Source: Hyalangium minutum (GTDB taxonomy: Bacteria; Myxococcota; Myxococcia; Myxococcales; Myxococcaceae). From it: 64,000 bases of DNA. The translations under genes were made by a program, and so were the position numbers. The notes beneath the pieces were generated by a model. That model searched no databases and was not told the origin of the DNA. It saw only the letters and a list, made by a program, of their open reading frames with translations. This document shows, one piece after another, positions 1 through 64,000 of the stretch. The stretch lies in NCBI RefSeq assembly GCF_000737315.1, contig NZ_JMCB01000013.1, forward strand, positions 414,919-478,918. Direction: 5' to 3'. Position 1 is the first letter of the stretch, and every line of letters begins with the position of its first letter.

Positions 1-1276
1 TTACAAGGCGGCGCTCGACAAGCTGCTGCCGCCCGAGGCGACGGAGATCGTCATCTCGGCCACGGGCTCCGATGAGCGCTTCAAGCCCTACGCGCGCTCA
101 CGGGACGAGGAGGAGAGGCTCCTCGATCGCTTCCGCGATCCCAACGATCCGCTGAAGCTCCTCATCGTCACAGCGAAGCTGCTCACGGGCTTCGACGCGC
201 CGATCCTCCAGGTCATGTACCTGGACAAGCCGTTGCGCGACCACACGCTGCTCCAGGCCATCTGCCGTACGAACCGCACGTACGGCGACAAGAAGACTCA
301 CGGCCTCATCGTCGACTACCTCGGTGTGTTCGACGATGTGGCCAAGGCGCTGGAGTTCGACGAGAAGGGCTTCCGCAGCGTCGTCGGCAACATCGAGGGG
401 CTCAAGGCCCAGCTCCCCGAGGCGATGCAGAAGTGCCTCGCGTTCTTCCCCGGGATTGACCGCATGCAGACCGGCTACGAGGGCCTGATAGCGGCGCAGG
501 AGTGCCTGCCGAACAACGACGTGCGCGACGCCTTCGCCGCCGAGTACTCGGTGCTCGGCAAGCTCTGGGAGGCCATCTCGCCTGATCCGATGCTGCTGCC
601 GTTCGAGGTCGACTACCGCTGGCTCACGCAGGTGTACGTCTCGGTCCAGCCGACGAGCGGCACGGGCAAGCTCGTGTGGCACGCGCTCGGCGCGAAGACC
701 ATCGAGCTGATTCACCAGAACGTCCACGTCGAGGCGGTACGCGACGACCTCGAGACGCTGGTGCTCGATGCCGAGCTGCTCGAGGCGGTGATGGGTTCAC
801 CCGACCCGAAGAAGCGGGCCAAGGAGTTCGAGCTCAAGCTCACCGCGCGCCTGCGTAAGCACATGGGCAACCCTCGCTACAAGGCGCTGTCCGAACGCCT
901 CGAGGCGCTCAAGGAGCGACACGAGCAGGGGCTGCTAAACAGCGTGGAGTTCTTGAAGCATCTCCTCGAGCTCGCCCGCGACTTCGTCCGCACCGAGAAG
1001 GACACGCCACCCGAGGAGGACGAAGACCGCGGCAAGGCCGCCCTCACCGAACTGTTCCAGCAGGTGAAGAGCGACAAGACGCCCGTGATGGTCGAGCGCG
1101 TGGTCGCCGACATCGACGAGATCGTGCGACTCGTCCGCTTCCCCGGCTGGCAGAACACGGCGGCCGGCGAGCGCGAGGTGAAGAAGGCCCTCCGCAAGAG
1201 CCTGCTCAAGTACCAACTCCACCAGGACGCCGACCTCTTCGAGCGCGCCTACGGCTACATCCGTCAGTACTACTGA
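1..1276 (+). CDS. hsdR: Type I restriction-modification restriction subunit HsdR, C-terminal part (5' end lies outside the window)
   Basis: Frame is open from base 2. It carries helicase motif V (LLTGFDAP) and motif VI (LLQAICRTNR), followed by a helical C-terminal region typical of HsdR. Confidence 0.9.
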   Translation, partial: YKAALDKLLPPEATEIVISATGSDERFKPYARSRDEEERLLDRFRDPNDPLKLLIVTAKLLTGFDAPILQVMYLDKPLRDHTLLQAICRTNRTYGDKKTHGLIVDYLGVFDDVAKALEFDEKGFRSVVGNIEGLKAQLPEAMQKCLAFFPGIDRMQTGYEGLIAAQECLPNNDVRDAFAAEYSVLGKLWEAISPDPMLLPFEVDYRWLTQVYVSVQPTSGTGKLVWHALGAKTIELIHQNVHVEAVRDDLETLVLDAELLEAVMGSPDPKKRAKEFELKLTARLRKHMGNPRYKALSERLEALKERHEQGLLNSVEFLKHLLELARDFVRTEKDTPPEEDEDRGKAALTELFQQVKSDKTPVMVERVVADIDEIVRLVRFPGWQNTAAGEREVKKALRKSLLKYQLHQDADLFERAYGYIRQYY

Positions 1277-1278
1277 CC

Positions 1279-1404
1279 ATGACGAAGCCGCTGCCGCCGC
1301 TCGTCGCATGGATTCGCCCGCCCGAGCCGATTCGAGGCCTCGACCTTCTCGGCGTGCAGGCTCCGTGCATCGCGCTCTACGGGCAGCTCCTTTCGGGCAT
1401 CACG
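1279..1404 (+). pseudogene. Truncated 5' end of an uncharacterised defence-island gene
   Basis: ATG 2 nt after the hsdR stop. About 42 codons of GC3-rich coding sequence (RGLDLLGVQAPCIALYGQLLSGIT), then abrupt loss of coding character. Confidence 0.55.
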
Positions 1405-1581
1405 GCTCAGCCTCCTCTGAGTGGCAGCGGTTCATCGTCAAGCCTCTCTGTGAGGACCGAGCCCTCACTTCTCACTGGGAGGGCTGGTCGGAATAGGGGC
1501 ACAGGTCGGCAAAGGTAGGCATAGGCTCAAGCAAGGAGGGTGTGGCCATCTCCGGTCCCCCGAGGGGAGCGGCCCGTTCAT

Positions 1582-1603
1582 CGGAGCTAACTGGTTAGCT
1601 CCG
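1582..1603. repeat. Perfect 10-bp inverted repeat at the junction of the two left-hand accessory blocks
   Basis: CGGAGCTAAC-TG-GTTAGCTCCG. Confidence 0.7.
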
Positions 1604-1709
1604 GCCACAGGGCTCGCGCGTCGTTTGTGAGTTCGAGTGACTCGCCTCGTTCCAACACTCGCTGCACCAGTGCCCGAATAGGGTCCCATTTCTCAGGGAG
1701 ACGCGTCAT
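1587..1709 (-). pseudogene. DUSAM (DUF2379-type) domain protein, N-terminal fragment only
   Basis: MTRLPEKWDPIRALVQRVLERGESLELTNDARAL resembles the usual DUSAM N-terminus. Similarity stops at about 1606, followed by a stop codon. The start overlaps the 3' end of the Cys-rich gene. Confidence 0.7.
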
Positions 1710-2601
1710 CTGGACGGCAGGCGAAGGGCGAGTCTGGCCCGCGTTGCTGGCACCGGAACCCTTCCGCGCAGGCCCCTTGTTCCTCAGGGGTGCAACGTGG
1801 GAGGCACTGCCAGACATCGCAGATCTTCCCTGCTCCACAGGGGGGAACACCAGGCCCGCATCGCTCGATGCATTCCATCCACACCGTGTCTGATTGGGTC
1901 GGCTCCGTCAGCGCCCGGCAGGCCTGGCCTTCGGGGCAGGGGCTTTCCCAGCAGGAGGGCCCGTACACCCGTGCGCAGACCGAGGCGCCTTCCGGGAAGA
2001 CGACACAGCGCTGGCCTTGGGCGCACTCTCGTCCTGCGCACGTGGGCAGGCATGTGGGCTCGGGAATTGTCTCCGCACAGAAGAATCCGGTGGGGCACCC
2101 GGTGGACTCGACACCCGGCAGGCACGGGCGGCCGCACCAATGATAGGGATTGCCGCTGCACACCAGCCCGGCAGCGCAAGCGTGCCCTTTGTCCCGCGGG
2201 GCGGGATCACAGAACTCGCCCTCCTGCCGTTCCCCTGGCGGAATGCAGATGCGCACCTGGAGCCCTTGCTCCTTTGTCGCGAGAGCACGGCAGAACTGGC
2301 CCTCTGGGCACTGCGCGTCCGTCAGGCACTGGCTGTCTGTGCAATACGCCTGGTTGTACCGGGCCTCGAACAAGCAGCCCAATGGAGGCTCGCAGTCGGC
2401 GCCCGACATGCACTCGTGGCGGTAGGTCATCAGCCGTAACCTCCGATCGGTATCGAGCATGGGGAGGATGCGCGTGCCGCCGAGGGCTGTGTCCGTTGAC
2501 AGCTCTCGCTCTTGGAGGACCCGGAGGAGCAGGACGAGCGGCAGCGGCAGCAGGAGGCTCAGGCACACCGCAGCGGCTCTGCGACAGCTTGCCTTGTGCA
2601 C
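1693..2601 (-). CDS. Exported or membrane-anchored cysteine-rich repeat protein
   Basis: N-terminal hydrophobic segment (VCLSLLLPLPLVLLL), then 32 Cys in repeated C-x5-C-x5-C-like spacing. Confidence 0.85.
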   Translation of the reverse strand: MHKASCRRAAAVCLSLLLPLPLVLLLRVLQERELSTDTALGGTRILPMLDTDRRLRLMTYRHECMSGADCEPPLGCLFEARYNQAYCTDSQCLTDAQCPEGQFCRALATKEQGLQVRICIPPGERQEGEFCDPAPRDKGHACAAGLVCSGNPYHWCGRPCLPGVESTGCPTGFFCAETIPEPTCLPTCAGRECAQGQRCVVFPEGASVCARVYGPSCWESPCPEGQACRALTEPTQSDTVWMECIERCGPGVPPCGAGKICDVWQCLPRCTPEEQGACAEGFRCQQRGPDSPFACRPDDASP

Positions 2602-2635
2602 CTACGGTCCTCCGCATGGTGTGCACTGACGGCAG

Positions 2636-4075
2636 TCACTGCGGATGGGGACGGCCCGCGCCCGAGGTGGACGGACGGCCCTGCTTGCCGGGAAGCACGG
2701 GCACGTAGCACGCCTGCTGGTACATCTGGCCGCCAAGGACATCGCACTCCCCGTTGCTCACCTTCGTGCGGGCCCAGCAGCCTCCGTTGAGCACCACCTG
2801 CTGGGGGTGAGGGCAGCGGCCTTTCTTGTCGGGCTGGGCTTGCCCCTCGGAGGGCTCGGGGAGACTCTCCGCCACGGCCCGCGTGGAGTCGAGCGAAGGA
2901 GCTGGCTCCAAGGGAGCGGAGGCCGCCTCCCCGAGCCCTGCGGTGTCCGTCTCGGCCGCTTCCGGCGTGGCGCTCAGGGGCACGGCGGGAGCCGCCCGAG
3001 GAGGCTCCTCGCCCACCGACTGCGGCGCTTGCTGCACGAGAGCTCCGGCCCACAAGCCCAGGGCACCCGCGGCCACCACGAGCCAGGGCCGCCACACGGG
3101 CTCTGGAGGAGCGCGCCGCGCCCCCATCGCGTCCGCTCGGCCTGCTTCGGGCTGAGGAGCACGCAGGCTCGGGGACGAGGGGCCGAGCGCCTCCGCGGCC
3201 TGCTCCAGCGCGGGGGTCAGCTTGGCCGCGGTGGGGCGCTCCTCGGGGAGAATGGCGAGCATGCGCAGGATCAGCTCGCGCAGCGGCGGCGCCACCCGGT
3301 CGGAGAACAAGGCGCGCGGCAGCTTGAGCGCATCCAGGTGGGCGCGGCCCTGTTCATCCTTCCGAGGCACGCCCATCTCCGGGTACCTGCCGGTGGCCAG
3401 CACGCAGGCAGTGACGCCCAGGGCGAACACATCATCCGCAGGCCCGGCCCGGTATCGCTCTGAGGCCTGGTGTGGCTGCAGGGTGAAGAGCCAGGCCTCG
3501 GGAGAGCGGTACGCGGGAGTGCCCGGAGGCAACTGCTGCGGGGTGAGCGTATCGGCACCGGGGTAGATGCTGGAGCCGAAGTCCATGAGGAACAGGCGGC
3601 AGTCCCAGCGGCGCACCAGGAGGTTGTCGCCCTTGAAGTCGCGGTGGAGCGCGTCCTGGGCATGGAGGTACTGGAGGGTGAGCGCGGCCTGGGCCAGCAG
3701 GCGGAGTTGCTGCTGAGCCGAGGGGCGGAACATGCGGCCCCAGTCGTACAGGGGCACGCCGTCGATCCACTGCATGGCCACGAAAGGGTGCCGAGCGCCC
3801 TCTGGGCTCACCCAGAGGCCAGCGCCCACGAGCCGGGGAATGTGGGGGTGGTGCGAGCGGGACAGCAGCTCCTGCTCTCGGAGGTAGCGCGGGTCCTCGG
3901 GGAGCACGGCGAGCTTGAGGGCCACGGGAGGCAGGTGCTCCCGGCCGATGCGCTCGGCGCGGTAGACGGCGCCGTTGACGCCCCGTCCGGCCCATTCCAG
4001 GACACGGAAGGGGCCCACGGGGGTGCCGGGAGGGAGCGCAGCGGGGTGGAGCGAGGACAGGGAGGAGCTCGACAT
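2636..4075 (-). CDS. Membrane-bound Hanks-type Ser/Thr protein kinase (myxobacterial expanded family)
   Basis: Gly loop GRGVNGAVY, VALK, HRDFKGDN, DFG and GTPAYRSPE are present. One TM segment (WLVVAAGALGLWAGALV) and a 4-Cys C-terminal domain follow. Confidence 0.93.
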   Translation of the reverse strand: MSSSSLSSLHPAALPPGTPVGPFRVLEWAGRGVNGAVYRAERIGREHLPPVALKLAVLPEDPRYLREQELLSRSHHPHIPRLVGAGLWVSPEGARHPFVAMQWIDGVPLYDWGRMFRPSAQQQLRLLAQAALTLQYLHAQDALHRDFKGDNLLVRRWDCRLFLMDFGSSIYPGADTLTPQQLPPGTPAYRSPEAWLFTLQPHQASERYRAGPADDVFALGVTACVLATGRYPEMGVPRKDEQGRAHLDALKLPRALFSDRVAPPLRELILRMLAILPEERPTAAKLTPALEQAAEALGPSSPSLRAPQPEAGRADAMGARRAPPEPVWRPWLVVAAGALGLWAGALVQQAPQSVGEEPPRAAPAVPLSATPEAAETDTAGLGEAASAPLEPAPSLDSTRAVAESLPEPSEGQAQPDKKGRCPHPQQVVLNGGCWARTKVSNGECDVLGGQMYQQACYVPVLPGKQGRPSTSGAGRPHPQ

Positions 4076-4186
4076 GGGTGCGCGGCATCCTACCTCAGAG
4101 GTAGGTTCCCGTCACCCACCGTGAGGCGCAGGCCGAGGTGAGTCTTCAAGGCGTCACAACACACGGCCTCTACGACTTCATATCCA

Positions 4187-5215
4187 TCAAGGGGACCTGG
4201 GCCTCGCCAACGTCTTCCGCATCGTCACCGCGCGTGCGTTGCGTATCAGCCTGTCAATCACGAGCTGCGAATGGAAGGTGCTGATACACACAGTCTTGAG
4301 GCCCCTGGCGGGCCGCTTGCCATGAATGATTCCCACCAACCAACGCTCCCCCGATTCGTCTTCCTGAAAGCAGGGCCCGCCACTATCACCCTCCTCGATA
4401 TGGGCCGTGTTCTGCTTGTCAGAAGCATACTCGGTATGTTGCTCGTCGGTCGACGGGAGCTCTTTATACTCCTCCAGATGAATGTCCGTGACCTTGGTGG
4501 TGCCGAAATGGCGGATAGCTGAGAAGTACTTGCCATTCACCACCGTGCTGCCAAAGCCAACCACGAGGACGTTTTCCCCTTGCTCAAGCTTGCGCGAAGG
4601 GAATTTGTGCGCAATGGGGACTTTGATTTCGTGATTCAGCCGAATCACGGCAAGATCCGCCCGGAAAGACGTGATGGAGCCATTTCCATCAATCCCCATC
4701 CTGAACTCCTCTGGCAACAACGCAACGCCAGGAAATTCAATGAAATTCGACGAAGAGTCCTGGATGAAGCCGGAGCGCGAATTCGTGAGGGTCGGTGTAT
4801 ACTTCAGCACCATGGTGTTCTTGGCGCAGGCTTCCCTGTCGATGACCTTGTCTTTGAGAGCCGTGTCATTGTTCTTCGAGGCCTCAAACCGGGCATTCTC
4901 AACAGCTTGGGCACACAAACAATGGGCTGCGGTCAGGACCAGGTCGCTCTCGATCAGAACGCCCGTGCAATAGGTGACGGCCGCCACCTTCGCGCCGGGG
5001 TGTATGACACGGTTCCCGATCAGCACGACCGCTGGGTACAGATTGTCGTAGTCTGGAGAGCCACGCGACACTGCGAGCTGGATTTCAGCGGGCGGCGTTC
5101 CCTCTCCTAGCTCTATCCAGGCCTCCGTCCACTTCCCGGAGGCGCACGCACTCACCACCAGCGAGACAGCGGCAAGCCCGGCCGCCACCATAGGTCGCGA
5201 CATCCACGAACGCAT
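4187..5215 (-). CDS. Trypsin-like (S1) serine protease lipoprotein, catalytic triad intact
   Basis: Lipobox-like LVVSAC. Triad motifs TAAHC, ADLAVIRL and GDSGGP. Lower GC than the neighbouring kinase. Confidence 0.88.
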   Translation of the reverse strand: MRSWMSRPMVAAGLAAVSLVVSACASGKWTEAWIELGEGTPPAEIQLAVSRGSPDYDNLYPAVVLIGNRVIHPGAKVAAVTYCTGVLIESDLVLTAAHCLCAQAVENARFEASKNNDTALKDKVIDREACAKNTMVLKYTPTLTNSRSGFIQDSSSNFIEFPGVALLPEEFRMGIDGNGSITSFRADLAVIRLNHEIKVPIAHKFPSRKLEQGENVLVVGFGSTVVNGKYFSAIRHFGTTKVTDIHLEEYKELPSTDEQHTEYASDKQNTAHIEEGDSGGPCFQEDESGERWLVGIIHGKRPARGLKTVCISTFHSQLVIDRLIRNARAVTMRKTLARPRSP

Positions 5216-5224
5216 ACACCCCTC

Positions 5225-6130
5225 CTACTGAGCTGCGCGCCGGATCTCCGACCGTATCCAATCGCCAAAGAAGACGGTGCTCATCAACGGTAATTCTTTC
5301 TCCGTTCCGGCACTGGCAATGCCGACGAGCTTGCGGTCATTTCCCTCTTCGCGAAAGCAGGGCCCCCCATCGAAACCGTTGTAGGTAAAGGGGCCTTGCT
5401 GCTCATAGATGAACCTGCCATTGGACGGCTCTTGAGGGGTGACAACCTTGTTGGTCCGGTAATACCGGGCCCCATAGAGCCCTCCCTTGTCTTTGTCGTA
5501 TCCAAAGCCGGCCATGACAAGGGGTTCACCTGTCTGAACTTCCATCTCCGCGAGGCTGGCGATGGGAGTTCCGGGCTTTATGGGCTCATCGAGGCGGATG
5601 ACCGCGAGATTCGCATGGGCTGACAAGACCGCCCCACTGGCGTCAAAAACAAGTTGCAGCTCAGGGTGGGGGTGAATTGTCCCGGGGTATACGTGCACTT
5701 TGACATCCGCGATCAAGGTACTTCCCACCGGCCCTTGGAAGACTGTCATCGCGTTGATGGTCCCATGACATGTCGAGCGATTGATGCTTCGTGTGTTCGC
5801 CGTGGGTTTGCAAACGCAATGGCCTGCGGTCAGGACCAGATTCGGGCTGACGATGACGCCGCTGCATTCCGCCAGTTCCAAAGGGCCCTTGGCTGTGACC
5901 ATGACGGTGGATGCGTACGTGTTCTCGGAATCCCTCGTGCCTGCATCCTGGAGAGGCCTGCTATCGGCTGGCGCGATCGTGATGGCTTCGAGTCCACCAT
6001 CGCGTGGCTGCGGAGGTTCCGGAGGGGGGCGCTCGCTCGCTTTGGGGGGCTGCCCGAGACCCTGGTAATACACGGTGCCTGCGACAGTGAGCGTGAGGAC
6101 TCCAAGAATCAGCCATCGGGTTCTGTTCAT
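5225..6130 (-). CDS. Trypsin-like protease homolog with a degenerate triad (pseudo-protease), N-terminal anchor
   Basis: Likely start MNRTRWLILGV at 6130. TAGHC is kept, but ANLAVIRL (Asp to Asn) and GFDGGP (Ser to Asp) are changed. Its stop overlaps the RBS of the next gene. Confidence 0.85.
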   Translation of the reverse strand: MNRTRWLILGVLTLTVAGTVYYQGLGQPPKASERPPPEPPQPRDGGLEAITIAPADSRPLQDAGTRDSENTYASTVMVTAKGPLELAECSGVIVSPNLVLTAGHCVCKPTANTRSINRSTCHGTINAMTVFQGPVGSTLIADVKVHVYPGTIHPHPELQLVFDASGAVLSAHANLAVIRLDEPIKPGTPIASLAEMEVQTGEPLVMAGFGYDKDKGGLYGARYYRTNKVVTPQEPSNGRFIYEQQGPFTYNGFDGGPCFREEGNDRKLVGIASAGTEKELPLMSTVFFGDWIRSEIRRAAQ

Positions 6131-6207
6131 GAAGAATCCTATCGAGGAACTCCTCGCCCAGAGGATAGGCCCTCCAAACCCGCCCAGGTCAAGGAAGGTT
6201 GGGACGG

Positions 6208-6393
6208 GCCCAGTCCAGGACACGGAAGGGGCCCACGAGGGTGCCGGGAGGGAGGGTCCTCCGTCAGCAGGGCCACCTTGAGGGCCACGGGAGGCAGGTG
6301 CCCCTGGCTGATGCGGACGGCTCGGTAGACTGCACCATGGACGCTGCGGTTGACCCAGTCCACCACGCGCCAGGGGCCTACGGTAGACTGCGG
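6208..6393 (-). pseudogene. Two abutting remnants of Ser/Thr kinase 5' ends
   Basis: 6208-6254 matches kinase 3990-4036 at 45 of 47 nt. 6255-6393 encodes PQSTVGPWRVVDWVNRSVHGAVYRAVRISQGHLPPVALKVALLTEDP, a paralogous kinase N-terminus. Confidence 0.85.
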
Positions 6394-6398
6394 GCTCC

Positions 6399-6950
6399 AT
6401 GAGCCAGACGATCTACGACATCCCCGTGAAGTCTATCGGCGGTGCCCCACTCACGCTGGATGCGTACAAGGGCAAGGTGCTGCTGGTGGTGAACGTGGCC
6501 TCCAAGTGTGGGCTCACGCCTCAGTATGAAGGACTGGAGAAGCTCTACGAGGGTCAGAGCGAGAAGGGACTGGAGGTGCTGGGCTTCCCGGCCAACAACT
6601 TCCTCGGCCAAGAGCCGGGCTCCGATGAGGAGATCCAGCAGTTCTGCAAGCTGACCTACGACGTGAAGTTCCCGCTCTTCTCCAAGATCTCCGTGGTGGG
6701 CGTCGATCAGCATCCGCTCTACGCGCGACTCACCCACTCGTTGCCGGCCGCCACGGGTGAAGGGCCGATGCGGGCGAAATTGAAGAACTACGGCCTCAAG
6801 CCCAACCCAGTGCCGGACGTGCTCTGGAACTTCGAAAAGTTCCTGATCAGCCGGGACGGCCGCGTGGTGGGCCGCTTCGCTCCGGATGTCACGGCGGACG
6901 ATCCGCGCCTGACTCAGGCGATCGATGCGGAGTTGGCCAAGTCGGCCTGA
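6399..6950 (+). CDS. btuE: Glutathione/thioredoxin peroxidase
   Basis: NVASKCGLTPQY, GFPANNF and WNFEKFL motifs. Confidence 0.93.
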   Translation: MSQTIYDIPVKSIGGAPLTLDAYKGKVLLVVNVASKCGLTPQYEGLEKLYEGQSEKGLEVLGFPANNFLGQEPGSDEEIQQFCKLTYDVKFPLFSKISVVGVDQHPLYARLTHSLPAATGEGPMRAKLKNYGLKPNPVPDVLWNFEKFLISRDGRVVGRFAPDVTADDPRLTQAIDAELAKSA

Positions 6951-6962
6951 GTCGGCCCTTCG

Positions 6963-7439
6963 ATGCCGTCGCATCAGCGGAAGAACCCGAAGAGGACACG
7001 TTCTGCCCGAGGCTTGACCCAGGCAGATGTCCGCGAGCTGGCCCTGGCCCTACCTGCCGTGGAGGAGCGGACCTCCTACGGCACGCCGGGCTTCCGGGTG
7101 AGTGACAAGCTCTTCGCGCGGGTGCTCGATGAAGAGTCAATCGTCATCAAGGTGGAGTTCGATCACCGGGAGGCCTTGCTTCAGGCCCACCCGGATAGCT
7201 TCGAGGTGACGCCGCACTACCAGGACTACCCGATGGTGATCGTGCGGCTCGGCGCGGTGAAGCGCGAGTTGATGCGCGCGCTCCTCAAGGAAGCCTGGCG
7301 CATGTGCGCCTCGCCCAGGCTGCTCAAGGCCCAGGCGACTCCGGAGTCCGCTTCCCTCACTTCTGGATCGAGGCGGGGTCCATCCACACCACCTCCCAGT
7401 GGTGCCCGTCGAGGTCGTAGAAGCTCCAGCCGTACATGA
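6963..7439 (+). CDS. MmcQ/YjbR family protein
   Basis: TSYGTPGFRVSDKLFAR ... FEVTPHYQDYPMVIVRL ... LLKEAWR. The 3' end overlaps the convergent VOC gene. Confidence 0.8.
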   Translation: MPSHQRKNPKRTRSARGLTQADVRELALALPAVEERTSYGTPGFRVSDKLFARVLDEESIVIKVEFDHREALLQAHPDSFEVTPHYQDYPMVIVRLGAVKRELMRALLKEAWRMCASPRLLKAQATPESASLTSGSRRGPSTPPPSGARRGRRSSSRT

Positions 7440-7773
7440 AGCCGTGGTCGATCGGGTCGGCCGCGTGCTTTCCGCCCGCAGCGATCGCCTTCTTGACGAC
7501 CTCGTCCACGTCGGCGCGGCTGTTGGCCGAGAGCGCGAAGATGCCCCCGGTGGAGGTGCGGGCATCGGAGAGCGGCTTCCGCGCGAAGTCCTTGAAGCGC
7601 GCCTCAGTGAGGAGCATCACGTAGGCCTCCTCGCTGAGGATCATGCTGGTGGCGGTGTCGTCGGTGAACTGCGCGTTGAACCCGAACCCGAGCTGGGTAA
7701 AGAACTCGATCGACTTCTTCAGGTCCTTGACGGGCAGGTTGACGAAGATCTTGCAGGTACGGTTCGCAGCCAT
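7357..7773 (-). CDS. VOC (glyoxalase/bleomycin resistance) family protein
   Basis: IFVNLPVKDLKKSIEFF ... MYGWSFYDLDGHHWEV. Start taken at MAANR. Confidence 0.9.
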   Translation of the reverse strand: MAANRTCKIFVNLPVKDLKKSIEFFTQLGFGFNAQFTDDTATSMILSEEAYVMLLTEARFKDFARKPLSDARTSTGGIFALSANSRADVDEVVKKAIAAGGKHAADPIDHGFMYGWSFYDLDGHHWEVVWMDPASIQK

Positions 7774-7829
7774 GGGTGCCTCCATCGGAAGGGGTTTGTC
7801 CTACTAGAGACGGCCAGGGGCGCGAGAAC

Positions 7830-8816
7830 TCATCGGTCGCCCTGAAAAAAAGAATCCCCATCGATAGGGGCAAGCTCCAGCGGAAGACCGAAGAGCGGGA
7901 AGAGCGCCTGGGTGTCCAGGAACGAGTTCATGGCGGCGATCCGGTCACCCTCGAGCTCCAGCACGATGAGCGCCCACGCCTGGTGGCGGCCCCCGGGGAC
8001 ACTGGGCGGCCGGTACTGGCCGAAGGCGGGCGAGCCGCAGGCCGAGGTGGGGATCAGCCTGGACCCGCGGCAGCCTGAGCCTCTCCCCAACAGCCAGTCC
8101 CGAATCGGCTGGTGGCCCTGGAGCCACAGCGCGTAGGGCGGCATCGACAAGGTTGCTTCCTGGTGGAGCAGCGTGGTGAGTGCGTCCACGTCGTACCGCT
8201 CGAAGGCCTCGACGTAGCGGTTCACCAGTGTGGCCTGCGAGTCGGACAACGGCGCGCGGGACTGGGTGAGGTCGCGAGTGGAGAGCGTCGCCCGGGCCCG
8301 CTGGAGCGCGCTGTTGACCGCAGCGACCGACATCTCGAGGCTGTCGGCGGCCTCAGCGGCGGACCAGCCGAGGACCTCGGTCAGGAGCAGCACCGCGCGC
8401 TGCCGGGGAGGGAGGTGCTGGAGCGCCGCCACGAACGCGAGGCGGATGCTCTGGCGCAGCATCACGAGCTCGGACGGATCGGCGTCCGAAGGCAGGGCTC
8501 TCGCATCGGGGATGGGCTCAATCCAGTGAGAGCCGGGCAGGGAGGTGAGCGTGTCCTCGACGGTGCCGACGGGGCCGAGCTCCATGGGGCGTACCCGCCG
8601 CGAGCGGTCATTCAGCGCGTCCAGGCACACGCGCGTGGCAATGCTGTAGAGCCAGGTGCGCATGGAAGAGCGCTCCTCGAAGCGGTCGAGGTTGCGCCAG
8701 GCCCGGACCAGGGTCTCCTGAACGGCGTCATCGGCTTCGGCAGCCGAGCCCAGCATGCGGTAGCAGTGGCCGGTCAGCGCGGCGCGGTGTTCCTCGAAGG
8801 ATGCGGCGGTAGCCAT
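7830..8816 (-). CDS. ECF sigma factor with a C-terminal SnoaL-like extension (SigG/ECF56-like)
   Basis: Region 2 ([15 protein letters not shown]), WIEPIPD linker, region 4 ([11 protein letters not shown]) and an NTF2/SnoaL tail. Start taken at [10 protein letters not shown]. Confidence 0.88.
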
Positions 8817-8958
8817 CGCGCTGAGATCTATCAGGTCCCACCTCTTGAGTAGGGACATTGAGGAGGGACAGAGCAGCTCGGCTGCCTGCCTGGCGGGGCA
8901 GCAGCGGGTGGGACTTCCACCCCTACCGTCCACCAAGGAGACGTCCCATCGTTTGGCC

Positions 8959-10134
8959 ATGGCCTCCGCTCAAGTAGCCCGTCGTGTGTTCATCGGGCTC
9001 ATCCTCCTGTCCATCGCCCTGGTGTTGCTGATTATCTCGCCTTTCTTCGAGGCGTTCTTCCTGGCAGCGGTGCTGGCCGGAGCGTTTCACGGGCTGCAGA
9101 AGCGGCTGACGCGGCGGCTGCGAGGGCGAAGCGGACTGTCGGCGGGACTCATCTGCGTGGGCTTCGTCCTGGCGCTGCTGGTGCCGCTGGCCGCGCTGAC
9201 GACCTTCCTGGTGTCTCAGATCCTCGAAGGGGTGAACTTCATCAACAACCTGGTGCAGCAGCGGGGGTTGGCGGGGCTGCTGACGTACGTCCCTGGCCCC
9301 TTCAAGGACTCCGCGGCGCGGATGCTCGAGAGCTTCCAGTCAAACAGCGCGGGGATGTGGGCGACGCTGCAGGCGCATCTGAGCTCCCGCGGAGCGGTGG
9401 CGGCGCAGACGGTGGGCGGACTGGTGGCGGCGACGGGCTCGCTGATCTTCCAGACGGTGATGATGCTCATCGCGCTCTACTTCCTGCTGGTCGACGGCAG
9501 CCGGCTCGTGGAGTGGATGGAGAGCGTGTCGCCGCTTAAGCGAGGCCAGACAACGGAGCTGCTGTTGGAGTTCCGCAGCGTCACGCGCTCGGTGCTGGTG
9601 TCTACCTTGGCCACGGCGGGCGTGCAGGCGGTGGCGGCGCTGGCGGGCTACCTCATCACCGGGGTGCCTGTGCCCATCTTCTTCGCGGCGGTCACGTTCT
9701 TCTTCGCGCTCATTCCGGCGGTGGGAGCCGCGACGGTGTGCGTGGCCGCAGCGCTGCTGTTGCTGGCCACGGGCCATCCGGTGGGGGCCGTCTTCCTGGC
9801 GGCCTGGGGCATCATCGTGGTGGGCCTCTCGGACAACGTCATCAAGCCGCTGCTCGTGAGGCGCGGCCTGCATATGCACGGCGCCCTCATCTTCTTCGCG
9901 CTGCTGGGAGGCCTGGCGGTCTTCGGTCCGATCGGCCTGCTGCTGGGGCCGCTCTGTGTGGCCTTCTTCCTGTCCGTGCTGCGCATCTACGAGCGCGATT
10001 TCGGGCGGCCCTCGCCCCGTCCGGGGGATCCGGCGACTCCGCCGCTGAACCCGCCCACGGTGGGGGAGGGCGAGGAGTGGGAGCCCTCGGGGCTCCACCT
10101 GGATGAGGACTCGCGGGATCGGCACCCCCACTGA
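8959..10134 (+). CDS. AI-2E family (PerM/YhhT-like) transporter
   Basis: Multiple TM segments. Motifs SDNVIKPLL and [10 protein letters not shown]. Confidence 0.9.
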
Positions 10135-10157
10135 GCTCAGGGCCGAGGTGAAAAGCG

Positions 10158-10196
10158 GAAGGGCCTCCGAGTTCACGGCACTCGGAGGCTTTTTCC
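10158..10196 (+). terminator. Rho-independent terminator after the AI-2E gene
   Basis: GCCTCCGAGT (10163-10172), 7-nt loop, ACTCGGAGGC (10180-10189), then TTTTT. Confidence 0.8.
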
Positions 10197-10216
10197 GTTA
10201 ACGTTGTTTTCGAGCC

Positions 10217-10975
10217 ATGAGTCACTCGCTGCCTGTCACCAAGCCCTCACAGACCCCTGCAGTGCTGTTCGACCGCGGCTATGCCGTCCTGAGCCGAGAG
10301 GGGCTGTGCGAGCTGGTGGGCGCCCCGGCTGCCGAGCTCGATGCCCTGAAGCCGACCTGGAACGAGCTGCCACCGGACACGTACCTGCGGGACGGCGGTC
10401 ACTACCGCTCGCGCCGGCACTCGTGCTTCATCGTCGAGGGCGAGAAGGTGACCCAGGTGCCGCACCGGGCGCACTGGCAGCCAGTGGAATACAACGCGCT
10501 GCACGGAGGTCTGGAGCGCTGGTTCGAGCCGATGACGCCGGCCGTGATCGGTCAGCCGGTCTGGCCGCAGCTGCTGCGAGGGCTCGCCGCGTGCTGCTCC
10601 ACGTTGAAGGGGGCTCAGCCCTGGTACGTCGAGGCACACCAGTTCCGCATCGACACGACGGACGGGATTGGCCGGCCGACGCCGGAGGGGGCCCATCGCG
10701 ATGGCGTGGACTTCGTGGCGGTGCTGCTCGTCGGGCGAGAGGGCATCAAGGGCGGTGAGACGCGGGTATTCGAGGCCAACGGTCCTCACGGTATCCGCTT
10801 CACGCTGACCGAGGCCTGGTCCGCGTTGCTGCTCGATGACGAGCGGGTGATCCACGAGAGCACGCCGATCCAGCCGCTGGCCGAGCTGGGACACCGGGAC
10901 ACGCTGGTGCTGACGTTCCGCGCGAAGGGATTCCAGGGGCCTGCCCATCCTTCGCCGGAGCCGCCGCATCGATGA
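10217..10975 (+). CDS. 2-oxoglutarate/Fe(II) dioxygenase family protein
   Basis: HRDG (HxD) motif, distal His in IHESTP, and RDTLVLTF. Confidence 0.85.
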   Translation: MSHSLPVTKPSQTPAVLFDRGYAVLSREGLCELVGAPAAELDALKPTWNELPPDTYLRDGGHYRSRRHSCFIVEGEKVTQVPHRAHWQPVEYNALHGGLERWFEPMTPAVIGQPVWPQLLRGLAACCSTLKGAQPWYVEAHQFRIDTTDGIGRPTPEGAHRDGVDFVAVLLVGREGIKGGETRVFEANGPHGIRFTLTEAWSALLLDDERVIHESTPIQPLAELGHRDTLVLTFRAKGFQGPAHPSPEPPHR

Positions 10976-10984
10976 CTGCTGAAA

Positions 10985-11019
10985 AGGAAGAGGCCCCGAG
11001 AGCTGTGGCTCCCGGGGCC
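10985..11019 (-). terminator. Hairpin terminator between the convergent dioxygenase and fusA paralog
   Basis: GGCCCCGAGAGC-TGTG-GCTCCCGGGGCC (one mismatch), with a U-rich tail on the minus strand. Confidence 0.6.
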
Positions 11020-11027
11020 CGGTCTTC

Positions 11028-13133
<2,106 letters not shown>

Positions 13134-13376
13134 AAAGGTTTCCCGATCCCGCCGGGTAGAGCCACCCGCGGGTCCAAAGACAGACACTGGTTGATAAGGA
13201 ATGGCGCCGCGGACAGACGGGTGCGCACACGGGGGGCCAGAGAGCGGCCCTCAGCAGGGCGCACTCAGGTCAGCGCGAGGACACACGAAGTCCGAGACCG
13301 ATCAGAGGCGGAACCGAGCCCGCTCGGCGCACGGGAACCAGCCAACCCGCGAGCCAGGGGACACCGGTCCGCCTGA

Positions 13377-13481
13377 TCAAATGTCGAGCAGCACCTTGTT
13401 GCGGGAGCCGAGACGCACGTCAGCCATCGGCGCGAGCACGCGCACGGACGGCACACCCAGGATGGTGGAGACGGGCCTCAT
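13377..13481 (-). CDS. Candidate 34-aa leader peptide upstream of the EF-G paralog (absent from the ORF track)
   Basis: MRPVSTILGVPSVRVLAPMADVRLGSRNKVLLDI*. 29 of the 33 non-start codons end in G/C. It begins 9 nt after a -10 box. Confidence 0.55.
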   Translation of the reverse strand: MRPVSTILGVPSVRVLAPMADVRLGSRNKVLLDI

Positions 13482-13490
13482 GACCCAGTC

Positions 13491-13518
13491 ATATTAAACA
13501 CGCGTCTGTATTTGTCAA
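13491..13518 (-). promoter_or_regulatory. Sigma70-type promoter for the leader/fusA transcript
   Basis: Minus strand TTGACA (13518-13513), 16-nt spacer, TAATAT (13496-13491). The -35 overlaps the bestrophin stop codon. Confidence 0.65.
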
Positions 13519-14399
13519 TCGGGCCTGGCGGTCTCGGAAGGCAGCAGCGCCAGGAGGTTGGCCTGGATGACGCCACAGATGCGATCGAGCGGCAGATCGT
13601 TCTCGTCGGTGCCGAAGGGATCCTCGATCTCCACGCCGATCTCCTCGATGCCGAAGAAGACATAGGAGAGGAAGAAGGTGGCCACCACCGCGCCCCAGCC
13701 GAAGCTCTCCACCAGCGCGAACGGCAGCGAGCCGCAGTAGATGACGAGCGCGCGGCGCAGGTGCACCATGTATGCGAAGGGCATGGGCGTCTTGTGGATG
13801 CGCTCGCACCCGCCCAGGTAGTCGATGAGTTGCTGGACGTTCTGATCCAGCGCCATCTGCGTGTACTCGTTGTAGTGGCCCCGGCGGCGGCCTTCGGAAA
13901 GGGCCTCGCTCATCCGTTGGGACACCGCGAGCGCAACGTGTTGGGCAGTGCCCGCCTGCCGCACCTCCTCTGGTGGGAGCTGGGCGGTGACCGGGCCGAG
14001 GTCCTTGTCACCTCGCAGCCCCGAGGCCGCGGCATAGGGGAACACCACGGTCCACTGCACGAGCGTCCGGTAGAGCGCCGGGTCTCGCTCGCGGAGGAAG
14101 ACGCTCGAGGCGCGCGCCAGGTTACGCGTCTCGTTGACGATGCCGCCCCAGAGCTTCCGGCCCTCCCAGAAGCGGTCATAGGAGGAGTTGGTCCGGAACA
14201 CCAGCAGCAGGCCGAGCGCCACGCCCACCAGGCCATGCATGATGTTGGGGATGCCGATAGGCTGGACGTGGTGGTGGAAGGCCACGACCCCTGTCGCCCA
14301 CAGGGTGACGACAAGCAGCCGTCCGACGATTTCGCGGACCATCGACCCCTTCAGGTCGAAGAAGTGATGTCCCCACTGATGCGGATCGTAGTCAATCAT
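13515..14399 (-). CDS. Bestrophin family (YneE-like) ion channel
   Basis: FRTNSSYDRFWEGR and IEEIGVEIEDPFG motifs. Confidence 0.92.
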   Translation of the reverse strand: MIDYDPHQWGHHFFDLKGSMVREIVGRLLVVTLWATGVVAFHHHVQPIGIPNIMHGLVGVALGLLLVFRTNSSYDRFWEGRKLWGGIVNETRNLARASSVFLRERDPALYRTLVQWTVVFPYAAASGLRGDKDLGPVTAQLPPEEVRQAGTAQHVALAVSQRMSEALSEGRRRGHYNEYTQMALDQNVQQLIDYLGGCERIHKTPMPFAYMVHLRRALVIYCGSLPFALVESFGWGAVVATFFLSYVFFGIEEIGVEIEDPFGTDENDLPLDRICGVIQANLLALLPSETARPD

Positions 14400-14451
14400 C
14401 GCAGCAGGCCTTCTGGATCAGCCCGGGCCTCTGCGCAACGGACTTCTGCAA

Positions 14452-15836
14452 CTACGTTACGCGTTCAATTCGGAGCTTGCGTCCCTTGACGCGGCCCTCG
14501 CGAAGCCGCTGGAGCGCCATGCGCGCGGTGCGCTTGGAGACGGCCACGTAGGACAGGCGATCCTGGATCTCGATCTTGCCGACCTCGGAGGCGTTCAGCC
14601 CTCCGGCCTCTCCTGTCAGCGCGCCGAGGATGTCCCCCGGCCTCATCTTGTCCTTGCGCCCAGAGAAGATCAGGAGCGTCTCCCAGGCTGCTTCGAGTGA
14701 GGCTCCTCGGCCAGGCCCCTCCGGCGGCAGGTCCTCCAGGCCTCCGGGAGTCAGCTTCACACCGGTGGCTTGCTCGATGGCCTCGACCTTGCGCTCGTCT
14801 CGGGAAGTGACGAGGGAGATGGCAAGGCCCGTTCTCCCCGCCCGCCCGGTGCGGCCGATGCGGTGGACATAGGGCTCGGGCTGGAAGGGGAGATCGAAGT
14901 TGATGACCGCATCCAAGGCCTCGACGTCAATGCCGCGACCCGCGACATCCGTGGCGATGAGGATCCGGGTGCTGTGATTGCGGAACGTCGCCATGACCCG
15001 GTCTCGCTCGCTCTGCTCCAGGTCTCCCTGGAGCCCGTCCACGCTCACGCCAGACTCGCGGAGGACCTGCGTCAGCTCGACGACCGTCGCCTTGTGGTTG
15101 CAGAAGACGATACCGGAGGCCGGCTGGTACTTCCGCAGGATGCGCAGCAGGAGCGCTGGCTTCTCGTGGGGCTCGCACGTGTACCGGAGTTGCTGGATGT
15201 CGGGAGGCGCGGTGGCCTCCGCGACCGTCACGCGCGTGGGTTTCTTCTGGAAGGTGCGGCTCAGCGCCTCGATTTCCGGGGGAAACGTGGCAGAGAAGAG
15301 CACGGTCTGCCGCGCCGCAGGGGTAGCCCCGAGGATGCGCTCGATGTCCTCCCGGAAGCCCATGTCGAGCATCCGGTCGGCTTCATCGAGCACCACGGTG
15401 GCGAGCTGGCGTGTCTCGAGCGCCTCCCGGTCGAGGATGTCCAGGACGCGGCCCGGGGTGCCCACCGCGATGTGGGCCCCCTTCTCGAGCGCGTCCAGCT
15501 GCGGCCGGATGGGCTGGCCTCCCGCGAGAATGAGCACCTGGAGCCCGTGCAATCTCCGGCCGAGCCGGCGGATCTCTCCGGCCACTTGTGCGCAGAGCTC
15601 CCGAGTCGGGCAGAGCACGAGCGCGTGGACTCGCCGCTGCTGGAGCTGAACCTTCTGCAGGATCGGAAGGGCGAAGGCCGCCGTCTTCCCGCTGCCCGTC
15701 TGGGCTTGGCCGATGAGGTCACGCCCCTGGAGCAACACCGGAATGCTCTGGGCCTGGATGGGCGTGACGGCTTGGAACTCCAGCTCTTCGAGAACCTGAA
15801 GCAGCGGAGGGGAGAGTGAGAGTTCAGCGAAGGTCA

Positions 15837-15837
<1 letters not shown>
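14452..15837 (-). CDS. dbpA: ATP-dependent 23S rRNA helicase DbpA
   Basis: Q motif, GSGKT, PTRELC, DEAD, SAT and HRIGRTGR, plus the C-terminal GRKDKMRPGDILGAL RNA-binding domain. Confidence 0.93.
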
Positions 15838-16880
<1,043 letters not shown>

Positions 16881-17026
16881 CACCGATATATAAGGACGTT
16901 CCCTCGGCGAGACCAACGTTCTGATGGTGGGCTGCATGCTCCTGTTCCGTTGACCGGTCGTCATCTGCCCGCCCGCCCCCTTGTTCGGCAACCGCGGGAG
17001 GGCCTCCCTGCTAAGGTGGCAGAAAC

Positions 17027-17608
17027 ATGGGCGTTCACGACTACCGATGCAGTGTGTGCGGTACCCCGGGCACCTATCACTGCGGTGAGAAGTCGGGCAC
17101 CGAGTGCGAGCAGGAGGGGATCGGCGAGGATCAGGCCGTGCTGGACCTGTTCTTCTTCTCTGAGGAGGACGCGCCCGAGGAGGCCTCGGAGTTCGAGGAA
17201 GCCCGCTCCCGCGCCCTCCGCGTCGAGACCCGGCCCTTTGGCTACGACTGGGGAGATTGGGAGTTTGTGCCCAGCCTCAACTACCGGGAACTCCTCATGG
17301 ACGATGACGATGCCACCGGCATCTGGGCCATTCGTCCGTTCGATGAGGACGTGAGCGATGGCACCCCCGTCGCCATCGAGATCGATCCCCAGGAGCGGGT
17401 ATGGGTCGTGAACTACTGTCCTCCCTGCCACGCGTTGTTCGCGGAGCGAAAAACCCCCCAGGACGAACCCTGCCTCGAGTATCTGCGCACCATCGCCGAG
17501 CAGCTCGAGATGGAGTTTGATGACTCGCGCGGGAGCGCGGGAAAGGCGCCGTTCATCGCGGCTGTTCGTGAACGCGTCGCCCGCCGTCGCCCGTCTGCCA
17601 CCAAGTGA
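17027..17608 (+). CDS. Hypothetical acidic protein with CxxC metal-binding motifs
   Basis: CSVC...HC...C at the N-terminus, CPPCH near the C-terminus, very Asp/Glu rich, good GC3. Confidence 0.75.
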
Positions 17609-17617
17609 TGACTCCTC

Positions 17618-20449
17618 GTGCGTACACCGACTGATCGCTACCTTCCTCCCGATCACGAAGCCTTCATCTCCGCTGAGCCGCCGACAGGCCGGGTCATCGT
17701 CATCGCCCCCACGAGGGCCGCGTGCGAGACCATCGAGCTGGCCATTGGGCTCCGGCTGGAGACCTACCTCGAAAAGCACCATGGCGCGCGGGTGCGCGAG
17801 CTGGCGCGCTTAGGGAAGGGCTTTGGCATCGTGGCCGGCACCGGCACGGGCAAGACGCTCGCCATCCGTCCCATCGCCGAGGAGATTGTCGGCCGGGGAG
17901 CGCCCATCCCACTGCGGGTCGGCGTGGTGAATCGCGAGCGCGAGGCGACTCCCGAGACGCCCACCTGGAACGTCATCATCGTGACGACCGGCATCGCGCG
18001 GCGCTGGTTCCAGAACGGCGACATCCTGCCGCATGACACCCTCATCATCGACGAGATCCACCAGACCTCGGCGGAGCTGGAGCTCTGTCTCGCGCTCGGC
18101 AAGCGCGTGGGGTGCCGCTTCATCTGGCTCTCGGCCACCGTCGATCCCTCGCTCTATGCCCGCTATCTGAACAGCGCCGAAGTGCTCGAGGTCCAGGCCT
18201 TCGATCCGAAGAAAGTGGCCCGGGTCATGGTCGAGCACAAAGAGCCGCTCGCGTTCCTGGATGAGAAGTTCCTCCGCTCGGTGGAGCGGGAGGAGCGTGG
18301 CGTGGGCGTCTTCCTTCCCACCCGGGCCGCGGTGGAGCAGGCCGCCGCGCAGGTCCGCGACCACTGGCCGGGCATCCACGCCGCCTACTACCACGGCGGC
18401 GAGCCCATCCGCGCCATCCGGCCCTTCCTCGAAGGCACGGAAGAGCGGCCCTACCTGCTCGCCATGACCGCCGCTGGGCAGAGCGCGCTCAATGTGCAGG
18501 GGCTCGATACGGTGGTCATTGATGACACGCGCTTCGCCAACATCGTCGAGCGCGGCCGCAACGTGCTCACGCGCGTCCACCTCGGGAGCAATGAGATCCT
18601 CCAGATGGCCGGACGCGTGCACGGGCGCGTGGAGGGAGGCCGCGTCTTCATCCTGAGCGATCGTCACATCCACTTCGCTTCGCTCCGTCCCACGGTGCCC
18701 GAGTTCCAGCTCGCGGGGGACTCGGAGCGCGTGGCGCTCACCGCGGCGGCCCTGGGTGTGCGGGCGGATGAGCTGGACCTGCCCGTGTCGCTCGATCGCA
18801 TCGCCTACCGGCGTGCGCTGCAGAAACTGCAGGCTCGCGGCATCGTCGACGCTCAGGGGAAGCTCTCGGATTATGGCCGCGCGGTCGAGGCGCTCCCGGT
18901 GGAGCGGACGTGGGCGGAGCTGATCGTCAACGGCGAGGATGGACTGATGCCCTTCCTGGCCGTGTGCAGCTCCATCGAATCGCTCCACCGCATGACGCGC
19001 GAGGAGCGCGACCTGGATGGGGTGCTGGTCCCCGGCAGCGATCACCTCACCGCCTACAACCTCTACGCCGAGGCCTACCGAGAGGCGGGCTACGTGGGCG
19101 AGGTCTACGGCCTCCCGCGCCACCTGTTCCACGCGGAGAAGATGGAGCGCTGGGCCGAGCGGCGCGGTGTGCTGGTGAAGGCCGTGGAGGATGCGGCGCT
19201 GGCGATGGCGAGCATCTACCGGAGCGTGGGGATCGATCTGCCTTCGCGCATGCCCTTCGCGGGCGAGCGGGTGTACCTACGCTTCGTCGATCTGCTTGCG
19301 CGCTTCATGCCCTTCGATCTCGTCATCGATGAGGAGACGTCGTGGAGAGAAGAGGCGCGCGTCTCGAAGACGAGCGTGTGCGGCAGCCACGGCGCGATTG
19401 CGGGGGCGCTCCGCTTCTTCGCGGACCGCCACGGTTCTACGCATGCGGCCATCGAGGGCACGCAGATCCCCATGGAGGTGCTGTGGAAGTACGCGCACCG
19501 CAGTGAGCCGGAGCTCGCGTATGACCCTCGGCGCTGGGCGCTCGTGCGCGAGTGGCGAGTGGAGCACTCGGGTTTCGAGCTGGAGCATGAAGTCCAGGTG
19601 CTCCGTGCGTGGGAGCCCGAAATGGGGGCGCGGGCCCGGCACGTGCTCGCCCAGGCGGTGGCGCGCGGGGAGTCCAAGCATCCCGCCGTGCGCCGCAACC
19701 AGCGTGCCATCGGTGAGGTTCGCGAGCTGTGGCTTCGCTCGGGCGGACGCACGGCGAAGCTGGGAGAGCATGAGCTGACGGCGCTCTATGAAGCTCAGCT
19801 CGAAGGGGTGACCACGATGGACGAGTTCCAGGCGCGCCCGCTGGAACTTGAGCTGGACACGCTGGTGCCTCCCGAGACCCGGGAGAAGCTCCTCTCGCTG
19901 CCGAGCGTCGTCCTCGTTCGCGATCGCGAGGTCGAGCTGGCGTACGAGGTGGAGCAGGACGAGGCGAGGAATCCCTTTGGGGTGGTGCGGCTCGTGCTGC
20001 CGGAGAAGCTCGCGCGCTCGCTCGTGGAGGAAGAGCTGCCAGTGCTCGACCGGCCCTTGCGCTTCATGGTGAACCGGGGCCGGCGCGGCAACCTGCGCGC
20101 GAACACGCTGCTTGAGCTGCAAGAGCTGCTCGACATGCCCTGGATGCCCGAGGAGGTGGAGGCGGCCCAGGATGACCGCCGCAGAGGCGGAGGCGGCCGT
20201 CCGGAGATGAGGCCTGGGCGGGAGTCCCGTGAGGTGGGGCTCTCGCCTCGGCAGCCAGGGCGGCACGGTCCAGGAAAGTCCAGAGACGAGGGTGAGCGGC
20301 GGGAGGGACGCCGGTCTGGAGGAGGCGGGAGCCGGCCAGGCGGGGGTAGACGCGGCGCGGCAGGAGGAGGCCGGGGACGGGGCGGCCCATCGGAGCGAGG
20401 CGGACGCGGAGGGAAAGGACGAGGAGGAACGCGGCGCCCAAAGCGCTGA
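17618..20449 (+). CDS. SF2 DExH-box helicase (HrpA/HrpB-like) with a Gly/Arg-rich C-terminal tail
   Basis: GTGTGKT, DEIH, SAT and QMAGRVHGR motifs; HA2-like region; RGG-rich final ~85 aa. Confidence 0.88.
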   Translation: MRTPTDRYLPPDHEAFISAEPPTGRVIVIAPTRAACETIELAIGLRLETYLEKHHGARVRELARLGKGFGIVAGTGTGKTLAIRPIAEEIVGRGAPIPLRVGVVNREREATPETPTWNVIIVTTGIARRWFQNGDILPHDTLIIDEIHQTSAELELCLALGKRVGCRFIWLSATVDPSLYARYLNSAEVLEVQAFDPKKVARVMVEHKEPLAFLDEKFLRSVEREERGVGVFLPTRAAVEQAAAQVRDHWPGIHAAYYHGGEPIRAIRPFLEGTEERPYLLAMTAAGQSALNVQGLDTVVIDDTRFANIVERGRNVLTRVHLGSNEILQMAGRVHGRVEGGRVFILSDRHIHFASLRPTVPEFQLAGDSERVALTAAALGVRADELDLPVSLDRIAYRRALQKLQARGIVDAQGKLSDYGRAVEALPVERTWAELIVNGEDGLMPFLAVCSSIESLHRMTREERDLDGVLVPGSDHLTAYNLYAEAYREAGYVGEVYGLPRHLFHAEKMERWAERRGVLVKAVEDAALAMASIYRSVGIDLPSRMPFAGERVYLRFVDLLARFMPFDLVIDEETSWREEARVSKTSVCGSHGAIAGALRFFADRHGSTHAAIEGTQIPMEVLWKYAHRSEPELAYDPRRWALVREWRVEHSGFELEHEVQVLRAWEPEMGARARHVLAQAVARGESKHPAVRRNQRAIGEVRELWLRSGGRTAKLGEHELTALYEAQLEGVTTMDEFQARPLELELDTLVPPETREKLLSLPSVVLVRDREVELAYEVEQDEARNPFGVVRLVLPEKLARSLVEEELPVLDRPLRFMVNRGRRGNLRANTLLELQELLDMPWMPEEVEAAQDDRRRGGGGRPEMRPGRESREVGLSPRQPGRHGPGKSRDEGERREGRRSGGGGSRPGGGRRGAAGGGRGRGGPSERGGRGGKGRGGTRRPKR

Positions 20450-20629
20450 GGGTGCTTTCCACAATCCCGGCAGTGTCGCGTTGAAGCCGCCCCATGGCCT
20501 CCCTGTGTCGTGAAGGCGACGGCCAGGGCCCCCCCGTGGCTCGTTCTGTCCGGTAGCGCCGCCGCCTGTGGTGTACAGGCTCGCCATCGCTGCCGTTGGA
20601 CAGCAACTCACCTCGGGAGAGGAAGGGAC

Positions 20630-23107
20630 ATGCTGGAGCTTGGCCCGGAAGACATCCGCCTATGCAGTTCCGCGAAGGACCGGGACGAAGCCCTCACCCT
20701 CGTGGGTCAGGCCATGGTCGAGAGCGGCTTCGTCGAGCCCGCCTATCTCGACGCCATGCGCGGCCGGGAGAAGCTGAGCAGCACCTTCCTGGGCAATGGC
20801 ATCGCCATTCCTCACGGGCTCCCCGAGGCCCGTGGCCAGGTGCTTCGCACGGGCATCGTGGTGGTGCAGTTTCCCCAGGGAGTTCCTTGGGGCGACAAGG
20901 GCCCTGTCCATCTCGCCGTCGGCATTGCCGCGAAGTCAGACGAGCATGTCCAGGTGCTCGCCAACCTGACGGGAGTACTGGGCGAGCCCGCCATTGCCGC
21001 GAAGCTCGCGGTCACGCGCGATCGCGAGGAGATTGCGGACTACCTCAATGGCAAGAAGGCCGTCACCGTCACTCTCGAGGCGGTGTCCATTCGCGGGTCC
21101 ACGATCACCGTGGTGGCTCCCTCGCCGCATGGCTTGCATGCCCGCCCCGCCACGCTGCTGGCCGAGACCGCCAAGCGCTTCAAGTCCGAGTTGGCCATCC
21201 GCGTGGGAGACAAGACGGCCAATGCCAAGAGCATCGTGTCCCTGCTGCACCTGGGCGCGAGCGGCGGGACCGAGCTGACGGTCTCCGCGGACGGTCCGGA
21301 TGCCGCCGAAGCCCTGGCTGCCATCGCCCAGGCCTTCGCGCATGGATTGGGAGAGGGCAAGGCCGAGCCCGCCGCAGTCCCTGCTCAGGCCCCCGTTCCG
21401 TCGCGGCCAGTCGTGGCTTATGGCGGCCGGGTGGTGGCAGGAGTCTCGGCCTCGCCGGGCATCGCCACCGGGCCTGTCTGGCACTTCAAGCGCGAGCGCC
21501 TGGTGGTGCACCCGCACGCTCCAGATCCCGAACTCCAACGCGATCGGCTCGCCCAGGCGCTGGCGGGAGCAACGGCGGAGCTGAACAACCTCTATCAGGA
21601 GTTCTGGAAGAAGGCGGGTACGGCCAAGGCCGACATCTTCAAGGCCCACCTCGAGCTGCTCGATGACCCCGAGATGGTCTCAGAGGCTCAGCGCCGCATC
21701 GGCACCGGCGAGAGCGCGGGCTGGGCCTGGCGCGAGACCTACGAGGAGCGCGCCGTCACCTTGAGCAAGCTCGCGGACTCGCTGCTGGCGGCCCGTGCAG
21801 GGGATCTGCGTGACGTGGGCCGGCGCGTGCTGCGCTTCCTGGCTGATGAAGTCGAAGGCGAGACGTCGCTGCCCAGTCATCCGGTGATCATCCTCGCCGA
21901 GGATCTGGCTCCCTCGGACACGGCCCGGTTGGATCCGCGTGAGGTGTTGGGCCTTTGCACTGCGGCTGGTGGCGCCACTTCGCACACGGCCATCATCGCT
22001 CGCTCGCTGGATCTTCCGGCTGTGGTCGCGGCCGGGCCGTCGGTGCTCGATCTCCAGAACGGACAAGAGTGCATCCTCGATGGCGACAACGGCGTCCTCG
22101 TCGCCGAGCCGCTCCAGTCCGACCGGGACATGGCCGGCGAGCGCAAGCGCGAGTCGCTCCTCCGGCGCGAGGAAGAGCGGCGCAGCTGCTACCAGCCCGC
22201 GATCACCACGGACGGTGTCCGGATCGAGGTCGTGGCCAACATCGCCAAGCCCTCGGAGGCAGAGACGGCCATCAATAGTGGCGCCGAGGGCATCGGCCTG
22301 ATGCGCACGGAGTTCCTGTTCCTCGAGCGTGACACCCCTCCGAGCGAGGAAGAGCAGGTCGCTGCCTACGAGACCATCCTTCGGGCCATGAACGGGCTGC
22401 CGGTCATCCTGCGCACGCTGGACATCGGCGGAGACAAGGAGGTGCCGTACCTCTCCATGCCAGCCGAGAAGAATCCGTTCCTCGGGGTGCGCGGCCTTCG
22501 GCTGTGTCTGCAGCGCCAGGATCTGTTCCGCACGCAGTTGCGAGCCATTTTCCGGGCCTCGCGGCTCGGGCCAGTGCGGTTGATGTTCCCCATGGTCACC
22601 ATGCTGAGCGAGCTGGTTCAGGCCAAGGCCATCGCGGAGGAGGTCCGCCGCGAGGTCGGCGCCAAGCCGCAGGAGGTGGGCATCATGATCGAGGTGCCCG
22701 CAGCCGTGGTCCTGGCCGATCAGCTCGCCACCGAGGTGGATTTCTTCTCCATCGGTACCAATGACCTGACGCAGTACGTGCTGGCCATGGATCGGATGCA
22801 TCCTGTCCTGGCGCCGCAGGCGGATGGACTCCACCCGGCCGTGCTGCGCATGGTCCAGCAGACGGTGCAGGCCGCCCGGCGCGCGGGCATCTGGGTGGGC
22901 GCCTGTGGCGGCATCGCGGGAGATCCGGCGGGAGCGATGATGCTGGCGGGCCTCGGCGTCGTCGAGCTCAGTGTCAGCATCCCCAGCATCGCGGCCATCA
23001 AGGCGCGCATGCGGGGGCTCGCCATGAACCGGCTGCAGGAACTGGCTCGGAAAGCACTCGATTGCCGGAGCGCCGCGGAAGTCCGAGCCCTGGCCGCCGG
23101 AGGCTGA
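20630..23107 (+). CDS. fruB: Fructose PTS multiphosphoryl transfer protein EIIA-HPr-EI
   Basis: EIIA GIAIPHG, HPr GLHARPA, EI GATSHTAI, GIGLMRTEF and SIGTNDLTQY. Start at MLELGPED with an RBS. Confidence 0.93.
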   Translation: MLELGPEDIRLCSSAKDRDEALTLVGQAMVESGFVEPAYLDAMRGREKLSSTFLGNGIAIPHGLPEARGQVLRTGIVVVQFPQGVPWGDKGPVHLAVGIAAKSDEHVQVLANLTGVLGEPAIAAKLAVTRDREEIADYLNGKKAVTVTLEAVSIRGSTITVVAPSPHGLHARPATLLAETAKRFKSELAIRVGDKTANAKSIVSLLHLGASGGTELTVSADGPDAAEALAAIAQAFAHGLGEGKAEPAAVPAQAPVPSRPVVAYGGRVVAGVSASPGIATGPVWHFKRERLVVHPHAPDPELQRDRLAQALAGATAELNNLYQEFWKKAGTAKADIFKAHLELLDDPEMVSEAQRRIGTGESAGWAWRETYEERAVTLSKLADSLLAARAGDLRDVGRRVLRFLADEVEGETSLPSHPVIILAEDLAPSDTARLDPREVLGLCTAAGGATSHTAIIARSLDLPAVVAAGPSVLDLQNGQECILDGDNGVLVAEPLQSDRDMAGERKRESLLRREEERRSCYQPAITTDGVRIEVVANIAKPSEAETAINSGAEGIGLMRTEFLFLERDTPPSEEEQVAAYETILRAMNGLPVILRTLDIGGDKEVPYLSMPAEKNPFLGVRGLRLCLQRQDLFRTQLRAIFRASRLGPVRLMFPMVTMLSELVQAKAIAEEVRREVGAKPQEVGIMIEVPAAVVLADQLATEVDFFSIGTNDLTQYVLAMDRMHPVLAPQADGLHPAVLRMVQQTVQAARRAGIWVGACGGIAGDPAGAMMLAGLGVVELSVSIPSIAAIKARMRGLAMNRLQELARKALDCRSAAEVRALAAGG

Positions 23108-23123
23108 GAGAGGAGGCACTTCG

Positions 23124-24068
23124 ATGCAGGCTGAAGGAGTGGCGACGGTGACGCTCAACGCCGCGCTCGATCATTCGCTGGAGTGCCCCGGCTTTCGCGC
23201 GGGAGCGGTCAACCGTGTCATCTCGCACTGGGTGGATCCCGGAGGCAAGGGCATCAACGTGGCAGCCTTCTTGGCCGGCTGGGTGCGCCCCGTCACTGCG
23301 GCGGGTTTTCTCGGGCGCGACAACGTCCAGCCCTTCGAGGCGCTCTTCCGCGCCAAGGGCATCGAGGATCGGTGCCGCCGCGTGGCCGGTGAGACGCGCG
23401 TGAACCTCAAGGTCCTGGATCCGGCGGGGAATCAGGTCACCGACATCAACCTGCCGGGCGTGAAGGTGGGTGAGGAGGACTGGGCGACGCTCAAGCAGGA
23501 CCTGGAGTCTCTGGCCGGGACAAGGCGCTGGTTTGTCCTCTCGGGCAGTCTCCCCGCAGGCCTGCCTGAGGACGCCTATGCCGAGTTGGTTTGCCTGCTG
23601 CGCCGCAAGGGAGGCCTCGTGGCGCTCGACGCCAGTGGCCCTTCCATGCGGCTGGGCGTGGCGGAGGGGCCAGACCTCATCAAGCCCAACATCCATGAGC
23701 TCGAGGAGCTGCTGGGGCGAAAGCTGCCGAAGCGCGAGGACGTGCTGGCCGCCGCGCGAGGGTTGGTGGCCCAAGGCATCGGCCGGGTTGTCGTCTCGAT
23801 GGGCGCTGACGGTGCGCTGTTGGTTGAGCGGGGCAGGGCGCTGTTCGCCAAGCCGCCTCCCGTCGAGGTGGTGAGCACGGTGGGAGCGGGCGACGCCATG
23901 TTGTCGGGAGTGCTCGCGAGTCTGGCCGGGGGAGGGGACTTGGAGGAGTGCGCCCGGCGGGGCACGGCCTTCGCGGTAGGCACCCTGACGCGGCACGGGC
24001 CGGTCCTGCCACCTCGCGCGGAGGTGGAGACGCTCATGGCGCGAGTGAAAGTGGAAGAGGTCGGCTGA
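23124..24068 (+). CDS. fruK: 1-phosphofructokinase (PfkB family)
   Basis: TLNAALD, GGKGINVA, KPNIHEL and STVGAGDA; operon context. Confidence 0.92.
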   Translation: MQAEGVATVTLNAALDHSLECPGFRAGAVNRVISHWVDPGGKGINVAAFLAGWVRPVTAAGFLGRDNVQPFEALFRAKGIEDRCRRVAGETRVNLKVLDPAGNQVTDINLPGVKVGEEDWATLKQDLESLAGTRRWFVLSGSLPAGLPEDAYAELVCLLRRKGGLVALDASGPSMRLGVAEGPDLIKPNIHELEELLGRKLPKREDVLAAARGLVAQGIGRVVVSMGADGALLVERGRALFAKPPPVEVVSTVGAGDAMLSGVLASLAGGGDLEECARRGTAFAVGTLTRHGPVLPPRAEVETLMARVKVEEVG

Positions 24069-24097
24069 ACGCGTCGTTAGGAGAAGGAGAAGCTTCG

Positions 24098-25933
24098 ATG
24101 GCCAAGCTCGTCGCGGTCACCGCCTGTCCCACCGGCATTGCCCATACGCTCATGGCCGCCGAGGCCCTGAGGAAAGTCGCCACGACGCGCGGCCACTCGA
24201 TCGAGGTCGAGACTCAGGGCTCGGAGGGTGTGAAGGCACCGCTGTCGGAGCGCGCCCTGGCCGAGGCAGATGCGGTCATCATCGCCGCCGACATCCAGGT
24301 CGACACCGGCCGGTTCGCGGGCAAGCCCATCCACCGCACCTCGACCGCTGTGGCCATCCGCGAGACCGATGCCGTCATCGCCGCCGCGCTGGAAGCGGCC
24401 CGTGTCGCTGCGGCTGGAGGCTCCGCCCTGGCCCCCGGCGCGTCACTGGCTGCCACCCCACCGGTCTCCACTCCCGTGGTCGTGACACCCACGGCGGCTA
24501 CCTCGGGAGCTCCGGCGCGGCGCGGGAAGCTGGTGGCCATCACCGCGTGTCCCACCGGCATCGCCCACACTTTCATGGCTGCCGAAGCCTTGAAGAAGGC
24601 GGCTGCGGATGCGGGCTACGACATCAAGGTGGAGACGCAGGGCTCGGTGGGCGCGAAGAACACGCTGACGGACGAGGAGATCGCCGAGGCCGAGGCCGTC
24701 ATCATCGGCGCTGACACGCACGTGACGCTGGAGCGCTTCACCGGCAAGCGCCTGCTGCGGACCTCGGTCGGTGATGCGCTGAAGCGGCCCAAGGCGGTGA
24801 TCGCCGAGGCCCTGGCCCTGCCCATGCCGCAAGGAGGCCCCGCGCTCTCCGAGCAGGTCGCCGCCGCCAAGACCGTGCGCAAGGGCCAGGAGACCGGTCC
24901 CTACAAGCACCTGCTGACAGGCGTGTCCTTCATGCTGCCCATGGTGGTCGCGGGCGGCCTCCTCATTGCGCTCTCGTTCGTCTTTGGGATCCAGGCCGCG
25001 CAAGAGAAGGGCTCGCTCGCCGAGGCTCTGATGCAGAGTGGCCAGGCCGCCTTCGCGCTGATGGTCCCTGTGCTGGCCGGCTATGTCGCCTTCTCCATCG
25101 CGGATCGGCCGGGCCTGACTCCGGGGCTCGTGGGCGGGATGCTGGCGGTGCAGCTCAAGGCGGGTTTCCTGGGCGGCATCCTCGCGGGCTTTCTGGCCGG
25201 CTACCTCGCCCGGTGGCTGCGGGACTTCATCAAGCTGCCGCGGAACCTCGAGGGACTGAAGCCCGTCCTCATCCTCCCGCTCCTGTCCACGCTCGTGGTG
25301 GGGCTGGTGATGATCTACGTCATCGGCACGCCGGTGGCCTTCCTCATGGACGCGCTGACGAACTTCCTCCAGGGACTGAGCGGCGCCAACGCGGTGCTCC
25401 TGGGTGCGCTGCTGGGCGGGATGATGGCGCTGGACATGGGCGGGCCGCTCAACAAGGCCGCCTACGCGTTCTCCGTCGGGCTGCTGGCCAGCAACACCTA
25501 TACCCCCATGGCGGCGGTGATGGCGGCCGGCATGACGCCTCCGCTGGGGCTGGCGCTGGCGACGCGGCTGGCCCCCAAGCGCTTCACCCTGCAAGAGCGC
25601 GAGGCGGGCGGGGCTGCGGCTGTGCTCGGACTGGCCTTCATCACCGAGGGGGCTATTCCCTTCGCCGCCAAGGATCCGCTTCGCGTCATCCCGTGCCTGG
25701 TGCTCGGCTCGGCCGTGGCGGGGAGCCTCTCCATGGTGTTCTCGGTGAACCTGCGCGCGCCCCATGGAGGGATCTTCGTGTTGGCCATCCCCGGAGCCGT
25801 CACGCCGCTGCTGCCGTTCGGGCTCGCCATCCTCGCGGGCACGGTGGTCACGGCCCTGGCCATCATGGCTCTCAAGCGAACCGTGCCCGGAGAGGAGCCC
25901 AGCGTGGGTGTCGCGGGCAAGCTGCCTGCCTGA
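24098..25933 (+). CDS. fruA: PTS fructose-specific EIIB-EIIB-EIIC
   Basis: Two TACPTGIAHT domains. EIIC motifs DMGGPLNKAAY and FITEGAIPFA. Confidence 0.94.
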   Translation: MAKLVAVTACPTGIAHTLMAAEALRKVATTRGHSIEVETQGSEGVKAPLSERALAEADAVIIAADIQVDTGRFAGKPIHRTSTAVAIRETDAVIAAALEAARVAAAGGSALAPGASLAATPPVSTPVVVTPTAATSGAPARRGKLVAITACPTGIAHTFMAAEALKKAAADAGYDIKVETQGSVGAKNTLTDEEIAEAEAVIIGADTHVTLERFTGKRLLRTSVGDALKRPKAVIAEALALPMPQGGPALSEQVAAAKTVRKGQETGPYKHLLTGVSFMLPMVVAGGLLIALSFVFGIQAAQEKGSLAEALMQSGQAAFALMVPVLAGYVAFSIADRPGLTPGLVGGMLAVQLKAGFLGGILAGFLAGYLARWLRDFIKLPRNLEGLKPVLILPLLSTLVVGLVMIYVIGTPVAFLMDALTNFLQGLSGANAVLLGALLGGMMALDMGGPLNKAAYAFSVGLLASNTYTPMAAVMAAGMTPPLGLALATRLAPKRFTLQEREAGGAAAVLGLAFITEGAIPFAAKDPLRVIPCLVLGSAVAGSLSMVFSVNLRAPHGGIFVLAIPGAVTPLLPFGLAILAGTVVTALAIMALKRTVPGEEPSVGVAGKLPA

Positions 25934-26040
25934 GGAACTGCCGAGCCTCATTCATATTTCGTCATCCGCGAGTCATGCCTGCTTAAGACCTGTCACCGAG
26001 GCTGACGCCATGGCCTGACAGCGAGGAGCTGGCGCTGGGC

Positions 26041-26871
26041 ATGGAGGACTGCGTGAAGCACGACGAAAAGAAGCCTGTGGGGTTGTTGTTGCCTCGGCGG
26101 ACGTTGATCCGGGGCGTGGGGATTGCGTTGGCCATGGCGCCATTCGCGCAGCTGCTCGCGTGTGGTGGTGGCACGGACGATGGCAGTGGCACGGATGATG
26201 GTGGTGGCAAGGGCAACGGAACCTGGGCCACGGGCGGCACCGCCGCGATGTCAGGCAACTATCCGGACCCGTTCGCCTCGGGCATTGGGAGCGCCTGTAC
26301 CGTCTACAAGGCCGCCACGCTGGGGCCCTGCTACGCAGCCACCGTGGATCGCAAGGACATCAGCGAGGCGCAGCCGGGCCTTCCCGTGCGGCTGGCCTTC
26401 TTGATCGTCAACCCGTCCTGCCAGCCGGTGCCGGGAGCGACCGTCGACGTGTGGCACACCAACCCAGCAGGCCTGTACTCGGGCAGCGACGCGTCCAACA
26501 TGTGCACCAACGGCAATGCCGCGGCGCGCGCCTCGCGCTGGTTCCGAGGCATCCGCGCGACGGACGCCAATGGGCGTGTCGACTTCGACACCTGCTTCCC
26601 GGGTTGGTACAGCAGCCGCACCATCCATATCCACTTCACGGTTCGCGTGGGCGGGACGGAGTACCTCACCTCGCAGCTGTTCTTCGAAGACGCGCTCAAC
26701 AACGAGATCATCTCGACGCAGACGCTCTACAGCTCGCGTGGCGCCAAGGACACCACCAACGTGAACGACAACGTGCTGCGCCAGAGCGGGCTGACCGACT
26801 ACTACTTCCAGACGCAGAAGATGGACGACGGAGCGCTGCTGGCCTGGAAGACGATCGTCGTCCACGCCTGA
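26041..26871 (+). CDS. Exported intradiol ring-cleavage dioxygenase-like lipoprotein
   Basis: Tat-like PRRTLI followed by QLLAC lipobox, GPCY, DVWH and PGWYSSRTIHIHF. Confidence 0.85.
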   Translation: MEDCVKHDEKKPVGLLLPRRTLIRGVGIALAMAPFAQLLACGGGTDDGSGTDDGGGKGNGTWATGGTAAMSGNYPDPFASGIGSACTVYKAATLGPCYAATVDRKDISEAQPGLPVRLAFLIVNPSCQPVPGATVDVWHTNPAGLYSGSDASNMCTNGNAAARASRWFRGIRATDANGRVDFDTCFPGWYSSRTIHIHFTVRVGGTEYLTSQLFFEDALNNEIISTQTLYSSRGAKDTTNVNDNVLRQSGLTDYYFQTQKMDDGALLAWKTIVVHA

Positions 26872-26873
26872 GT

Positions 26874-27404
26874 TCAGCGCGGCGCCTGCTCCTGCCTGCG
26901 TCCCAGGAGCACGAAGGCGATCAGTCCGAGCAGCAGCGGTAGCCCTGCTCCGCCCGCTGCTGCACAGCCCCAGCCCAGCGGCGATTCCTTGTCGCCGCCC
27001 TGGCCGTCACCGGTGCCACCATCCGGTGGCTCACTCGGGCCGCCATCTGGATTGACGGCGCCACCGTCCGGTTCGCCCTCACCGGCGTCAGGGCTACCCG
27101 GGCCGCCATCCGGTTCGCCCGTACCGCCGTCGGGCTCGACCACTCCACCGTCCGGGAGCGTGACCACCACACCGCTGGATTGAGCACCCTGGGTGAGGCC
27201 CACTGGGTTCGAGGCTCGGACGGTGACGAGGTATTTCTGGCCGACCCGCAGGTTCAGCCCCGTGGCCGTGGAGCGCATGGGCGTGTCCGTGGGAGCAAAA
27301 TCCCGGATCGCCGTCGCATTCTCCGGGGTTCCGATGGCCCACTCATAGCCCGTGGTGATGGGCGCCAGTTGGTAGGTGAACTCGGTCCAGGTCGCGAAGA
27401 GTAA
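26874..27404 (-). pseudogene. C-terminal remnant of a MYXO-CTERM surface protein (FN3-like strand set, PDGG linker, sorting signal)
   Basis: YEWAIGT...YLVTVRASN, PDGG repeats, then GWGCAAAGGAGLPLLLGLIAFVLLGRR. No signal peptide or credible start. Confidence 0.7.
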
Positions 27405-27575
27405 CACGTGCGCCCCCTGGCACCACCGTCCCCAAAACGCACTTCGCCGTCCCAGAAACGGACACGCCTGCTCGACACGGAGCGGCCCTTTGGCCGGTAG
27501 GATGGGAGGCTCTCCAGCCATCGGCGTTCGGGGCGCACGGTGGGTGAAAGTCTCTCTCTGCAGGCAGGTACAGCG

Positions 27576-28670
27576 ATGACGGAAGCAGAACTTCTCAAAG
27601 AGGCGGAGCGGCTCCAGGCGCTCTTGGCTGAGCACGCCACCCGGCACGATCGGGACACCACCTTCCCCGAAGAGGGGAGGGAGGCCATGGTCCGCTCCCC
27701 GCTCAATACGATGCTTCAGGACGGGTCATCCTGGCTGACCTTCGGGCGGGTGATCAGCCTCTTGGCGCAAGGAGATGCCTCCTTTGCCACGGCCTGGCTG
27801 ATGCACCAGGGAGCTGCCGAGGTCCTGCGGTTTCTGGGGGAGCCCTCGCAGGTGGCCCACTTCGATGCGGAGTTCCGCCGCGGCGCTTGGTTCGGCAACG
27901 CGCTGGGCGAGCCGACCAGTGGCAACCAGTTCCTCATGCCGCAGCAGCAGGCCCGCAAGGGGGAGGGAGGTTGGCGCCTTACGGGAGCCAAGCGCTTCGT
28001 CTCCGGCGGCGAGCACGCGAAGTACCTGATTACCAGCGCGCTGTGTGAGGGACAGCCTCGCTTCTTCCTCATCGACAAGAATGCCTCCATCCGGGTCGAA
28101 GAGATTTGGGATCCGATGGGCATGCGGGCCACACGCAGCCAGCTCCTGCACTTCCAGGACACGCTGCTGCCGGAGTCCCGGGAGCTGAAGATCGATCCCA
28201 CCGCGCCCAATGCCATCTCGGGGGGGCTGTCGTGGATCTCCATTGGAATTGCCGAGGCGGCCATGCGCTTCGCGATCGGCTACGCGAAGGAGCGCCGGCT
28301 GCCTCCAGAGAACAAGCCGCTCGCGGAGATGCAGTGGATTCAGTTCGCCATCGCGGACATGAGCATCCGCCTGGAGGCGGCGCGATCGCTGGCCATGCGC
28401 TCGGCCACTGCCTCGGACCAGCGTGCCCCGGACTTCCCCGTGCTGCAGATGCAGGCCAAGGTGGTGGCCAACGAGGCGGCGGTGGCCATCACCACAGCGG
28501 CGCTGGAGATCGCCGGAGGCTCGGGCTACCTGCGCAGCCGCCCCGTGGAGCGCTACGTGCGCGATGCCATGAGCGGGCCGGTGATGGCGTGGTCCGCGCC
28601 CGTCATCCGCGACTTCCTGGGCAAGGCGCTGCTGGGGTTGATGGGGCCCATGGGCCCGCCGCCGGGCTGA
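27576..28670 (+). CDS. Acyl-CoA dehydrogenase-fold flavoprotein
   Basis: LGEPTSG, LTGAKRFVSGG, WDPMGMRATRS and GGSGYL...VERYVRDA. Confidence 0.85.
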   Translation: MTEAELLKEAERLQALLAEHATRHDRDTTFPEEGREAMVRSPLNTMLQDGSSWLTFGRVISLLAQGDASFATAWLMHQGAAEVLRFLGEPSQVAHFDAEFRRGAWFGNALGEPTSGNQFLMPQQQARKGEGGWRLTGAKRFVSGGEHAKYLITSALCEGQPRFFLIDKNASIRVEEIWDPMGMRATRSQLLHFQDTLLPESRELKIDPTAPNAISGGLSWISIGIAEAAMRFAIGYAKERRLPPENKPLAEMQWIQFAIADMSIRLEAARSLAMRSATASDQRAPDFPVLQMQAKVVANEAAVAITTAALEIAGGSGYLRSRPVERYVRDAMSGPVMAWSAPVIRDFLGKALLGLMGPMGPPPG

Positions 28671-28685
28671 GGCCGGGCGCGCACC

Positions 28686-30344
28686 TTAGATCTCGGCGAC
28701 GGGCAGGTAGACCCTGAAGGTGGTGCCCTGCCCAAGGGTGCTGTCCACCTCGATGCGGCCGTGGTGGCGGGAGATGATGCTCTGGCTGACGGAGAGGCCC
28801 AGGCCGGTGCCCTGGCCTCGAGGCTTGGTGGTGAAGAAGGGCGTGAAGAGCTTGGCGCGCGTCTCCGGCTCCATACCCTTGCCCGTGTCCGAGATGCTCA
28901 CCACCACCTCGTTGCCCTCGTGCCGCGTACGGATGCGGATGACACCCTGCTTCTCGATGGACTGGGCCGCGTTCACGAGCAGGTTGGTGAAGACCTGGGC
29001 CAGCTGGTTCGGGTGGCAGAGCAGCATCGGCAGCTCTCCGAAGTCCCGTTCCACCGTGCACTTGTATTTGAGCTCGTTCCACACCACGCGCAGCGTGGAC
29101 TCCAGCTCCGTGTTCAGCTGGGCCAACTGAAGCTCGCCCGAGTCCTCCCGCGCGAACATGCGCAGGCTCTGGACGATCTCCTTGATGCGCCGCGCGCCCT
29201 CCAGGGACTCCTCGATGACGACGGGCAGATCCTCGAGGATGTCGCCCACGTTCGTGCTCTTCCACTGCTCCTTCTGCTGCTCCAGCAGCGGGGTGATCGT
29301 GGAGACGTACTGGGCAAGCGTGGCCAGGTTGCTCAGCACGTAGCCCACCGGGCTGCTGATCTCATGCGCCACGCCGGCCGCCATTTGCCCTAGGGAGGCC
29401 AGCTTCTCCGCCTGGATGAGCTGTACCTGCCGCTCCTCCAGCTCCCGCGTCGTCTGGAGCAGTGTCTCGGTACGGCTCTGCACCAGCTCCTCCAGGTGAT
29501 CGCGGTGGCGCCGCAGCTCCTCCTCCTGCTGGTGCAGCCGCTCCTCGGCCAGCTTCCGCTCGGTGATGTTCCGGATGATGCAGACCGCCTCGTCCGGCGC
29601 ACTGCGGATGATGCGCGACTCGTAGTGCTGGAGCCGGCCACCCACCGGCAGCTGGTACTCGAAGACCTCCAAGGTGCCCTGGTCGATGGCTCGCTCCAGA
29701 TGCAGGACGATCTTGTTGATGAGCGATGGCTCCATCGGCAGCTGCCGGATGTTGGTGCCGATGAGGGACTGGGGGGAGATGACCAGCTCGTCAGGCTTGT
29801 TGACGATGAAGTCCAGGTAGGTGCCGTCCCGGTGCTGCCGGAAGATGAGATCCGGCAGGGCGCTGAGCAGGGCGCGCATCCGCTCTTCGTTGCGCTTGCT
29901 GGCGGTGATCTCCACGTTGGTTCCCACCACGCGCACCGGATGGCCCTGCTCATCCCGAGCGATCACGCGGGCGCGGCTGAGCTGCCAGCTCCACTGGCCA
30001 TCTTTGCGCCGCAGGCGCACCTCCCGCTCGAAGCGCGGGGTGTGGCCCGCCAGATGGGCATCCATGCCCTCCCTGAGCGCGGGTCGATCGTCCGGGTGGA
30101 GCAGCTCCATCAGGTCTTGCAGCCTCGAGCCCAGCTCTCCCTCGGCATAGCCCAGCGTCGTCCGCCAGCGGCTGGTGACGAGCAGCTCATCGGTGGGGCA
30201 GTTCCAGATCCAGATGCACTCGTCCAGCGTCTCCAGGGCGAGCATCAGGCTCGTCAGGTTCGTCTCGAGGGCACGCCTCGGCGCATGGGGGCGCTCGGCC
30301 TGTTCACGGGCCAGGGACTCCGGTTTGAAGGAGGCAGTGGACAT
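28686..30344 (-). CDS. PAS-PAS sensor histidine kinase
   Basis: Two PAS domains, H-box AHEISSP, N-box QVFTNLLVNA, and G-boxes DTGKG, FFTTK and GTGLGL. Confidence 0.93.
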   Translation of the reverse strand: MSTASFKPESLAREQAERPHAPRRALETNLTSLMLALETLDECIWIWNCPTDELLVTSRWRTTLGYAEGELGSRLQDLMELLHPDDRPALREGMDAHLAGHTPRFEREVRLRRKDGQWSWQLSRARVIARDEQGHPVRVVGTNVEITASKRNEERMRALLSALPDLIFRQHRDGTYLDFIVNKPDELVISPQSLIGTNIRQLPMEPSLINKIVLHLERAIDQGTLEVFEYQLPVGGRLQHYESRIIRSAPDEAVCIIRNITERKLAEERLHQQEEELRRHRDHLEELVQSRTETLLQTTRELEERQVQLIQAEKLASLGQMAAGVAHEISSPVGYVLSNLATLAQYVSTITPLLEQQKEQWKSTNVGDILEDLPVVIEESLEGARRIKEIVQSLRMFAREDSGELQLAQLNTELESTLRVVWNELKYKCTVERDFGELPMLLCHPNQLAQVFTNLLVNAAQSIEKQGVIRIRTRHEGNEVVVSISDTGKGMEPETRAKLFTPFFTTKPRGQGTGLGLSVSQSIISRHHGRIEVDSTLGQGTTFRVYLPVAEI

Positions 30345-30415
30345 GGGGCGGGATCAAGGCTCTACCTAACTGTAGCCCGCACCGCACGCAGCCCAATCCC
30401 TGCTTCCAGCGAATC

Positions 30416-41735: not shown

Positions 41736-41796
41736 ACCTCTGGAGTAGGGTGCGCCCCGTCCGGTCATCGGGGACCGGTATAGGGGGAAGCACACC

Positions 41797-42204
41797 ATGG
41801 AGTTCCACAGAGGCCGGCTGTTCGACCACGTCCACCTGAAGGTTCGCGATCTCGAGGCGAGCAAGCGCTTCTATCGCGCCATCTTCGAGGTGCTGGGCGT
41901 CCCGTTCGGCGGAGAACGTCCAGGCGTGTTCTGGACCGATGAGCTCTACGTGAGCGCCACAACTCCGCTGACCACGAACATGCACCTGGCCTTCCAGGCA
42001 CCCGATCACGAGACCGTGCAGCGCTTCCACAAGGCCGCGGTCGCCGCAGGCGGCAAGGACAATGGAGGCCCTGGCGAGCGCCAGTACCACCCGGGCTACT
42101 ACGCGGCCTTCGTGCTCGATCCCGATGGGAACAACATCGAGGCCGTGTTCCATGGACCGGCGAAGCGCTCGGCGGCTTCCGTCGTCTTCACGACCGCAGG
42201 TTGA
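41797..42204 (+). CDS. VOC family protein
   Basis: FDHVHLKVRDLEASKRFY ... YYAAFVLDPDGNNIEAV. Confidence 0.92.
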   Translation: MEFHRGRLFDHVHLKVRDLEASKRFYRAIFEVLGVPFGGERPGVFWTDELYVSATTPLTTNMHLAFQAPDHETVQRFHKAAVAAGGKDNGGPGERQYHPGYYAAFVLDPDGNNIEAVFHGPAKRSAASVVFTTAG

Positions 42205-42220
42205 CGCCGCGCACCCGCGC

Positions 42221-44260
42221 TCAGGGCTGGAACCCGGGCAGTGACGGTGCCTGGGCCACGAGATCTCGGATGTGCTGCGGATCGAAGGGCTTGTCGATCA
42301 GTGGGAACGGCACTGTCTGCAGGAACGTGCGAGCCTTCTCGGTGAAGCTGCCGCCCGTCATGAAGACGAACCGCTCCAGGCAGGCCTTTCGTTGGGCCTG
42401 CAGCGCCTCGTAGACGTCCATTCCCGTCAGGTCCGCCATCATGAGATCGCAGAAGATGCGATCGAAGGCTTCGTCCTTCGCGAGGAGATCCAGCGCCTCG
42501 CGGCCGCTCTCCACCGCCACCACCTCGTGCGAGCGGCCGATGATGCGCCGGAACACCGAAGCCATCCCCGGCTCGTCGTCGATGACCAGCACTCGCCTGC
42601 GCCTGGCCACCTTCGCTATCGGCGCGGGCGTCAGCGCTGGCGCGGGTGCCATGCTCGTCGGCAGCACCACCCGGAACGTCGTTCCCACCCCGGGCTTGCT
42701 CGTGGCGCTCAGGTTCCCCTTCATGCTCTGCACCAGCCCCAGGCAGATGGAGAGCCCCAGCCCCATGCCCTCGCCCATGGACTTCGTGGTGAAGTAGGGC
42801 TCGAAGGCACGCTCCAGCACCTCCGGCGTCATCCCCCGGCCCGTGTCGCTCACCTCCACCACCACCCGCCCATCCTCCATCTTCGTGGTGAGCGTGATCC
42901 AGTGGTTCGCCGCATCGCCCTCGGGGATGGCCTGGGCCGCGTTCATCAGCAGGTGCAGGAACACCTGGCCCAGCTTCGCGTCGTTGGCCAGCGCCTTCGG
43001 CACGGGGTGGTAGCGCTTCTCCACCTGGGCCCGGTGGCGCAGGTGCGGCATCGCCATGGACAGGCTGAAGTCCAGTGCCTCGCGCACGTCCACCGGCCCC
43101 AGCAGGGACTCGTCCGCCCGAGCAAAGCGCTTCAGATCCGTCAGGATGCCGCGGATGCGCTCGGCGCCCGTCCGTGCCTCCTCGAGCGCCTCGAGCGGCT
43201 CCTGGAGTACCTCCGTGCTCGAAATCGGCCCCGTGAGCGAACCCAGCGCCTCCAGCGCGAAGTGCAGGTTGCCGATCACGAAGGACAGCGGGTTGTTGAT
43301 CTCGTGCCCCACGCCCGCCGCGAGCTGGCCCGCCACCGCCAGCTTCTCCGATTGGACGAGCTTCTCCCGTGCCGCCATCAGCTCCTTCGCTCGCTCGTAC
43401 GCGAGCGCCTCCGCCTCCAGCCGCAGCGAGTGCTCCCGGGCCAGCAGCGCATCCCGCTCCGCTTCCAGGCGCTTGCGATCGCGGATCTCCCGGAAGAAGG
43501 CCGACAGCCCCTGGCCCGAGGGATAGATGTGCACCTCGTACCAGTTGTCCGGCGGCAGGTACGCCTCGAAGCGGTACGAGACCCGGTGGGCCATGGCCCG
43601 GCGGAGCGCCTGCTCATACGGGGGCGCGGCCAGCCGAGGGATCATCTCCCAGAGGCTCCGGCTCAGCATCTGCTCGCGCGGCTGGGAGGACAGGTCCTCG
43701 GTGTGCACGTTGACGTAGGTGAAGTTCCAGTTCGCATCCACTGTGAAGAAGGCGTCGGGCGTGCCCTCGAGGATCTCCACCATGCGGTCTCGCGTCTGCC
43801 GCAGGGCCTCCTCGGTGCGCCGGGAGATGCTGATGTCCCGGAAGCGGGCGATGAGGAAGTGCCGCACTTTCATCACTGTGCAGTACAGCCAGCCCTCGCC
43901 GCGGCTGTCCGGATAGGCCACGGAGAGCTCCGCCGAGATGGGCTGCCCCGAGCCCTCCGCCGCGCACAGCACCGCCATCCAGCCCACCGCGTCCCGCCCC
44001 GGCAGCAGCTTGCGCAGCCGTTGCCCGGCCAGACTGCCCTCGCGAGGGCCGAGGATGGCGTGGGCGGCGGGGTTGGCGGAGAGGCACTCGAAGTCAGTGA
44101 TCGTCCCCGGGTCGTCATGCAGAGGCACCAGGAAGAGGCTCCCCTGGGGCGAGACCCGCTCCGCCTCCTCGAGCGCGCGCAGCAGGGCCGAGGCGTCGAG
44201 CGAGGACGTCTCCTGCAGCCGCTCTGTGGGAGTGGACTTCACGGGCAGTAGGCTCGACAT
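42221..44260 (-). CDS. PAS hybrid histidine kinase with a receiver domain
   Basis: PAS domains, GHEINNP H-box, HATPase, REC domain (IDDE, CDLMM, KPF). Confidence 0.93.
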   Translation of the reverse strand: MSSLLPVKSTPTERLQETSSLDASALLRALEEAERVSPQGSLFLVPLHDDPGTITDFECLSANPAAHAILGPREGSLAGQRLRKLLPGRDAVGWMAVLCAAEGSGQPISAELSVAYPDSRGEGWLYCTVMKVRHFLIARFRDISISRRTEEALRQTRDRMVEILEGTPDAFFTVDANWNFTYVNVHTEDLSSQPREQMLSRSLWEMIPRLAAPPYEQALRRAMAHRVSYRFEAYLPPDNWYEVHIYPSGQGLSAFFREIRDRKRLEAERDALLAREHSLRLEAEALAYERAKELMAAREKLVQSEKLAVAGQLAAGVGHEINNPLSFVIGNLHFALEALGSLTGPISSTEVLQEPLEALEEARTGAERIRGILTDLKRFARADESLLGPVDVREALDFSLSMAMPHLRHRAQVEKRYHPVPKALANDAKLGQVFLHLLMNAAQAIPEGDAANHWITLTTKMEDGRVVVEVSDTGRGMTPEVLERAFEPYFTTKSMGEGMGLGLSICLGLVQSMKGNLSATSKPGVGTTFRVVLPTSMAPAPALTPAPIAKVARRRRVLVIDDEPGMASVFRRIIGRSHEVVAVESGREALDLLAKDEAFDRIFCDLMMADLTGMDVYEALQAQRKACLERFVFMTGGSFTEKARTFLQTVPFPLIDKPFDPQHIRDLVAQAPSLPGFQP

Positions 44261-44355
44261 GCCGGAGCAGGCTCCAGGATGACAGGTCTCCGAATGCAGC
44301 GAGGGGCCCCCGAGTCTTCCCGGGAGCCCCCCTGATCAGTGGTCAGTGTCAAGTC

Positions 44356-44380
44356 CCCCTCCCGGTTCATGCGGGAGGGG
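44356..44380. terminator. Hairpin downstream of the metallopeptidase
   Basis: CCCCTCCCG-GTTCATG-CGGGAGGGG; weak U tail. Confidence 0.45.
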
Positions 44381-44396
44381 AAGACACCGGTGCAGT

Positions 44397-47300
44397 TTAG
44401 CGCGCGGCGCGCCGTCCCTGCGTGGACACCTTGCCAGGTGTGGCCTGGGCGATGGTGGGCGAGACCGTGAACACCAGGTCGTCGCGATCATCATAGCCGC
44501 CGGTGGTGCAGGAGCCCGCGGTGCTGCTGAAGCGGAAGTTGCCGCGGATGGCCTGCTGGCCGGTGGCCGTCGCGTTCAGGGTGAACGTGTGGGTGAACGT
44601 GTAGAAGCCACGCGTTGTCGGGCAGGAGAGGCCCGTGGTCAGCGCGGTCCAGGTCGGCGTCGCGGCCGTGGGGTTGGTCGAGTAGTACAGGTCCAGCTTG
44701 TCCGTGGAGCTGTAGCAGTGCGCCTTCGCGGTCAGCGTCACCTGCTTGCCCGGGGCCAGGTTGCCCTGGTCCACGGTCTTGAGGGTGAGCTGCTCCAGGC
44801 TCTCGTCCGTCTGGTAGGTGCCGGAGTTGCCATCGGCGCAGGTGCTGCCCAGGGTGTTGGGCCGGTTGGTCTCATTGCCGCTGGTCATCGTGCCGCGGCC
44901 CTTGATGGCCGTGGTGCCGGTGTCGCAGCCGCACGCGGCGGTACAGCTCGGGACCTTGAGCGTGGTGTTGTAGGTGGCCAACTGCGGCGAGCAGATGTTC
45001 GCCGTGGTGAAGCTGAACGTGCTGCTGTACGCGCTCGCGCCGCAGGTGTCCTTGGCGCGCGCCCGCCAGTAGTAGGTGGTGTTGGCGCTGAGCGCCGGGG
45101 ACACCGTCCAGGCGCTGGCCGCCAGCGCCGTGTTGGAGGCCACCACGGAGGCGAAGGCCGAGTCGCTGGCCACCTGCACCTCGTAGGCGGTGGCGCCCGT
45201 CACGTCCGTCCAGTCCAGGTCCGCCGCGGCGGAGACGCCGGTGGCGCCGTTGGCAGGGGCGGACAGGGTGGGCGCCGCGAGCGTGGTGCAGCCGCGCGTG
45301 GTGAAGGCGCTGGCCGAGGACCAGGTGCTGGAGCCGCCGCAGCTGTTGGCCGAGCGCACACGCCAGTAATAGGGGGTGTTGGCGTTGAGGGCCGGGGACA
45401 CCGTCCACGTGCTGGCCGTGAGGCCCGAGGCCGAGGCCACCACCGTGGCAAAGCCCGCGTCGCTGGCCACCTGCACGTCGTAGGTGGCTCCCGTCACGTC
45501 GCTCCAGTCGAGCACCGCGGCGAACTGCACGCCCGTGGCGCCGCCCGCCGGGCTGACGATGGCCGGAGTGCTGGGCGAGGCGCAGCTCGGCGTGGTGCAC
45601 ACGCACTGGCTGGCCTGGCTGTAGCAGGCGGCGCTCGTGCCCTGGCCAACGATGGAGTAGCAGTACTGGCGGCCGTTGGCGACCTCGCCATCCGTGTAGC
45701 TGGTGCCGGTGACGGTGGCGATCTTCGCCTTGCCGAAGTTGCAGCCCGCGAAGCCCTCCGTCTTCATCACCCAGTAGGAGCTGGCGCCCGTGGTGGTGCT
45801 CCAGTTCAGCGTCACCTGGCCGTCGCCCGGGGTGGCGGTGGCGGACGGAGCCGCGGTGGGGCCGCTGGCGCAGCCGCTGTCCACGGGGGCCGGAGTGGAG
45901 CATGCGATGTTGTGGCGGTTGAAGGCCGCGTAAATGGCCTTCATGTGCGGGGTGCCGTCGTTCAGGTTGCCGTTGTCGTCATCCGCCGCGAGCCAGGACA
46001 TGTAGCCGTTGGTGGCGCCGCAGCCGTTCGAGGTGCCGGCGGTGCAGTCACAGGCGTGCCACGTGCCGATGTTGCCGCTGCCCTGGTAGAAGACCTTGTT
46101 GGCGACGATGAAGGCGGTGTTGGAGTCGTAGTTGTACGGCGCGCCGCGCAGATCGCGCGACACGAGATCCCACGCGGCCTGACGCGCGGGCGCGGCGGCG
46201 CAGTGCACCTGGCGGCCGCAGGGGCCAGTGCTGGAGCTGCAGCGCGGGCAGACGTGGTTCTGCGGGGTGTCCGGGATGCCGTCCGTGTGCTTGGCCCAGT
46301 CCGCGTCGCGCACGCCCGAGCAGTTGGTGGCGCAGTGCGCGGGCTGCCCGGTCACCTGGTTCTCGTTCACGTTGTAGCCGGTGCCGTCCGCCGTCTGGCC
46401 GCAGCCCTTGTCGCTCGTCCAGAAGAAGCCGTGGCCCACGCACGAGGTCTGCAGGCGGTAGATGGCGGCGATGTCCGCGTAGCCCTCGCTGGAGTTGCTC
46501 AGCGAGCCGTTGGAGTCGTTGTTGTCCATGCCGTGACCCCACTCGTGGTCGAACACGGCGCCGATCTCGCCCGTGTTCCGGCAGCCACCGCCACTGCGGT
46601 AGAAGTTGACGGTGCCAGCGCTCCAGTAGGCGTTGCAGGTGCTGTTGATGTTGACGTTGGCGGTGAGCTGCCCCTGGAGCCACGTGTTGGAGGGCAGCCA
46701 GCCGCGGGCCTGCTCCTTCAGCTTGTTCAGCTCGTAGAAGGAGGAGCGCGCCGCCGCGGTGTTGCCCGCGCCGCCGCCGCCGGTGGTGCAGTCATGGTTG
46801 CCGTTGACGCCGCTCAGGTTCAGGTTGCCCGTGGCGGAGCTGAAGCTCACGGCGCCGCACGTGTCGCTGATCTTCACGTACTTGCCGGCCAGCGTGGTGG
46901 TGACCGTGCCGGAGCTGTAGTTGTAGATGCCGGCGCCGTCCGTGAAGTTGTTGGGCGAGGCCAGGCCCGTGTTCGCCCACGGCATGGGCGAGTTGGCCTG
47001 CAGGGAGCCGCACGTCTCGTTGTTGGGGCAGATCTCCGTGTTGGTGGAGGGATAGATGCCGCCGGTGATGCTGGCGTCCAGGTAGCTGTTGTCGTCCTCG
47101 AGCGCGAGCGTCTCGCCCGTCTGCGCGTCCACCGTCACCTTCCAGCTCTCGCTGCGGCCCTCCTCCTTGAAGCCGTACGTCCACACGAGCTGGTGGCTGT
47201 AGCCCGCACCGAACGTGCCGATGAAGCTCTGGCCGTTCTGCGTGTTGGCCGTGGCCAGCGGGGCGATCTCCAGCGTGGGCTGCATCCACAGGGCGCCCGG

Positions 47301-47981
47301 CGAGGAGAGCAGGCCCAGCCGCTCACTGGCCAGCGCCATCGCCTGCTGCGGGTCCACCGTGGGCTTCGCGGAGATGGAGGTGTTGGACCAGGCCTCGGTG
47401 CCCAGGAGGATGAGGTTGCCGTGGTTGATGACGGCCGCCACGCGTGCGTGACGCACGGGCACGCCTTGAACTTCCTGCGGAATGTGGACCATCCACAGGT
47501 GCTCGGAGACCTTCGTCACCTTGGGCGCGCCCAACTGCAGCGGATCCACGCCGATGGCCTTCGCGTTCTCCGAGACGAACTTGACGATCAAGTCGCCCAC
47601 GACGGCCTCGGTGACCTGGCTCACCCCGCGGCCCAGCGCCAGGCGCAGGCTGCTGAGCGTCACGGTGTTGCCCACGCCATCGCCCGGAATCATCGGGATG
47701 GAGCCCTGGATGGAGGTGGCCGCGCCCGTGCGCGGATCCAGGTACACGTGGAAGTTCTTCCCGTTGCGCGCGAAGAAGTCCGCCCACGCGCTCTGGCCTT
47801 GGGCCGTCAGCTTCTGCTGGACGTCCTGCAGCGGCTCGTTGGTGACGGGGATGTAGAGCTCGGGCTTGAAGAAGGCCTTGCTCGAGAGGGTGCTCGGACC
47901 CTGTTGGGGGGGGACGATCGCCCAGCTCGCCGCCGACAACAGCAGTGCGAGACAGGCGGTCAACTTCGCGACATGGCGCAT
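44397..47981 (-). CDS. Large secreted gluzincin (M4/M36-like) metallopeptidase with FN3-type repeats
   Basis: Signal peptide, propeptide/PepSY-like region, HEWGH plus downstream SEGYAD, FN3 and two duplicated APANGATG modules. Start at MRHVAKL. Confidence 0.88.
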   Translation of the reverse strand: MRHVAKLTACLALLLSAASWAIVPPQQGPSTLSSKAFFKPELYIPVTNEPLQDVQQKLTAQGQSAWADFFARNGKNFHVYLDPRTGAATSIQGSIPMIPGDGVGNTVTLSSLRLALGRGVSQVTEAVVGDLIVKFVSENAKAIGVDPLQLGAPKVTKVSEHLWMVHIPQEVQGVPVRHARVAAVINHGNLILLGTEAWSNTSISAKPTVDPQQAMALASERLGLLSSPGALWMQPTLEIAPLATANTQNGQSFIGTFGAGYSHQLVWTYGFKEEGRSESWKVTVDAQTGETLALEDDNSYLDASITGGIYPSTNTEICPNNETCGSLQANSPMPWANTGLASPNNFTDGAGIYNYSSGTVTTTLAGKYVKISDTCGAVSFSSATGNLNLSGVNGNHDCTTGGGGAGNTAAARSSFYELNKLKEQARGWLPSNTWLQGQLTANVNINSTCNAYWSAGTVNFYRSGGGCRNTGEIGAVFDHEWGHGMDNNDSNGSLSNSSEGYADIAAIYRLQTSCVGHGFFWTSDKGCGQTADGTGYNVNENQVTGQPAHCATNCSGVRDADWAKHTDGIPDTPQNHVCPRCSSSTGPCGRQVHCAAAPARQAAWDLVSRDLRGAPYNYDSNTAFIVANKVFYQGSGNIGTWHACDCTAGTSNGCGATNGYMSWLAADDDNGNLNDGTPHMKAIYAAFNRHNIACSTPAPVDSGCASGPTAAPSATATPGDGQVTLNWSTTTGASSYWVMKTEGFAGCNFGKAKIATVTGTSYTDGEVANGRQYCYSIVGQGTSAACYSQASQCVCTTPSCASPSTPAIVSPAGGATGVQFAAVLDWSDVTGATYDVQVASDAGFATVVASASGLTASTWTVSPALNANTPYYWRVRSANSCGGSSTWSSASAFTTRGCTTLAAPTLSAPANGATGVSAAADLDWTDVTGATAYEVQVASDSAFASVVASNTALAASAWTVSPALSANTTYYWRARAKDTCGASAYSSTFSFTTANICSPQLATYNTTLKVPSCTAACGCDTGTTAIKGRGTMTSGNETNRPNTLGSTCADGNSGTYQTDESLEQLTLKTVDQGNLAPGKQVTLTAKAHCYSSTDKLDLYYSTNPTAATPTWTALTTGLSCPTTRGFYTFTHTFTLNATATGQQAIRGNFRFSSTAGSCTTGGYDDRDDLVFTVSPTIAQATPGKVSTQGRRAAR

Positions 47982-48173
47982 ACGGCTCTCCGGAAGAGGG
48001 GACCGCGAACGAGGGGCCGGGGGTAGGGCCCAGTGGGGGATGGCAGCGCCGGATGAAGAGTCGGAAAAGAAGAAGGCTGCCAGCAAGCTTGCTTGCCGGG
48101 GAGGCGGTCTAAACCAGAATCTCCGGTGAGACAAGGACTGGCAGTGTTAGCAGGGAAGCACTTTTAGTCCGTA

Positions 48174-49679
48174 TCAACTTTTCGGCCAGATCTGTACCCA
48201 GTCGTCCTGGATCAGCTTGCCGCCGGTGCGCTCGGTGGTGCCGCTGGCGGAGAAGCCTCGGGGTTCGCTCATGGCGCGCACGCCGGCCTCGAGCCAGAGC
48301 AGCAGCAGCGCCGCCGAGGCCATCGCGGGGAGTCTCGCGGAGAGCGTGGGGCGGCGGGAGGCAAGAACCTGGAGGGGAAGCAGCAGCAATGGGAGGAGGG
48401 CGGGGAAGAGCGCCAACATGCCTCGCGCGTAGCCGAAGAAGGCGAGGGTGATGAGGAAGCGGTGCAGGAGCACCGCGGTGAAGAGGCTGAAGGCGCGGTG
48501 AGGCGCGCGCAGCGAGAGTCCAGCGCCGACGAGCAGGAGCAGCGCGAGTGGCCACTTGAGCCAGTGGCTCTCGGGGATGAAGACGTCCACAGGGGGCCGG
48601 GCTCCGCGCAGCCCCGAGGGGAAATTGGAGACGCCGAGTCCCAGGCTCAGACCCTCCAGCCAGCGGTCGAGCTTGGCGAGCAGGAGGCGGGTGGCATCGC
48701 CAGGGTTCTCGGCCATCCAGCGGAGGCCCTCGGAGTAGCCATGGAGCAGGAGGTGGCGCTGTGAAGGGTTGGCCGCGTCGAGGTGGCCGTCCGCGCCGAG
48801 CTTGTTGACGAGATCTGGAGTGAAGCCGCCCGTGGCCTGGGCGTTGTTGGCCATGGCGAAGTTGATGGGGCCGTACACTGTGACGAGGGTGAGCTCTGGG
48901 AGCGGCTCAAGGCCTGGGGCCTGCGCATTCAGCTCCTGGATCACGCGCGCATTGCGCACGCTCCAGGGGGCCAGCACGGCCAGGGAGACGGCCATCGCCA
49001 CGGCCCAGCGGACGAGCTGAGGCTTCAGCGGCACCTGCCGGTCGCGAGCGAAGGCCGCGAAGGCGAGGAGGAACGGCCAGAGGTAGAGGTGCTCGGCGCG
49101 AGTCAGCGAGCCCAGCCCCATGACAGCGCCCAGGAGCACCGCAGCCCACCACGCCAGCCCGCTCCGGGCCTGGAGCACCAACGCGCACGTGGCAGAGAGG
49201 AAGAGGGCGTAGAGCACCTCGTTGCTATAGGTGGTGGAGAGGACGAGCCACCCGAAGCTGGCGGAGAAGAGGCCCGCGGCGAGCAGGCTCCAGGCCGTGC
49301 CGAGCACCCGGCGCCACCACGCCCACGTGAACGCCACGGTGGCGGAGTGGAGCACCGCGAGGCTCAGCTTGTACGGGAACGCATCGCCGCGCGGCTCGCC
49401 GAGCAGTTGGTACAGCCACCCGAGGAGCGCGGGGAACAGCGGCGGGTGGTACGGGAGCGTGGGCTGCGCGGGGCTCCGGTCCCGGGCCCAATCCAAGGCG
49501 TACGTGTGGAAGAAGCGGCTGTCTCCATAGAAGAAGATGGAGAAGGGCCACGAGCGGTCCGGCGCGCCCAGCAGGTACAGCACCCGGAGCAGCAGGCTCA
49601 GCAGGAACGTGGCGGTGACGCCCACGGCCACGGGATGCCGCGTGCAGAACTGCCGCGCACTGAGGAGGAGCCGGCGCAT
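48174..49679 (-). CDS. GT-C (ArnT/PMT-like) integral membrane glycosyltransferase
   Basis: Many TM segments, N-terminal loop GDSRFFH...YHPPLFP, YSNE and LTRAE. Confidence 0.75.
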   Translation of the reverse strand: MRRLLLSARQFCTRHPVAVGVTATFLLSLLLRVLYLLGAPDRSWPFSIFFYGDSRFFHTYALDWARDRSPAQPTLPYHPPLFPALLGWLYQLLGEPRGDAFPYKLSLAVLHSATVAFTWAWWRRVLGTAWSLLAAGLFSASFGWLVLSTTYSNEVLYALFLSATCALVLQARSGLAWWAAVLLGAVMGLGSLTRAEHLYLWPFLLAFAAFARDRQVPLKPQLVRWAVAMAVSLAVLAPWSVRNARVIQELNAQAPGLEPLPELTLVTVYGPINFAMANNAQATGGFTPDLVNKLGADGHLDAANPSQRHLLLHGYSEGLRWMAENPGDATRLLLAKLDRWLEGLSLGLGVSNFPSGLRGARPPVDVFIPESHWLKWPLALLLLVGAGLSLRAPHRAFSLFTAVLLHRFLITLAFFGYARGMLALFPALLPLLLLPLQVLASRRPTLSARLPAMASAALLLLWLEAGVRAMSEPRGFSASGTTERTGGKLIQDDWVQIWPKS

Positions 49680-49695
49680 GGAGAGGCCCGGCACC

Positions 49696-50928
49696 TTACA
49701 TGGAAGCGTCCTCGACGATCTCCCATCCATCGCTTCGCCGGTGCAGGACCAGCAGCGTGAGGCCCGTGGCCGGTGCCTTGTCCGGGTAGGCCAGGGTCCA
49801 CCGCGCCACCACGCTCACGCCATGCACCCGCGAGGCGAGCGCGTCGCCGAAGGCGGAGTACTCGATGCCCTTGGCCAGCCGGGTCTCCAGGAACTCGAAG
49901 GAGAGCGTCCCCAGCGCCTTGCGGTCAGGGTAGCGCTGGCGGTAGCGCGCGAGCACCTGGGCTCGCCCGCGCGTCAGCCCCGTGGGCGAGAGGAAGGCCG
50001 CGTCCTCGGCGTACACCGAGCAGAAGGCCTCCAGGTCTCCCTGGTTCCAGGCCTCGGCCTGCTTGCGAAGCAGGGCGTGGACGGCGGCCTCCGTGTCCTG
50101 GCGCACCTTCTTGTCGATGAGCCGATCCCACAGCGAGGGCCCGTGCGTGCCGATGAACTCGTGTGGCTCGGAGAAGATGGGGTGGGCGAGCACCTCGTCG
50201 GCGGTGGCGAAGCGGTGCCCCGTCTGCTCCAGCCACGTGAAGAGGCGATCCCACTCCGCGGCGCCCACCGCGTTGGCGTGCAGCAGGAGGATCTGCGGCG
50301 ACACCCCGCCTACCCGCTTGTCCCCGCGGGCCTCGGCGGTGCGCACCGCGACGTGCAGGGCCTCCTGGTACTCCTCCGACACGGGCTTGCCCTGGATGAA
50401 GGGCTGCTCGAAGGACCAGTCCTGGTTGTCGATGGTGACGGGCAGTGCCCGCTGCTTCGACTCGGCAAGGTAGGCCCGGACGGCCCGCAGCTTCTCGAGC
50501 GTCTCGCCCTCGCGAAGGAAGGGAAAGCGGAAGAAGCGCAGCGTCTTGCCTCGCGAGGCCAGGTGCTTTGCCAGCAGGGCGCGCTCCTGCTCGACGTCGG
50601 CGATGAAGTCCTCCGCGCTCTTCTGGGTGAGGGACGGGTGCGAGTACGAGTGGTTGCCCAGCTCGTGTCCGTCCGCGAGCCAGAGGTCGAGCAACCGCGT
50701 TTGTTCCGGCTCCTTCAGATGAGAGCCGTTCACCAGCCCCACGGCCTGAATGTGGTGCTTCTTCAGGACGGCCAGCAGCCCTCGGGTGATGCGCTCGCGC
50801 TCGGCGGGGTTTGGGTGGAGGGAGATGGCGGCGACGGGGAGGTCATCCACGGTGATGAGCAGCGGGCGTCCCGCCGGGGGAGGGGGAGCGGCTCCGAGCA
50901 GCATGACCATCAGGACAGGGGCAAGCAT
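49696..50928 (-). CDS. Exported polysaccharide deacetylase fused to a SnoaL/DUF4440-like domain
   Basis: Signal peptide, TVDD, GNHSYSH, RFPF and LLLHA; C-terminal AWNQGDLEAFCSVY...WEIVEDASM. Confidence 0.85.
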   Translation of the reverse strand: MLAPVLMVMLLGAAPPPPAGRPLLITVDDLPVAAISLHPNPAERERITRGLLAVLKKHHIQAVGLVNGSHLKEPEQTRLLDLWLADGHELGNHSYSHPSLTQKSAEDFIADVEQERALLAKHLASRGKTLRFFRFPFLREGETLEKLRAVRAYLAESKQRALPVTIDNQDWSFEQPFIQGKPVSEEYQEALHVAVRTAEARGDKRVGGVSPQILLLHANAVGAAEWDRLFTWLEQTGHRFATADEVLAHPIFSEPHEFIGTHGPSLWDRLIDKKVRQDTEAAVHALLRKQAEAWNQGDLEAFCSVYAEDAAFLSPTGLTRGRAQVLARYRQRYPDRKALGTLSFEFLETRLAKGIEYSAFGDALASRVHGVSVVARWTLAYPDKAPATGLTLLVLHRRSDGWEIVEDASM

Positions 50929-50973
50929 GACCCTCGTCTAGCAGGGCCCAGGTCGGGCAGGATAGGTGCCACC

Positions 50974-52482
50974 ATGGCCCCTTCCTTCGAGCCCTTTTTC
51001 GCCGCAGTTCGTGAGCACCTGGGTCCCGAGTCCGTGGATACAACGCCGGAGACGGTGGCTCGCTACGGCGCGAACCTGCTTCCGGGAGGGGATCTGCCGC
51101 CCTCGGGCGTCGTGTACCCGGCCTCGGCCGAGCACGTGCAGGCCGTGGTCCGGCTGGCCAACACGCACGGGGTGACGCTGTGGCCCTCGAGCACCGGCGA
51201 GAACCGAGGGCTCGGCTTCAAGTCACCGGTACGCCCGGGGCAAGTGGTGGTGGACCTGGGCCGACGCATGAACCGCATCGTCGAGATCGATGAGACGCTC
51301 GCCTATGCCGTCGTGGAGCCCGGCGTCACCTACGCGCAGCTGTACGCGGAGCTGGGCCGGCGCGGCCACAAGCTGATGATGGACACGACCTCGGGGCCAC
51401 CGGATGGAGGCATCCTCGGCAATACGCTCGACAAGGGCGCCGGGTACACGCCGTACTTCGATCACTTCGGCATGAGCTGTGGCTACGAGGTGGTGCTGCC
51501 CACCGGTGAGCTGCTGCGCACCTCGGATGGAGGGCTTCCGGGCTCGAAGACGCAGCACCTCTCCAAGTATGGGTACGGGCCGTTCCTCGATGGGCTCTTC
51601 GTTCAGTCGAACCTCGGCATCGTCACGCGCATGGGCGTGTGGTTGATGCCCCGGCCGCCGGTGATCCGTTCCTTCTTCTTCTCGTTCCCGGACGATGAGG
51701 ATCTCGGCGACATCATTGAGCTGGTGCGCCCGCTGAAGATGAACAACGTGGTGCCCACGCTCATCAAGGTGACGAGCGACGTCTACGCATTTGGCACCGA
51801 GGAGTCCTATCCCTTCGAGAAGACGGCAGGGAAGACGCCGCTGCCCTTTGAGGTCCGCAAGGAGCTGAGGGAGAAGTACGGCCTGGGGTCCTGGCTCGTG
51901 TCGGGCGCGTTCTATGGACCCTCGGAGGAGGCCGTGCAGCCGCTGATCGAGCGGATGCAGGCCCACTTCATGAAGTCCGGCAAGGCTCGCTACATCTCTC
52001 ACGCCGAGGCGGAGCAGAGCCGGGTCCTGAAGATCCACATCTCCACGTTCAGTGGGCAGCCCACGGCGGATGAGCAGGGGCTGCTGTGGTGGCGGCCAGG
52101 AGGTGGGGCCACGTGGTTCCTGCCCGCTACGCCCATGGTGGGGAAGATCGCCAGCGAGCACCAGGCGCTCTCCCGGCGCATCCTCTCCGAGCACGGCTTC
52201 GAGCTCGCCGTTGAGTATGTGTGCGGCCCTCGCATGAGCCGCGCCCTGCACATCCTCCTCTATAACCGCCAGGAAGCCGAGGAGCGGCAGCGGGCGGCGC
52301 GGTGCTTCCTCGCTCTGCTCAAGGCCTACGCCGAGGCGGGCATCATGGTCTCCCGGGCCCCGCTGGATGTGCAGCAGGAGGTGATGGGGCTCCTCGAGAC
52401 GACGCCCGAGGTGCTCTCGCGCCTCAAGCGCGCCCTGGACCCGGCGGGCATCCTGGCCCCCGGCAAGTACGGAATCGAATGA
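50974..52482 (+). CDS. VAO/PCMH-family FAD-binding oxidoreductase (4-cresol dehydrogenase flavoprotein-like)
   Basis: STGENRGLG, EPGVTY, GNTLDKGAGYT, QSNLGIVT and KRALDPAGILAPGK. Confidence 0.88.
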   Translation: MAPSFEPFFAAVREHLGPESVDTTPETVARYGANLLPGGDLPPSGVVYPASAEHVQAVVRLANTHGVTLWPSSTGENRGLGFKSPVRPGQVVVDLGRRMNRIVEIDETLAYAVVEPGVTYAQLYAELGRRGHKLMMDTTSGPPDGGILGNTLDKGAGYTPYFDHFGMSCGYEVVLPTGELLRTSDGGLPGSKTQHLSKYGYGPFLDGLFVQSNLGIVTRMGVWLMPRPPVIRSFFFSFPDDEDLGDIIELVRPLKMNNVVPTLIKVTSDVYAFGTEESYPFEKTAGKTPLPFEVRKELREKYGLGSWLVSGAFYGPSEEAVQPLIERMQAHFMKSGKARYISHAEAEQSRVLKIHISTFSGQPTADEQGLLWWRPGGGATWFLPATPMVGKIASEHQALSRRILSEHGFELAVEYVCGPRMSRALHILLYNRQEAEERQRAARCFLALLKAYAEAGIMVSRAPLDVQQEVMGLLETTPEVLSRLKRALDPAGILAPGKYGIE

Positions 52483-52583
52483 GAGAGTAGGAGGCCTATG
52501 TTGTTGACTGGCCTTTCATGAGGCGAAGCATAATCCTTGTCGCACGCACAGTGTCTCCAGCAAAAAGCACACAGGAGCTGTTT

Positions 52584-53987
52584 ATGGTAGATGACAAAGA
52601 GCCACTAGCTCTCAAATATTTCCGCATCGTTGGTCTTCATGGGAAAAGAACTTTCAAGATTCCCTTTGATGGAAAGAGACTCGTTCTCGTCGGGGAAAAT
52701 GGAACCGGTAAAAGCACAGTCGTCTCCATGATTTATTACGCATTAACCCGACAGTGGGAGCGCTTAGACGATTACGAATTCAAAGCCATCCAAATCGGCT
52801 TCTCCGGAGAAGAGATAGAAATAGCGAAAGCAGATTTGCCAGAACTTCATCGTGGCACGTCTCGCGAGCGTGGTCCCTTTTCCTCTGGGATGTATCGCAT
52901 AGCCGAAAAATACGTGTCCCGTCACCTAAAGAATGTGATCAGCAGGGATCAAGTCGACAAGGATGCCCTTGCAAGAGAATTGTCAGAAGTCATGGGAATC
53001 TCCATGAGAATGGCTGTTATGCTTGTGTGGGATGTGGTGGGTGGAACAGGAGTTGAAAACCCTGCAGCATCAGTTAACGCCAAGCTCTTAGAGCTCTTTA
53101 ATACGACAGTCCTTTTTTTGCCAACCTACCGGCGCATAGAGAGAGACCTTAAAGCTATATTCCCAAATCTGGAAAAGCATATCGAAGAGTTTAGGCAGTC
53201 GCACAGCCGCCGAAAAGACACTCGCGAGTACATCGAACTGGTCGAGTTCGGAATGCATGACATCGACATCGCGTTCGGCGAAACCATGTCCCAGCTCAAA
53301 GAAGATTTGAGAAAAGGTTTAGATGCATTGACCGGAGAGTATCTAAGAGATGCTCTCAAGAAGGGATACGACGCTGCGGATGTCTCTTTGATTAGGGAGT
53401 TGGATGAACCTACACTCAATAGCATCCTTGGGCGAATTGATGAGAAGTTTCTCCCGTCTGCCGACAAGGAAAGCCTTAAGAAGCGGATCTCGTCAATAAG
53501 AACAGCTGAGCGTGTTCAGTATGACGATCGTGTTGTTGCGCACTTCTTCGGGAAACTTATCGCTCTCCATAAAAGACAGGCCGACAAAGAGAGTTCTGTT
53601 AGAGCCTTTGTCGATATCAGCAATAAATACCTGGAAAACAAGAGGGTAGAGTTCGACAATGGCAACTTCACAATCAAGATAGTACCAATTGACGACTCCG
53701 GTCACGTCAATGGCGAACCACTCCCTCCGAAGATGTTGTCCTCTGGGGAAAAGCAGATAGTCTCACTTTTTACTCACCTGTTCTTGACTAGTAATGAAGG
53801 CTTCTTTGTAATTATAGATGAGCCGGAACTGTCGCTGTCAGTCCCGTGGCAAGAGAGGTTCTTGCCGGATATCTGGGGAAGTGGCCGCTGCAAGGGATTG
53901 CTCGCCGTGACACATTCACCCTTCATCTACAGTAACTACGAGATGAAGGATGCTGCGCACGCCTTGATGGAGTTTGTGGAGGGTTAG
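52584..53987 (+). CDS. ABC-type AAA ATPase, PARIS AriA-like
   Basis: Walker A GENGTGKS, signature LSSGEKQ, Walker B IIDEPE, H-loop THSP. AT-rich codon usage. Confidence 0.85.
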   Translation: MVDDKEPLALKYFRIVGLHGKRTFKIPFDGKRLVLVGENGTGKSTVVSMIYYALTRQWERLDDYEFKAIQIGFSGEEIEIAKADLPELHRGTSRERGPFSSGMYRIAEKYVSRHLKNVISRDQVDKDALARELSEVMGISMRMAVMLVWDVVGGTGVENPAASVNAKLLELFNTTVLFLPTYRRIERDLKAIFPNLEKHIEEFRQSHSRRKDTREYIELVEFGMHDIDIAFGETMSQLKEDLRKGLDALTGEYLRDALKKGYDAADVSLIRELDEPTLNSILGRIDEKFLPSADKESLKKRISSIRTAERVQYDDRVVAHFFGKLIALHKRQADKESSVRAFVDISNKYLENKRVEFDNGNFTIKIVPIDDSGHVNGEPLPPKMLSSGEKQIVSLFTHLFLTSNEGFFVIIDEPELSLSVPWQERFLPDIWGSGRCKGLLAVTHSPFIYSNYEMKDAAHALMEFVEG

Positions 53988-53989
53988 CA

Positions 53990-54931
53990 ATGACTTTCCC
54001 CGATCAACTTCAACAATCCATGCAGCGCAGTGTTGTGATTCTCCATCGGTTTCTCCTTAATGTTGGTAAGCTGCGCTCAGGTGTGCATGCGTTTTTCGAG
54101 GGCAAGACGGACGATTCGTTCTATGGAACTGCCATTCGTAGCCACCTAGATCCAGATCGTAAGTACGCCACGTATCACTGTGGGAGCAAACGTCGCGTGC
54201 ATGATGTGCGCAAGGAAATCAATGGCCGCGTCCCAAGAGGAAGCGTAGCGCTGTTTTTTACCGATCGCGACTTGGATCGCTTGATTCCAGTTGTGTATGA
54301 CTCTTTTGATGATGTGTATGTTACCGATTTCTACTCGGTGGAAAATCATCTTGTTTCTGAAGAGATGCTTGAATGTGTATGGGGCCAAGTATTCCGGCAG
54401 GAACTCGATCCAGCCTCAATGACTCCAGTGATGGAGAAGTTCAGAGAAGGCATGGCGAAGTATTGTTCGACTATGCGGTATGTCATGGCATGGGTGGTGG
54501 TCCAGAGAAGAGCGGGAACAAAGCTCAATCTTGATGACAAGGTAAGCCTGCATGAACTATTCGAAGTAGGCGAGGACCTTGTTGCAAGCACGAAGATCGC
54601 TGATGGAGACGTATACAAAGCCTTGGATAGCATGGCTAGGTGCGTTACCAATGAAGAACAGAAAGCCCAGGCGGACGCTCTTGCAGCACAATTCGTAAAT
54701 GAGTTTCCCAAGAATTTTGTTAGGGGTAGGTTTGAGCTTTGGTTTTTTATGGAGTTTCTGAAGTCGTTGCGAAAGTGGAGTGAACGACAAGGATATCGCG
54801 TCCAGGCCAAGGTTGAACTTGGCTTGGCAAATGCCCTTGATGTCTTAGGTCCACGAGTACGATTGCCAATATCGCTAGCAACATTTCTTCGGAGGCATCT
54901 CGGCAAAGCAGAATTGCCAGGGGCCGTTTAA
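53990..54931 (+). CDS. DUF4435/TOPRIM-like protein, PARIS AriB-like
   Basis: FFEGKTDD and TDRDLD TOPRIM motifs, YSVENHL; starts 2 nt after the ATPase stop. Confidence 0.82.
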   Translation: MTFPDQLQQSMQRSVVILHRFLLNVGKLRSGVHAFFEGKTDDSFYGTAIRSHLDPDRKYATYHCGSKRRVHDVRKEINGRVPRGSVALFFTDRDLDRLIPVVYDSFDDVYVTDFYSVENHLVSEEMLECVWGQVFRQELDPASMTPVMEKFREGMAKYCSTMRYVMAWVVVQRRAGTKLNLDDKVSLHELFEVGEDLVASTKIADGDVYKALDSMARCVTNEEQKAQADALAAQFVNEFPKNFVRGRFELWFFMEFLKSLRKWSERQGYRVQAKVELGLANALDVLGPRVRLPISLATFLRRHLGKAELPGAV

Positions 54932-55481
54932 AGCCATTCTCCTCGTCGAGTGACAAAGACGAACAGATGCCCGGAGTAGACGTCCTCTGCAAAGCTGGAG
55001 CGCACCAGCGCCATCAGCCCGTCGATGGATTCACGCATGTCCACCGGTTCGGTGGCCAACACAATGCGCACCGCCGAGGGCAGTGTCAGCACGAGGGGCA
55101 CTCCAGCGCCGCCATCAGCCGCGCCATATAGGAAACGTCGGTGCCCATCGCGAAGCTCACGCGCACGCCCCTGGCGGTGAGCACCTCCATCTTCCCCGCG
55201 CTGCTCATGGCCGGCGCGGCCACCTCCACCGGCAGCAGGCGCACAGGCGGTGCACTGGGCGCGGCCACTTGGCGCCTCCGCCGGTAAACCCACGACTGCA
55301 CGGTACTCAGCGGCAGCCCTTGCTGCTGGGCGAACTGCTTCTGCGTCAGTCCGCTCTGCTCAAACTGCTCGGCGATGCGGACCCACTGCGGCTTGTCGGC
55401 TGGCTTGGTCATGGGTCCAGGGGTGTCCCACCTCGCTCAACTCAACAAGGTCTCTCAGCACGTCGTCCGCCGGACGGATAC
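54928..55481 (-). mobile_element. IS66 remnant: left end, tnpA and truncated tnpB, no tnpC
   Basis: TnpA 55086-55412 (GLTQKQFAQQQGL...VRLLPVEV). TnpB from GTG 55092 (VDMRESIDGL...HLFVFV) is cut after about 50 aa. Candidate IR GTATCCGTCC ends at 55481. Confidence 0.85.
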
Positions 55482-55731
55482 GAAGCTCACGCCACCGTGG
55501 AAAGTACCTAGGAGCGCGACGGCCCCTCGAGATAGGGGGGCCCGCTCGGGTTCCTCCGGGCGCGACTGCGCCGAGGGTAAGGGATTCACTCGCAGCGTGC
55601 GTCCAGGGTTGGACCACCCTCGGAGGAGGCAGATCCTTGCCTAAGCTCCCAACCCATGGGGTAGTATGGTATCGACACAACCCACTACACCCCATCCGGA
55701 GGAGGACTCCTCCGCGGAAACAGGAGCTGTC

Positions 55732-56136
55732 ATGCCCCTCAACGACGAGCGGGACTATTACGAGCGCATCTACAAAGTCGTGAACCAGATCCCCAAAGGC
55801 ATGGTCGCCACCTATGGAGACGTGGCCGCCATCGTCGGAGACGGCTGTGACGGGCGCATCGTGGGCCATGCCCTCGGGGCGCTTGGGCCCCGGTCGGTCC
55901 AGGTGGCCTGGCAACGGGTCATCGGACGCAACGGCCGCATCACCACCTCCGGCCTGCACCAGCCCGACAAGCTGACCGCCGAGGGGGTCCAGTTCGATGA
56001 GCGCGGCTATGTGGTCATGGAGCGCTGCCACTGGGCCGGCCCGAGCGCCGAGTGGGCCCAGGCCCACGGCTTTCAGCAGCTTCCCAAGGGAGGCGCGGCC
56101 GAGGACGCCCCCGACAGTCAGCTCAGCCTCTTCTAA
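55732..56136 (+). CDS. Alkyltransferase-like (ATL, YbaZ/Atl1-type) DNA damage sensor
   Basis: IPKGMVATYGDVA HTH. The active-site motif has Trp in place of Cys (AWQRV versus PCHRV). Confidence 0.85.
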   Translation: MPLNDERDYYERIYKVVNQIPKGMVATYGDVAAIVGDGCDGRIVGHALGALGPRSVQVAWQRVIGRNGRITTSGLHQPDKLTAEGVQFDERGYVVMERCHWAGPSAEWAQAHGFQQLPKGGAAEDAPDSQLSLF

Positions 56137-56184
56137 GGCCGAAAACCGAGGCTCCCACGGCCCCGGTCGTGGGATTCTCGCGGC

Positions 56185-57339
56185 ATGACCGAGATCGAGA
56201 CCCTCGAAGCCTTCGAGCGTCACCTGCGCAGCGGCAGTCCCTTCCGCAACGTGGTCATCCAGGGGCTGGACCTGCGGGGCTTCACCCGGGAGCTCTCTTC
56301 CGCCCCGCTGGAGGGCTCCGCCTTCCTGGGGTGCCACCTGGAGCAGCAGGCCCTGCAGGCCGCCCTGTCTCACGGCGCCATGGTGTTCCCGCCGTTCCTC
56401 GGGCTGCCCTACCAGCCGTACCGCAGCCACCTCTATACGGTCGAGGAGCTCTACGCGGGCTTCGATCCCTCACGCCCTGGCACCTACGCTGACACGCTGG
56501 ATGCTCGTATTTACGCCCACTGGGTCACCCAGGGCCGCGCCAGCCCGGTGTCCATCCTCGATACGCTGGCCCAGCGGCTCCATGATCACTCCGTCACGGA
56601 CGCCATGGAGGAGCTGCTGGCGGGGAATGGGCAGCCTCGCAAGGTGGTGGCCATCATGGGCGGCCACTCCATGCTCCGAGGCCAGCCGGATTACCGCTCG
56701 GTGGCGGTGCTCGCGCGCGAGCTGACCCGTCGTGGCTTCTTCATGGTGAGCGGTGGAGGCCCCGGCGCCATGGAGGCCACCCACCTGGGTGCGTGGTTCG
56801 CCCGGCGCACCGATGCGGAGCTGGACGCGGCGCTCGCCATCCTCGCGAAGGCCCCGAGCTATAAGGATACTGAGTGGCTCTCTCTCGCCTTCGATGTGCG
56901 CACGGCGTTCCCGCTGCGCCCCGAGGACCTCTTGGCCTGCGCGAGCCTGGGCATCCCCACCTGGCACTACGGGCACGAGCCGCCCAACGCCTTCGCCACC
57001 ATCATCGCCAAGTACTTCGCCAACAGCGTGCGCGAGGAGGGGCTCATCACCATCGCCCGGGGTGGCATCATCTACTCGCCCGGGAGCGCGGGCACCATCC
57101 AGGAGATCTTCCAGGACGCCTGCCAGAACCACTACAACACCGTGGGCGTCGTCAGTCCGATGATCTTCCTCGGCCGCGAGTTCTGGACGCGCACCCGGCC
57201 CATCTACCCGCTCGTGGCGCAGCTGGCCCAGGGCTACGAGTACGCGCGCTACCTGCGGCTCACGGACTCGGTGGACGAAGTCATCCAGGTGCTGGAGGAG
57301 TACGACCGCGACCAGGCCCTGCCGCGCCCGCCCGGCTGA
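56185..57339 (+). CDS. LOG/SLOG family Rossmann-fold nucleotide-binding protein
   Basis: [18 protein letters not shown] and PGSAGTIQE. Confidence 0.85.
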
Positions 57340-57440
57340 GCGCTCGGGTGTGGCTCGGCGTAGGGCTCGGGTCTGACCGGGAGTACGGGGGCCGGCCGGA
57401 AAAGTGCCGGACCGGCGGCAGGGGCTTATCGTCCCCAGTC

Positions 57441-58166
57441 ATGCCAACTCCACATATCTCCGCGGCCGCAGGGGACTTCGCCGAGGTGGTGCTGATGCCC
57501 GGCGATCCGCTCCGGGCGCGCTACATCGCCGAGCGCTTCCTCGAGAGCCCTCGCGAAGTGACGGCGGTTCGCAACATGTACGGCTTCACGGGCACGTTCC
57601 GGGGCAAGCGGCTCTCGGTGATGGGCCATGGAATGGGCATCCCCTCGCTGTCCATCTACGCCACCGAGCTGGTGACGGAGTACGGCGCGCGCGTGCTCAT
57701 CCGCGTGGGGAGCTGCGGCGCCATCCGGAAGGACGTGCCCATGCGCAGCGTCATCGTCGCGACGGGGGCGGGGACGGACTCGAAGGTGAACCGGATGCGG
57801 ATGCTGGACCACGACTTTCCGGCGGTGGCGGACTTCACCCTGGCCCGCCGGGCCGTGGAGGCCGCCGAGCGCATGGGCCGCACGGTGCGCGTGGGCTCCG
57901 TCTTCTCCACGGACTTCTTCTACCACCCGCAGAAGAACCTGCTCGACGTGCTCGAGCGCATGGGCATGCTCGCGGTGGAGATGGAGGTGGCCGGGCTCTA
58001 CGGCGTGGCTGCCGAGTTCGGCGCCCGGGCGCTCGCGCTGCTCACCGTGTCGGATCAGATCCGCCTGGGCGAGCACCTCTCCCCGTCCGAGCGGCAGACC
58101 TCTTTCGACGAGATGATCGAGGTCGCCCTGGAGGTGGCCGCCTCGGAGCTCGGCGCAACCCCCTGA
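57441..58166 (+). CDS. deoD: Purine nucleoside phosphorylase DeoD-type
   Basis: [29 protein letters not shown] and AVEMEVAG. Confidence 0.95.
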
Positions 58167-58170
58167 GCGG

Positions 58171-59472
58171 TCAGGTGGGGGGCTCCTCTTGCGCCGGCTC
58201 GTTCCCGGCGTAGGCGGGGGCCTCGGGAGCATCACGGCCCCAGGCGCCGGGCTCCTTCAGGACCCAGCGCCGGGCCAGCTCCTCGCCCACGCGGCGCAGC
58301 AGCCGGTCCGCGCGGGCGTAGTCCGGGTGCTCGGGGAGCGGGCTCTGGTCGCGCGCCGCCTCCAGCTCGGGGGCGAGCGCCTCGGCGTCTCGGAGCACCT
58401 CGTCCAGCGCGACCCGGCCGTGCTTGATGTCGAGCAGCCGATCGCGGAGCGCTCCCGTGGCCTCGAAGGTGGGCGAGCCGTTCTTCAGCCAGCCCGTGGC
58501 CAGCGCGATGAGGCGCAGCAGGTTGTAGGCATTCTTGGGCCGCAGCTCGCGCGCATCCGGGGGCCGCCGGCCTCCTGAGCGCGCATAGCGGGTGAGCGCC
58601 GCGAAGTCGTTGGCCTCGATGAGCCCCTGGTCCGACAGCGAGCGGTAGAGCTGCTTGATGTACGTCTTCGCCGCGAGGATTCCATCTTCGGGCGTGGGGG
58701 CCTGGCGCGGGGACTGCTTCGCCAGCCGGCGGGCCACCTCGTCGAGATCCGGCGCGGGCTCCTCGCACAGCCAGTCGAGGACGAGATCGCGGTGCTCGGC
58801 CAGGCGCTGCGAGCTGGACAGCTTGTGGAGCTGGCTCAGCGCGTAGCGGCCGAAGCTGCCGAAGATGTTGCGGGAGACGAAGGCCTCGCGCTCGGCCAGC
58901 AGCCACTCGCCCAGCACGTCCTTGGCGCGAGCCGAGGGCACGAAGAGCAGCTCCAGCGTGTTGGGATCCGCGCGCAGCGCTTGATCGATGGCCTTGCGGA
59001 CCTCCCAGTAGGTGGCGCTGCCATCGGCGCTGACGAGATCCCGGGGGAACTCACCCAACCCCCACGTCCACGACAGCGGGAGCGCGAAGGCCCCGCGCAG
59101 GTCCGTGTCCGAGCCTTCGTGAGCCAGCCCCCAGGCGCGTGAGCCCACGGTGGCCTCGAGCACGACGCATGGCTGGAGCGCATCCCACGCGGCGGCGCGG
59201 CGCAGGGCGAACTGCACCTGCCCGGGCTTGCGCGGTACCAGCTCCTCGCGGGCATACCAGAGCTCGCCTAAGCCGGTGATCTGTACGTCCAGGCCGCCAT
59301 CCCGTGCACGGACGACGCGGCCCACCATGCCCTGCGGCACGCGGCGCTCACCCGACACGCGCGCGACACGGGTGATGACCTCCGTGCCATGCGGCAGCGG
59401 AACGGAGAGGGGATCGACGCTCTCGAGCCCCTTGATGCGGTGCTGACCCTGGCCCATGGGCCGAGAATACAT
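58171..59472 (-). CDS. DNA pol-beta-superfamily nucleotidyltransferase with an N-terminal extension
   Basis: GSRAWGLAHEGSDTDLRG motif, DPNTLELL and YNLLRLI. Confidence 0.82.
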   Translation of the reverse strand: MYSRPMGQGQHRIKGLESVDPLSVPLPHGTEVITRVARVSGERRVPQGMVGRVVRARDGGLDVQITGLGELWYAREELVPRKPGQVQFALRRAAAWDALQPCVVLEATVGSRAWGLAHEGSDTDLRGAFALPLSWTWGLGEFPRDLVSADGSATYWEVRKAIDQALRADPNTLELLFVPSARAKDVLGEWLLAEREAFVSRNIFGSFGRYALSQLHKLSSSQRLAEHRDLVLDWLCEEPAPDLDEVARRLAKQSPRQAPTPEDGILAAKTYIKQLYRSLSDQGLIEANDFAALTRYARSGGRRPPDARELRPKNAYNLLRLIALATGWLKNGSPTFEATGALRDRLLDIKHGRVALDEVLRDAEALAPELEAARDQSPLPEHPDYARADRLLRRVGEELARRWVLKEPGAWGRDAPEAPAYAGNEPAQEEPPT

Positions 59473-60237
59473 GGGCGGAACCTCTCAGGGGCCGAGGGCT
59501 AGCTCTTAGGTAACTGAGGCGGACGTATTCCGATGGAGGAGGTTTACGCAGAGCCCTATGGCGTGCGGAGTACGGCATCACCCATCCTCGAATTTCCGCT
59601 CCGGGATTCTTACCTGCTCGAAGAGTCGCTCTTTGGGGAGCGACCATGCAGCAGCTACAGCCTCTACTGCAGCTCCGATGAGTGAGTGCTGGAGGTCTCG
59701 GCGTGGAGCATCGAGCGCGGGCCAGAAACTCGGCGGAGTTCCCTGAATCGGTCGCACCTGTGTGCCTGTCATGACCTTAAGCACGTTGGGGGCAAGGGTC
59801 GCGGACGCGTGGGCGCTTGGCTCAATCGAGGAGACCAGACGAATTCTTCTCAGAGGCCTGCTCCACTCCACAAGTTGATCGACAGTTTTCTATTCAGGGA
59901 TAGGGCCTGTCTCCGCTACTGGCAATGAAGAGGTGTGCCCCACAGGCTCTGATCCTGAGGCATCCCCTCATATGAGGCCGAAGACTTCGCGGAAGGCGGG
60001 CTGCTCGCAGACGAGTTGAGCGAAGCGCGCCATGAGTGGCCGCAACCTGTGCTCGGGCATGTAGGGAATGGCCTAGTAGTACATGCAGCCCTGGCGAGGA
60101 AGTATATAATCCCGTATGGACAGAATGGAAGTAGCAACTACACCCAAAGCGAAACCGCGCTGTTTTTAGCCACTCACGCTGCTCGCTCTGGAGCACACGC
60201 GACATTTGAATTCATGCAAGAATTCTGATTCGGTCGT

Positions 60238-61218
60238 TTAGCGCTGAAGTCTCTCCATGAGCAGCGTCCATAGATGTTCGGCAGCGCCTTGGTGCGACAG
60301 CTTCTCGTCGAGCTGCTGACCAAAGGACTGCATTCCGAGAGGTTTCAGATAGAGCGATTGGCTGTCATGCTCAACATTCAACATTTCGTTGATGCCGTTT
60401 CCCGCCATAGACGTGCCATAAGAGAAGGCAATGCCCTCTCGGCGTCCAAAGTTGCTCAGACTGATCGCGCACTCTGCCAGCTTCTCACCGTTCCTATAAA
60501 CAGAGGCAGCGAACTGGCGTGCATCGATGCGCTGATATCTCGTCCTGATGTCAGCGTTGCGCTTTTGGAGTTCTTCCAAAGAGCCTTCAAAGAATCTAGC
60601 CATATACTCGAAGGCGTCATGCACAAACTGGTCATGATCCAGTTCTGAGAACTCCCTCTTCACTCGCAGGTTGCTTGAGCGTAGCCGCTCCGATGCTGTA
60701 AGTGCGGCGCCGATAGCAACTGCTGATGTTCCTCTCTGCGCGGATTGACTCGGATGAATAGCACTTGAATCCTGGAGCGTGCCGAGTTCTTTTACTGCCT
60801 CACGGACTTTCACTGCGACATCTGTCAATGCCTCATCCTCGTTTGGCCACATTGTAACGGGTTTCCCATCCCGTGGAGCGGCCAGCAGTTTGCCGAATGG
60901 GGACGAGTGCCAATCGCACGAGCGCAAAATCACAGGGATCACCCGTGCCTCGTCGGCTTCGTGGCGCTCAAGGGCTCTCATCATCTCCTTGGAGTAACAG
61001 TATTCAGAGGCGAGAAAATCAGAACTCACCAGCAGAAGGATGACATTGGCCGCCTCAAGGTGTTTGCTGATGGAAGCGTCGAACTCATTGCCGGCCGTAA
61101 TTCGACGGTCATGCCAAGGCTCGATGAGCCCCTGGCGCTTGAGCATCGTCAGGTGAGTCTCGAGCCTGTTACGAAGTGCCTCGTCGGCATGGCTGTAAGA
61201 AAAGAAGAGCTTTGCCAT
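60238..61218 (-). CDS. TIR-domain protein with an uncharacterised C-terminal domain
   Basis: LFFSYSHAD, WHDRRI, LVSSDFLASEYCYSKE (putative catalytic Glu) and VIPVIL; low GC. Confidence 0.9.
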   Translation of the reverse strand: MAKLFFSYSHADEALRNRLETHLTMLKRQGLIEPWHDRRITAGNEFDASISKHLEAANVILLLVSSDFLASEYCYSKEMMRALERHEADEARVIPVILRSCDWHSSPFGKLLAAPRDGKPVTMWPNEDEALTDVAVKVREAVKELGTLQDSSAIHPSQSAQRGTSAVAIGAALTASERLRSSNLRVKREFSELDHDQFVHDAFEYMARFFEGSLEELQKRNADIRTRYQRIDARQFAASVYRNGEKLAECAISLSNFGRREGIAFSYGTSMAGNGINEMLNVEHDSQSLYLKPLGMQSFGQQLDEKLSHQGAAEHLWTLLMERLQR

Positions 61219-61363
61219 TAACTGAGCCTCGGTCAAACACGTGAAGAAGACTAGTTTGTGATACCAAAAGCATTGGTCCCAGGCACCACATGGCCATTTG
61301 CGGAATAGCCCCGTAAAGCCTCTGGTAAACACTCCTCAAGGGGAATCTGAACTGACTAAGGCA

Positions 61364-61780
61364 TTATATTGGCTTATTGGCCTTTGCGTATGGCATTATT
61401 TTTTTGGCGTCGGGATACCGGAAGATGAGTGCAGCAAACGCATCTCTCTCCCAACAAGTTCCCTCATACGCCCCGCCAGGCGTCAAAGTCTTGCCATTAA
61501 CAACAAGCGCATTGAGCGGTGGGAGGTGGTTCGCCATGCAGAATCGAGCGATCTCTCCCAAATAGCGCCCAAGTTTAATTGGAGGCGCATTTACCCCAGC
61601 AGCACTTCTGATTCTACCGTAAGTCGTCAGTCGTTTGGGTATCCTCTCAGGACGATAGGTCCTCCGAAAGACGAGCCGATTTTTCGACTGATGCCGCAAT
61701 AGCGCTCGGAGCAACTTCCGGGCAGTCAGGGATATCGGCACTCGTCTCAATTTTCTCTCTGGCTTGGCTGTGCCTTCCAT
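61364..61780 (-). CDS. Basic hypothetical protein with an HTH-like TYG...LG...LPPLNALVVN pattern
   Basis: 138-aa ORF, co-oriented and upstream of the TIR gene, in the low-GC block. Confidence 0.6.
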   Translation of the reverse strand: MEGTAKPERKLRRVPISLTARKLLRALLRHQSKNRLVFRRTYRPERIPKRLTTYGRIRSAAGVNAPPIKLGRYLGEIARFCMANHLPPLNALVVNGKTLTPGGAYEGTCWERDAFAALIFRYPDAKKIMPYAKANKPI

Positions 61781-61995
61781 CGCAGTGGCTCCATCGGAAG
61801 AACGAATGACCTCAAGATAGAAAGGCTATCCCACCCCTGCAAGGCGCTTCTATGGCATATGCATGAATCCTAACATGGCAGGTAAACACCGATGAATTCC
61901 GGCAACTTGGGATGTCAACAAACTCATGGCCTTCTCTCTGCGGCCTCTTCGTGTCCCCTTCGATGTCTCATGGAGACAAACCTGCCGAAGAGGAC

Positions 61996-62629
61996 CTAGC
62001 CCGGATCGGTCACACCGAGGACGGACGAAGGGAGAGTGTCTCTGCGTAGCCTGACGGTGGCAGCTGGAGATGCCTTGGGAGTGTTCTGGCTTGGTCGCCA
62101 AGCAAGGCTCGGCCCCCTCCGGCCGGAGGGGGGCCTGCGCCAAGTTGTCAAAGAGCGGCGGACGTCAGGAGGAGGCGGCGGGTACGGCGAGAAACTGCTG
62201 GGTAATGCGTGCAAACACCTCGTCTGGATGGATGGCGCACCCGTAGCGCCGCTCCAGGTGGGCGGCCAGCATTGCCACCGTCCAGGTGTGGGTGGAGTAG
62301 CCCCAGTCCGAGGGTGGGCAGCTGAGTTCTTGGAAGATGAGTTCGGCGGTGATGCGAGCTGCTGCCGGGGGACGTCCGCTACGAGGCGCATCTCGCAGTG
62401 CCTCGACTTGCCGTGCCCGCAGGTACCGTTCGAGCCAGAAGTACACCGCAGCTCGGCTCATCCCGGTCACCTGCGCCGCTTCGGCCAGCGTACGGCCCTC
62501 GGCCACGAGGAGCAGAGCCTGGGCGCGCCGTTACACGCGCACATCCTCGGCCTGTCGAAGTGCTTGCCGAAGACGTGCTCGATCATGCCCGCTCAGCCCT
62601 CGCTGGGTGGGGCCTCGTCCCTTCTGCAT
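61996..62629 (-). mobile_element. Degenerate IS630-family transposase HTH part (pseudogene)
   Basis: Frame from ATG 62629 reads ARLRQALRQAEDVRV*RRAQALLLVAEG...RSGRPP...WTVAMLAAHL, with an in-frame TAA at 62531-62533. No DDE domain is visible. Confidence 0.8.
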
Positions 62630-62756
62630 CCACCCAATCTAGGCCCCGCCCCGCTATTGTGTCAGGAACTTTTGCCTACCCACTTAGCTAGGAGGCAGTC
62701 TCTGTCCTGGTTCATCGGAATACGCCGTACACTGCGGCTTGCATCAGACGCGTGGT

Positions 62757-62835
62757 GGTTCCGACCAGTCGGAAGCAGGAGCACGCCGGTTCCGACCAGT
62801 CGGAAGCATGTGCACGTCGGTTCCGAACAGTACGA
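62757..62835. repeat. 2.5 tandem copies of a 31-nt unit with an internal palindrome
   Basis: GGTTCCGACCAGTCGGAAGCA(GGA/TGT)GCACG(C/T)C at 62757 and 62788; degenerate copy at 62819. Core TTCCGAC-CA-GTCGGAA. Confidence 0.9.
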
Positions 62836-62855
62836 TTGAAAATTACGTTCGGGGG

Positions 62856-63488
62856 CTACGGTGCTGGGGGCAGCTCGTCTAGGTGCGCTAGGTGCTCCTC
62901 GGCGGCACGGCGGTATCTCGGGACGACCTCCACGGCGAGCCAGTCGCGGATCTGCTGGCGTGCCCCTGCGAGATCTCCAGCATCTCGGAGTTCCGTCATC
63001 CGGTACATGGCGCTCTTAAGCCGGTCTGAGGCATCACGGAGGCGCCCCATGATCTGCCCGAGAAGCACCCCAGCAATCTCAGGGCTGGCTAGCGCCGGCT
63101 CCGTCTCGGCCTCGCTCATGCCCACGTCAGCGGCGGACCGTCGGAGGAAGGCGCGCATCCCCTCGTTGAGTTCCAGAGGCTGCCCTCGCTGGACACGGTG
63201 CAGAAGAATGGGAAGCTGCGCCCGGTCGGAGAGCTTCGGATCTGGCTGTCCGCTCGCGACAACGGCCTTGAGCCGGGTTGCCTCGCGAAGCTCAGATTCG
63301 GCTATCCTCCGGTAGTGCGGAACGACCTCAACGGCGAGCACCTTTTCCATCTGTCTGCGCGCGCCGTCCAGGTCCCCAGCATCCCGCAGGCGATACGCGC
63401 GGGTTTGAGCCCGTCCGAGTCGATGTGAGCCCTCATCGATGCGGCGCCTGATCTCTCCCAGCAGCGTTGCGGCCGTGGGCACACTGCT
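62856..63488 (-). pseudogene. Tandem DUSAM-domain protein, 5'-truncated by IS5
   Basis: Two repeats of RL...Y/M R..LRDAGDL.GAR.Q....LAVEVVP.YRR.AE. The frame begins mid-domain (SSVPTAATLL) at the IS edge. Confidence 0.8.
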
Positions 63489-63489
63489 T

Positions 63490-64000
63490 AGTGCCTATCT
63501 CGGTAGGGAAGAAAAGACCCTACCTGATGGGTTACAAGGTGAAGGAGGAAGATTCGGGTGGGAATAGCGAAGAGAGATGACGGCTGAAGGATGCCAGAGG
63601 AACTGTGGGCCAAGATAGAGCCCCTGCTGCCGCCCAGGCCGCCGCATCCACTAGGGTGCCATAACCCGAGAGTGCCGGACCGGTCCGCCATGGAAGCCAT
63701 CCTGCTGGTGCTACGCACGGGGATGCAGTGGCACGCGTTGAAAGCCACCGGCCTGTGCCATCCGTCCTCGGCCTACCGCAGGTTTCGTGAATGGCTGTCG
63801 GCCGGAGTGTTCTCGGAGTTCTGGCGCTTGGGGTTGGTGGCGTACGACGCTCTGGTGGGCATTGACTGGCAGTGGATGAGCGTGGACGGGGCGATGACTA
63901 AAGCTCCGCTGGGAGGGCAGAAGACCGGCCCCAACCCGACCGACCGCGCCAAGACGGGCACCAAGAGGAGTCTGCTGACCGATGGGCGCGGAGTTCCGTT
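63490..64000 (+). mobile_element. IS5-family element, transposase 5' part with an early nonsense codon (runs off the window)
   Basis: GTG 63558 MGIAKRDDG*RMPEELWAKIEPLLP...VLRTGMQWHAL...SVDG...DRAKTGTKRSLLTDGRGVP; TGA at 63585-63587. Confidence 0.88.

Follow-up and report, generated by a model that had tools for sequence, protein, structure and literature searches.

Known ribosome-sensing leaders and duplicated EF-G genes

Ribosome-mediated attenuators of translation and resistance genes include trpL, ermC, cat, the leader of Tn916 tet(M), whose product TetM is an EF-G-like GTPase, and the leaders of vmlR and other ABC-F genes, as well as Listeria hflXr and the mycobacterial whiB7 uORF. The locus described here is a 5' leader of ~350 nt that runs from a promoter to the gene of a stand-alone EF-G paralog, within a 64,000-nt stretch of DNA (the window). 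It resembles these systems in carrying a short ORF in a long 5' leader with helices that overlap both the ORF and the ribosome footprint, and in that the gene under putative control encodes a factor acting on the ribosome. In contrast to them, the window's clade has no demonstrable intrinsic terminator or ribosome-dependent alternative pairing, the ORF lacks a Shine-Dalgarno sequence and begins ~3 nt from the predicted 5' end, and the downstream gene encodes an EFG I-type elongation factor rather than a known resistance determinant.

In the tnaC-tnaA system of E. coli, a ribosome that stalls on the stop codon of the leader blocks Rho. The present leader is comparable in that the critical position would be the leader stop codon, and in having a long untranslated spacer with a C-rich tract and without an intrinsic terminator; however, the tna rut site adjoins the stop codon, whereas here a G-rich 24-bp stem-loop comes after the stop codon, with the C-rich tract roughly 130–230 nt beyond. 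TnaC stalling (PMC8429421) and the leaderless short-ORF attenuators of mycobacteria, the polycysteine sORFs (bioRxiv 10.1101/834739), have been described previously. Like the latter, the leader ORF is very short, would begin at or right beside the transcript's 5' end, precedes an operon and may act as a translation sensor; unlike them, it belongs to the phylum Myxococcota, it lacks a stretch of one repeated regulatory amino acid, and its leaderless character is deduced from promoter geometry only.

A second EFG I-type EF-G encoded away from rpsL-rpsG-fusA-tuf also has precedents. The accessible text of one paper describes the duplicated EFG I genes of Pseudomonas aeruginosa, EF-G1A and EF-G1B, which lie outside the str operon (PMC3832671), and that of another treats the delta-proteobacterial EFGs as ambiguous between EFG I and spdEFG2 (PMC3150367); a leader ORF, as found here, is not mentioned in either text. 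A division of labour in translocation and recycling between EF-G copies is plausible. The 701-aa paralog in the window scored 947 bits against TIGR00484 (cutoff 659), its closest PDB matches are the EF-Gs of T. thermophilus and E. coli, and by its sequence it belongs to the EFG I type. Its GTPase motifs are intact, with the P-loop, DTPGH and switch I conserved. Compared with the duplicated EFG I genes, the myxobacterial paralog is set apart by its ~55–61% identity to the canonical Myxococcota EF-Gs compared and by altered loops at the tip of domain IV. Myxococcus xanthus has an ortholog of the paralog at 75% identity, which may be MXAN_4082, the gene called fusA in PMC11928866. S7 is encoded upstream of the canonical Myxococcota EF-Gs; the paralog lies outside the rpsL-rpsG-fusA-tuf operon and is thus not a canonical str-operon fusA, with a bestrophin-family gene upstream and a convergent 2OG-Fe dioxygenase gene downstream. 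Little is understood of how bacteria regulate the paralogs of their elongation factors. No description of the present leader, or of leader-ORF control of an EF-G gene, was found in the literature searched, and the leader would apparently be an undescribed ribosome-sensing leader.

A conserved promoter, short ORF and leader upstream of the EF-G paralog

Table 1. Positions in the window of the EF-G paralog and of the elements upstream of it
Feature	Position	Strand	Remarks
-35 hexamer TTGACA	13513..13518	minus	invariant in the 23 loci whose sequence covers the promoter
-10 hexamer TAATAT	13491..13496	minus	16-nt spacer between TTGACA and TAATAT
Leader ORF, 34 codons plus TGA	13377..13481	minus	predicted near-leaderless; no Shine-Dalgarno sequence
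Hairpin H0	13411..13478	minus	from RNAalifold and pair counts
Hairpin H1, UGCUCGA-CAU-UUGAUCA	13374..13390	minus	holds the TGA stop codon
Leader between ORF and EF-G gene	13134..13376	minus	243 nt
Long stem-loop	13307..13373	minus	24 bp, supported by covariation; begins 3 nt past the stop codon
Conserved box UUCGUGUGUCCUCGCGCUG	13271..13289	minus	small hairpin with UCCU loop
C-rich, G-poor tract	13175..13221	minus	best 60-nt window: C ~0.45, G 0.15–0.25
AACCAG box	13192..13186	minus	inside the C-rich tract; complementary to the long stem-loop's apical loop
Hairpin CCCGCGGGU-GGCUCU-ACCCGGCGGG	13148..13172	minus	just 5' of the Shine-Dalgarno region
Shine-Dalgarno region CGGGAAA of the EF-G paralog	13139..13145	minus	GGGAG or GGGAA in orthologs
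Stand-alone EF-G paralog	11028..13133	minus	701 aa; ATG at 13133

The elements of the locus are listed in Table 1. An earlier note on this DNA had reported a TTGACA-16-TAATAT promoter followed after 9 nt by a near-leaderless 34-codon ORF with a GC3 of 29/33, and all of this was reproduced exactly, on the minus strand; the leader of about 240 nt that it placed before fusA measures 243 nt, its lower bound of 13134 being the last leader base. The association of promoter, ORF and long leader with the EF-G paralog likewise held up, as the module was found in 24 of 24 related stand-alone EF-G loci, these being the loci whose upstream sequence was long enough to look. The carriers are Archangiaceae, Myxococcaceae and two deeper Myxococcota lineages, with EF-G protein identities of 62–92%, and the order of elements is promoter, 33–35-codon ORF, stop-codon hairpin, 24-bp stem-loop, C-rich linker, pre-Shine-Dalgarno hairpin and fusA. 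Because all 24 orthologous loci carry it, the module is not a product of chance. The description of the leader peptide as unannotated requires one amendment: it applies for the most part, but at one locus (L098) the public gene call covers the ORF as part of an extended, 60-aa hypothetical protein.

TTGACA-16-TAATAT was the only sigma-70-like site found between positions 12500 and 14500, matching at 10 of 12 positions, against 0.3 sites expected from shuffled sequences. The short ORF lies between this site and fusA, with which it would share one transcript. In the window, the TGA stop codon of the upstream bestrophin-family gene overlaps the -35 hexamer, and it is at the -35 box that homology between the loci begins. 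The distance from the end of the -10 box to the leader-ORF ATG is 9 nt in all loci, the -35 to ATG spacing is 37–38 nt in every locus, and position seven past the -10 box holds a purine everywhere but in L081, one of the two deepest lineages. Transcription is likely to start at this purine, at ~13484, which would leave a 5' UTR of 3 nt. The promoter is the only sequence upstream of the ATG and the ORF therefore has no Shine-Dalgarno sequence; its near-leaderless status is a prediction from the promoter geometry only.

The leader ORF (ATG at 13481..13479, TGA at 13379..13377) would encode MRPVSTILGVPSVRVLAPMADVRLGSRNKVLLDI. Leaving out the ATG, 29 of 33 third codon positions are G or C (GC1/2/3 in the window, 0.70/0.45/0.88). 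It is the only ORF common to all 24 leaders, with a length of 33–35 codons, a fixed AUG and a fixed stop position, the stop codon always being UGA. All four indels within the ORF are multiples of three, as compared with 13 of 62 in the rest of the leader, and indel density in the ORF is ~6-fold below that of the leader even though the middle of the ORF is the most variable sequence of all. Across lineages, GC1/2/3 is 0.74/0.48/0.83 in the leader ORF and 0.72/0.44/0.92 in fusA, whereas the leader is flat at 0.70/0.71/0.72, and the gene-like periodicity of the ORF is kept in every lineage. Near the C terminus the Val, Arg and Asp codons undergo only synonymous or conservative changes: over the 24 loci the Val codon of the C-terminal motif is GUG, GUU or GUC and the Arg codon CGC or CGU, and R-x-x-V-L-L-[D/E]-[I/F/Y]-stop, with its acidic residue at position -2 before the UGA, is invariant or conservatively substituted in every locus.

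Selection on the amino acid sequence of the whole peptide was considered and rejected. Amino acid changes per codon change amounted to 0.72 in the ORF frame and 0.69 and 0.68 in the other frames, giving no synonymous excess, and differences between loci showed no codon-position bias, being spread equally over the three positions (0.26/0.23/0.25). Over its middle two thirds the peptide is under essentially no constraint, and it has no family matches. The open frame was also discarded as evidence in its own right; openness alone says little, since frame +2 is likewise open in 22 of the 24 loci. The conserved segments MRPV, ADV and LLDI-stop overlap helices H0 and H1, and because of this coincidence RNA constraints could account for their conservation. 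On the alignments, then, the leader ORF is shown to evolve as a reading frame whose amino acid sequence is almost free.

RNA structure of the leader and the search for a switch

Folding of the single leader sequence gave no significant stability (z = -1.6), and the structure was drawn from comparative evidence only. Over the whole structure 96.5% of positions assigned to pairs are paired, and changes on both sides are seen at 14 pairs where shuffles gave 5.6, counts that are to be read with the structures having been derived from the same sequences. In hairpin H0, codons 2–4 of the ORF (AGGCCCGUC, 13478..13470) pair with codons ~21–24 (GACGUGCGUCU, 13421..13411); its nine pairs are 96% paired and three have changed on both sides, including a U-A to C-G change in two lineages. 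The stem of H1 is essentially invariant, so that covariation speaks neither for nor against it, and its loop differs among loci (CAU, UAU, AUU, AUA). The long stem-loop has a GGCGGA/UCCGCC base and a near-invariant apical loop, UUGGCUGGUU (13345..13336). Its 24 pairs are 91.9% paired and 11 have changed on both sides, as compared with 4.4 in shuffles, a value reached by none of 500; its covariation score is 0.244, versus 0.104 at most with the partners slid, and its folding energy ranges from -28 to -60 kcal/mol in the 24 leaders.

Further downstream, two of the five pairs in the UUCGUGUGUCCUCGCGCUG hairpin have changed on both sides, and this box is missing from the two deepest lineages (L081 and L083). 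The nine-pair hairpin that precedes the Shine-Dalgarno region has an apical pair changed on both sides in eight sequences, and its stem sequences are wholly different in L081 and L083. The apical loop of the long stem-loop could pair with the AACCAG box through seven pairs, 96% paired, with U-A replaced by C-G in these same two lineages; we list this interaction as a candidate only. The earlier note had proposed aligning the upstream regions in search of peptide conservation and covarying hairpins: the hairpins do covary, but conservation at the amino acid level is weak.

The footprint of a ribosome on the ORF would necessarily take in H0, H1 and the basal part of the long stem-loop. A consensus scan of the leader found no canonical intrinsic terminator. 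A terminator hairpin ending before the UUCGUGUGU box was rejected, being only at about the 16th percentile of positions (segment MFE z = -0.45 versus shuffles). Two models that made a terminator depend on masking by a terminating ribosome found no support: in one, the 3' strand of the long stem-loop paired with the variable region at a probability of ~0, and in the other UCCGCC paired with that region at 0.33, versus 0.30 in shuffles. Occlusion of the Shine-Dalgarno region did not vary consistently with occupancy of the ORF (partition-function accessibility with the ORF masked, 0.45 versus 0.43 and 0.49), and no conserved alternative pairing dependent on ribosome position beat the controls in the window's clade. 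The sequence just 3' of the ORF stop is G-rich and not rut-like.

Known RNA elements were also considered. At the gathering threshold Rfam gave no match in the window or in six related loci; a hit to sul1, at 23 bits against a threshold of 36, covers only the pre-Shine-Dalgarno hairpin and was judged to be chance. SECIS-type read-through of the stop codon was rejected, as the frames past the UGA end at different, non-homologous places; the leader indels past the UGA, mostly not multiples of three, also argue against read-through. A likeness by eye to the sarcin-ricin loop and the GTPase-associated centre of 23S rRNA is not conserved in orthologs.

The sister EF-G clade (L084, L086 and L099) carries a leader ORF for a different conserved peptide, and this ORF bears a clear coding signature. 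Folding energies are -29 to -36 kcal/mol for the antiterminator of the clade, in whose pairing there is a compensatory change, and -17 to -22 kcal/mol for its terminator, behind which stands a U run. By its sequence the clade has a textbook leader-peptide attenuator of antiterminator, terminator and U run, in which a ribosome that has come to the end of its leader ORF would mask the antiterminator strand and allow the intrinsic terminator to form. The motif CCGGCUCCGC is common to the sister clade and the window's clade. Leader-peptide attenuation, the mechanism put forward in the earlier note, can be kept in part for the window's clade: the fixed ATG and stop, the indels in multiples of three, the GC periodicity and the sister-clade attenuator speak for it, but neither the terminator nor the Shine-Dalgarno switch was recovered.

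A proposed ribosome-sensing mechanism and its alternatives

The reading we favour, at a probability of roughly 0.6, is that the promoter and leader work as a cis-acting, ribosome-sensing regulatory leader of the EF-G paralog. Transcription would start ~3 nt 5' of the AUG, so that a ribosome would engage the emerging 5' end with no Shine-Dalgarno sequence to guide it. The translating ribosome would melt the 5' hairpin and then the stop-codon hairpin, and at the stop codon its footprint would cover the 5' strand (GGCGGA) of the long stem-loop. With its footprint over the hairpins and GGCGGA, the position and dwell time of the lead ribosome would set the leader fold; position and dwell would depend on the speed of elongation, on termination and on recycling, and the fold would set the amount of full-length or translatable fusA mRNA. 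Judged by analogy with the sister clade, slowed or stalled translation within the body of the ORF more probably switches the EF-G paralog on than off. Output in the window's clade may come from Rho-dependent termination within the C-rich tract, from a non-canonical terminator, or from RNA stability or translation. Induction by EF-G-targeting antibiotics, as suggested earlier, or by any other signal is purely conjectural.

The alternative that survives best, which we nevertheless regard as unlikely, is a purely RNA-based regulatory or stabilising leader, a 5' UTR that binds a protein or ligand, for example in autogenous control by the EF-G paralog or a ribosomal protein, with an ORF that is incidental or irrelevant to control. 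H0, H1 and the long stem-loop would explain most of the sequence conservation in and after the ORF, and the near-invariant apical loop, the lack of a synonymous excess and the failure of ribosome masking to yield a terminator or a Shine-Dalgarno switch all point the same way. However, this reading leaves unexplained why indels in the most variable stretch come only in multiples of three, why gene-like GC periodicity is present in all lineages, and why the AUG-promoter distance and the stop position are invariant; it has no Rfam family match to draw on, and the leader peptide of the sister clade is clearly translated and used.

A bolder form of the ribosome-sensing reading, and a doubtful one, is that the leader is a direct gauge of EF-G activity, in which ribosome dwell reports translocation and recycling capacity and switches on a back-up EF-G. 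The lead ribosome, loaded without a Shine-Dalgarno sequence, would have to force the stop-codon hairpin and the GC-rich base of the 24-bp stem and would then need recycling by RRF and EF-G, and the back-up EF-G so produced would have altered decoding-centre loops. If this were true, the leader would give a core elongation factor a homeostatic circuit that might also respond to antibiotics.

Somewhat less probable again is a TnaC-like arrest peptide, in which the nascent R-x-x-V-L-L-[D/E]-[I/F/Y] would stall the ribosome at termination and the stalled ribosome would block Rho, or open the stem-loop, when EF-G, RRF or release factor is inhibited. The conservation of the motif in the 24 loci, with its synonymous Val and Arg variation, the constant UGA behind an acidic residue at -2, the start of the stem-loop within the footprint of a terminating ribosome and the C-rich tract downstream would fit such a peptide. 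Against this, the LL-D/E codons and the stop are themselves the invariant H1 stem and the variable residues fall in the H1 loop, so that RNA constraints predict the same C-terminal pattern; independent substitutions are few, and the G-rich sequence directly after the stop is not what a rut site would look like. The ORF might instead encode a functional small protein of 34 aa, co-expressed with EF-G and not serving as a regulatory leader; this would account for the conserved ORF, its gene-like composition and the public gene call at L098, but it is very improbable given the essentially unconstrained middle of the peptide, the absence of family matches and a structured 243-nt gap before fusA that argues against a simple operon partner. 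The nearest relatives are 82–85% identical in DNA, as an ordinary long 5' UTR conserved by recent common ancestry without regulation would have it, but this is scarcely credible for a module that persists at EF-G identities as low as 62%, amid flanking genes that have changed completely, with compensatory changes in several helices and the ORF frame strictly kept.

If the ribosome-sensing reading is correct, it would show how predatory soil bacteria rich in antibiotics monitor the condition of their ribosomes and bring a spare translocase or recycling factor into play, and the locus would be further evidence that near-leaderless short ORFs can be functional outside Actinobacteria. The leader would also offer a compact reporter for compounds that target EF-G or the ribosome. 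Two natural designs can also be compared, the canonical terminator of the sister clade and the terminator-less, apparently near-leaderless arrangement of the window's clade. A scan of metagenome DNA with a pattern made of the ORF end and GGCGGA gave eight matches, two of them real, and as one of these was a duplicate it added one sequence.

A conserved promoter, small ORF and leader ahead of a stand-alone EF-G gene

The earlier note had described a promoter, a 34-codon ORF and a leader of about 240 nt preceding an EF-G paralog, and this anatomy is exact to the base on the minus strand, the leader measuring 243 nt. The TTGACA/TAATAT pair is the sole promoter-like site on either strand between 12500 and 14500, matching at 10 of 12 positions, as against 0.3 sites in shuffled sequence. 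The -10 box is separated from the ORF ATG by 9 nt, which leaves no room for a Shine-Dalgarno sequence, as the promoter itself occupies the region 5' of the ATG. Across the 24 loci compared, the TTGACA-to-ATG spacing is always 37 or 38 nt, and the seventh base past the -10 box is a purine in every locus except L081, one of the two deepest lineages. From this we infer a 5' UTR of ~3 nt, and hence a near-leaderless small ORF.

Features of the EF-G leader region, in window coordinates
Feature	Position	Strand	Basis or remark
-35 box TTGACA	13518..13513	minus	sequence scan
-10 box TAATAT, 16-nt spacer from -35	13496..13491	minus	sequence scan
Leader ORF, 34 codons, encoding MRPVSTILGVPSVRVLAPMADVRLGSRNKVLLDI	ATG 13481 to TGA 13379..13377	minus	ORF reading
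H0, ORF codons 2-4 with codons ~21-24	13478..13470 with 13421..13411	minus	9 pairs
H1, 6-7-bp hairpin UGCUCGA-NNN-UUGA(G/U)CA, stop codon inside	13390..13374	minus	stem invariant, loop variable
Long stem-loop, base GGCGGA/UCCGCC, beginning 3 nt past stop	13373..13307	minus	24 pairs, 91.9% paired
Apical loop of long stem-loop, UUGGCUGGUU	13336-13345	minus	near-invariant
Small hairpin in conserved box UUCGUGUGUCCUC(A/G)CGC	13289..13271	minus	absent from two deepest lineages
C-rich, G-poor tract including AACCAG	13221..13175	minus	composition
Hairpin just 5' of Shine-Dalgarno region	13172..13148	minus	deep-lineage stems wholly different yet complementary
EF-G paralog, 701 aa	ATG at 13133, 243 nt past small ORF	minus	947 bits on TIGR00484 EF-G, cutoff 659

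An EF-G protein scan of one genome per species yielded 18 orthologous loci (73-92% identity) from Hyalangium, Archangium, Cystobacter, Myxococcus, Corallococcus, Pyxidicoccus and Citreicoccus; its other matches (~55% identity) were canonical EF-Gs with rpsG upstream. Loci from Vitiosangium, M. stipitatus and C. macrosporus were added via protein searches and contig look-ups, as were two deeper lineages, from a soil metagenome contig and a Myxococcota JACRCW01 MAG (66% and 62% identity), and one Cystobacter-like contig came from a metagenome pattern scan. Every one of the 24 loci with sufficient sequence upstream carries the module. The genes flanking it vary (they include bestrophin, cNMP-binding and lectin genes), and homology at the DNA level begins exactly at TTGACA. 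In the window, the TGA stop of the upstream bestrophin-family gene (13515..14399) sits within the -35 hexamer; other genomes have another gene in this position. The earlier description of the ORF as unannotated is mostly true, except that a C. macrosporus gene call (L098:773-955) spans it as a 60-aa protein whose frame runs back past the promoter to a GTG start. No description of the leader was found in the literature searched on myxobacterial EF-G paralogs, EF-G leader peptides, fusA2, argyrin self-resistance or M. xanthus transcription starts. One paper (PMC11928866) lists an M. xanthus fusA, MXAN_4082, among the genes whose expression differs in a pxr mutant; it may be the ortholog of the window's paralog.

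Reading frame and RNA structure of the leader

The small ORF is the only one common to all 24 leaders, any other start-stop pair being common to at most five. Its length is 102, 105 or 108 nt, and its four distinct alignment gaps measure 3, 6, 6 and 9 nt; only 13 of 62 gaps in the 243-nt leader are multiples of three, a rate at which the ORF pattern has p ~0.002. Gap density is ~6-fold higher in the leader than in the ORF, though no part of the whole region is more variable than the middle of the ORF. Averaged over 24 lineages, GC at codon positions 1/2/3 is 0.74/0.48/0.83 in the ORF, with position 2 lowest in each lineage, the corresponding values being 0.70/0.71/0.72 for the leader and 0.72/0.44/0.92 for fusA, and the GC3 minus GC2 value of the window ORF (0.42) falls within the coding distribution (0.48 +/- 0.09) and not the off-frame one (-0.24 +/- 0.14). 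Against coding, or neutral to it, are the even spread of pairwise differences over codon positions (0.26/0.23/0.25), the similar share of amino-acid-altering codon changes in the three frames (0.72, 0.69 and 0.68), and a +2 frame that is likewise open in 22 of 24 loci. Taken together, the frame appears to be maintained and the ORF is therefore probably translated, with a peptide sequence that is largely free. Residues are kept at the start (M-R-P-V), middle (A-P-x-A-D-V) and end (R-x-x-V-L-L-[D/E]-[I/F/Y]-stop), but because they coincide with RNA helices they add no independent support for a functional peptide; outside the helices, purely synonymous variation is confined to a Val codon (GUG, GUU, GUC) and an Arg codon (CGC, CGU). 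Of the peptide conservation and covarying hairpins proposed as a check on upstream alignments, the hairpins were found along with the kept frame, while synonymous changes showed no excess over other frames.

The RNA structure was derived with RNAalifold and explicit pair counts from the same 24 sequences (alignment A1) on which it was scored. As a whole it has 96.5% of its cells paired and 14 of its pairs changed on both sides, versus 5.6 in shuffles. The long stem-loop has 11 such pairs (4.4 +/- 1.5 in shuffles, none of 500 reaching 11) and a covariation score of 0.244, versus at most 0.104 with slid partners; its predicted stability ranges from -28 to -60 kcal/mol over the 24 leaders. In H0, two separate lineages have C-G in place of U-A, double changes that alter the encoded residues on both sides. 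The sequence AACCAG is complementary to CUGGUU of the apical loop, with a U-A to C-G double change in both deep lineages (L081 and L083), making this a candidate long-range pairing. The apical loop may also have the 7-mer GUUGGCU in common with helix 43 of 23S rRNA, in the L11/EF-G GTPase-associated centre, possibly by coincidence. No Rfam family matched the window or related leaders; a sub-threshold sul1 RNA motif match on the pre-Shine-Dalgarno hairpin (13137-13178, minus; 23.1 bits, gathering 36.2, E = 0.08) is probably due to chance.

The sister clade and the proposed mode of control

A second clade of three stand-alone EF-Gs (P0054, P0108 and P0121; 76-80% mutual identity, ~60% to the window's protein) has leaders at L084:2607-3000, L086:1119-1500 and L099:1-333 that encode a different peptide. 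The C-terminal half of this ORF reads (C/S)VI(T/S)ELI(V/L)A..RGAGL-stop, and changes among the three are mostly synonymous or conservative, a clear coding signature. The last five codons and stop (CGCGGAGC.GGCCUC UAA) are predicted to pair with GAGGCC.GCUCCGCG as an antiterminator (-29 to -36 kcal/mol), one pair of which has undergone a compensatory change (GGCC/GGCC to GGUC/GACC). The GAGGCC.GCUCCGCG strand doubles as the 5' arm of an intrinsic terminator, a hairpin of -17 to -22 kcal/mol followed by a U4-U5 run (UUUUU in two leaders; UUUU, then a second UUUU, in L086), located 53-57 nt past the stop and 146-173 nt ahead of fusA; an internal mismatch causes a simple terminator scan to overlook it. 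The predicted logic is that of textbook attenuation: a ribosome at the ORF end would mask the antiterminator strand and the terminator would form, and a ribosome delayed earlier would leave that strand free and permit read-through. The motif CCGGCUCCGC in the terminator's 5' arm is found again in the window's clade, on the 3' side of the base of the long stem-loop, which suggests a common origin of the two leaders. Contig L086 also carries a cobalamin riboswitch (RF00174, 104.8 bits; L086:3817-4019) downstream of its EF-G gene, unrelated to the leader.

In the window's clade, a ribosome translating the ORF would have to open H0 and H1, and with UGA in the A site its mRNA channel would contain GGCGGA, one strand of the long stem-loop's base. 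Because of this geometry, folding of the first 190 nt would depend on the presence, position and dwell time of a ribosome on the ORF. A scan of the leader found no hairpin-plus-U-tract terminator, two specific models of a terminator arising once the base of the stem is masked performed no better than controls, and masking the ORF did not change predicted Shine-Dalgarno accessibility. Three candidate outputs are left: termination by Rho at the C-rich tract, on which the loop-AACCAG pairing may act; a terminator of non-canonical form; and an influence on mRNA stability.

The interpretation in the earlier note is thus partly supported. The case for a conserved cis-regulatory leader that keeps its reading frame is strong; neither a terminator nor a Shine-Dalgarno switch was found. 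We place the probability that the module is a translation-sensing regulatory leader at roughly 0.6, and set it lower for any particular signal or for either direction of control. The element is best filed with the ribosome-sensing leader-ORF regulators, as one that works like them and not as a full member, because the terminator that is a defining feature of classical attenuators is missing; compared to these, the combination of a near-leaderless ORF, a stop codon within a hairpin and a 24-bp stem 3 nt after it is also unusual. By analogy to the sister clade, slow elongation would switch the EF-G paralog on; the opposite direction is possible for the window's clade, where a recycling defect would keep the stem base open. 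Induction by EF-G inhibitors, as earlier suggested, fits the data without being indicated by them, and is unsupported speculation.

The EF-G paralog and its surroundings

The closest solved relatives of the paralog are the Thermus and E. coli EF-Gs. A longer GTG-started ORF from 13187 receives no support from orthologs. GTPase motifs are intact and the fusidic-acid-contacting helix GELHLEI(V/I)VDR is canonical. The domain IV tip loops of EF-G reach the decoding centre, and both (residues ~505-520 and ~575-590 in the window's paralog) are systematically changed in the two stand-alone clades versus canonical Myxococcota EF-Gs: GG(H/R)GQ(Y/F)GH becomes GG(P/V/L)GQ(Y/F)A(R/H/Y/Q/V), and GS(Y/F)HEVDSS becomes x(T/A/F)Hx(R/K)DS(T/S). 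For the window's paralog the changes read GQYGH to GQYA(R/H) and GSYHEVDSS to (D/S)THV(R/K)DST. Some delta-proteobacterial EFGs are not cleanly assignable to EFG I or the recycling-type spdEFG2 (Margus et al., PMC3150367), and the two EFG I proteins of P. aeruginosa differ in activity and fusidic-acid sensitivity (PMC3832671). Together with the changed loops, these make a specialised or back-up role plausible.

The gene lies outside any str operon. Upstream on the same strand, the bestrophin-family gene is preceded by a DbpA DEAD-box RNA helicase gene (14452-15840, minus), two genes from the paralog, and a convergent 2OG-Fe dioxygenase gene lies downstream. A DEAD-box RNA helicase is found directly 3' of the paralog in M. 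stipitatus (L096:3567-4482) and C. macrosporus (L098:3660-4509), so the two ribosome-related genes may be loosely syntenic. A few kb from the paralog is a gene (7830-8960, minus) for an ECF-type sigma factor whose C-terminal domain is SnoaL-like.
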